From assembly GCA_964035545.1 (NCBI GenBank), contig CAXIUT010000103.1, positions 674,001 to 738,000 on the forward strand: a stretch of DNA of 64,000 bases, read 5' to 3'. Source of the DNA: Bugula neritina (lineage: Eukaryota; Animalia; Bryozoa). The notes beneath the pieces were generated by a model. The model was not told the origin of the DNA. It was given only the letters and a program-made list of their open reading frames with translations, and made no database searches. Every line of letters begins with the position of its first letter. The stretch's first letter is position 1. The position numbers and the translations under genes are program-made. This document shows, piece by piece, positions 1 through 64,000 of the stretch.

Positions 1-182
1 TTCTTTGTGTTTATACGAAGCAGACACAGGCTAATATTAGTTTTGTTATTTGTAAGAGTTTTTCTGTCTGATTGTCCATCAGCAAAAGTTTGGCCTTGCA
101 GTTATTATGGAAATACCAGTGATGCTGGAAGACCTTTGCATTGTACACCCGCTTTTACTATTGAATTTAGATGTTTTATTTT

Positions 183-212
183 CCCATCCCCTCTCCTGCC
201 CCCCCTGTCCCC
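183..212 (-). other. G-quadruplex-forming motif, repeated once per monomer
   Basis: Minus strand reads GGGG-ACA-GGGGGGG-CAGGAGA-GGGG-AT-GGG, matching the canonical four-G-run pattern with loops of 1-7 nt. Confidence 0.7.
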
Positions 213-946
213 TCTAACAACCAGCAATCCTGACTCATGTGAATTGTGTTATTGTTCTAGAGTTGGCCCATGGGCCTACAGTATACGATTTGAAGCTTTA
301 TAGTTTACAGGCAGTGGAGATGAGTCGCTGCTAAAACCCATTTTGTTAGTAGACTATATTGCTCTTCAATCATCAGTTTTCATATTAAAAGAGAAAGCTC
401 ATCTGCAGCGCCATTTCACAGTGTTTTATTTTGCTAGAGCAATAACTAATTTTAGATGCCTTTGCAAACATATGAGAAATAAATGAGTGATTCTATGAAA
501 AGAGGTGTTTGCAGCAATTGTCCACTTTTGATTTACAAGCGGCATGGAAACTTTTGTAGTTTTAAATAATATCTCCAAACTCATCACTTGCATGTGTTTA
601 TAGACTTGATAAATTTTTTTATGCAAAACTTGATGCCTGCTTCAAAGACACCAGTGCTTAATTACTGTGTTAACTGTATTGGCACTTTGCCATGAGATTT
701 TTGGTAATATTTCGCATCACAACAAACTCTTCAGAAAGTTAAGAAAATCAGTCTAGAATGTTAATGAAATAAACCTACCAGAAAGAGTAAGCCAGATGTA
801 ACAAGTAGATCCAAAACAAGTTGATTAACAATTGAAGTTGAAATCTCCATGTAGTCAACACTTTAGTCCTAATGTCAAATGCAAACGTCTGCAATCAAAC
901 TGTGTAGACTTCATGAGCTGGTTAGCTGAAAGGACTCATTAAAGTT

Positions 947-2287
947 CTTAACTCTTGTGTGTATAGTGATGCCCATCTTGAACTAGAGAGGGCTGACTGA
1001 AGACTGCTACTTTGTGAAAATTGACAATGCATATTATTATTATTCATTGTTGAGATTCACGACTGCCATAAACAATGATAAAATATTCATTGTTGGTAGT
1101 ACTGAGTAGAATAAAATATAATATAATATTATTTTCTGGACAAATAAATAATATCAAATGCATATTATAACTTACCATAAATCTACTGTGCTTCACATCT
1201 TCACCTTTTTCTGCAATGTTATTTCTTTGCAGTTAGAAGTACTAGTTGAAAATATGACTATGAAACATAACCCTTCAATTTCATTGCACCAGCACCAGTT
1301 GCAAGATATGTGTGTTGGGAGTTATCTTTCCCAAAATTTTGTTCTTGGTGTTTATACGAAGCAGACACAGGCTAATATTAGTTTTGTTATTTGTAAGAGT
1401 TTTTCTGTCTGATTGTCCATCAGCAAAAGTTTGGCCTTGCAGTTATTATGGAAATACCAGTGATGCTGGAAGACCTTTGCATTGTACACCCGCTTTTACT
1501 ATTGAATTTAGATGTTTTATTTTCCCATCCCCTCTCCTGCCCCCCCTGTCCCCTCTAACAACCAGCAATCCTGACTCATGTGAATTGTGTTATTGTTCTA
1601 GAGTTGGCCCATGGGCCTACAGTATACGATTTGAAGCTTTATAGTTTACAGGCAGTGGAGATGAGTCACTGCTAAAACCCATTTTGTTAGTAGACTATAT
1701 TGCTCTTCAATCATCAGTTTTCATATTAAAAGAGAAAGCTCATCTGCAGCGCCATTTCACAGTGTTTTATTTTGCTAGAGCAATAACTAATTTTAGATGC
1801 CTTTGCAAACATATGAGAAATAAATGAGTGATTCTATGAAAAGAGGTGTTTGCAGCAATTGTCCACTTTTGATTTACAAGCGGCATGGAAACTTTTGTAG
1901 TTTTAAATAATATCTCCAAACTCATCACTTGCATGTGTTTATAGACTTGATAAATTTTTTTATGCAAAACTTGATGCCTGCTTCAAAGACACCAGTGCTT
2001 AATTACTGTGTTAACTGTATTGGCACGTTGCCATGAGATATTTGGTAATATTTCGCATCACAACAAACTCTTCAGAAAGTTAAGAAAATCAGTCTAGAAA
2101 GTTAATGAAATAAACCTACCAGAAAGAGTAAGCCAGATGTAACAAGTAGATCCAAAACAAGTTGATTAACAATTGAAGTTGAAATCTCCATGTAGTCAAC
2201 ACTTTAGTCCTAATGTCAAATGCAAACGTCTGCAATCAAACTGTGTAGACTTCATGAGCTGGTTAGCTGAAAGGACTCATTAAAGTT
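947..2287. repeat. First complete 1341-bp monomer, in the register set by the right array boundary (CTTAACTCTTG...CATTAAAGTT)
   Basis: At the array end AAAGTT is followed by TGTTTC instead of CTTAAC, which fixes the register. Confidence 0.9.
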
Positions 2288-5200
2288 CTTAACTCTTGTG
2301 TGTATAGTGATGCCCATCTTGAACTAGAGAGGGCTGACTGAAGACTGCTACTTTGTGAAAATTGACAATGCATATTATTATTATTCATTGTTGAGATTCA
2401 CGACTGCCATAAACAATGATAAAATATTCATTGTTGGTACTACTGAGTAGAATAAAATATAATATAATATTATTTTCTGGACAAATAAATAATATCAAAT
2501 GCATATTATAACTTACCATAAATCTACAGTGCTTCACATCTTCACTTTTTTCTGCAATGTTATTTCTTTGCAGTTAGAAGTACTAGTTGAAAATATGACT
2601 ATGAAACATAACCCTTCAATTTCATTGCACCAGCACCAGTTGCAAGATAGGTGTGTTGGGAGTTATCTTTTCCAAAATTTTGTTCTTTGTGTTTATACGA
2701 AACAGACACAGGCTAATATTAGTTTTGTTATTTGTAAGAGTTTTTCTGTCTGATTGTCCATCAGCAAAAGTTTGGCCTTGCAGTTATTATGGAAATACCA
2801 GTGATGCTGGAAGACCTTTGCATTGTACACCCGCTTTTACTATTGAATTTAGATGTTTTATTTTCCCATCCCCTCTCCTGCCCCCCCTGTCCCCTCTAAC
2901 AACCAGCAATCCTGACTCATGTGAATTGTGTTATTGTTCTAGAGTTGGCCCATGGGCCTACAGTATACGATTTGAAGCTTTATAGTTTACAGGCAGTGGA
3001 GATGAGTCGCTGCTAAAACCCATTTTGTTAGTAGACTATATTGCTCTTCAATCATCAGTTTTCATATTAAAAGAGAAAGCTCATCTGCAGCGCCATTTCA
3101 CAGTGTTTTATTTTGCTAGAGCAATAACTAATTTTAGATGCCTTTGCAAACATATGAGAAATAAATGAGTGATTCTATGAAAAGAGGTGTTTGCAGCAAT
3201 TGTCCACTTTTGATTTACAAGCGGCATGGAAACTTTTGTAGTTTTAAATAATATCTCCAAACTCATCACTTGCATGTGTTTATAGACTTGATAAATTTTT
3301 TTATGCAAAACTTGATGCCTGCTTCAAAGACACCAGTGCTTAATTACTGTGTTAACTGTATTGGCACGTTGCCATGAGATATTTGGTAATATTTCGCATC
3401 ACAACAAACTCTTCAGAAAGTTAAGAAAATCAGTCTAGAATGTTAATGAAATAAACCTACCAGAAAGAGTAAGCCAGATATAACAAGTAGATCCAAAACA
3501 AGTTGATTAACAATTGAAGTTGAAATCTCCATGTAGTCAACACTTTAGTCCTAATGTCAAATGCAAACGTCTGCAATCAAACTGTGTAGACTTCATGAGC
3601 TGGTTAGCTGAAAGGACTCATTAAAGTTCTTAACTCTTGTGTGTATAGTGATGCCCATCTTGAACTAGAGAGGGCTGACTGAAGACTGCTACTTTGTCAA
3701 AATTGACAATGCATATTATTATTATTCATTGTTGAGATTCACGACTGCCATAAACAATGATAAAATATTCATTGTTGGTAGTACTGATTAGAATAAAATA
3801 TAATATAATATTATTTTCTGGACAAATAAATAATATCAAATGCATATTATAACTTACCATAAATCTACTGTGCTTCACATCTTCACCTTTTTTTGCAATG
3901 TTATTTCTTTGCAGTTAGAAGTACTAGTTGAAAATATGACTATGAAACATAACCCTTCAATTTCATTGCACCAGCACCAGTTGCAAGATAGGTGTGTTGG
4001 GAGTTATCTTTCCCAAAATTTTGTTCTTGGTGTTTATACGAAGCAGACACAGGCTAATATTAGTTTTGTTATTTGTAAGAGTTTTTCTGTCTGATTGTCC
4101 ATCAGCAAAAGTTTGGCCTTGCAGTTATTATGGAAATACCAGTGATGCTGGAAGACCTTTGCATTGTACACCCGCTTTTACTATTGAATTTAGATGTTTT
4201 ATTTTCCCATCCCCTCTCCTGCCCCCCCTGTCCCCTCTAACAACCAGCAATCCTGACTCATGTGAATTGTGTTATTGTTCTAGAGTTGGCCCATGGGCCT
4301 ACAGTATACGATTTGAAGCTTTATAGTTTACAGGCAGTGGAGATGAGTCACTGCTAAAACCCATTTTGTTAGTAGACTATATTGCTCTTCAATCATCAGT
4401 TTTCATATTAAAAGAGAAAGCTCATCTGCAGCGCCATTTCACAGTGTTTTATTTTGCTAGAGCAATAACTAATTTTAGATGCCTTTGCAAACATATGAGA
4501 AATAAATGAGTGATTCTATGAAAAGAGGTGTTTGCAGCAATTGTCCACTTTTGATTTACAAGCGGCATGGAAACTTTTGTAGTTTTAAATAATATCTCCA
4601 AACTCATCACTTGCATGTGTTTATAGACTTGATAAATTTTTTTATGCAAAACTTGATGCCTGCTTCAAAGACACCAGTGCTTAATTACTGTGTTAACTGT
4701 ATTGGCACGTTGCCATGAGATATTTGGTAATATTTCGCATCACAACAAACTCTTCAGAAAGTTAAGAAAATCAGTCTAGAATGTTAATGAAATAAACCTA
4801 CCAGAAAGAGTAAGCCAGATGCAACAAGTAGATCCAAAACAAGTTGATTAACAATTGAAGTTGAAATCTCCATGTAGTCAACACTTTAGTCCTAATGTCA
4901 AATGCAAACGTCTGCAATCAAACTGTGTAGACTTCATGAGCTGGTTAGCTGAAAGGACTCATTAAAGTTCTTAACTCTTGTGTGTATAGTGATGCCCATC
5001 TTGAACTAGAGAGGGCTGACTGAAGACTGCTACTTTGTGAAAATTGACAATGCATATTATTATTATTCATTGTTGAGATTCACGACTGCCATAAACAATG
5101 ATAAAATATTCATTGTTGGTAGTACTGAGTAGAATAAAATATAATATAATATTATTTTCTGGACAAATAAATAATATCAAATGCATATTATAACTTACCA

Positions 5201-8200
5201 TAAATCTACAGTGCTTCACATCTTCACTTTTTTCTGGAATGTTATTTCTTTGCAGTTAGAAGTACTAGTTGAAAATATGACTATGAAACATAACCCTTCA
5301 ATTTCATTGCACCAGCACCAGTTGCAAGATAGGTGTGTTGGGAGTTATCTTTTCCAAAATTTTGTTCTTTGTGTTTATACGAAGCAGACACAGGCTAATA
5401 TTAGTTTTGTTATTTGTAAGAGTTTTTCTGTCTGATTGTCCATCAGCAAAAGTTTGGCCTTGCAGTTATTATGGAAATACCAGTGATGCTGGAAGACCTT
5501 TGCATTGTACACCCGCTTTTACTATTGAATTTAGATGTTTTATTTTCCCATCCCCTCTCCTGCCCCCCCTGTCCCCTCTAACAACCAGCAATCCTGACTC
5601 ATGTGAATTGTGTTATTGTTCTAGAGTTGGCCCATGGGCCTACAGTATACGATTTGAAGCTTTATAGTTTACAGGCAGTGGAGATGAGTCGCTGCTAAAA
5701 CCCATTTTGTTAGTAGACTATATTGCTCTTCAATCATCAGTTTTCATATTAAAAGAGAAAGCTCATCTGCAGCGCCATTTCACAGTGTTTTATTTTGCTA
5801 GAGCAATAACTAATTTTAGATGCCTTTGCAAACATATGAGAAATAAATGAGTGATTCTATGAAAAGAGGTGTTTGCAGCAATTGTCCACTTTTGATTTAC
5901 AAGCGGCATGGAAACTTTTGTAGTTTTAAATAATATCTCCAAACTCATCACTTGCATGTGTTTATAGACTTGATAAATTTTTTTATGCAAAACTTGATGC
6001 CTGCTTCAAAGACACCAGTGCTTAATTACTGTGTTAACTGTATTGGCACTTTGCCATGAGATTTTTGGTAATATTTCGCATCACAACAAACTCTTCAGAA
6101 AGTTAAGAAAATCAGTCTAGAATGTTAATGAAATAAACCTACCAGAAAGAGTAAGCCAGATGTAACAAGTAGATCCAAAACAAGTTGATTAACAATTGAA
6201 GTTGAAATCTCCATGTAGTCAACACTTTAGTCCTAATGTCAAATGCAAACGTCTGCAATCAAACTGTGTAGACTTCATGAGCTGGTTAGCTGAAAGGACT
6301 CATTAAAGTTCTTAACTCTTGTGTGTATAGTGATGCCCATCTTGAACTAGAGAGGGCTGACTGAAGACTGCTACTTTGTGAAAATTGACAATGCATATTA
6401 TTATTATTCATTGTTGAGATTCACGACTGCCATAAACAATGATAAAATATTCATTGTTGGTAGTACTGAGTAGAATAAAATATAATATAATATTATTTTC
6501 TGGACAAATAAATAATATCAAATGCATATTATAACTTACCATAAATCTACTGTGCTTCACATCTTCACCTTTTTCTGCAATGTTATTTCTTTGTAGTTAG
6601 AAGTACTAGTTGAAAATATGACTATGAAACATAACCCTTCAATTTCATTGCACCAGCACCAGTTGCAAGATATGTGTGTTGGGAGTTATCTTTCCCAAAA
6701 TTTTGTTCTTGGTGTTTATACGAAACAGACACAGGCTAATATTAGTTTTGTTATTTGTAAGAGTTTTTCTGTCTGATTGTCCATCAGCAAAAGTTTGGCC
6801 TTGCAGTTATTATGGAAATACCAGTGATGCTGGAAGACCTTTGCATTGTACACCCGCTTTTACTATTGAATTTAGATGTTTTATTTTCCCATCCCCTCTC
6901 CTGCCCCCCCTGTCCCCTCTAACAACCAGCAATCCTGACTCATGTGAATTGTGTTATTGTTCTAGAGTTGGCCCATGGGCCTACAGTATACGATTTGAAG
7001 CTTTATAGTTTACAGGCAGTGGAGATGAGTCGCTGCTAAAACCCATTTTGTTAGTAGACTATATTGCTCTTCAATCATCAGTTTTCATATTAAAAGAGAA
7101 AGCTCATCTGCAGCGCCATTTCACAGTGTTTTATTTTGCTAGAGCAATAACTAATTTTAGATGCCTTTGCAAACATATGAGAAATAAATGAGTGATTCTA
7201 TGAAAAGAGGTGTTTGCAGCAATTGTCCACTTTTGATTTACAAGCGGCATGGAAACTTTTGTAGTTTTAAATAATATCTCCAAACTCATCACTTGCATGT
7301 GTTTATAGACTTGATAAATTTTTTTATGCAAAACTTGATGCCTGCTTCAAAGACACCAGTGCTTAATTACTGTGTTAACTGTATTGGCACGTTGCCATGA
7401 GATATTTGGTAATATTTCGCATCACAACAAACTCTTCAGAAAGTTAAGAAAATCAGTCTAGAATGTTAATGAAATAAACCTACCAGAAAGAGTAAGCCAG
7501 ATGTAACAAGTAGATCCAAAACAAGTTGATTAACAATTGAAGTTGAAATCTCCATGTAGTCAACACTTTAGTCCTAATGTCAAATGCAAACGTCTGCAAT
7601 CAAACTGTGTAGACTTCATGAGCTGGTTAGCTGAAAGGACTCATTAAAGTTCTTAACTCTTGTGTGTATAGTGATGCCCATCTTGAACTAGAGAGGGCTG
7701 ACTGAAGACTGCTACTTTGTCAAAATTGACAATGCATATTATTATTATTCATTGTTGAGATTCACGACTGCCATAAACAATGATAAAATATTCATTGTTG
7801 GTAGTACTGATTAGAATAAAATATAATATAATATTATTTTCTGGACAAATAAATAATATCAAATGCATATTATAACTTACCATAAATCTACTGTGCTTCA
7901 CATCTTCACCTTTTTTTGCAATGTTATTTCTTTGCAGTTAGAAGTACTAGTTGAAAATATGACTATGAAACATAACCCTTCAATTTCATTGCACCAGCAC
8001 CAGTTGCAAGATAGGTGTGTTGGGAGTTATCTTTCCCAAAATTTTGTTCTTGGTGTTTATACGAAGCAGACACAGGCTAATATTAGTTTTGTTATTTGTA
8101 AGAGTTTTTCTGTCTGATTGTCCATCAGCAAAAGTTTGGCCTTGCAGTTATTAAGGAAATACCAGTGATGCTGGAAGACCTTTGCATTGTACACCCGCTT

Positions 8201-11200
8201 TTACTATTGAATTTAGATGTTTTATTTTCCCATCCCCTCTCCTGCCCCCCCTGTCCCCTCTAACAACCAGCAATCCTGACTCATGTGAATTGTGTTATTG
8301 TTCTAGAGTTGGCCCATGGGCCTACAGTATACGATTTGAAGCTTTATAGTTTACAGGCAGTGGAGATGAGTCGCTGCTAAAACCCATTTTGTTAGTAGAC
8401 TACATTGCTCTTCAATCATCAGTTTTCATATTAAAAGAGAAAGCTCATCTGCAGCGCCATTTCACAGTGTTTTATTTTGCTAGAGCAATAACTAATTTTA
8501 GATGCCTTTGCAAACATATGAGAAATAAATGAGTGATTATATGAAAAGAGGTGTTTGCAGCAATTGTCCACTTTTGATTTACAAGCGGCATGGAAACTTT
8601 TGTAGTTTTAAATAATATCTCCAAACTCATCACTTGCATGTGTTTATAGACTTGATAAATTTTTTTATGCAAAACTTGATGCCTGCTTCAAAGACACCAG
8701 TGCTTAATTACTGTGTTAACTGTATTGGCACGTTGCCATGAGATATTTGGTAATATTTCGCATCACAACAAACTCTTCAGAAAGTTAAGAAAATCAGTCT
8801 AGAAAGTTAATGAAAATAACCTACCAGAAAGAGTAAGCCAGATGTAACAAGTAGATCCAAAACAAGTTGATTAACAATTGAAGTTGAAATCTCCATGTAG
8901 TCAACACTTTAGTCCTAATGTCAAATGCAAACGTCTGCAATCAAACTGTGTAGACTTCATGAGCTGGTTAGCTGAAAGGACTCATTAAAGTTCTTAACTC
9001 TTGTGTGTATAGTGATGCCCATCTTGAACTAGAGAGGGCTGACTGAAGACTGCTACTTTGTGAAAATTGACAATGCATATTATTATTATTCATTGTTGAG
9101 ATTCACGACTGCCATAAACAATGATAAAATATTCATTGTTGGTACTACTGAGTAGAATAAAATATAATATAATATTATTTTCTGGACAAATAAATAATAT
9201 CAAATGCATATTATAACTTACCATAAATCTACAGTGCTTCACATCTTCACTTTTTTCTGCAATGTTATTTCTTTGCAGTTAGAAGTACTAGTTGAAAATA
9301 TGACTATGAAACATAACCCTTCAATTTCATTGCACCAGCACCAGTTGCAAGATAGGTGTGTTGGGAGTTATCTTTTCCAAAATTTTGTTCTTTGTGTTTA
9401 TACGAAACAGACACAGGCTAATATTAGTTTTGTTATTTGCAAGAGTTTTTCTGTCTGATTGTCCATCAGCAAAAGTTTGGCCTTGCAGTTATTATGGAAA
9501 TACCAGTGATGCTGGAAGACCTTTGCATTGTACACCCGCTTTTACTATTGAATTTAGATGTTTTATTTTCCCATCCCCTCTCCTGCCCCCCCTGTCCCCT
9601 CTAACAACCAGCAATCCTGACTCATGTGAATTGTGTTATTGTTCTAGAGTTGGCCCATGGGCCTACAGTATACGATTTGAAGCTTTATAGTTTACAGGCA
9701 GTGGAGATGAGTCGCTGCTAAAACCCATTTTGTTAGTAGACTATATTGCTCTTCAATCATCAGTTTTCATATTAAAAGAGAAAGCTCATCTGCAGCGCCA
9801 TTTCACAGTGTTTTATTTTGCTAGAGCAATAACTAATTTTAGATGCCTTTGCAAACATATGAGAAATAAATGAGTGATTCTATGAAAAGAGGTGTTTGCA
9901 GCAATTGTCCACTTTTGATTTACAAGCGGCATGGAAACTTTTGTAGTTTTAAATAATATCTCCAAACTCATCACTTGCATGTGTTTATAGACTTGATAAA
10001 TTTTTTTATGCAAAACTTGATGCCTGCTTCAAAGACACCAGTGCTTAATTACTGTGTTAACTGTATTGGCACGTTGCCATGAGATATTTGGTAATATTTC
10101 GCATCACAACAAACTCTTCAGAAAGTTAAGAAAATCAGTCTAGAATGTTAATGAAATAAACCTACCAGAAAGAGTAAGCCAGATGTAACAAGTAGATCCA
10201 AAACAAGTTGATTAACAATTGAAGTTGAAATCTCCATGTAGTCAACACTTTAGTCCTAATGTCAAATGCAAACGTCTGCAATCAAACTGTGTAGACTTCA
10301 TGAGCTGGTTAGCTGAAAGGACTCATTAAAGTTCTTAACTCTTGTGTGTATAGTGATGCCCATCTTGAACTAGAGAGGGCTGACTGAAGACTGCTACTTT
10401 GTCAAAATTGACAATGCATATTATTATTATTCATTGTTGAGATTCACGACTGCCATAAACAATGATAAAATATTCATTGTTGGTAGTACTGATTAGAATA
10501 AAATATAATATAATATTATTTTCTGGACAAATAAATAATATCAAATGCATATTATAACTTACCATAAATCTACTGTGCTTCACATCTTCACCTTTTTTTG
10601 CAATGTTATTTCTTTGCAGTTAGAAGTACTAGTTGAAAATATGACTATGAAACATAACCCTTCAATTTCATTGCACCAGCACCAGTTGCAAGATAGGTGT
10701 GTTGGGAGTTATCTTTCCCAAAATTTTGTTCTTGGTGTTTATACGAAGCAGACACAGGCTAATATTAGTTTTGTTATTTGTAAGAGTTTTTCTGTCTGAT
10801 TGTCCATCAGCAAAAGTTTGGCCTTGCAGTTATTAAGGAAATACCAGTGATGCTGGAAGACCTTTGCATTGTACACCCGCTTTTACTATTGAATTTAGAT
10901 GTTTTATTTTCCCATCCCCTCTCCTGCCCCCCCTGTCCCCTCTAACAACCAGCAATCCTGACTCATGTGAATTGTGTTATTGTTCTAGAGTTGGCCCATG
11001 GGCCTACAGTATACGATTTGAAGCTTTATAGTTTACAGGCAGTGGAGATGAGTCGCTGCTAAAACCCATTTTGTTAGTAGACTATATTGCTCTTCAATCA
11101 TCAGTTTTCATATTAAAAGAGAAAGCTCATCTGCAGCGCCATTTCACAGTGTTTTATTTTGCTAGAGCAATAACTAATTTTAGATGCCTTTGCAAACATA

Positions 11201-14200
11201 TGAGAAATAAATGAGTGATTATATGAAAAGAGGTGTTTGCAGCAATTGTCCACTTTTGATTTACAAGCGGCATGGAAACTTTTGTAGTTTTAAATAATAT
11301 CTCCAAACTCATCACTTGCATGTGTTTATAGACTTGATAAATTTTTTTATGCAAAACTTGATGCCTGCTTCAAAGACACCAGTGCTTAATTACTGTGTTA
11401 ACTGTATTGGCACGTTGCCATGAGATATTTGGTAATATTTCGCATCACAACAAACTCTTCAGAAAGTTAAGAAAATCAGTCTAGAAAGTTAATGAAAATA
11501 ACCTACCAGAAAGAGTAAGCCAGATGTAACAAGTAGATCCAAAACAAGTTGATTAACAATTGAAGTTGAAATCTCCATGTAGTCAACACTTTAGTCCTAA
11601 TGTCAAATGCAAACGTCTGCAATCAAACTGTGTAGACTTCATGAGCTGGTTAGCTGAAAGGACTCATTAAAGTTCTTAACTCTTGTGTGTATAGTGATGC
11701 CCATCTTGAACTAGAGAGGGCTGACTGAAGACTGCTACTTTGTGAAAATTGACAATGCATATTATTATTATTCATTGTTGAGATTCACGACTGCCATAAA
11801 CAATGATAAAATATTCATTGTTGGTAGTACTGAGTAGAATAAAATATAATATAATATTATTTTCTGGACAAATAAATAATATCAAATGCATATTATAACT
11901 TACCATAAATGTACTGTGCTTCACATCTTCACCTTTTTCTGCAATGTTATTTCTTTGCAGTTAGAAGTACTAGTTGAAAATATGACTATGAAACATAACC
12001 CTTCAATTTCATTGCACCAGCACCAGTTGCAAGATAGGTGTGTTGGGCGTTATCTTTCCCAAAATTTTGTTCTTTGTGTTTATACGAAGCAGACACAGGC
12101 TAATATTAGTTTTGTTATTTGCAAGAGTTTTTCTGTCTGATTGTCCATCAGCAAAAGTTTGGCCTTGCAGTTATTATGGAAATACCAGTGGTGCTGGAAG
12201 ACCTTTGCATTGTACACCCGCTTTTACTATTGAATTTAGATGTTTTATTTTCCCATCCCCTCTCCTGCCCCCCCTGTCCCCTCTAACAACCAGCAATCCT
12301 GACTCATGTGAATTGTGTTATTGTTCTAGAGTTGGCCCATGGGCCTACAGTATACGATTTGAAGCTTTATAGTTTACAGGCAGTGGAGATGAGTCACTGC
12401 TAAAACCCATTTTGTTAGTAGACTATATTGCTCTTCAATCATCAGTTTTCATATTAAAAGAGAAAGCTCATCTGCAGCGCCATTTCACAGTGTTTTATTT
12501 TGCTAGAGCAATAACTAATTTTAGATGCCTTTGCAAACATATGAGAAATAAATGAGTGATTCTATGAAAAGAGGTGTTTGCAGCAATTGTCCACTTTTGA
12601 TTTACAAGCGGCATGGAAACTTTTGTAGTTTTAAATAATATCTCCAAACTCATCACTTGCATGTGTTTATAGACTTGATAAATTTTTTCATGCAAAACTT
12701 GATGCCTGCTTCAAAGACACCAGTGCTTAATTACTGTGTTAACTGTATTGGCACGTTGCCATGAGATATTTGGTAATATTTCGCATCACAACAAACTCTT
12801 CAGAAAGTTAAGAAAATCAGTCTAGAAAGTTAATGAAATAAACCTACCAGAAAGAGTAAGCCAGATGTAACAAGTAGATCCAAAACAAGTTGATTAACAA
12901 TTGAAGTTGAAATCTCCATGTAGTCAACACTTTAGTCCTAATGTCAAATGCAAACGTCTGCAATCAAACTGTGTAGACTTCATGAGCTGGTTAGCTGAAA
13001 GGACTCATTAAAGTTCTTAACTCTTGTGTGTATAGTGATGCCCATCTTGAACTAGAGAGGGCTGACTGAAGACTGCTACTTTGTGAAAATTGACAATGCA
13101 TATTATTATTATTCATTGTTGAGATTCACGACTGCCATAAACAATGATAAAATATTCATTGTTGGTACTACTGAGTAGAATAAAATATAATATAATATTA
13201 TTTTCTGGACAAATAAATAATATCAAATGCATATTATAACTTACCATAAATCTACTGTGCTTCACATCTTCACCTTTTTTTGCAATGTTATTTCTTTGCA
13301 GTTAGAAGTACTAGTTGAAAATATGACTATGAAACATAACCCTTCAATTTCATTGCACCAGCACCAGTTGCAAGATAGGTGTGTTGGGAGTTATCTTTCC
13401 CAAAATTTTGTTCTTGGTGTTTATACGAAGCAGACACAGGCTAATATTAGTTTTGTTATTTGTAAGAGTTTTTCTGTCTGATTGTCCATCAGCAAAAGTT
13501 TGGCCTTGCAGTTATTAAGGAAATACCAGTGATGCTGGAAGACCTTTGCATTGTACACCCGCTTTTACTATTGAATTTAGATGTTTTATTTTCCCATCCC
13601 CTCTCCTGCCCCCCCTGTCCCCTCTAACAACCAGCAATCCTGACTCATGTGAATTGTGTTATTGTTCTAGAGTTGGCCCATGGGCCTACAGTATACGATT
13701 TGAAGCTTTATAGTTTACAGGCAGTGGAGATGAGTCGCTGCTAAAACCCATTTTGTTAGTAGACTACATTGCTCTTCAATCATCAGTTTTCATATTAAAA
13801 GAGAAAGCTCATCTGCAGCGCCATTTCACAGTGTTTTATTTTGCTAGAGCAATAACTAATTTTAGATGCCTTTGCAAACATATGAGAAATAAATGAGTGA
13901 TTATATGAAAAGAGGTGTTTGCAGCAATTGTCCACTTTTGATTTACAAGCGGCATGGAAACTTTTGTAGTTTTAAATAATATCTCCAAACTCATCACTTG
14001 CATGTGTTTATAGACTTGATAAATTTTTTTATGCAAAACTTGATGCCTGCTTCAAAGACACCAGTGCTTAATTACTGTGTTAACTGTATTGGCACGTTGC
14101 CATGAGATATTTGGTAATATTTCGCATCACAACAAACTCTTCAGAAAGTTAAGAAAATCAGTCTAGAAAGTTAATGAAAATAACCTACCAGAAAGAGTAA

Positions 14201-17200
14201 GCCAGATGTAACAAGTAGATCCAAAACAAGTTGATTAACAATTGAAGTTGAAATCTCCATGTAGTCAACACTTTAGTCCTAATGTCAAATGCAAACGTCT
14301 GCAATCAAACTGTGTAGACTTCATGAGCTGGTTAGCTGAAAGGACTCATTAAAGTTCTTAACTCTTGTGTGTATAGTGATGCCCATCTTGAACTAGAGAG
14401 GGCTGACTGAAGACTGCTACTTTGTGAAAATTGACAATGCATATTATTATTATTCATTGTTGAGATTCACGACTGCCATAAACAATGATAAAATATTCAT
14501 TGTTGGTACTACTGAGTAGAATAAAATATAATATAATATTATTTTCTGGACAAATAAATAATATCAAATGCATATTATAACTTACCATAAATCTACAGTG
14601 CTTCACATCTTCACTTTTTTCTGCAATGTTATTTCTTTGCAGTTAGAAGTACTAGTTGAAAATATGACTATGAAACATAACCCTTCAATTTCATTGCACC
14701 AGCACCAGTTGCAAGATAGGTGTGTTGGGAGTTATCTTTTCCAAAATTTTGTTCTTTGTGTTTATACGAAACAGACACAGGCTAATATTAGTTTTGTTAT
14801 TTGCAAGAGTTTTTCTGTCTGATTGTCCATCAGCAAAAGTTTGGCCTTGCAGTTATTATGGAAATACCAGTGATGCTGGAAGACCTTTGCATTGTACACC
14901 CGCTTTTACTATTGAATTTAGATGTTTTATTTTCCCATCCCCTCTCCTGCCCCCCCTGTCCCCTCTAACAACCAGCAATCCTGACTCATGTGAATTGTGT
15001 TATTGTTCTAGAGTTGGCCCATGGGCCTACAGTATACGATTTGAAGCTTTATAGTTTACAGGCAGTGGAGATGAGTCGCTGCTAAAACCCATTTTGTTAG
15101 TAGACTATATTGCTCTTCAATCATCAGTTTTCATATTAAAAGAGAAAGCTCATCTGCAGCGCCATTTCACAGTGTTTTATTTTGCTAGAGCAATAACTAA
15201 TTTTAGATGCCTTTGCAAACATATGAGAAATAAATGAGTGATTCTATGAAAAGAGGTGTTTGCAGCAATTGTCCACTTTTGATTTACAAGCGGCATGGAA
15301 ACTTTTGTAGTTTTAAATAATATCTCCAAACTCATCACTTGCATGTGTTTATAGACTTGATAAATTTTTTTATGCAAAACTTGATGCCTGCTTCAAAGAC
15401 ACCAGTGCTTAATTACTGTGTTAACTGTATTGGCACGTTGCCATGAGATATTTGGTAATATTTCGCATCACAACAAACTCTTCAGAAAGTTAAGAAAATC
15501 AGTCTAGAATGTTAATGAAATAAACCTACCAGAAAGAGTAAGCCAGATGTAACAAGTAGATCCAAAACAAGTTGATTAACAATTGAAGTTGAAATCTCCA
15601 TGTAGTCAACACTTTAGTCCTAATGTCAAATGCAAACGTCTGCAATCAAACTGTGTAGACTTCATGAGCTGGTTAGCTGAAAGGACTCATTAAAGTTCTT
15701 AACTCTTGTGTGTATAGTGATGCCCATCTTGAACTAGAGAGGGCTGACTGAAGACTGCTACTTTGTCAAAATTGACAATGCATATTATTATTATTCATTG
15801 TTGAGATTCACGACTGCCATAAACAATGATAAAATATTCATTGTTGGTAGTACTGATTAGAATAAAATATAATATAATATTATTTTCTGGACAAATAAAT
15901 AATATCAAATGCATATTATAACTTACCATAAATCTACTGTGCTTCACATCTTCACCTTTTTTTGCAATGTTATTTCTTTGCAGTTAGAAGTACTAGTTGA
16001 AAATATGACTATGAAACATAACCCTTCAATTTCATTGCACCAGCACCAGTTGCAAGATAGGTGTGTTGGGAGTTATCTTTCCCAAAATTTTGTTCTTGGT
16101 GTTTATACGAAGCAGACACAGGCTAATATTAGTTTTGTTATTTGTAAGAGTTTTTCTGTCTGATTGTCCATCAGCAAAAGTTTGGCCTTGCAGTTATTAA
16201 GGAAATACCAGTGATGCTGGAAGACCTTTGCATTGTACACCCGCTTTTACTATTGAATTTAGATGTTTTATTTTCCCATCCCCTCTCCTGCCCCCCCTGT
16301 CCCCTCTAACAACCAGCAATCCTGACTCATGTGAATTGTGTTATTGTTCTAGAGTTGGCCCATGGGCCTACAGTATACGATTTGAAGCTTTATAGTTTAC
16401 AGGCAGTGGAGATGAGTCGCTGCTAAAACCCATTTTGTTAGTAGACTATATTGCTCTTCAATCATCAGTTTTCATATTAAAAGAGAAAGCTCATCTGCAG
16501 CGCCATTTCACAGTGTTTTATTTTGCTAGAGCAATAACTAATTTTAGATGCCTTTGCAAACATATGAGAAATAAATGAGTGATTATATGAAAAGAGGTGT
16601 TTGCAGCAATTGTCCACTTTTGATTTACAAGCGGCATGGAAACTTTTGTAGTTTTAAATAATATCTCCAAACTCATCACTTGCATGTGTTTATAGACTTG
16701 ATAAATTTTTTTATGCAAAACTTGATGCCTGCTTCAAAGACACCAGTGCTTAATTACTGTGTTAACTGTATTGGCACGTTGCCATGAGATATTTGGTAAT
16801 ATTTCGCATCACAACAAACTCTTCAGAAAGTTAAGAAAATCAGTCTAGAAAGTTAATGAAAATAACCTACCAGAAAGAGTAAGCCAGATGTAACAAGTAG
16901 ATCCAAAACAAGTTGATTAACAATTGAAGTTGAAATCTCCATGTAGTCAACACTTTAGTCCTAATGTCAAATGCAAACGTCTGCAATCAAACTGTGTAGA
17001 CTTCATGAGCTGGTTAGCTGAAAGGACTCATTAAAGTTCTTAACTCTTGTGTGTATAGTGATGCCCATCTTGAACTAGAGAGGGCTGACTGAAGACTGCT
17101 ACTTTGTGAAAATTGACAATGCATATTATTATTATTCATTGTTGAGATTCACGACTGCCATAAACAATGATAAAATATTCATTGTTGGTAGTACTGAGTA

Positions 17201-20200
17201 GAATAAAATATAATATAATATTATTTTCTGGACAAATAAATAATATCAAATGCATATTATAACTTACCATAAATCTACTGTGCTTCACATCTTCACCTTT
17301 TTCTGCAATGTTATTTCTTTGCAGTTAGAAGTACTAGTTGAAAATATGACTATGAAACATAACCCTTCAATTTCATTGCACCAGCACCAGTTGCAAGATA
17401 GGTGTGTTGGGAGTTATCTTTCCCAAAATTTTGTTCTTGGTGTTTATACGAAGCAGACACAGGCTAATATTAGTTTTGTTATTTGTAAGAGTTTTTCTGT
17501 CTGATTGTCCATCAGCAAAAGTTTGGCCTTGCAGTTATTATGGAAATACCAGTGATGCTGGAAGACCTTTGCATTGTACACCCGCTTTTACTATTGAATT
17601 TAGATGTTTTATTTTCCCATCCCCTCTCCTGCCCCCCCTGTCCCCTCTAACAACCAGCAATCCTGACTCATGTGAATTGTGTTATTGTTCTAGAGTTGGC
17701 CCATGGGCCTACAGTATACGATTTGAAGCTTTATAGTTTACAGGCAGTGGAGATGAGTCGCTGCTAAAACCCATTTTGTTAGTAGACTATATTGCTCTTC
17801 AATCATCAGTTTTCATATTAAAAGAGAAAGCTCATCTGCAGCGCCATTTCACAGTGTTTTATTTTGCTAGAGCAATAACTAATTTTAGATGCCTTTGCAA
17901 ACATATGAGAAATAAATGAGTGATTCTATGAAAAGAGGTGTTTGCAGCAATTGTCCACTTTTGATTTACAAGCGGCATGGAAACTTTTGTAGTTTTAAAT
18001 AATATCTCCAAACTCATCACTTGCATGTGTTTATAGACTTGATAAATTTTTTTATGCAAAACTTGATGCCTGCTTCAAAGACACCAGTGCTTAATTACTG
18101 TGTTAACTGTATTGGCACGTTGCCATGAGATATTTGGTAATATTTCGCATCACAACAAACTCTTCAGAAAGTTAAGAAAATCAGTCTAGAAAGTTAATGA
18201 AATAAACCTACCAGAAAGAGTAAGCCAGATGTAACAAGTAGATCCAAAACAAGTTGATTAACAATTGAAGTTGAAATCTCCATGTAGTCAACACTTTAGT
18301 CCTAATGTCAAATGCAAACGTCTGCAATCAAACTGTGTAGACTTCATGAGCTGGTTAGCTGAAAGGACTCATTAAAGTTCTTAACTCTTGTGTGTATAGT
18401 GATGCCCATCTTGAACTAGAGAGGGCTGACTGAAGACTGCTACTTTGTGAAAATTGACAATGCATATTATTATTATTCATTGTTGAGATTCACGACTGCC
18501 ATAAACAATGATAAAATATTCATTGTTGGTAGTACTGAGTAGAATAAAATATAATATAATATTATTTTCTGGACAAATAAATAATATCAAATGCATATTA
18601 TAACTTACCATAAATCTACTGTGCTTCACATCTTCACCTTTTTCTGCAATGTTATTTCTTTGCAGTTAGAAGTACTAGTTGAAAATATGACTATGAAACA
18701 TAACCCTTCAATTTCATTGCACCAGCACCAGTTGCAAGATAGGTGTGTTGGGCGTTATCTTTCCCAAAATTTTGTTCTTTGTGTTTATACGAAGCAGACA
18801 CAGGCTAATATTAGTTTTGTCATTTGCAAGAGTTTTTCTGTCTGATTGTCCATCAGCAAAAGTTTGGCCTTGCAGTTATTATGGAAATACCAGTGGTGCT
18901 GGAAGACCTTTGCATTGTACACCCGCTTTTACTATTGAATTTAGATGTTTTATTTTCCCATCCCCTCTCCTGCCCCCCCTGTCCCCTCTAACAACCAGCA
19001 ATCCTGACTCATGTGAATTGTGTTATTGTTCTAGAGTTGGCCCATGGGCCTACAGTATACGATTTGAAGCTTTATAGTTTACAGGCAGTGGAGATGAGTC
19101 ACTGCTAAAACCCATTTTGTTAGTAGACTATATTGCTCTTCAATCATCAGTTTTCATATTAAAAGAGAAAGCTCATCTGCAGCGCCATTTCACAGTGTTT
19201 TATTTTGCTAGAGCAATAACTAATTTTAGATGCCTTTGCAAACATATGAGAAATAAATGAGTGATTCTATGAAAAGAGGTGTTTGCAGCAATTGTCCACT
19301 TTTGATTTACAAGCGGCATGGAAACTTTTGTAGTTTTAAATAATATCTCCAAACTCATCACTTGCATGTGTTTATAGACTTGATAAATTTTTTCATGCAA
19401 AACTTGATGCCTGCTTCAAAGACACCAGTGCTTAATTACTGTGTTAACTGTATTGGCACGTTGCCATGAGATATTTGGTAATATTTCGCATCACAACAAA
19501 CTCTTCAGAAAGTTAAGAAAATCAGTCTAGAAAGTTAATGAAATAAACCTACCAGAAAGAGTAAGCCAGATGTAACAAGTAGATCCAAAACAAGTTGATT
19601 AACAATTGAAGTTGAAATCTCCATGTAGTCAACACTTTAGTCCTAATGTCAAATGCAAACGTCTGCAATCAAACTGTGTAGACTTCATGAGCTGGTTAGC
19701 TGAAAGGACTCATTAAAGTTCTTAACTCTTGTGTGTATAGTGATGCCCATCTTGAACTAGAGAGGGCTGACTGAAGACTGCTACTTTGTGAAAATTGACA
19801 ATGCATATTATTATTATTCATTGTTGAGATTCACGACTGCCATAAACAATGATAAAATATTCATTGTTGGTACTACTGAGTAGAATAAAATATAATATAA
19901 TATTATTTTCTGGACAAATAAATAATATCAAATGCATATTATAACTTACCATAAATCTACAGTGCTTCACATCTTCACTTTTTTCTGCAATGTTATTTCT
20001 TTGCAGTTAGAAGTACTAGTTGAAAATATGACTATGAAACATAACCCTTCAATTTCATTGCACCAGCACCAGTTGCAAGATAGGTGTGTTGGGAGTTATC
20101 TTTTCCAAAATTTTGTTCTTTGTGTTTATACGAAACAGACACAGGCTAATATTAGTTTTGTTATTTGTAAGAGTTTTTCTGTCTGATTGTCCATCAGCAA

Positions 20201-23200
20201 AAGTTTGGCCTTGCAGTTATTATGGAAATACCAGTGATGCTGGAAGACCTTTGCATTGTACACCCGCTTTTACTATTGAATTTAGATGTTTTATTTTTCC
20301 ATCCCCTCTCCTGCCCCCCCTGTCCCCTCTAACAACCAGCAATCCTGACTCATGTGAATTGTGTTATTGTTCTAGAGTTGGCCCATGGGCCTACAGTATA
20401 CGATTTGAAGCTTTATAGTTTACAGGCAGTGGAGATGAGTCACTGCTAAAACCCATTTTGTTAGTAGACTATATTGCTCTTCAATCATCAGTTTTCATAT
20501 TAAAAGAGAAAGCTCATCTGCAGCGCCATTTCACAGTGTTTTATTTTGCTAGAGCAATAACTAATTTTAGATGCCTTTGCAAACATATGAGAAATAAATG
20601 AGTGATTCTATGAAAAGAGGTGTTTGCAGCAATTGTCCACTTTTGATTTACAAGCGGCATGGAAACTTTTGTAGTTTTAAATAATATCTCCAAACTCATC
20701 ACTTGCATGTGTTTATAGACTTGATAAATTTTTTTATGCAAAACTTGATGCCTGCTTCAAAGACACCAGTGCTTAATTACTGTGTTAACTGTATTGGCAC
20801 GTTGCCATGAGATATTTGGTAATATTTCGCATCACAACAAACTCTTCAGAAAGTTAAGAAAATCAGTCTAGAATGTTAATGAAATAAACCTACCAGAAAG
20901 AGTAAGCCAGATGTAACAAGTAGATCCAAAACAAGTTGATTAACAATTGAAGTTGAAATCTCCATGTAGTCAACACTTTAGTCCTAATGTCAAATGCAAA
21001 CGTCTGCAATCAAACTGTGTAGACTTCATGAGCTGGTTAGCTGAAAGGACTCATTAAAGTTCTTAACTCTTGTGTGTATAGTGATGCCCATCTTGAACTA
21101 GAGAGGGCTGACTGAAGACTGCTACTTTGTGAAAATTGACAATGCATATTATTATTATTCATTGTTGAGATTCACGACTGCCATAAACAATGATAAAATA
21201 TTCATTGTTGGTAGTACTGAGTAGAATAAAATATAATATAATATTATTTTCTGGACAAATAAATAATATCAAATGCATATTATAACTTACCATAAATCTA
21301 CTGTGCTTCACATCTTCACCTTTTTCTGCAATGTTATTTCTTTGCAGTTAGAAGTACTAGTTGAAAATATGACTATGAAACATAACCCTTCAATTTCATT
21401 GCACCAGCACCAGTTGCAAGATAGGTGTGTTGGGCGTTATCTTTCCCAAAATTTTGTTCTTTGTGTTTATACGAAGCAGACACAGGCTAATATTAGTTTT
21501 GTTATTTGCAAGAGTTTTTCTGTCTGATTGTCCATCAGCAAAAGTTTGGCCTTGCAGTTATTATGGAAATACCAGTGATGCTGGAAGACCTTTGCATTGT
21601 ACACCCGCTTTTACTATTGAATTTAGATGTTTTATTTTCCCATCCCCTCTCCTGCCCCCCCTGTCCCCTCTAACAACCAGCAATCCTGACTCATGTGAAT
21701 TGTGTTATTGTTCTAGAGTTGGCCCATGGGCCTACAGTATACGATTTGAAGCTTTATAGTTTACAGGCAGTGGAGATGAGTCACTGCTAAAACCCGTTTT
21801 GTTAGTAGACTATATTGCTCTTCAATCATCAGTTTTCATATTAAAAGAGAAAGCTCATCTGCAGCGCCATTTCACAGTGTTTTATTTTGCTAGAGCAATA
21901 ACTAATTTTAGATGCCTTTGCAAACATATGAGAAATAAATGAGTGATTCTATGAAAAGAGGTGTTTGCAGCAATTGTCCACTTTTGATTTACAAGCGGCA
22001 TGGAAACTTTTGTAGTTTTAAATAATATCTCCAAACTCATCACTTGCATGTGTTTATAGACTTGATAAATTTTTTTATGCAAAACTTGATGCCTGCTTCA
22101 AAGACACCAGTGCTTAATTACTGTGTTAACTGTATTGGCACGTTGCCATGAGATATTTGGTAATATTTCGCATCACAACAAACTCTTCAGAAAGTTAAGA
22201 AAATCAGTCTAGAAAGTTAATGAAATAAACCTACCAGAAAGAGTAAGCCAGATGTAACAAGTAGATCCAAAACAAGTTGATTAACAATTGAAGTTGAAAT
22301 CTCCATGTAGTCAACACTTTAGTCCTAATGTCAAATGCAAACGTCTGCAATCAAACTGTGTAGACTTCATGAGCTGGTTAGCTGAAAGGACTCATTAAAG
22401 TTCTTAACTCTTGTGTGTATAGTGATGCCCATCTTGAACTAGAGAGGGCTGACTGAAGACTGCTACTTTGTGAAAATTGACAATGCATATTATTATTATT
22501 CATTGTTGAGATTCACGACTGCCATAAACAATGATAAAATATTCATTGTTGGTACTACTGAGTAGAATAAAATATAATATAATATTATTTTCTGGACAAA
22601 TAAATAATATCAAATGCATATTATAACTTACCATAAATCTACAGTGCTTCACATCTTCACTTTTTTCTGCAATGTTATTTCTTTGCAGTTAGAAGTACTA
22701 GTTGAAAATATGACTATGAAACATAACCCTTCAATTTCATTGCACCAGCACCAGTTGCAAGATAGGTGTGTTGGGAGTTATCTTTTCCAAAATTTTGTTC
22801 TTTGTGTTTATACGAAACAGACACAGGCTAATATTAGTTTTGTTATTTGTAAGAGTTTTTCTGTCTGATTGTCCATCAGCAAAAGTTTGGCCTTGCAGTT
22901 ATTATGGAAATACCAGTGATGCTGGAAGACCTTTGCATTGTACACCCGCTTTTACTATTGAATTTAGATGTTTTATTTTCCCATCCCCTCTCCTGCCCCC
23001 CCTGTCCCCTCTAACAACCAGCAATCCTGACTCATGTGAATTGTGTTATTGTTCTAGAGTTGGCCCATGGGCCTACAGTATACGATTTGAAGCTTTATAG
23101 TTTACAGGCAGTGGAGATGAGTCGCTGCTAAAACCCATTTTGTTAGTAGACTATATTGCTCTTCAATCATCAGTTTTCATATTAAAAGAGAAAGCTCATC

Positions 23201-26200
23201 TGCAGCGCCATTTCACAGTGTTTTATTTTGCTAGAGCAATAACTAATTTTAGATGCCTTTGCAAACATATGAGAAATAAATGAGTGATTCTATGAAAAGA
23301 GGTGTTTGCAGCAATTGTCCACTTTTGATTTACAAGCGGCATGGAAACTTTTGTAGTTTTAAATAATATCTCCAAACTCATCACTTGCATGTGTTTATAG
23401 ACTTGATAAATTTTTTTATGCAAAACTTGATGCCTGCTTCAAAGACACCAGTGCTTAATTACTGTGTTAACTGTATTGGCACGTTGCCATGAGATATTTG
23501 GTAATATTTCGCATCACAACAAACTCTTCAGAAAGTTAAGAAAATCAGTCTAGAATGTTAATGAAATAAACCTACCAGAAAGAGTAAGCCAGATGTAACA
23601 AGTAGATCCAAAACAAGTTGATTAACAATTGAAGTTGAAATCTCCATGTAGTCAACACTTTAGTCCTAATGTCAAATGCAAACGTCTGCAATCAAACTGT
23701 GTAGACTTCATGAGCTGGTTAGCTGAAAGGACTCATTAAAGTTCTTAACTCTTGTGTGTATAGTGATGCCCATCTTGAACTAGAGAGGGCTGACTGAAGA
23801 CTGCTACTTTGTGAAAATTGACAATGCATATTATTATTATTCATTGTTGAGATTCACGACTGCCATAAACAATGATAAAATATTCATTGTTGGTAGTACT
23901 GAGTAGAATAAAATATAATATAATATTATTTTCTGGACAAATAAATAATATCAAATGCATATTATAACTTACCATAAATCTACTGTGCTTCACATCTTCA
24001 CCTTTTTCTGCAATGTTATTTCTTTGCAGTTAGAAGTACTAGTTGAAAATGTGACTATGAAACATAACCCTTCAATTTCATTGCACCAGCACCAGTTGCA
24101 AGATAGGTGTGTTGGGAGTTATCTTTCCCAAAATTTTGTTCTTGGTGTTTATACGAAGCAGACACAGGCTAATATTAGTTTTGTTATTTGTAAGAGTTTT
24201 TCTGTCTGATTGTCCATCAGCAAAAGTTTGGCCTTGCAGTTATTATGGAAATACCAGTGATGCTGGAAGACCTTTGCATTGTACACCCGCTTTTACTATT
24301 GAATTTAGATGTTTTATTTTCCCATCCCCTCTCCTGCCCCCCCTGTCCCCTCTAACAACCAGCAATCCTGACTCATGTGAATTGTGTTATTGTTCTAGAG
24401 TTGGCCCATGGGCCTACAGTATACGATTTGAAGCTTTATAGTTTACAGGCAGTGGAGATGAGTCACTGCTAAAACCCATTTTGTTAGTAGACTATATTGC
24501 TCTTCAATCATCAGTTTTCATATTAAAAGAGAAAGCTCATCTGCAGCGCCATTTCACAGTGTTTTATTTTGCTAGAGCAATAACTAATTTTAGATGCCTT
24601 TGCAAACATATGAGAAATAAATGAGTGATTCTATGAAAAGAGGTGTTTGCAGCAATTGTCCACTTTTGATTTACAAGCGGCATGGAAACTTTTGTAGTTT
24701 TAAATAATATCTCCAAACTCATCACTTGCATGTGTTTATAGACTTGATAAATTTTTTTATGCAAAACTTGATGCCTGCTTCAAAGACACCAGTGCTTAAT
24801 TACTGTGTTAACTGTATTGGCACGTTGCCATGAGATATTTGGTAATATTTCGCATCACAACAAACTCTTCAGAAAGTTAAGAAAATCAGTCTAGAATGTT
24901 AATGAAATAAACCTACCAGAAAGAGTAAGCCAGATGTAACAAGTAGATCCAAAACAAGTTGATTAACAATTGAAGTTGAAATCTCCATGTAGTCAACACT
25001 TTAGTCCTAATGTCAAATGCAAACGTCTGCAATCAAACTGTGTAGACTTCATGAGCTGGTTAGCTGAAAGGACTCATTAAAGTTCTTAACTCTTGTGTGT
25101 ATAGTGATGCCCATCTTGAACTAGAGAGGGCTGACTGAAGACTGCTACTTTGTGAAAATTGACAATGCATATTATTATTATTCATTGTTGAGATTCACGA
25201 CTGCCATAAACAATGATAAAATATTCATTGTTGGTAGTACTGAGTAGAATAAAATATAATATAATATTATTTTCTGGACAAATAAATAATATCAAATGCA
25301 TATTATAACTTACCATAAATCTACTGTGCTTCACATCTTCACCTTTTTCTGCAATGTTATTTCTTTGCAGTTAGAAGTACTAGTTGAAAATATGACTATG
25401 AAACATAACCCTTCAATTTCATTGCACCAGCACCAGTTGCAAGATAGGTGTGTTGGGAGTTATCTTTCCCAAAATTTTGTTCTTGGTGTTTATACGAAGC
25501 AGACACAGGCTAATATTAGTTTTGTTATTTGTAAGAGTTTTTCTGTCTGATTGTCCATCAGCAAAAGTTTGGCCTTGCAGTTATTATGGAAATACCAGTG
25601 ATGCTGGAAGACCTTTGCATTGTACACCCGCTTTTACTATTGAATTTAGATGTTTTATTTTCCCATCCCCTCTCCTGCCCCCCCTGTCCCCTCTAACAAC
25701 CAGCAATCCTGACTCATGTGAATTGTGTTATTGTTCTAGAGTTGGCCCATGGGCCTACAGTATACGATTTGAAGCTTTATAGTTTACAGGCAGTGGAGAT
25801 GAGTCGCTGCTAAAACCCATTTTGTTAGTAGACTATATTGCTCTTCAATCATCAGTTTTCATATTAAAAGAGAAAGCTCATCTGCAGCGCCATTTCACAG
25901 TGTTTTATTTTGCTAGAGCAATAACTAATTTTAGATGCCTTTGCAAACATATGAGAAATAAATGAGTGATTCTATGAAAAGAGGTGTTTGCAGCAATTGT
26001 CCACTTTTGATTTACAAGCGGCATGGAAACTTTTGTAGTTTTAAATAATATCTCCAAACTCATCACTTGCATGTGTTTATAGACTTGATAAATTTTTTTA
26101 TGCAAAACTTGATGCCTGCTTCAAAGACACCAGTGCTTAATTACTGTGTTAACTGTATTGGCACGTTGCCATGAGATATTTGGTAATATTTCGCATCACA

Positions 26201-29200
26201 ACAAACTCTTCAGAAAGTTAAGAAAATCAGTCTAGAAAGTTAATGAAATAAACCTACCAGAAAGAGTAAGCCAGATGTAACAAGTAGATCCAAAACAAGT
26301 TGATTAACAATTGAAGTTGAAATCTCCATGTAGTCAACACTTTAGTCCTAATGTCAAATGCAAACGTCTGCAATCAAACTGTGTAGACTTCATGAGCTGG
26401 TTAGCTGAAAGGACTCATTAAAGTTCTTAACTCTTGTGTGTATAGTGATGCCCATCTTGAACTAGAGAGGGCTGACTGAAGACTGCTACTTTGTGTAAAT
26501 TGACAATGCATATTATTATTATTCATTGTTGAGATTCACGACTGCCATAAACAATGATAAAATATTCATTGTTGGTACTACTGAGTAGAATAAAATATAA
26601 TATAATATTATTTTCTGGACAAATAAATAATATCAAATGCATATTATAACTTACCATAAATCTACAGTGCTTCACATCTTCACTTTTTTCTGCAATGTTA
26701 TTTCTTTGCAGTTAGAAGTACTAGTTGAAAATATGACTATGAAACATAACCCTTCAATTTCATTGCACCAGCACCAGTTGCAAGATAGGTGTGTTGGGAG
26801 TTATCTTTTCCAAAATTTTGTTCTTTGTGTTTATACGAAACAGACACAGGCTAATATTAGTTTTGTTATTTGTAAGAGTTTTTCTGTCTGATTGTCCATC
26901 AGCAAAAGTTTGGCCTTGCAGTTATTATGGAAATACCAGTGATGCTGGAAGACCTTTGCATTGTACACCCGCTTTTACTATTGAATTTAGATGTTTTATT
27001 TTCCCATCCCCTCTCCTGCCCCCCCTGTCCCCTCTAACAACCAGCAATCCTGACTCATGTGAATTGTGTTATTGTTCTAGAGTTGGCCCATGGGCCTACA
27101 GTATACGATTTGAAGCTTTATAGTTTACAGGCAGTGGAGATGAGTCGCTGCTAAAACCCATTTTGTTAGTAGACTATATTGCTCTTCAATCATCAGTTTT
27201 CATATTAAAAGAGAAAGCTCATCTGCAGCGCCATTTCACAGTGTTTTATTTTGCTAGAGCAATAACTAATTTTAGATGCCTTTGCAAACATATGAGAAAT
27301 AAATGAGTGATTCTATGAAAAGAGGTGTTTGCAGCAATTGTCCACTTTTGATTTACAAGCGGCATGGAAACTTTTGTAGTTTTAAATAATATCTCCAAAC
27401 TCATCACTTGCATGTGTTTATAGACTTGATAAATTTTTTTATGCAAAACTTGATGCCTGCTTCAAAGACACCAGTGCTTAATTACTGTGTTAACTGTATT
27501 GGCACGTTGCCATGAGATATTTGGTAATATTTCGCATCACAACAAACTCTTCAGAAAGTTAAGAAAATCAGTCTAGAATGTTAATGAAATAAACCTACCA
27601 GAAAGAGTAAGCCAGATGTAACAAGTAGATCCAAAACAAGTTGATTAACAATTGAAGTTGAAATCTCCATGTAGTCAACACTTTAGTCCTAATGTCAAAT
27701 GCAAACGTCTGCAATCAAACTGTGTAGACTTCATGAGCTGGTTAGCTGAAAGGACTCATTAAAGTTCTTAACTCTTGTGTGTATAGTGATGCCCATCTTG
27801 AACTAGAGAGGGCTGACTGAAGACTGCTACTTTGTGAAAATTGACAATGCATATTATTATTATTCATTGTTGAGATTCACGACTGCCATAAACAATGATA
27901 AAATATTCATTGTTGGTAGTACTGAGTAGAATAAAATATAATATAATATTATTTTCTGGACAAATAAATAATATCAAATGCATATTATAACTTACCATAA
28001 ATCTACTGTGCTTCACATCTTCACCTTTTTCTGCAATGTTATTTCTTTGCAGTTAGAAGTACTAGTTGAAAATGTGACTATGAAACATAACCCTTCAATT
28101 TCATTGCACCAGCACCAGTTGCAAGATAGGTGTGTTGGGAGTTATCTTTCCCAAAATTTTGTTCTTGGTGTTTATACGAAGCAGACACAGGCTAATATTA
28201 GTTTTGTTATTTGTAAGAGTTTTTCTGTCTGATTGTCCATCAGCAAAAGTTTGGCCTTGCAGTTATTATGGAAATACCAGTGATGCTGGAAGACCTTTGC
28301 ATTGTACACCCGCTTTTACTATTGAATTTAGATGTTTTATTTTCCCATCCCCTCTCCTGCCCCCCCTGTCCCCTCTAACAACCAGCAATCCTGACTCATG
28401 TGAATTGTGTTATTGTTCTAGAGTTGGCCCATGGGCCTACAGTATACGATTTGAAGCTTTATAGTTTACAGGCAGTGGAGATGAGTCACTGCTAAAACCC
28501 ATTTTGTTAGTAGACTATATTGCTCTTCAATCATCAGTTTTCATATTAAAAGAGAAAGCTCATCTGCAGCGCCATTTCACAGTGTTTTATTTTGCTAGAG
28601 CAATAACTAATTTTAGATGCCTTTGCAAACATATGAGAAATAAATGAGTGATTCTATGAAAAGAGGTGTTTGCAGCAATTGTCCACTTTTGATTTACAAG
28701 CGGCATGGAAACTTTTGTAGTTTTAAATAATATCTCCAAACTCATCACTTGCATGTGTTTATAGACTTGATAAATTTTTTTATGCAAAACTTGATGCCTG
28801 CTTCAAAGACACCAGTGCTTAATTACTGTGTTAACTGTATTGGCACGTTGCCATGAGATATTTGGTAATATTTCGCATCACAACAAACTCTTCAGAAAGT
28901 TAAGAAAATCAGTCTAGAATGTTAATGAAATAAACCTACCAGAAAGAGTAAGCCAGATGTAACAAGTAGATCCAAAACAAGTTGATTAACAATTGAAGTT
29001 GAAATCTCCATGTAGTCAACACTTTAGTCCTAATGTCAAATGCAAACGTCTGCAATCAAACTGTGTAGACTTCATGAGCTGGTTAGCTGAAAGGACTCAT
29101 TAAAGTTCTTAACTCTTGTGTGTATAGTGATGCCCATCTTGAACTAGAGAGGGCTGACTGAAGACTGCTACTTTGTGAAAATTGACAATGCATATTATTA

Positions 29201-32200
29201 TTATTCATTGTTGAGATTCACGACTGCCATAAACAATGATAAAATATTCATTGTTGGTAGTACTGAGTAGAATAAAATATAATATAATATTATTTTCTGG
29301 ACAAATAAATAATATCAAATGCATATTATAACTTACCATAAATCTACAGTGCTTCACATCTTCACTTTTTTCTGCAATGTTATTTCTTTGCAGTTAGAAG
29401 TACTAGTTGAAAATATGACTATGAAACATAACCCTTCAATTTCATTGCACCAGCACCAGTTGCAAGATAGGTGTGTTGGGAGTTATCTTTTCCAAAATTT
29501 TGTTCTTTGTGTTTATACGAAGCAGACACAGGCTAATATTAGTTTTGTTATTTGTAAGAGTTTTTCTGTCTGATTGTCCATCAGCAAAAGTTTGGCCTTG
29601 CAGTTATTATGGAAATACCAGTGATGCTGGAAGACCTTTGCATTGTACACCCGCTTTTACTATTGAATTTAGATGTTTTATTTTCCCATCCCCTCTCCTG
29701 CCCCCCCTGTCCCCTCTAACAACCAGCAATCCTGACTCATGTGAATTGTGTTATTGTTCTAGAGTTGGCCCATGGGCCTACAGTATACGATTTGAAGCTT
29801 TATAGTTTACAGGCAGTGGAGATGAGTCGCTGCTAAAACCCATTTTGTTAGTAGACTATATTGCTCTTCAATCATCAGTTTTCATATTAAAAGAGAAAGC
29901 TCATCTGCAGCGCCATTTCACAGTGTTTTATTTTGCTAGAGCAATAACTAATTTTAGATGCCTTTGCAAACATATGAGAAATAAATGAGTGATTCTATGA
30001 AAAGAGGTGTTTGCAGCAATTGTCCACTTTTGATTTACAAGCGGCATGGAAACTTTTGTAGTTTTAAATAATATCTCCAAACTCATCACTTGCATGTGTT
30101 TATAGACTTGATAAATTTTTTTATGCAAAACTTGATGCCTGCTTCAAAGACACCAGTGCTTAATTACTGTGTTAACTGTATTGGCACTTTGCCATGAGAT
30201 TTTTGGTAATATTTCGCATCACAACAAACTCTTCAGAAAGTTAAGAAAATCAGTCTAGAATGTTAATGAAATAAACCTACCAGAAAGAGTAAGCCAGATG
30301 TAACAAGTAGATCCAAAACAAGTTGATTAACAATTGAAGTTGAAATCTCCATGTAGTCAACACTTTAGTCCTAATGTCAAATGCAAACGTCTGCAATCAA
30401 ACTGTGTAGACTTCATGAGCTGGTTAGCTGAAAGGACTCATTAAAGTTCTTAACTCTTGTGTGTATAGTGATGCCCATCTTGAACTAGAGAGGGCTGACT
30501 GAAGACTGCTACTTTGTGAAAATTGACAATGCATATTATTATTATTCATTGTTGAGATTCACGACTGCCATAAACAATGATAAAATATTCATTGTTGGTT
30601 TACTGAGTAGAATAAAATATAATATAATATTATTTTCTGGACAAATAAATAATATCAAATGCATATTATAATTTACCATAAATCTACAGTGCTTCACATC
30701 TTCACTTTTTTCTGCAATGTTATTTCTTTGCAGTTAGAAGTACTAGTAGAAAATATGACTATGAAACATAACCCTTCAATTTCATTGCACCAGCACCAGT
30801 TGCAAGATAGGTGTGTTGGGAGTTATCTTTCCCAAAATTTTGTTCTTGGTGTTTATACGAAGCAGACACAGGCTAATATTAGTTTTGTTATTTGTAAGAG
30901 TTTTTCTGTCTGATTGTCCATCAGCAAAAGTTTGGCCTTGCAGTTATTATGGAAATACCAGTGATGCTGGAAGACCTTTGCATTGTACACCCGCTTTTAC
31001 TATTGAATTTAGATGTTTTATTTTCCCATCCCCTCTCCTGCCCCCCCTGTCCCCTCTAACAACCAGCAATCCTGACTCATGTGAATTGTGTTATTGTTCT
31101 AGAGTTGGCCCATGGGCCTACAGTATACGATTTGAAGCTTTATAGTTTACAGGCAGTGGAGATGAGTCACTGCTAAAACCCATTTTGTTAGTAGACTATA
31201 TTGCTCTTCAATCATCAGTTTTCATATTAAAAGAGAAAGCTCATCTGCAGCGCCATTTCACAGTGTTTTATTTTGCTAGAGCAATAACTAATTTTAGATG
31301 CCTTTGCAAACATATGAGAAATAAATGAGTGATTCTATGAAAAGAGGTGTTTGCAGCAATTGTCCACTTTTGATTTACAAGCGGCATGGAAACTTTTGTA
31401 GTTTTAAATAATATCTCCAAACTCATCACTTGCATGTGTTTATAGACTTGATAAATTTTTTTATGCAAAACTTGATGCCTGCTTCAAAGACACCAGTGCT
31501 TAATTACTGTGTTAACTGTATTGGCACGTTGCCATGAGATATTTGGTAATATTTCGCATCACAACAAACTCTTCAGAAAGTTAAGAAAATCAGTCTAGAA
31601 TGTTAATGAAATAAACCTACCAGAAAGAGTAAGCCAGATGTAACAAGTAGATCCAAAACAAGTTGATTAACAATTGAAGTTGAAATCTCCATGTAGTCAA
31701 CACTTTAGTCCTAATGTCAAATGCAAACGTCTGCAATCAAACTGTGTAGACTTCATGAGCTGGTTAGCTGAAAGGACTCATTAAAGTTCTTAACTCTTGT
31801 GTGTATAGTGATGCCCATCTTGAACTAGAGAGGGCTGACTGAAGACTGCTACTTTGTGAAAATTGACAATGCATATTATTATTATTCATTGTTGAGATTC
31901 ACGACTGCCATAAACAATGATAAAATATTCATTGTTGGTACTACTGAGTAGAATAAAATATAATATAATATTATTTTCTGGACAAATAAATAATATCAAA
32001 TGCATATTATAACTTACCATAAATCTACAGTGCTTCACATCTTCACTTTTTTCTGCAATGTTATTTCTTTGCAGTTAGAAGTACTAGTTGAAAATATGAC
32101 TATGAAACATAACCCTTCAATTTCATTGCACCAGCACCAGTTGCAAGATAGGTGTGTTGGGCGTTATCTTTTCCAAAATTTTGTTCTTTGTGTTTATACG

Positions 32201-35200
32201 AAGCAGACACAGGCTAATATTAGTTTTGTTATTTGTAAGAGTTTTTCTGTCTGATTGTCCATCAGCAAAAGTTTGGCCTTGCAGTTATTATGGAAATACC
32301 AGTGATGCTGGAAGACCTTTGCATTGTACACCCGCTTTTACTATTGAATTTAGATGTTTTATTTTCCCATCCCCTCTCCTGCCCCCCCTGTCCCCTCTAA
32401 CAACCAGCAATCCTGACTCATGTGAATTGTGTTATTGTTCTAGAGTTGGCCCATGGGCCTACAGTATACGATTTGAAGCTTTATAGTTTACAGGCAGTGG
32501 AGATGAGTCACTGCTAAAACCCATTTTGTTAGTAGACTATATTGCTCTTCAATCATCAGTTTTCATATTAAAAGAGAAAGCTCATCTGCAGCGCCATTTC
32601 ACAGTGTTTTATTTTGCTAGAGCAATAACTAATTTTAGATGCCTTTGCAAACATATGAGAAATAAATGAGTGATTCTATGAAAAGAGGTGTTTGCAGCAA
32701 TTGTCCACTTTTGATTTACAAGCGGCATGGAAACTTTTGTAGTTTTAAATAATATCTCCAAACTCATCACTTGCATGTGTTTATAGACTTGATAAATTTT
32801 TTTATGCAAAACTTGATGCCTGCTTCAAAGACACCAGTGCTTAATTACTGTGTTAACTGTATTGGCACATTGCCATGAGATATTTGGTAATATTTCGCAT
32901 CACAACAAACTCTTCAGAAAGTTAAGAAAATCAGTCTAGAATGTTAATGAAATAAACCTACCAGAAAGAGTAAGCCAGATGTAACAAGTAGATCCAAAAC
33001 AAGTTGATTAACAATTGAAGTTGAAATCTCCATGTAGTCAACACTTTAGTCCTAATGTCAAATGCAAACGTCTGCAATCAAACTGTGTAGACTTCATGAG
33101 CTGGTTAGCTGAAAGGACTCATTAAAGTTCTTAACTCTTGTGTGTATAGTGATGCCCATCTTGAACTAGAGAGGGCTGACTGAAGACTGCTACTTTGTGA
33201 AAATTGACAATGCATATTATTATTATTCATTGTTGAGATTCACGACTGCCATAAACAATGATAAAATATTCATTGTTGGTTTACTGAGTAGAATAAAATA
33301 TAATATAATATTATTTTCTGGACAAATAAATAATATCAAATGCATATTATAATTTACCATAAATCTACAGTGCTTCACATCTTCACTTTTTTCTGCAATG
33401 TTATTTCTTTGCAGTTAGAAGTACTAGTAGAAAATATGACTATGAAACATAACCCTTCAATTTCATTGCACCAGCACCAGTTGCAAGATAGGTGTGTTGG
33501 GAGTTATCTTTCCCAAAATTTTGTTCTTGGTGTTTATACGAAGCAGACACAGGCTAATATTAGTTTTGTTATTTGTAAGAGTTTTTCTGTCTGATTGTCC
33601 ATCAGCAAAAGTTTGGCCTTGCAGTTATTATGGAAATACCAGTGATGCTGGAAGACCTTTGCATTGTACACCCGCTTTTACTATTGAATTTAGATGTTTT
33701 ATTTTCCCATCCCCTCTCCTGCCCCCCCTGTCCCCTCTAACAACCAGCAATCCTGACTCATGTGAATTGTGTTATTGTTCTAGAGTTGGCCCATGGGCCT
33801 ACAGTATACGATTTGAAGCTTTATAGTTTACAGGCAGTGGAGATGAGTCACTGCTAAAACCCATTTTGTTAGTAGACTATATTGCTCTTCAATCATCAGT
33901 TTTCATATTAAAAGAGAAAGCTCATCTGCAGCGCCATTTCACAGTGTTTTATTTTGCTAGAGCAATAACTAATTTTAGATGCCTTTGCAAACATATGAGA
34001 AATAAATGAGTGATTCTATGAAAAGAGGTGTTTGCAGCAATTGTCCACTTTTGATTTACAAGCGGCATGGAAACTTTTGTAGTTTTAAATAATATCTCCA
34101 AACTCATCACTTGCATGTGTTTATAGACTTGATAAATTTTTTTATGCAAAACTTGATGCCTGCTTCAAAGACACCAGTGCTTAATTACTGTGTTAACTGT
34201 ATTGGCACGTTGCCATGAGATATTTGGTAATATTTCGCATCACAACAAACTCTTCAGAAAGTTAAGAAAATCAGTCTAGAATGTTAATGAAATAAACCTA
34301 CCAGAAAGAGTAAGCCAGATGTAACAAGTAGATCCAAAACAAGTTGATTAACAATTGAAGTTGAAATCTCCATGTAGTCAACACTTTAGTCCTAATGTCA
34401 AATGCAAACGTCTGCAATCAAACTGTGTAGACTTCATGAGCTGGTTAGCTGAAAGGACTCATTAAAGTTCTTAACTCTTGTGTGTATAGTGATGCCCATC
34501 TTGAACTAGAGAGGGCTGACTGAAGACTGCTACTTTGTGAAAATTGACAATGCATATTATTATTATTCATTGTTGAGATTCACGACTGCCATAAACAATG
34601 ATAAAATATTCATTGTTGGTAGTACTGAGTAGAATAAAATATAATATAATATTATTTTCTGGACAAATAAATAATATCAAATGCATATTATAACTTACCA
34701 TAAATCTACAGTGCTTCACATCTTCACTTTTTTCTGCAATGTTATTTCTTTGCAGTTAGAAGTACTAGTTGAAAATATGACTATGAAACATAACCCTTCA
34801 ATTTCATTGCACCAGCACCAGTTGCAAGATAGGTGTGTTGGGAGTTATCTTTTCCAAAATTTTGTTCTTTGTGTTTATACGAAGCAGACACAGGCTAATA
34901 TTAGTTTTGTTATTTGTAAGAGTTTTTCTGTCTGATTGTCCATCAGCAAAAGTTTGGCCTTGCAGTTATTATGGAAATACCAGTGATGCTGGAAGACCTT
35001 TGCATTGTACACCCGCTTTTACTATTGAATTTAGATGTTTTATTTTCCCATCCCCTCTCCTGCCCCCCCTGTCCCCTCTAACAACCAGCAATCCTGACTC
35101 ATGTGAATTGTGTTATTGTTCTAGAGTTGGCCCATGGGCCTACAGTATACGATTTGAAGCTTTATAGTTTACAGGCAGTGGAGATGAGTCGCTGCTAAAA

Positions 35201-38200
35201 CCCATTTTGTTAGTAGACTATATTGCTCTTCAATCATCAGTTTTCATATTAAAAGAGAAAGCTCATCTGCAGCGCCATTTCACAGTGTTTTATTTTGCTA
35301 GAGCAATAACTAATTTTAGATGCCTTTGCAAACATATGAGAAATAAATGAGTGATTCTATGAAAAGAGGTGTTTGCAGCAATTGTCCACTTTTGATTTAC
35401 AAGCGGCATGGAAACTTTTGTAGTTTTAAATAATATCTCCAAACTCATCACTTGCATGTGTTTATAGACTTGATAAATTTTTTTATGCAAAACTTGATGC
35501 CTGCTTCAAAGACACCAGTGCTTAATTACTGTGTTAACTGTATTGGCACGTTGCCATGAGATATTTGGTAATATTTCGCATCACAACAAACTCTTCAGAA
35601 AGTTAAGAAAATCAGTCTAGAAAGTTAATGAAATAAACCTACCAGAAAGAGTAAGCCAGATGTAACAAGTAGATCCAAAACAAGTTGATTAACAATTGAA
35701 GTTGAAATCTCCATGTAGTCAACACTTTAGTCCTAATGTCAAATGCAAACGTCTGCAATCAAACTGTGTAGACTTCATGAGCTGGTTAGCTGAAAGGACT
35801 CATTAAAGTTCTTAACTCTTGTGTGTATAGTGATGCCCATCTTGAACTAGAGAGGGCTGACTGAAGACTGCTACTTTGTGTAAATTGACAATGCATATTA
35901 TTATTATTCATTGTTGAGATTCACGACTGCCATAAACAATGATAAAATATTCATTGTTGGTACTACTGAGTAGAATAAAATATAATATAATATTATTTTC
36001 TGGACAAATAAATAATATCAAATGCATATTATAACTTACCATAAATCTACAGTGCTTCACATCTTCACTTTTTTCTGCAATGTTATTTCTTTGCAGTTAG
36101 AAGTACTAGTTGAAAATATGACTATGAAACATAACCCTTCAATTTCATTGCACCAGCACCAGTTGCAAGATAGGTGTGTTGGGAGTTATCTTTTCCAAAA
36201 TTTTGTTCTTTGTGTTTATACGAAACAGACACAGGCTAATATTAGTTTTGTTATTTGTAAGAGTTTTTCTGTCTGATTGTCCATCAGCAAAAGTTTGGCC
36301 TTGCAGTTATTATGGAAATACCAGTGATGCTGGAAGACCTTTGCATTGTACACCCGCTTTTACTATTGAATTTAGATGTTTTATTTTCCCATCCCCTCTC
36401 CTGCCCCCCCTGTCCCCTCTAACAACCAGCAATCCTGACTCATGTGAATTGTGTTATTGTTCTAGAGTTGGCCCATGGGCCTACAGTATACGATTTGAAG
36501 CTTTATAGTTTACAGGCAGTGGAGATGAGTCGCTGCTAAAACCCATTTTGTTAGTAGACTATATTGCTCTTCAATCATCAGTTTTCATATTAAAAGAGAA
36601 AGCTCATCTGCAGCGCCATTTCACAGTGTTTTATTTTGCTAGAGCAATAACTAATTTTAGATGCCTTTGCAAACATATGAGAAATAAATGAGTGATTCTA
36701 TGAAAAGAGGTGTTTGCAGCAATTGTCCACTTTTGATTTACAAGCGGCATGGAAACTTTTGTAGTTTTAAATAATATCTCCAAACTCATCACTTGCATGT
36801 GTTTATAGACTTGATAAATTTTTTTATGCAAAACTTGATGCCTGCTTCAAAGACACCAGTGCTTAATTACTGTGTTAACTGTATTGGCACGTTGCCATGA
36901 GATATTTGGTAATATTTCGCATCACAACAAACTCTTCAGAAAGTTAAGAAAATCAGTCTAGAATGTTAATGAAATAAACCTACCAGAAAGAGTAAGCCAG
37001 ATGTAACAAGTAGATCCAAAACAAGTTGATTAACAATTGAAGTTGAAATCTCCATGTAGTCAACACTTTAGTCCTAATGTCAAATGCAAACGTCTGCAAT
37101 CAAACTGTGTAGACTTCATGAGCTGGTTAGCTGAAAGGACTCATTAAAGTTCTTAACTCTTGTGTGTATAGTGATGCCCATCTTGAACTAGAGAGGGCTG
37201 ACTGAAGACTGCTACTTTGTGAAAATTGACAATGCATATTATTATTATTCATTGTTGAGATTCACGACTGCCATAAACAATGATAAAATATTCATTGTTG
37301 GTAGTACTGAGTAGAATAAAATATAATATAATATTATTTTCTGGACAAATAAATAATATCAAATGCATATTATAACTTACCATAAATCTACTGTGCTTCA
37401 CATCTTCACCTTTTTCTGCAATGTTATTTCTTTGCAGTTAGAAGTACTAGTTGAAAATGTGACTATGAAACATAACCCTTCAATTTCATTGCACCAGCAC
37501 CAGTTGCAAGATAGGTGTGTTGGGAGTTATCTTTCCCAAAATTTTGTTCTTGGTGTTTATACGAAGCAGACACAGGCTAATATTAGTTTTGTTATTTGTA
37601 AGAGTTTTTCTGTCTGATTGTCCATCAGCAAAAGTTTGGCCTTGCAGTTATTATGGAAATACCAGTGATGCTGGAAGACCTTTGCATTGTACACCCGCTT
37701 TTACTATTGAATTTAGATGTTTTATTTTCCCATCCCCTCTCCTGCCCCCCCTGTCCCCTCTAACAACCAGCAATCCTGACTCATGTGAATTGTGTTATTG
37801 TTCTAGAGTTGGCCCATGGGCCTACAGTATACGATTTGAAGCTTTATAGTTTACAGGCAGTGGAGATGAGTCACTGCTAAAACCCATTTTGTTAGTAGAC
37901 TATATTGCTCTTCAATCATCAGTTTTCATATTAAAAGAGAAAGCTCATCTGCAGCGCCATTTCACAGTGTTTTATTTTGCTAGAGCAATAACTAATTTTA
38001 GATGCCTTTGCAAACATATGAGAAATAAATGAGTGATTCTATGAAAAGAGGTGTTTGCAGCAATTGTCCACTTTTGATTTACAAGCGGCATGGAAACTTT
38101 TGTAGTTTTAAATAATATCTCCAAACTCATCACTTGCATGTGTTTATAGACTTGATAAATTTTTTTATGCAAAACTTGATGCCTGCTTCAAAGACACCAG

Positions 38201-41200
38201 TGCTTAATTACTGTGTTAACTGTATTGGCACGTTGCCATGAGATATTTGGTAATATTTCGCATCACAACAAACTCTTCAGAAAGTTAAGAAAATCAGTCT
38301 AGAATGTTAATGAAATAAACCTACCAGAAAGAGTAAGCCAGATGTAACAAGTAGATCCAAAACAAGTTGATTAACAATTGAAGTTGAAATCTCCATGTAG
38401 TCAACACTTTAGTCCTAATGTCAAATGCAAACGTCTGCAATCAAACTGTGTAGACTTCATGAGCTGGTTAGCTGAAAGGACTCATTAAAGTTCTTAACTC
38501 TTGTGTGTATAGTGATGCCCATCTTGAACTAGAGAGGGCTGACTGAAGACTGCTACTTTGTGAAAATTGACAATGCATATTATTATTATTCATTGTTGAG
38601 ATTCACGACTGCCATAAACAATGATAAAATATTCATTGTTGGTAGTACTGAGTAGAATAAAATATAATATAATATTATTTTCTGGACAAATAAATAATAT
38701 CAAATGCATATTATAACTTACCATAAATCTACAGTGCTTCACATCTTCACTTTTTTCTGCAATGTTATTTCTTTGCAGTTAGAAGTACTAGTTGAAAATA
38801 TGACTATGAAACATAACCCTTCAATTTCATTGCACCAGCACCAGTTGCAAGATAGGTGTGTTGGGAGTTATCTTTTCCAAAATTTTGTTCTTTGTGTTTA
38901 TACGAAGCAGACACAGGCTAATATTAGTTTTGTTATTTGTAAGAGTTTTTCTGTCTGATTGTCCATCAGCAAAAGTTTGGCCTTGCAGTTATTATGGAAA
39001 TACCAGTGATGCTGGAAGACCTTTGCATTGTACACCCGCTTTTACTATTGAATTTAGATGTTTTATTTTCCCATCCCCTCTCCTGCCCCCCCTGTCCCCT
39101 CTAACAACCAGCAATCCTGACTCATGTGAATTGTGTTATTGTTCTAGAGTTGGCCCATGGGCCTACAGTATACGATTTGAAGCTTTATAGTTTACAGGCA
39201 GTGGAGATGAGTCGCTGCTAAAACCCATTTTGTTAGTAGACTATATTGCTCTTCAATCATCAGTTTTCATATTAAAAGAGAAAGCTCATCTGCAGCGCCA
39301 TTTCACAGTGTTTTATTTTGCTAGAGCAATAACTAATTTTAGATGCCTTTGCAAACATATGAGAAATAAATGAGTGATTCTATGAAAAGAGGTGTTTGCA
39401 GCAATTGTCCACTTTTGATTTACAAGCGGCATGGAAACTTTTGTAGTTTTAAATAATATCTCCAAACTCATCACTTGCATGTGTTTATAGACTTGATAAA
39501 TTTTTTTATGCAAAACTTGATGCCTGCTTCAAAGACACCAGTGCTTAATTACTGTGTTAACTGTATTGGCACTTTGCCATGAGATTTTTGGTAATATTTC
39601 GCATCACAACAAACTCTTCAGAAAGTTAAGAAAATCAGTCTAGAATGTTAATGAAATAAACCTACCAGAAAGAGTAAGCCAGATGTAACAAGTAGATCCA
39701 AAACAAGTTGATTAACAATTGAAGTTGAAATCTCCATGTAGTCAACACTTTAGTCCTAATGTCAAATGCAAACGTCTGCAATCAAACTGTGTAGACTTCA
39801 TGAGCTGGTTAGCTGAAAGGACTCATTAAAGTTCTTAACTCTTGTGTGTATAGTGATGCCCATCTTGAACTAGAGAGGGCTGACTGAAGACTGCTACTTT
39901 GTGAAAATTGACAATGCATATTATTATTATTCATTGTTGAGATTCACGACTGCCATAAACAATGATAAAATATTCATTGTTGGTTTACTGAGTAGAATAA
40001 AATATAATATAATATTATTTTCTGGACAAATAAATAATATCAAATGCATATTATAATTTACCATAAATCTACAGTGCTTCACATCTTCACTTTTTTCTGC
40101 AATGTTATTTCTTTGCAGTTAGAAGTACTAGTAGAAAATATGACTATGAAACATAACCCTTCAATTTCATTGCACCAGCACCAGTTGCAAGATAGGTGTG
40201 TTGGGAGTTATCTTTCCCAAAATTTTGTTCTTGGTGTTTATACGAAGCAGACACAGGCTAATATTAGTTTTGTTATTTGTAAGAGTTTTTCTGTCTGATT
40301 GTCCATCAGCAAAAGTTTGGCCTTGCAGTTATTATGGAAATACCAGTGATGCTGGAAGACCTTTGCATTGTACACCCGCTTTTACTATTGAATTTAGATG
40401 TTTTATTTTCCCATCCCCTCTCCTGCCCCCCCTGTCCCCTCTAACAACCAGCAATCCTGACTCATGTGAATTGTGTTATTGTTCTAGAGTTGGCCCATGG
40501 GCCTACAGTATACGATTTGAAGCTTTATAGTTTACAGGCAGTGGAGATGAGTCACTGCTAAAACCCATTTTGTTAGTAGACTATATTGCTCTTCAATCAT
40601 CAGTTTTCATATTAAAAGAGAAAGCTCATCTGCAGCGCCATTTCACAGTGTTTTATTTTGCTAGAGCAATAACTAATTTTAGATGCCTTTGCAAACATAT
40701 GAGAAATAAATGAGTGATTCTATGAAAAGAGGTGTTTGCAGCAATTGTCCACTTTTGATTTACAAGCGGCATGGAAACTTTTGTAGTTTTAAATAATATC
40801 TCCAAACTCATCACTTGCATGTGTTTATAGACTTGATAAATTTTTTTATGCAAAACTTGATGCCTGCTTCAAAGACACCAGTGCTTAATTACTGTGTTAA
40901 CTGTATTGGCACGTTGCCATGAGATATTTGGTAATATTTCGCATCACAACAAACTCTTCAGAAAGTTAAGAAAATCAGTCTAGAATGTTAATGAAATAAA
41001 CCTACCAGAAAGAGTAAGCCAGATGTAACAAGTAGATCCAAAACAAGTTGATTAACAATTGAAGTTGAAATCTCCATGTAGTCAACACTTTAGTCCTAAT
41101 GTCAAATGCAAACGTCTGCAATCAAACTGTGTAGACTTCATGAGCTGGTTAGCTGAAAGGACTCATTAAAGTTCTTAACTCTTGTGTGTATAGTGATGCC

Positions 41201-44200
41201 CATCTTGAACTAGAGAGGGCTGACTGAAGACTGCTACTTTGTGAAAATTGACAATGCATATTATTATTATTCATTGTTGAGATTCACGACTGCCATAAAC
41301 AATGATAAAATATTCATTGTTGGTACTACTGAGTAGAATAAAATATAATATAATATTATTTTCTGGACAAATAAATAATATCAAATGCATATTATAACTT
41401 ACCATAAATCTACAGTGCTTCACATCTTCACTTTTTTCTGCAATGTTATTTCTTTGCAGTTAGAAGTACTAGTTGAAAATATGACTATGAAACATAACCC
41501 TTCAATTTCATTGCACCAGCACCAGTTGCAAGATAGGTGTGTTGGGAGTTATCTTTTCCAAAATTTTGTTCTTTGTGTTTATACGAAGCAGACACAGGCT
41601 AATATTAGTTTTGTTATTTGTAAGAGTTTTTCTGTCTGATTGTCCATCAGCAAAAGTTTGGCCTTGCAGTTATTATGGAAATACCAGTGATGCTGGAAGA
41701 CCTTTGCATTGTACACCCGCTTTTACTATTGAATTTAGATGTTTTATTTTCCCATCCCCTCTCCTGCCCCCCCTGTCCCCTCTAACAACCAGCAATCCTG
41801 ACTCATGTGAATTGTGTTATTGTTCTAGAGTTGGCCCATGGGCCTACAGTATACGATTTGAAGCTTTATAGTTTACAGGCAGTGGAGATGAGTCGCTGCT
41901 AAAACCCATTTTGTTAGTAGACTATATTGCTCTTCAATCATCAGTTTTCATATTAAAAGAGAAAGCTCATCTGCAGCGCCATTTCACAGTGTTTTATTTT
42001 GCTAGAGCAATAACTAATTTTAGATGCCTTTGCAAACATATGAGAAATAAATGAGTGATTCTATGAAAAGAGGTGTTTGCAGCAATTGTCCACTTTTGAT
42101 TTACAAGCGGCATGGAAACTTTTGTAGTTTTAAATAATATCTCCAAACTCATCACTTGCATGTGTTTATAGACTTGATAAATTTTTTTATGCAAAACTTG
42201 ATGCCTGCTTCAAAGACACCAGTGCTTAATTACTGTGTTAACTGTATTGGCACTTTGCCATGAGATTTTTGGTAATATTTCGCATCACAACAAACTCTTC
42301 AGAAAGTTAAGAAAATCAGTCTAGAATGTTAATGAAATAAACCTACCAGAAAGAGTAAGCCAGATGTAACAAGTAGATCCAAAACAAGTTGATTAACAAT
42401 TGAAGTTGAAATCTCCATGTAGTCAACACTTTAGTCCTAATGTCAAATGCAAACGTCTGCAATCAAACTGTGTAGACTTCATGAGCTGGTTAGCTGAAAG
42501 GACTCATTAAAGTTCTTAACTCTTGTGTGTATAGTGATGCCCATCTTGAACTAGAGAGGGCTGACTGAAGACTGCTACTTTGTGAAAATTGACAATGCAT
42601 ATTATTATTATTCATTGTTGAGATTCACGACTGCCATAAACAATGATAAAATATTCATTGTTGGTTTACTGAGTAGAATAAAATATAATATAATATTATT
42701 TTCTGGACAAATAAATAATATCAAATGCATATTATAATTTACCATAAATCTACAGTGCTTCACATCTTCACTTTTTTCTGCAATGTTATTTCTTTGCAGT
42801 TAGAAGTACTAGTAGAAAATATGACTATGAAACATAACCCTTCAATTTCATTGCACCAGCACCAGTTGCAAGATAGGTGTGTTGGGAGTTATCTTTCCCA
42901 AAATTTTGTTCTTGGTGTTTATACGAAGCAGACACAGGCTAATATTAGTTTTGTTATTTGTAAGAGTTTTTCTGTCTGATTGTCCATCAGCAAAAGTTTG
43001 GCCTTGCAGTTATTATGGAAATACCAGTGATGCTGGAAGACCTTTGCATTGTACACCCGCTTTTACTATTGAATTTAGATGTTTTATTTTCCCATCCCCT
43101 CTCCTGCCCCCCCTGTCCCCTCTAACAACCAGCAATCCTGACTCATGTGAATTGTGTTATTGTTCTAGAGTTGGCCCATGGGCCTACAGTATACGATTTG
43201 AAGCTTTATAGTTTACAGGCAGTGGAGATGAGTCACTGCTAAAACCCATTTTGTTAGTAGACTATATTGCTCTTCAATCATCAGTTTTCATATTAAAAGA
43301 GAAAGCTCATCTGCAGCGCCATTTCACAGTGTTTTATTTTGCTAGAGCAATAACTAATTTTAGATGCCTTTGCAAACATATGAGAAATAAATGAGTGATT
43401 CTATGAAAAGAGGTGTTTGCAGCAATTGTCCACTTTTGATTTACAAGCGGCATGGAAACTTTTGTAGTTTTAAATAATATCTCCAAACTCATCACTTGCA
43501 TGTGTTTATAGACTTGATAAATTTTTTTATGCAAAACTTGATGCCTGCTTCAAAGACACCAGTGCTTAATTACTGTGTTAACTGTATTGGCACGTTGCCA
43601 TGAGATATTTGGTAATATTTCGCATCACAACAAACTCTTCAGAAAGTTAAGAAATCAGTCTAGAATGTTAATGAAATAAACCTACCAGAAAGAGTAAGCC
43701 AGATGTAACAAGTAGATCCAAAACAAGTTGATTAACAATTGAAGTTGAAATCTCCATGTAGTCAACACTTTAGTCCTAATGTCAAATGCAAACGTCTGCA
43801 ATCAAACTGTGTAGACTTCATGAGCTGGTTAGCTGAAAGGACTCATTAAAGTTCTTAACTCTTGTGTGTATAGTGATGCCCATCTTGAACTAGAGAGGGC
43901 TGACTGAAGACTGCTACTTTGTGAAAATTGACAATGCATATTATTATTATTCATTGTTGAGATTCACGACTGCCATAAACAATGATAAAATATTCATTGT
44001 TGGTACTACTGAGTAGAATAAAATATAATATAATATTATTTTCTGGACAAATAAATAATATCAAATGCATATTATAACTTACCATAAATCTACAGTGCTT
44101 CACATCTTCACTTTTTTCTGCAATGTTATTTCTTTGCAGTTAGAAGTACTAGTTGAAAATATGACTATGAAACATAACCCTTCAATTTCATTGCACCAGC

Positions 44201-47200
44201 ACCAGTTGCAAGATAGGTGTGTTGGGAGTTATCTTTTCCAAAATTTTGTTCTTTGTGTTTATACGAAGCAGACACAGGCTAATATTAGTTTTGTTATTTG
44301 TAAGAGTTTTTCTGTCTGATTGTCCATCAGCAAAAGTTTGGCCTTGCAGTTATTATGGAAATACCAGTGATGCTGGAAGACCTTTGCATTGTACACCCGC
44401 TTTTACTATTGAATTTAGATGTTTTATTTTCCCATCCCCTCTCCTGCCCCCCCTGTCCCCTCTAACAACCAGCAATCCTGACTCATGTGAATTGTGTTAT
44501 TGTTCTAGAGTTGGCCCATGGGCCTACAGTATACGATTTGAAGCTTTATAGTTTACAGGCAGTATAGATGAGTCGCTGCTAAAACCCATTTTGTTAGTAG
44601 ACTATATTGCTCTTCAATCATCAGTTTTCATATTAAAAGAGAAAGCTCATCTGCAGCGCCATTTCACAGTGTTTTATTTTGCTAGAGCAATAACTAATTT
44701 TAGATGCCTTTGCAAACATATGAGAAATAAATGAGTGATTCTATGAAAAGAGGTGTTTGCAGCAATTGTCCACTTTTGATTTACAAGCGGCATGGAAACT
44801 TTTGTAGTTTTAAATAATATCTCCAAACTCATCACTTGCATGTGTTTATAGACTTGATAAATTTTTTTATGCAAAACTTGATGCCTGCTTCAAAGACACC
44901 AGTGCTTAATTACTGTGTTAACTGTATTGGCACGTTGCCATGAGATATTTGCTAATATTTCGCATCACAACAAACTCTTCAGAAAGTTAAGAAAATCAGT
45001 CTAGAAAGTTAATGAAATAAACCTACCAGAAAGAGTAAGCCAGATGTAACAAGTAGATCCAAAACAAGTTGATTAACAATTGAAGTTGAAATCTCCATGT
45101 AGTCAACACTTTAGTCCTAATGTCAAATGCAAACGTCTGCAATCAAACTGTGTAGACTTCATGAGCTGGTTAGCTGAAAGGACTCATTAAAGTTCTTAAC
45201 TCTTGTGTGTATAGTGATGCCCATCTTGAACTAGAGAGGGCTGACTGAAGACTGCTACTTTGTGAAAATTGACAATGCATATTATTATTATTCATTGTTG
45301 AGATTCACGACTGCCATAAACAATGATAAAATATTCATTGTTGGTTTACTGAGTAGAATAAAATATAATATAATATTATTTTCTGGACAAATAAATAATA
45401 TCAAATGCATATTATAACTTACCATAAATCTACAGTGCTTCACATCTTCACTTTTTTCTGCAATGTTATTTCTTTGCAGTTAGAAGTACTAGTTGAAAAT
45501 ATGACTATGAAACATAACCCTTCAATTTCATTGCACCAGCACCAGTTGCAAGATAGGTGTGTTGGGAGTTATCTTTCCCAAAATTTTGTTCTTGGTGTTT
45601 ATACGAAGCAGACACAGGCTAATATTAGTTTTGTTATTTGTAAGAGTTTTTCTGTCTGATTGTCCATCAGCAAAAGTTTGGCCTTGCAGTTATTATGGAA
45701 ATACCAGTGATGCTGGAAGACCTTTGCATTGTACACCCGCTTTTACTATTGAATTTAGATGTTTTATTTTCCCATCCCCTCTCCTGCCCCCCCTGTCCCC
45801 TCTAACAACCAGCAATCCTGACTCATGTGAATTGTGTTATTGTTCTAGAGTTGGCCCATGGGCCTACAGTATACGATTTGAAGCTTTATAGTTTACAGGC
45901 AGTGGAGATGAGTCACTGCTAAAACCCATTTTGTTAGTAGACTATATTGCTCTTCAATCATCAGTTTTCATATTAAAAGAGAAAGCTCATCTGCAGCGCC
46001 ATTTCACAGTGTTTTATTTTGCTAGAGCAATAAATAATTTTAGATGCCTTTGCAAACATATGAGAAATAAATGAGTGATTCTATGAAAAGAGGTGTTTGC
46101 AGCAATTGTCCACTTTTGATTTACAAGCGGCATGGAAACTTTTGTAGTTTTAAATAATATCTCCAAACTCATCACTTGCATGTGTTTATAGACTTGATAA
46201 ATTTTTTTATGCAAAACTTGATGCCTGCTTCAAAGACACCAGTGCTTAATTACTGTGTTAACTGTATTGGCACGTTGCCATGAGATATTTGGTAATATTT
46301 CGCATCACAACAAACTCTTCAGAAAGTTAAGAAAATCAGTCTAGAATGTTAATGAAATAAACCTACCAGAAAGAGTAAGCCAGATGTAACAAGTAGATCC
46401 AAAACAAGTTGATTAACAATTGAAGTTGAAATCTCCATGTAGTCAACACTTTAGTCCTAATGTCAAATGCAAACGTCTGCAATCAAACTGTGTAGACTTC
46501 ATGAGCTGGTTAGCTGAAAGGACTCATTAAAGTTCTTAACTCTTGTGTGTATAGTGATGCCCATCTTGAACTAGAGAGGGCTGACTGAAGACTGCTACAT
46601 TGTGAAAATTGACAATGCATATTATTATTATTCATTGTTGAGATTCACGACTGCCATAAACAATGATAAAATATTCATTGTTGGTACTACTGAGTAGAAT
46701 AAAATATAATATAATATTATTTTCTGGACAAATAAATAATATCAAATGCATATTATAACTTACCATAAATCTACAGTGCTTCACATCTTCACTTTTTTCT
46801 GCAATGTTATTTCTTTGCAGTTAGAAGTACTAGTTGAAAATATGACTATGAAACATAACCCTTCAATTTCATTGCACCAGCACCAGTTGCAAGATAGGTG
46901 TGTTGGGCGTTATCTTTTCCAAAATTTTGTTCTTTGTGTTTATACGAAGCAGACACAGGCTAATATTAGTTTTGTTATTTGTAAGAGTTTTTCTGTCTGA
47001 TTGTCCATCAGCAAAAGTTTGGCCTTGCAGTTATTATGGAAATACCAGTGATGCTGGAAGACCTTTGCATTGTACACCCGCTTTTACTATTGAATTTAGA
47101 TGTTTTATTTTCCCATCCCCTCTCCTGCCCCCCCTGTCCCCTCTAACAACCAGCAATCCTGACTCATGTGAATTGTGTTATTGTTCTAGAGTTGGCCCAT

Positions 47201-50200
47201 GGGCCTACAGTATACGATTTGAAGCTTTATAGTTTACAGGCAGTGGAGATGAGTCACTGCTAAAACCCATTTTGTTAGTAGACTATATTGCTCTTCAATC
47301 ATCAGTTTTCATATTAAAAGAGAAAGCTCATCTGCAGCGCCATTTCACAGTGTTTTATTTTGCTAGAGCAATAACTAATTTTAGATGCCTTTGCAAACAT
47401 ATGAGAAATAAATGAGTGATTCTATGAAAAGAGGTGTTTGCAGCAATTGTCCACTTTTGATTTACAAGCGGCATGGAAACTTTTGTAGTTTTAAATAATA
47501 TCTCCAAACTCATCACTTGCATGTGTTTATAGACTTGATAAATTTTTTTATGCAAAACTTGATGCCTGCTTCAAAGACACCAGTGCTTAATTACTGTGTT
47601 AACTGTATTGGCACGTTGCCATGAGATATTTGGTAATATTTCGCATCACAACAAACTCTTCAGAAAGTTAAGAAAATCAGTCTAGAATGTTAATGAAATA
47701 AACCTACCAGAAAGAGTAAGCCAGATGTAACAAGTAGATCCAAAACAAGTTGATTAACAATTGAAGTTGAAATCTCCATGTAGTCAACACTTTAGTCCTA
47801 ATGTCAAATGCAAACGTCTGCAATCAAACTGTGTAGACTTCATGAGCTGGTTAGCTGAAAGGACTCATTAAAGTTCTTAACTCTTGTGTGTATAGTGATG
47901 CCCATCTTGAACTAGAGAGGGCTGACTGAAGACTGCTACATTGTGAAAATTGACAATGCATATTATTATTATTCATTGTTGAGATTCACGACTGCCATAA
48001 ACAATGATAAAATATTCATTGTTGGTACTACTGAGTAGAATAAAATATAATATAATATTATTTTCTGGACAAATAAATAATATCAAATGCATATTATAAC
48101 TTACCATAAATCTACAGTGCTTCACATCTTCACTTTTTTCTGCAATGTTATTTCTTTGCAGTTAGAAGTACTAGTTGAAAATATGACTATGAAACATAAC
48201 CCTTCAATTTCATTGCACCAGCACCAGTTGCAAGATAGGTGTGTTGGGAGTTATCTTTTCCAAAATTTTGTTCTTTGTGTTTATACGAAGCAGACACAGG
48301 CTAATATTAGTTTTGTTATTTGTAAGAGTTTTTCTGTCTGATTGTCCATCAGCAAAAGTTTGGCCTTGCAGTTATTATGGAAATACCAGTGATGCTGGAA
48401 GACCTTTGCATTGTACACCCGCTTTTACTATTGAATTTAGATGTTTTATTTTCCCATCCCCTCTCCTGCCCCCCCTGTCCCCTCTAACAACCAGCAATCC
48501 TGACTCATGTGAATTGTGTTATTGTTCTAGAGTTGGCCCATGGGCCTACAGTATACGATTTGAAGCTTTATAGTTTACAGGCAGTGGAGATGAGTCGCTG
48601 CTAAAACCCATTTTGTTAGTAGACTATATTGCTCTTCAATCATCAGTTTTCATATTAAAAGAGAAAGCTCATCTGCAGCGCCATTTCACAGTGTTTTATT
48701 TTGCTAGAGCAATAACTAATTTTAGATGCCTTTGCAAACATATGAGAAATAAATGAGTGATTCTATGAAAAGAGGTGTTTGCAGCAATTGTCCACTTTTG
48801 ATTTACAAGCGGCATGGAAACTTTTGTAGTTTTAAATAATATCTCCAAACTCATCACTTGCATGTGTTTATAGACTTGATAAATTTTTTTATGCAAAACT
48901 TGATGCCTGCTTCAAAGACACCAGTGCTTAATTACTGTGTTAACTGTATTGGCACGTTGCCATGAGATATTTGGTAATATTTCGCATCACAACAAACTCT
49001 TCAGAAAGTTAAGAAAATCAGTCTAGAATGTTAATGAAATAAACCTACCAGAAAGAGTAAGCCAGATGTAACAAGTAGATCCAAAACAAGTTGATTAACA
49101 ATTGAAGTTGAAATCTCCATGTAGTCAACACTTTAGTCCTAATGTCAAATGCAAACGTCTGCAATCAAACTGTGTAGACTTCATGAGCTGGTTAGCTGAA
49201 AGGACTCATTAAAGTTCTTAACTCTTGTGTGTATAGTGATGCCCATCTTGAACTAGAGAGGGCTGACTGAAGACTGCTACTTTGTGAAAATTGACAATGC
49301 ATATTATTATTATTCATTGTTGAGATTCACGACTGCCATAAACAATGATAAAATATTCATTGTTGGTAGTACTGAGTAGAATAAAATATAATATAATATT
49401 ATTTTCTGGACAAATAAATAATATCAAATGCATATTATAACTTACCATAAATCTACTGTGCTTCACATCTTCACCTTTTTCTGCAATGTTATTTCTTTGC
49501 AGTTAGAAGCACTAGTTGAAAATATGACTATGAAACATAACCCTTCAATTTCATTGCACCAGCACCAGTTGCAAGATAGGTGTGTTGGGAGTTATCTTTC
49601 CCAAAATTTTGTTCTTGGTGTTTATACGAAGCAGACACAGGCTAATATTAGTTTTGTTATTTGTAAGAGTTTTTCTGTCTGATTGTCCATCAGCAAAAGT
49701 TTGGCCTTGCAGTTATTATGGAAATACCAGTGATGCTGGAAGACCTTTGCATTGTACACCCGCTTTTACTATTGAATTTAGATGTTTTATTTTCCCATCC
49801 CCTCTCCTGCCCCCCCTGTCCCCTCTAACAACCAGCAATCCTGACTCATGTGAATTGTGTTATTGTTCTAGAGTTGGCCCATGGGCCTACAGTATACGAT
49901 TTGAAGCTTTATAGTTTACAGGCAGTGGAGATGAGTCGCTGCTAAAACCCATTTTGTTAGTAGACTATATTGCTCTTCAATCATCAGTTTTCATATTAAA
50001 AGAGAAAGCTCATCTGCAGCGCCATTTCACAGTGTTTTATTTTGCTAGAGCAATAACTAATTTTAGATGCCTTTGCAAACATATGAGAAATAAATGAGTG
50101 ATTCTATGAAAAGAGGTGTTTGCAGCAATTGTCCACTTTTGATTTACAAGCGGCATGGAAACTTTTGTAGTTTTAAATAATATCTCCAAACTCATCACTT

Positions 50201-52170
50201 GCATGTGTTTATAGACTTGATAAATTTTTTTATGCAAAACTTGATGCCTGCTTCAAAGACACCAGTGCTTAATTACTGTGTTAACTGTATTGGCACGTTG
50301 CCATGAGATATTTGGTAATATTTCGCATCACAACAAACTCTTCAGAAAGTTAAGAAAATCAGTCTAGAAAGTTAATGAAATAAACCTACCAGAAAGAGTA
50401 AGCCAGATGTAACACGTAGATCCAAAACAAGTTGATTAACAATTGAAGTTGAAATCTCCATGTAGTCAACACTTTAGTCCTAATGTCAAATGCAAACGTC
50501 TGCAATCAAACTGTGTAGACTTCATGAGCTGGTTAGCTGAAAGGACTCATTAAAGTTCTTAACTCTTGTGTGTATAGTGATGCCCATCTTGAACTAGAGA
50601 GGGCTGACTGAAGACTGCTAATTTGTGAAAATTGACAATGCATATTATTATTATTCATTGTTGAGATTCACGACTGCCATAAACAATGATAAAATATTCA
50701 TTGTTGGTACTACTGAGTAGAATAAAATATAATATAATATTATTTTCTGGACAAATAAATAATATCAAATGCATATTATAATTTACCATAAATCTACAGT
50801 GCTTCACATCTTCACTTTTTTCTGCAATGTTATTTCTTTGCAGTTAGAAGTACTAGTTGAAAATATGACTATGAAACATAACCCTTCAATTTCATTGCAC
50901 CAGCACCAGTTGCAAGATAGGTGTGTTGGGAGTTATCTTTCCCAAAATTTTGTTCTTTGTGTTTATACGAAGCAGACACAGGCTAATATTAGTTTTGTTA
51001 TTTGCAAGAGTTTTTCTGTCTGATTGTCCATCAGCAAAAGTTTGGCCTTGCAGTTATTATGGAAATACCAGTGATGCTGGAAGACCTTTGCATTGTACAC
51101 CCGCTTTTACTATTGAATTTAGATGTTTTATTTTCCCATCCCCTCTCCTGCCCCCCCTGTCCCCTCTAACAACCAGCAATCCTGACTCATGTGAATTGTG
51201 TTATTGTTCTAGAGTTGGCCCATGGGCCTACAGTATATGATTTGAAGCTTTATAGTTTACAGGCAGTGGAGATGAGTCACTGCTAAAACCCATTTTGTTA
51301 GTAGACTATATTGCTCTTCAATCATCAGTTTTCATATTAAAAGAGAAAGCTCATCTGCAGCGCCATTTCACAGTGTTTTGTTTTGCTAGAGCAATAACTA
51401 ATTTTAGATGCCTTTGCAAACATATGAGAAATAAATGAGTGATTCTATGAAAAGAGGTGTTTGCAGCAATTGTCCACTTTTGATTTACAAGCGGCATGGA
51501 AACTTTTGTAGTTTTAAATAATATCTCCAAACTCATCACTTGCATGTGTTTATAGACTTGATAAATTTTTTTATGCAAAACTTGATGCCTGCTTCAAAGA
51601 CACCAGTGCTTAATTACTGTGTTAACTGTATTGGCACGTTGCCATGAGATATTTGGTAATATTTCGCATCACAACAAACTCTTCAGAAAGTTAAGAAAAT
51701 CAGTCTAGAAAGTTAATGAAATAAACCTACCAGAAAGAGTAAGCCAGATGTAACAAGTAGATCCAAAACAAGTTGATTAACAATTGAAGTTGAAATCTCC
51801 ATGTAGTCAACACTTTAGTCCTAATGTCAAATGCAAACGTCTGCAACCAAACTGTGTAGACTTCATGAGCTGGTTAGCTGACAGGACTCATTAAAGTTTG
51901 TTTCTGCTTACTCCACAAAGTGGGCTCAAAGAACTTTTAGATTGTTGATATAAAATTCAAGTGTCTAGTAGGTTGTAAGTGGCATCACTAGGCAATTGAT
52001 CTGTTTGATTGTTCTGAATGTTAACTTGGTGCACCACTCAGGGAAAACCACAGATAGAGAAGTAGAGTCCAATGTAACAAATACAGCTCTCCAAATATGA
52101 TTCATCAATTTATCTCTATAATTTCAGTGCAGAATATTACAAAAGTAAGCAATTCACTGTTTTCTAATTT

Positions 52171-52225
52171 TAAATTAGTTGCACAATGAATTTAAATTAA
52201 TTGCATAATGAATTTAAATTAAATG
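52171..52225. repeat. 22-bp tandem duplication (~2.5 copies)
   Basis: TAAATTAGTTGCACAATGAATT / TAAATTAATTGCATAATGAATT / TAAATTAAATG. Confidence 0.8.
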
Positions 52226-53262
52226 ACATCTTCGTAGTCAACTTTTCATACAGCATTTCCAAAAAAAGTTCGATGTAAACAAACACTGGTAATTAATAAA
52301 CATTAAGGAACAAATGTTATTCAAAAGAAAAGCCATAATGGAATAGGCTAATTTTATCAAGTTTTGGGTTCTAAATAAGTGAAAAATAGCATTTGTTTCC
52401 CCAAAGTGCCTAAAAAGCTATTTATAGCAAATCTTGTGTTAAGTCAAAGATGTAAATCCCCAGTGTTTCATTTAACCTCATCTCCAAACATGACATATCT
52501 AAGGAACTGCTATGTCGCAAATCTCAAAAACTTTTTTTTTGTTTTCAATATCTGAGATAAATAAAACTGTGCAACTTGAACAGGTTGTTCATATAACGGT
52601 TGGTTGCAGTAATCCTGATACTCTTTGCCAAAATAGTGCTGTGACACACAATATTCTATTTGTAATTTTGAAACAATAAATTTGAATAATTAATTCAACG
52701 GATGTAAGTGATATATTACTTAATTAATCATTTCTGAACAGAGTTTTTCATTATTTTGTTGATTTATTTTTGGCAGTAATACAGTTTAAGTTAGATTGTT
52801 TACTGACAATCACCGAAGACTCTAGTTTTGTTACAATACACCAGTTGGTAGCTACAAGGTCACTGCAGTGCATATTGTAGGTGGCGCTGTTTTTCATACT
52901 TAGTTACATTTAAATGAAAATATATTTCAACCTGCAACACCTCTACAAACTAGATTGCTGTTATAGATTAATGCTGTGTGCCTGAGCATATATTTCCATA
53001 AAGGAAAAAAAATTAATCTCCTCGTAACAGACTACTGTCTTCCATTTCATCACCTTTTGGTCAGGTTACTTTGCATGTCTTACCGTTTTTATTACTTAGT
53101 AATTTATAATGTTTTCATAAAAAAATTACAGCATTGAAGGTCTGAAACTTTGGGTTGCAAAATATACAGTTTAGGAGCATTAAATCGACTGATAAATAAA
53201 TAACTTGAGCTTACAATTTAGCAACTACAGCTTGCTCCCCTCACTATTTCAAGTGAGCTCTG

Positions 53263-53281
53263 CCCCCCCCCCCCCCCCCCC
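53263..53281. repeat. Poly-C homopolymer (19 nt)
   Basis: Directly visible. Confidence 0.95.
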
Positions 53282-55016
53282 AGTTGACACTAGTAGCTTT
53301 GATCAACATGTTGGCAATACAACTTAAGTAGAATCTGTTACCACTTTGCTCTTTCCCCCACATATCTGAGCATCTTATTCGTTCACCATGCTATATGACC
53401 AACTATTTGGATTTAAGGATAAAATATAAAATAAACAAAATGTTGGTATCCACTCCTTCCCCCCAGTGTCATCAGACTAATCCCACATAATGATAGATAG
53501 AGCACCGCTAAGTAATTAAAATTAGTTTGTCAACTGTATTGGGACTAGCATGTAATATTTATTTGAAATTATTTATTTCATCATAATAGGGCATAAAAGG
53601 TTAAAATTTTATCACGATGTAGCAAAGGTTCAGCAATGTTTGTTTGTTATGGCTTTGAATGTAAGTATAATGGAAAAGAGGTCACCCATTATTGACAGAT
53701 TTGTATAATGTTACACACCTTTCAACACTAGCCTCACACATCTAAATGATTATCTTGAAGATTAACAATCAAACTGAGGGAAAATACTTTATTCAAAGAT
53801 AAGGGAAACCACCATACAACATGTGAGGAAGTGTAAAACAACTAGTAAACAACAACAATGTGGTGGATACACTGGCCTATTTGTGTGTGTATTAATAATC
53901 ACTATGATTTATATCAAAGCAGTTGATATTTTTGGGCCCAGCTTAATCAACAAATATTATTTGTGATAAGGAGAGGTCAGATTTTTTTCAAACTGTGATT
54001 GTATTAATTTATCAGTTGAATTTGTGTTAGACAAAAGGGCACACATCCCTGTTTGTCATCGAAAATGAAGATGGAGTGTGTTTGCATTCCGTGTTCTAAG
54101 ATATTATGTTGGCATGAATAACCAGTCACTAACTATGGTGACAACAAGGTGGATGTTTAGTTAAGATTAAAATAGTTTTGCTCTGCTCTTTCACACCATA
54201 ACACCAGCACAATATAAACTGACATATTCTGTAAATAAGTTATTATTGTTAATTTCAATACCTAATAATATAAACTGGTTATGGTATTTGTAAGATTAAT
54301 ATTTCAAATTGGTACAAAATACATATGTACTTGGAAATAAGGAATTTGAAAATGCTGTATAAATGTAAAGTGTAAATGTGTAATTGTATTTCAAAGTGTT
54401 TTTTAGCAAGAATGCATGAGCACCTAAATGGCAGGTCTAACAAACAATAAGTAGAAAAAAGTGACTTGTATATGTACAAGTTTACAATATAAAATATAAT
54501 TTGTATGTGTAATATAGACTTTTTTTTATAAAACTCTAAAAATAATATGGGACTTTCAACTGATGACGATAGTTGAAATAAACACTGCAAAGTCATGCCA
54601 TAGTGTGTGATATAATTTACAGGCTGCTTTGAAAAGGAAAATCATGTAATGCTTATTGTTACTGCAACAATAGGTTTCACGTAATGTGTTAACCCCGGAT
54701 TATGTGTCAAATAAAATACATTAGAAAGTATTCGTAAACATTTTTATTTGTACACATATTTACTGAAGCCATGAGCTGCATGTTTTTCTGTATTATAGCT
54801 CTTAGATATACAAGTGACATATTTTATTCATACCGACAAATTTTATTACGAAAACAGATCAAGAGCTTGCACGAGAAAGGACTTCATAGAAAATGGACTC
54901 ACCATATTTTGTAAACTTTTTATCATAACCATCAATTGACTGATGAACAGTTTTGATGTTAGAGTAACAAATAAGCAATTATAAAAGTGTTTCTTCTTTC
55001 CTCAAGACTGTGTAAA

Positions 55017-55020
55017 ATAT
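55017..55020. repeat. 5' target-site duplication ATAT
   Basis: ATAT immediately precedes the 5' LTR and is repeated at 62513-62516. Confidence 0.9.
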
Positions 55021-55328
55021 TGTGGTGGCTCGTGGAGCTACCAGCAGCACAGTATACAGGGTCGCGTAATTGACCCGGAACAATTGATAGCCAATTAGCG
55101 GTTTTGATAGTTAGCAGCAGTATTAGTTTTCCCGCTGTTAGTTAGTCGAAGTTAGAGTGCTGAATAGTCTAGATGTGTGGATTGTCAAATGTATTTGTAT
55201 TGTTTTGTAATGTGTTATTGTGTTTGAAATATATATACTCGTTCACTCGACTTATCCTGGTGCAGTTCTATAGTAAGTAATTAGACTCTCTGGATAGCCT
55301 ATCAACCCTAATTCTGAAAATCATAACA
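55021..55328 (+). repeat. 5' LTR (308 bp)
   Basis: TGTGGTGGCT...TCATAACA; differs from the 3' LTR at 3 positions (55081, 55126, 55201). Confidence 0.97.
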
Positions 55329-55329
55329 G

Positions 55330-55347
55330 TGGTGGCAGCGGTGGGAT
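55330..55347 (+). promoter_or_regulatory. Primer-binding site complementary to tRNA-Leu
   Basis: TGGTGGCAGCGGTGGGAT, 1 nt after the LTR, is the reverse complement of ATCCCACCGCTGCCACCA, the 3' end of animal tRNA-Leu(AAG/TAG) as I recall it. Confidence 0.88.
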
Positions 55348-55359
55348 AGTGCATCCAAG

Positions 55360-56313
55360 ATGGAGACTGAAAATGCTGGAACGCAACCACCGGCAGTAGA
55401 AGGTGAGCGTAGAGACAATGCTGTAGAGACAATGCCTGTTAACCATGTAGTAGAAGAGCGAAGGGTTCCGCGAGAACTAATTGAAGACCGCTACCGGTTA
55501 AAGGCGCCCACCTTCACGGGCGAAGAGGAGGTGGAGCAGTTCATCCAAGAGTTTAGCGACGTAATGGACGTCGCCCAGTGGCCCCCTAGGGTGGCCCTGC
55601 TGAAGCTTAGAATGGCATTGATGGACAAAGCCAAGCCTTATGGGCTGGGCGTAGACATTGATAATATCTTTGCTTCTCTGCGGGCCCGCTTCGGCCTCTC
55701 TGCTACAGATGCCCGGGCCCGATTGCAGAGGTTGCGGCGTGATCCCCGCACCCCGCTGCGGGAACATGCCGCCGCGGTTATGAAGCTGGCACAGATCGCA
55801 TACAGCGACTTGCCCCCAGTCAACCGCGTAAGGTATACCCTCGACGCTTTCATAGCATCTGTCGACAATCTGGGTCTCCACCACCAATTTCTAGCTAGGG
55901 GAGTCACCACCGTTGAAGACGCTCTGACAGAGGGGGAAGCTTACCTCCTAGCAAATCAAATGCATAAAAGTCGCCGGAGCTCCCGTCAAGTGGAGGTAGA
56001 CCGCGCGGACACGGCAGCGGGATGAGAGGAGGAAACCTCCGCCGCGGCTGCCGTGGCTCAGTTAGCGACAGCATCGAAAGTCACTCAACTGACAGACATG
56101 CTGGCTAAACTGATAGCAACACTGACACCACAAACCCCTGTAGGCACCGCCGCTGAGCCCGTACGGCCACCGGCGCTGCCACCGGGAGAAACGGTCGGTT
56201 TTTACTGGGAATGCGGAAATCAAGGACATTTTCGCAGGTACTGTCCCTTCCTAATTGCAAGGTTAAACTACCGCGGCCCGCAGATGTTCCCACCTCCTGC
56301 GGGCCGACGATGA
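55360..56313 (+). pseudogene. gag: Gag (capsid-like region plus degenerate CCHC knuckle), one in-frame stop
   Basis: ORFs 55360-56025 and 56053-56313 share a frame and are separated by TGA at 56023-56025. APTFTGEEEVEQFIQEF is typical of Gypsy gag. The knuckle YWECGNQGHFRRYC has Tyr (TAC, 56203) in place of the first Cys. Confidence 0.9.
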
Positions 56314-56326
56314 AACCTCCAGGGAA
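56262..56326 (+). promoter_or_regulatory. -1 programmed ribosomal frameshift signal (G TTA AAC plus stem-loop/pseudoknot)
   Basis: Heptamer lies in the gag frame and pol is in the -1 frame. A 5-nt spacer is followed by a perfect 10-bp stem CGGCCCGCAG/CTGCGGGCCG (56274-56283/56297-56306); loop TTCCC can pair with GGGAA at 56322-56326. Confidence 0.8.
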
Positions 56327-59300
56327 GAAGAAACGCAGGTCACCCAGACGGGCACCGCGTACTGGCAACCAACAGTGGCAACAGCCACGACGGACCAGCA
56401 AGGGGCTCCGCCCCGCCGCTACCTATTCCATGTCCCTCCACAATCGATTCGAAAGGCTACCAGCCCAAGAATCTGGATGGGAGCCAACAAAGGTAGCCGG
56501 AAATCTAGCCTCAGCACCTCCGAGGCCCACTTACCACCATCCCAAGAGACCTCCTTCACGACCCAAAGCGAGGGAGGTACTCCCTGCGAGAGTAAGGCCT
56601 GAAGAGAGAGTTCAGGTGCAGCCCCATGGGAACAGCTATTTCTTGCCCGGTAAACTGGAAGGCAAAGCTGTTACTTTCCTCATTGATTCGGGCTGTACCA
56701 CGAACCTCTTAAGCCGCCAACTCTTCGACACCCTCAGTGCTAGGGTCAGGGGCGAGATGGAACCATACGAGGGGGAGTATGGCACCCTGGCTGACGGGTC
56801 GTGCCTTCCCTTCTATGGTATAATTGAGCTGACGGGACGAGTACGTGATCAAACGATCCAAGAGACGTTCATCGTCAGTCAGCTCAAGGAGGACGCTATC
56901 CTCGGGATGCCATTCTTAAAACGGCACGGATGTCACATCGATTTTAGTAAATCTGCGATGGTGATGTCCGGGCGAGAACTCGCCTGCGTCGACAAATTCG
57001 GCCGCCCTTTAGTGGGAGGTGTGCAGGTGGTACGTAACCGTACCATACCAGGCCGCTCCCGGGCTACCATTCACTGCAGGGTGAACAATAGCCGGATCTC
57101 CGGACTCGGGGTAGTTGAATCCAACTTGCCAGCAGTCTGAATCAGCTGACTGAGCAAGGGGAGATCTTAGTGCAGTGCGTCAACCCATTTACCGAGTCTG
57201 TCAAGCTTCCGGCTGGGTCTATGCTGGGCCGTTTTCACTCTGTTCAGGAGGAAGACGTGGGCCCGTCGCTGGGTGATGCGACGGAGGCATTCCCTCGGTG
57301 CCCCACTCAAGGGCGAGGGACAATCCCAGCACATCTCCGGGAGTTGTATGACACAGCCTGTGGCGGCTGCGCGAGTAACAAAGAACGCCAGGCTATGGCG
57401 AAGTTACTACGCGACTACGGTGATGTGTTCAGCAGCAGAGATCATGACGTGGGGCTGACTGGAGTTGTCAGACACGAAATACCGCTGACTGCAGGGACAG
57501 TCCCTGTCCGGCAACCCACACGTAGGCTGGGGCCGGAAAAAGAGAAGGTGGTTAGCCGACAAGTACGGGATCTTCTGGACCGAAGACTGATAGAGCCCGC
57601 CCATAGTGCGTGGAGCTCGCCGGTCGTACTGGTCCGGAAGAAAGACGGCAGTTGGCGGTTCTGTGTGGATTACCGCAAGCTCAATAGCGTAACCATACAA
57701 GACGCCTACCCTCTCCCTCGTATCGACGAGTCATTGGATGCCCTAGCCGGCAGCAAGTACTTCAGTATGTTAGACTTGCTGAGTGGCTACTGGCAAGTTC
57801 CTCTGAGTCCCGATGCCCAGGAGAAAGCGGCGTTTATCACACGGGACGGTTTGTGGAAGTGGAAGGTGTTGCCTTTCGGGTTAACCTCCGCCCCAGCCAC
57901 CTTCCAGAAGCTGATGGAGCAAGTCCTTAGCGAGCTCCATTGGAAGACACTGCTGGTCTACCTCGATGATGTCATCGTGATCTCCCCAGACTTCGAGACG
58001 CATGTCAGTCGTCTACAGGAGGTCTTCGAGAGACTCCGAGGTGCCGGTCTTAAGCTCAAACCTTCCAAGTGCGCTCTATTGCACCCGGAGGTCAAGTACC
58101 TGGGGCACGTTGTCGGTCGAAACGGCGTGGCAACGGATCCCGAAAAGGTACGGGCGATAAAAGACTGGGTCACCCCCCAAGACTTGACCGGAGTCCGGGT
58201 TTTCTTGGGGCTGGTAGGGTATTACAGGCAATACATACCGGACTTTGCGGGCATAGCACAGCCGTTAAACCGGCTCACCGCAAAGGGAGTGACGTGGCAG
58301 TGGACCCCAGTCAAACAAGGAGCGTTCGACCGCCTCAAGGGCTGCCTGCTAACGGCGCCCATCTTGGCCTACCCAGACCCCACTCTGGAGTACATCCTCG
58401 ACACGGACGCCAGTGACCGAAATGTTGGCGCTGTGCTGTCTCAAGTGCAGGAAGGCCGAGAGGTAGTAGTAGCCTACTACAGCAAGTCTCTCTCACCCGC
58501 TGAACAAAATTACTGCACTACCCGCAAGGAGCTGCTGGCAGTAATCAAGTCAGTGAAGCACTTCAGACCATACTTATATGGCAGGAAGTTCCGGCTGCGT
58601 ACGGATCATGCCTCGCTGATCTGGTTGTGCAAGAGAGCAGAGCCCTCTAGTCAGGTCGCCCGGTGGCTCGAAATCCTAGCTGAATTCTCGTACCGGATCG
58701 AACATCGACCGGGCAAGAGACACAGCAATGCGGATGGTTTGAGCCGCCGACCTGATGGAGGTTGCAAACAGTGTCTCAACATCGAGAGGAGGGACGGAGG
58801 TCCCCCGCGATGCGAGTTGGAGACATTGGTTCACCACGGAGCACCGTTTGACTGGGACCAGGGTCAACTCAGGCAAGAGGTTGACGAGTCCCCGGAGGTT
58901 GTACAGAACCTCCGCGCCAATCCTGTACTGGCCAATAATGTCCAGGAGCTGAAGAAGCTCCAAGAGGAGTTGCCTGGGGTAGTGGCAGACATATATCAGG
59001 CCAAAAATGACGGGCGACGACCCAGCGAGGAACGCATACGACAGGGATGCGCCGAGTTCCGGCTACTCTGCCAGCGTTGGGACTCGCTGAGGATCGGGCA
59101 GGATGGTCTATTGACTATCTCTCTAGCTGCCAACGGCAGACACCCGGAGAGGAAAAGGGTGGTCTGCCCCAGTGCCATACGCCGTGAGTTAACCTGGGAC
59201 ACTCACAAACAGGCCCACGCAGGGGTCAAGAGAGTGATCTCCAAATTGCAACTCCGGTGGTGTTGGCCCAAAATGGGGCGGGATGTCCGGCTCAGAGTAA

Positions 59301-60822
59301 AGCAGTGCGAAATCTGCCAGGCCAGCAAGCATGGCCGTCTCCCTGGTGAAGCGGGACGGTGAAGGCTATATGCTGGCAGGCCGTGGCAAGTGGTAGCTGT
59401 TGACCTGGTCGACTGTTGACCTGTTGACCCTGACCCCCAGAGGCAATAGTTGGATCTTAGTATTAACCGACCACTTCACTAGGTGGGCGGATGCTCTGGC
59501 CATCCCAGACGCGTCAGCCCCAACAGTGGCCAGGGTACTGGACCAACATGTATTCTGTTATTTCGGTCTCCCCGAACAGATACACTCTGATCAAAGCGCT
59601 CAATTCCAGTCTCAACTGATGAGCGACCTTTGCCGCCTCTAGGGAGTAAATCAGAGCAGGACCACCCCCTATCACCCACAAGGTAATTGGGTGGTGGAGC
59701 GCAACAACCGGATGCTAGGTGATGCGCTCCGGAGTCTCCTCCTTGGATGCAGTCAAGAGGAATGGGACACGGTGTTGCCGCAGGTCATGCGTGCATACCG
59801 TAGCACCCCACACACCAGTACTGGTGAGACCCCAAACCTCTTGATGCTCGGGAGAGAGACCCGCGTACCTGACCATCTCACCTACCACGTTCCAGAGCTA
59901 GACAACTCAATTCACGAGTATGCCAGTGAACTAGTGGAACGGATGAAGGCCGCACACGATATACTGCGCGAACTGCAGTGGAAGGTGCGACACGAAGATT
60001 CCGAGGAACCACCCCTCTACCAAACAGGGGATAAGGTGTGGATGGTCAATTGCCGTAGGCGTCGCGGACAGGCGGCTAAGTTACAGCCTAAGTTCGTGGG
60101 ACCCTACGTGATCGTCGAGGCTATGCCCAACCATACGTACGAGATTGAGCGCTCAGGACAAGTGTCTATCCAGAATGAGTCTCGCTTGAAGCCGTATTGG
60201 GCTAGCCCCGACGCAGTGGGAGAAGCCCGCCGTTGTTGGAGCCCAGGAGGCAGACAACAACGCGCGGGCGACGGCGGCATGGACCTGAATATGAAGTGGT
60301 CATACTGCGGGAGGAAAACTTGGTGAGAGAAGAGCGACAGCTTTTGCCAACAGAAGCGTGTCCGCCGCCACCAAGTCTAATTCCATCACTTCCAGAAACC
60401 GAGCCGGCTCCGGAAGTGCAAACCCCCACGGAGGGAGGGGCTCCATCTGGAGAACAAGAAGAAGTGACTGCCAACGGTGAAGTAGAGACGCCATTAGAGG
60501 CCCCTGCTAACAAACCGGCGAGCGTGTCACCCCCCCCCTAGAAAGGGGACAGCGTACGAGGCAACCCCCCGCATACTTGAAGGACTTCATATGCGACTGC
60601 GTTAAAAGCGGCACGTATGAAAGTCTAGGGGAAAACCGTACGAGAAAAATATCGAGCAAATGTGGGAGTTGTCAACACCACGGAAATATCAACTTTTGTA
60701 TCGGCGGAAATAGAAACAAAATTCATCCGCCGGGTGCACCAAGTCTTAATCACGCACCCCAACCACGTTGCTCGATCCCATACGCTGATGTAGTCAAGAG
60801 TAGACGTGTTTCTAAGCAGTAG
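56268..60822 (+). pseudogene. pol: Pol polyprotein: aspartic protease, reverse transcriptase, RNase H, integrase; disrupted
   Basis: PR FLIDSGC (~56685); RT WRFCVDYRKLN, PFGL and YLDD (57959); RNase H LDTDAS; IN H-x3-H...CEIC, HSDQ, YHPQGN..VER, GPY; C-terminal RTRQPPAYLKDF. Stops at 59360 and 59640; frame changes near 57118, 59410, 60228 and 60535. Confidence 0.95.
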
Positions 60823-60846
60823 TTCAAACCATTTCACAAATTCAGT

Positions 60847-61917
60847 ATGTCTTACGACAACAGATCGTGGGGTGAGTTAACTATATCTTAATATGAAACT
60901 AGATTGCATCGCTCAGCTCCGACTCACTGAGTCAAACGAGCTGGAGATAGGTTAGTGAACTACCGTAGTAAGAACTCAGTTTGACTTAGAGATTTTATAA
61001 TCTCATTGCAATACGTGTTCTATCTGACTATTCACTACCATAAATCTCTACGAGGTAACTGAGAGAGTAGTTGCCAGGCTGTTCAAGCTGACAACACGGC
61101 AGTGTACTATACTAACACTGTTGAAACTTTTTCAGATTACACTCGACCCGTTACAACCAGGGTACGGGATAGAGCACTTCCCGCTCCGCATCCTGAGGAG
61201 TATGCCAATGGTGACCGGCCCGAGCCACTGCGCCGCCGTTGGCGGTGGGTGTCTCCAGAAACAGAGGAGCAGATAGAAACGGCCTGGAGGTCCAAAGGAC
61301 GGATGCGGTGCCAGATTTGTGACGAAGAATGTGCCTCTCACCGCTCCTTGAAGCTACATGTCAACGCCCATCTCTTGCTCACATTCTGCCCCTGTGGATA
61401 CAATGATGTCTACCCCTACCCCGTCACCAGACATCGAGCGACGGGCTGTTTCTCCGGAGAGAATTACGTGGTGAATGCCAAGCTCTATCCAGAATTCCTC
61501 ACTCTGATACGACCCCTAGTAAAGAAGGCGATGTTGTTAGCCGTCCTGACCTCAGGTTTCCAGCGTGTACTAGACTATGCCAGGCAACAATCTCCATTGG
61601 TATCTGACCGCCCTCAGATTGCGTACACCCCCGAAGAGTTTTCCTATCCCGGAGAAGGAGAGATCTCCCCTACCCCGACGAAGAGACGAACCAGGTCTCC
61701 CAGTCCCCCTCTGCGCCGCAGACAGACACCGTCCCCAGACCCTGCTCGCCTGGCTACAGTGGAGGAACGCCTTCTCCGCCTACAAGAGGAATTTACCCAG
61801 TTAGCACCGGACTTGCTTAATACCACGACAGGGCTCTTTCAACTAAAAGGATCGGTGGGCCGGATTAAACGGAAGCTACGTACGTGCCAAGCCAAACATC
61901 GGCGTGCCCAACACTGA
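60847..61917 (+). CDS. Spliced accessory ORF3 of the retrotransposon: join(60847..60871,61136..61917), 268 aa; C2H2 + C2HC zinc fingers, basic SP-rich tract, C-terminal coiled coil
   Basis: ATG at 60847 (MSYDNRSW) then G|GTGAGT donor; TACTAAC branch point at 61110-61116; TTTTTCAG acceptor ending 61135. The phase-1 join gives GAT in frame with the open 61102-61917 ORF, which has no ATG near its 5' end. Confidence 0.78.
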
Positions 61918-62192
61918 CTCTGGTTCTGCTGCCGGAATAACCCACAACTTTGTCCTCTTGGGAGACCCAAGACTATCATGTAAATGCTCGATTGCTCGAC
62001 AGGTCGACCCTTTGTCCAATACCACAGCTAGCCGGTATTTCTCCTCTATAGCTGGCCAATTGTATGTAGCCTGCTGTTATAATGACTCTGTCTGTTATTG
62101 TATATCTTATATATTGTCTTTTTCCAATTTTGTCTACTGATGTATGTGGGTAATGAAGAAATAATTTTTATATCAGAAAGAGAGCTTTCTGC

Positions 62193-62204
62193 TGGTGGGG
62201 GCGG
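62193..62204 (+). promoter_or_regulatory. Polypurine (G-rich) tract
   Basis: TGGTGGGGGCGG abuts the 3' LTR; preceded by the hairpin CAGAAAG-AGAG-CTTTCTG (62174-62191). Confidence 0.7.
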
Positions 62205-62512
62205 TGTGGTGGCTCGTGGAGCTACCAGCAGCACAGTATACAGGGTCGCGTAATTGACCCGGAATAATTGATAGCCAATTAGCGGTTTTGATAGTTAGCA
62301 GCAGTATTAATTTTCCCGCTGTTAGTTAGTCGAAGTTAGAGTGCTGAATAGTCTAGATGTGTGGATTGTCAAATGTATTTGTATCGTTTTGTAATGTGTT
62401 ATTGTGTTTGAAATATATATACTCGTTCACTCGACTTATCCTGGTGCAGTTCTATAGTAAGTAATTAGACTCTCTGGATAGCCTATCAACCCTAATTCTG
62501 AAAATCATAACA
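62205..62512 (+). repeat. 3' LTR (308 bp)
   Basis: 305/308 identical to the 5' LTR; TG...CA ends. Confidence 0.97.
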
Positions 62513-62516
62513 ATAT
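62513..62516. repeat. 3' target-site duplication ATAT
   Basis: Matches 55017-55020. Confidence 0.9.
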
Positions 62517-62997
62517 GTTGGCAGTATAATTTTTCAAGTTCTTCAATTGATAGCTGTTACCTGAAAAAAAAACAACAGCCAATTTGGAAAAGGATGTTTT
62601 AGACACAAAATTTGGTACATAAAATTCGAGTTGGTTTGCAGCAAAATTATTCTAACAGGTAAACATAAACTGATGGCCTGAGAACAAAATTATTCAGAAA
62701 CCAACTCTTCAGTCAAAGACTGTACATTCACTACATTCACTGATTCACATTATGCAAATATATTTTTCATTTGTCTTATGGAAAGTTACAGTGAAGGAAA
62801 CCACAACCACAAATTAAGCCCTATACGGCATCCATTCCCATAATGCACATTCATGGAAACGCAGTGACTGCAATAAACCTGGCCTGTATAACTAGCTCCT
62901 AAAATATAACATGATGTTGTTTTTAATATATTACACCTATAAACATGCTGTAATATATTATATAACTATGGGGTGCCAAATGGTCAAAAATTCTCTT

Positions 62998-63360
62998 ATT
63001 ATTACATCTCATATGCTTATAATACAGTATCGAGCCATTATTCTCTCTCATATGCTCACAAAACGCTCTCATAGGTACATAATTTGCTCTCATACCCTTA
63101 TTATTCGAGCTCTTAGGTCTATTATTTAGTTTCACACTGCTATTATTCATTCCCATACCCTTATTTCTCCTCCTTTTATGCTCATTATTCAGTCCCATAC
63201 CTCCATTATATACTCTCATATCCCTATTGCTTGCTCTGCTATAGACATTATTGAATCTGTTATGCTTATTATTCTCTCTCATACCCTTATTACTGTCTTG
63301 CTTTTTCGCCCCTATTACCAACTGTCATACCTCTATTATTCGCTACCATACCTCTATTCT
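62998..63360. repeat. Degenerate 21-bp minisatellite, ~17 copies, consensus ~ATTATTCTCTCTCATACCCTT
   Basis: ATTATT-anchored units recur about every 21 nt (one 18-nt and one ~25-nt unit). Confidence 0.85.
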
Positions 63361-63761
63361 GAAAAGCCAGTGTTTGTGTACACGTCACATTTTTTGTGTA
63401 TGTACCAGTCTATAGATTTACCCGACTAATGAATAGGTTAAGCTCAGCCCTCTTAGGCTGAATTTGTGCAGATAATCACAATTACACAAAGAGTGTTGAA
63501 TAAATGCATTCACTTAGCCATTCCATATAGCAGCAAAGTATACCAGCTAGAATTTTAGTTTGCGCACAGAAGTTTACAGGCATCAGATTTCTCAGAGGTA
63601 AGAATTTTTTTAAAGATAATTGAAATCAATTATACATTTTTTATTAAGGAATGCCATTATAATTATTACTGTGTATATTCATATTTAATTTTATATCGTT
63701 ATCATATAAAAGCTGACACTGATGATGCACTTGTACCACTCTTCATAATCATTTTGTTTAG

Positions 63762-63854
63762 AAAAGCTAGGACCACAACTATCAGCATGGCAGGAAACAA
63801 CGTGAATAGGTTGACTCATCTAAGAGATGTTTTGAATGCAGCATCTACTTCAAG
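63762..63854 (+). CDS. Probable host-gene exon (93 nt; KARTTTISMAGNNVNRLTHLRDVLNAASTS), product unknown
   Basis: ATTTTGTTTAG acceptor, AAG|GTGAAT donor, open frame with ATG at 63787, and in-frame join to the next exon. An upstream GAG|GTAAGA donor lies at 63597/63598. Confidence 0.5.
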
Positions 63855-63941
63855 GTGAATAACTTTTTGTACTATAAAATATAAATATTGTTATATAAAA
63901 ATTTGTTGCTCATATTTCAATAATTTTATTACATATCACAG

Positions 63942-64000
63942 GCATGTTGCTAAGTTCATTGAAAATACTGGCCTTAATAAGTGGACAAAAAAAAGTCAAG
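63942..64000 (+). CDS. Probable next host-gene exon (RHVAKFIENTGLNKWTKKSQ...), reaches the window edge
   Basis: Follows an 87-nt AT-rich GT-AG intron (63855-63941); the phase-2 join stays open to the window end. Confidence 0.45.

Follow-up and report, generated by a model that had tools for sequence, protein, structure and literature searches.

A conserved zinc-finger and coiled-coil gene of non-Env type downstream of pol in a Ty3/Gypsy element of Bugula neritina

Behind pol, in the slot where errantiviruses carry env, a Gypsy element of Bugula neritina bears a third open reading frame (ORF3), for which an earlier note had proposed a spliced accessory gene with zinc fingers and a coiled coil. 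This raises the question of whether ORF3 is a real gene of the element, how its mRNA is assembled and what its product could do. The window, that is, the whole stretch of 64,000 nucleotides that was analysed, contains the element at 55021-62512 on the forward strand as its sole LTR element outside a tandem array. This array extends from position 1 to about 52100 and has 39 copies of a 1341-bp unit with about 35% GC, 98-100% identical over the 300-nt stretches compared. Five short degenerate AT-rich repeats are found in the 3′ flank of the element at 62998-63295. The parts of the element are:

55017 to 55020, forward strand: 5′ target-site duplication ATAT, repeated at 62513-62516
55021 to 55328, forward strand: 5′ LTR of 308 bp with TG...CA ends
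55329 to 55346, forward strand: primer-binding site (PBS)
55360 to 56283, forward strand: gag, broken by a stop at 56023-56025
56619 to 60822, forward strand: pol with protease, RT, RNase H, integrase, SH3 and a long tail, interrupted by frameshifts and a stop at 59360-59362
62194 to 62204, forward strand: polypurine tract
62205 to 62512, forward strand: 3′ LTR of 308 bp, unlike the 5′ LTR at 3 of the 307 bases compared

The LTR ends, target-site duplication, PBS, polypurine tract, pol order and RT assign the element to Ty3/Gypsy (Metaviridae). Protease, RT, RNase H, integrase and SH3 were recognised by Pfam in the Gypsy order, and the nearest solved match of the RT was Ty3 Gag-Pol (E 1e-94), retroviral RTs scoring 6e-36 or weaker. 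The RT trees were built from the recovered loci only. No chromodomain was found in the pol tail frames of the window, where the frame closes at a TAG at 60820-60822, or in the Pol frames of four relatives. The PBS, which we take to be that of tRNA-Leu, is identical or near-identical ahead of gag in 11 related loci, and the 5′ LTR promoter is probably formed by a TATA-like box near 55230 and an initiator-like site near 55264. Since stops and frameshifts interrupt both gag and pol, this copy is non-autonomous. In one DNA run, the summed depth of the family ranged from thousands to more than 100,000, whereas the 3′ flank had a depth of about 160; this suggests a high copy number.

The intactness of ORF3 in this copy is, by itself, little proof of a gene, since gag-pol carries about six breaks in 5.4 kb and zero breaks in 0.78 kb would be expected with a chance of about 0.4. 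The protein was characterised through the following features and through its homologs:

61136 to 61917, forward strand: main ORF3 exon, 56% GC, open to the TGA at 61915-61917
61216 to 61587, forward strand: folded core of 124 residues, with a Trp-led helix, two zinc fingers and closing helices
61309 to 61371, forward strand: finger 1, C2H2
61387 to 61449, forward strand: finger 2, CxC...H-x4-C
61672 to 61740, forward strand: basic Ser/Thr-Pro tract, subfamily-specific
61750 to 61899, forward strand: C-terminal heptad helix with a basic end, close-family mean identity 0.78

The main exon encodes 260 residues, with a compact core that holds both fingers, then a flexible linker and lastly a basic coil, and the protein has a net charge of +15. 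The zinc motifs at 61309-61449, the Ser/Thr-Pro tract and the heptads are present as they had been described from the letters. The tract has K/R runs in just 4 of 59 close homologs and a mean identity of 0.28, whereas the coil is the best-conserved part of the close family, so the basic tract is specific to this subfamily. The highest hydrophobicity of any 19-mer (1.51, Kyte-Doolittle) falls inside the folded core, and there is thus no clear membrane anchor, in agreement with the earlier reading. Likewise, no Pfam env match, signal peptide or glycoprotein likeness was detected in ORF3.

With the 260 residues as query, 66 protein homologs were found at E ≤ 0.01 with 43-95% identity, and the wider set comprised 95 cluster representatives with identity down to about 26%. 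In 49 diverse rows, the zinc ligands C59, C62, H75, H79, C85, C87 and H100 are kept in 45-49, and the last one, C105, in 34; P0141, which resembles a generic multi-finger protein, was excluded from the alignments. Finger 1 fits the classical C-x2-C-x12-H-x3-H pattern, and zf-C2H2_4 was recognised in 14 of 49 members at E ≤ 0.05 (best 1e-4). No Pfam family was above cut-off for the window's protein, none of four proteins was matched by NCBIfam, and the top PDB sequence matches of the ORF3 profile were C2H2 proteins (E 6e-7). In Atlas searches, the clusters matched by ORF3 were either unnamed or of generic C2H2 type, and recognition stayed under the threshold. ORF3 is a real, conserved accessory gene that falls in no named family; it is element-borne and of non-Env type, as the earlier note had proposed from a single copy.

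The organism-named records among the 30 ORF3 clusters and 120 integrase matches listed were all from bryozoans (Watersipora subatra and Bugula neritina), every named homolog being labelled "uncharacterized" or "hypothetical". Scans of metagenome, viral and genome contigs with the close-family alignment returned no loci, and those of viral and genome contigs with integrase and PBS returned four, all without the module. In both bryozoans, some homologs are annotated as host proteins, in part with isoforms or two copies of the domain. Five such proteins share the finger domain (P0135, P0159, P0160, P0074 and P0283), three of them with a further N-terminal motif in common, and the locus tags of two Bugula genes are adjacent. 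These host-annotated proteins are possibly domesticated copies or the donor family.

The structure of the core was predicted with high confidence (pLDDT 95.3, pTM 0.87), whereas the full-length model was poor (pLDDT 58). The fold search with the full-length model was empty, and the core gave no match at Z ≥ 5 or Foldseek E ≤ 0.001 in the PDB and a viral library. Many of the top structural neighbours over core residues 22-82 are tandem C2H2 DNA binders, such as Kaiso (Z 4.0, rmsd 2.8, 57 aligned residues) and SALL4, ZBTB38 and CTCF (Z 3.4-3.7). These neighbours cover the finger pair only, with Z 3-4 and rmsd 2.5-3.6 over 50-57 residues, and unrelated helical proteins score equally well. The linker between the fingers is non-canonical.

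To which elements the module belongs was then read from the integrase. An integrase alignment recovered 80 loci, and the domain profile matched 13 of them at E ≤ 0.01 (the best reversed peptide among 7510 had E 0.16); these 13 make up about seven families and are not 13 independent cases. In 12, the module is on the sense strand downstream of integrase, and in several relatives it is fused to integrase. It is not universal, since L005 and L006 lack such an ORF up to the gag that follows. In L022 (6434-6823, minus strand), the finger domain is antisense, about 2.7 kb downstream of integrase.

Module and coil form the in-frame end of open Pol frames in L001/L002 and L025/L026/L033, and a weaker module match lies likewise at the Pol end in L013; these frames (L001/L002, L025/L026 and L013) are 1744-2105 aa long. 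In L014, the module is in frame with the integrase tail up to a frameshift. L003, L004, L011 and L023 carry the module as a separate ORF that starts with a Met of its own, and in L012 it is decayed. The frame of L013 (1067-7381) is a Gag-Pol frame in which, in addition, a dUTPase (E 1e-42) separates RNase H from integrase. The fused relatives have a long acidic linker with an internal Met between integrase and fingers. Across module-bearing elements, the ligands are intact although identity is down to 42-56% for integrase and about 30% for the domain, and the nearest RT relative of the window's element is the fused L001 (71%). On an unrooted tree with 11 rows labelled as fused or separate, in part by motif only, four changes of state were required, and the AU test gave p 0.04 and 0.02 against grouping the two separate or the two fused homologous cases.

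Integrase-tail sequence is in frame in two homolog clusters (P0041 and P0075), and a weak search among proteins of 971-2770 aa found no fusions. Exact size matches between ORF3-bearing and integrase-bearing contigs were obtained for 6 of 33 contigs (≥ 2.5 kb), compared with 0.29 expected by shifting, with 120 of the 271 integrase matches used; this is indirect evidence that the ORF3 of the close family goes with integrase. The profile does not extend to eight further near loci, in which integrase is followed by Cys/His motifs of other kinds. A C2H2-like motif is also present, in some cases probably by chance, in 8 of the 21 distant loci that have at least 1200 nt downstream. Other finger pairs, fused to integrase or separate and in several cases followed by strongly acidic tails, occur in a sister clade (L008, L016, L017, L018, L019, L029, L032 and L062). 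Nine distant Gypsy families (L036, L040, L044, L046, L050, L052, L053, L060 and L072) have separate third ORFs that begin with a single C2H2 finger and have unrelated bodies.

The ORF3 mRNA could begin with either of two exons:

55360 to 55402, forward strand: candidate gag first exon, 43 nt, phase 1, donor AAG/GTGAGC, 274 codons in total
60847 to 60871, forward strand: local ATG exon, 25 nt, phase 1, donor GGG/GTGAGT at 60872, 268 codons in total
60872 to 61135, forward strand: spacer or candidate 264-nt intron, 39% GC

The 25-nt exon, its donor, the TACTAAC branch point at 61110, the acceptor ending at 61135, the 264-nt intron and the 268 codons were all found where the earlier note had placed them, and the branch point (61110-61116) is the sole copy of this motif in 55001-62600. 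A shuffle test of the branch point over all 64,000 nucleotides was dominated by the tandem array and is not counted as evidence. The acceptor is conserved, since 15 of 16 homologs that reach past the 61135 site read F/L-S/L and then D/G, whereas the frame upstream of it varies between subfamilies and is not kept. Downstream of the acceptor, the three closest homologs covering this stretch reach the first finger without a Met, and therefore the start of ORF3 must lie upstream.

The local exon that the earlier note had joined to this acceptor has, however, a competitor 43 nt into gag that is in phase and stronger. With a crude scoring scheme over 365 GT sites, the gag-proximal donor ranked first and the local donor third. 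The mRNA would most likely join the first 14 gag codons (55402/55403) to the acceptor at 61135 in env style, a reading that is given about an even chance. In the accessible text of PMC4402516, the Tor3a env mRNA is spliced from a donor close to where gag begins to an acceptor ahead of env, and Tor3b and Tor4b env have an internal promoter; the slot after pol and the two routes proposed here are thus like those of errantivirus and Tor env (PMC13524379 and PMC4402516, as far as accessible). The pairing of gag-donor and acceptor phases across 11 related loci showed no consistent pattern by the same crude scan.

A splice within the 3′ region, removing the 264-nt intron behind the local ATG exon, is plausible at somewhat less than an even chance; it would use an internal promoter or an upstream donor through an AG at 60845. 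The local exon has an open, in-phase ATG and a perfect GTGAGT, and an internal promoter would have its precedent in Tor3b/4b (PMC4402516, accessible text). In a DNA run with sibling copies, 12 substitutions and 2 indels with a share of at least 8% were listed over 60770-61200, all of them intronic (60890-61077), compared with none over 60801-60889; the clustering has a rough p of about 0.01 over a callable span of our own choosing. None of the listed variants touched the stop, the ATG exon or its donor, nor did any affect the branch point or the acceptor, but this invariance may be overstated because variants near contig ends go unlisted. In addition, the match of a deep sibling contig (depth 10417) begins at 60840, with 4 differences over 60840-60996. 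Against the local exon, the gag-proximal donor outscores it and requires no additional promoter, none having been identified for the local exon, and the loose ends of three contigs before 60895 lack the donor (agreement only 0.69). Both first exons may be used, and their products differ in the first 8-14 residues only. Precise intron loss was not seen among the joints listed (1 of 1 in one scan and 15 of 63 in another).

Read-through of the pol stop into the 25-nt exon, which share a frame across one TAG, was considered and judged unlikely, since no stop variant was listed and the loose ends of four sibling contigs place the ATG one base further off. Within the LTR, a perfect GTAAGT donor lies at 55273, about 9 nt past the putative start site, and the AG at 60845 ends one base ahead of the ORF3 ATG. 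Together, these two sites could give a doubly spliced mRNA.

Regarding function, ORF3 is tentatively taken as an oligomeric nucleic-acid-binding regulator that would act on the element's own LTR DNA and promote full-length RNA. The protein, likely made from a spliced subgenomic RNA, would be nuclear and would oligomerise through the predicted coiled coil, and its two fingers would bind the LTR, with DNA rather than RNA as ligand, which would likely help the production of full-length element RNA. This preference, a tentative one, draws on a finger geometry like that of DNA readers and on activation-like stretches in related modules; against it, structural scores are weak and two fingers read a short site. 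C2H2 fingers also bind RNA and protein. By the rule applied, activation-domain-like windows are present in 11 of 12 related modules, compared with 1 of 3 Pol cores, and are absent from the window's protein and all 33 close homologs of at least 200 aa. Since it lacks such acidic, hydrophobic stretches, the window's subfamily would need a partner, perhaps recruited through the coil. The foamy virus protein Tas/Bel1 is a DNA-binding activator encoded beside the 3′ LTR, spliced from an internal promoter and equipped with an acidic activation region. Most related modules have an acidic region like that of Tas/Bel1 and the window's subfamily does not; this likeness, to a different virus family, is by description only.

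The same absence of activation-like windows brings an RNA-export role close behind, namely that, in the nucleus, the protein would bind the unspliced RNA of the element, form multimers by means of its coil and license export, with feedback on splicing, as for CERV or Rev. As described in the accessible text of PMC10309623, CERV of the C. elegans Ty3/Gypsy element Cer1 is a spliced, nuclear, Cys-rich protein required for genomic RNA export and phosphorylated by a presumed proline-directed kinase. ORF3 shares its slot, would share gag peptides with its mRNA under the gag-donor model as CERV does, is basic and has S/T-P sites, and Cer1 also has one long polyprotein frame, as do L001 and L025 (PMC10309623, accessible text). 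In addition, the strong splice sites of the element imply that unspliced RNA must escape retention. However, CERV is 517 aa long and is described with H, M and G-protein-like domains and perhaps a C4 finger (same source and extent), whereas ORF3, compared here by description, has about 270 aa, a tandem C2H2-like pair and a C-terminal coil. The Ser/Thr-Pro tract is also unconserved and DNA binders are frequent among the fold neighbours of the finger pair, so the export role is considered possible but doubtful.

The integrase fusion in relatives, missed by the earlier note, opens another reading, in which the finger pair guides insertion like a chromodomain and the separate form rejoins integrase or Gag through its coil. 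Pol fusion in L001/L002, L025/L026 and L013 fits such tethering at least as well as it fits an LTR-DNA regulator, and the fused state of the nearest RT relative and the alternation of states also speak for it. In chromoviruses, the chromodomain is at the integrase C-terminus, where fused relatives here have their module (PMC3605345), but the ORF3 module has a different fold and also exists as a separate gene. Tethering is nevertheless regarded as quite unlikely, since the acidic linker with an internal Met, present even in fused cases, suits a protein that is made on its own, a tether acting in cis would lose much from being split off repeatedly, and the weak search of long proteins gave no fusions. 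Least probable by far is a captured host zinc-finger gene that rides along with no role for the element. The host-annotated homologs of both bryozoans, three with the common N-terminal motif, speak for it, but the module stays after integrase across diverged elements with its ligands intact and every named homolog is "uncharacterized" or "hypothetical"; since the domain tree is unrooted, it does not separate capture from domestication. The remaining probability goes to anti-silencing and other roles. The regulator acting on LTR DNA is thus the preferred reading.

Beyond CERV, the accessible texts describe non-Env ORF3s of bdelloid rotifers with GDSL, DEDDy, coiled-coil and TM types (PMC5408684), additional ORFs in plant elements (PMC7264820) and non-Env third genes in the MDG1 group (PMC11952523). 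ORF3 is like the rotifer and plant ORFs, as far as these are described there, in being a family-specific gene after pol, gained and lost by lineage (PMC5408684, PMC7264820). The word "zinc" does not occur in the main text of either source, and no Pol-fused form was found in their accessible parts. Unlike errantivirus and Tor env, ORF3 is devoid of a signal peptide, membrane anchor and glycoprotein likeness. No zinc-finger third gene of this sort was found in the accessible parts of PMC13524379, PMC8220671 and PMC12440569. A literature search by title and abstract start, lying outside Repbase, Dfam, GyDB and subscription journals, gave no description of the ORF3 family. The protein, which has no Pfam, NCBIfam or PDB family, may thus represent a new family, but a spliced non-Env regulator in this slot is already published (CERV, PMC10309623, accessible text).

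Non-Env third genes are thus already known from Cer1 (CERV), rotifers, plants and MDG1, and what appears to be new is this zinc-finger and coil family. Complex retroviruses stand out by their regulatory accessory proteins, and CERV is the sole Gypsy case with a tested regulatory role that we met (PMC10309623, accessible text). ORF3 would add a second, apparently unrelated regulator-like family, whose core is predicted with high confidence and of which many natural variants exist. A new principle would depend on its function, the present case being at the level of sequence and model. A wider picture, rather improbable as a whole, would be a broad, hitherto undescribed marine-invertebrate Gypsy lineage with a Tas-like zinc-finger regulator of transcription that repeatedly switches between integrase tail and separate spliced gene, here uses alternative first exons like complex retroviruses and has seeded a bryozoan host family. 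The module, fused in some and free in other close relatives, offers a natural comparison for the origin of accessory genes from Pol tails, and its host-annotated bryozoan homologs may record capture or domestication.
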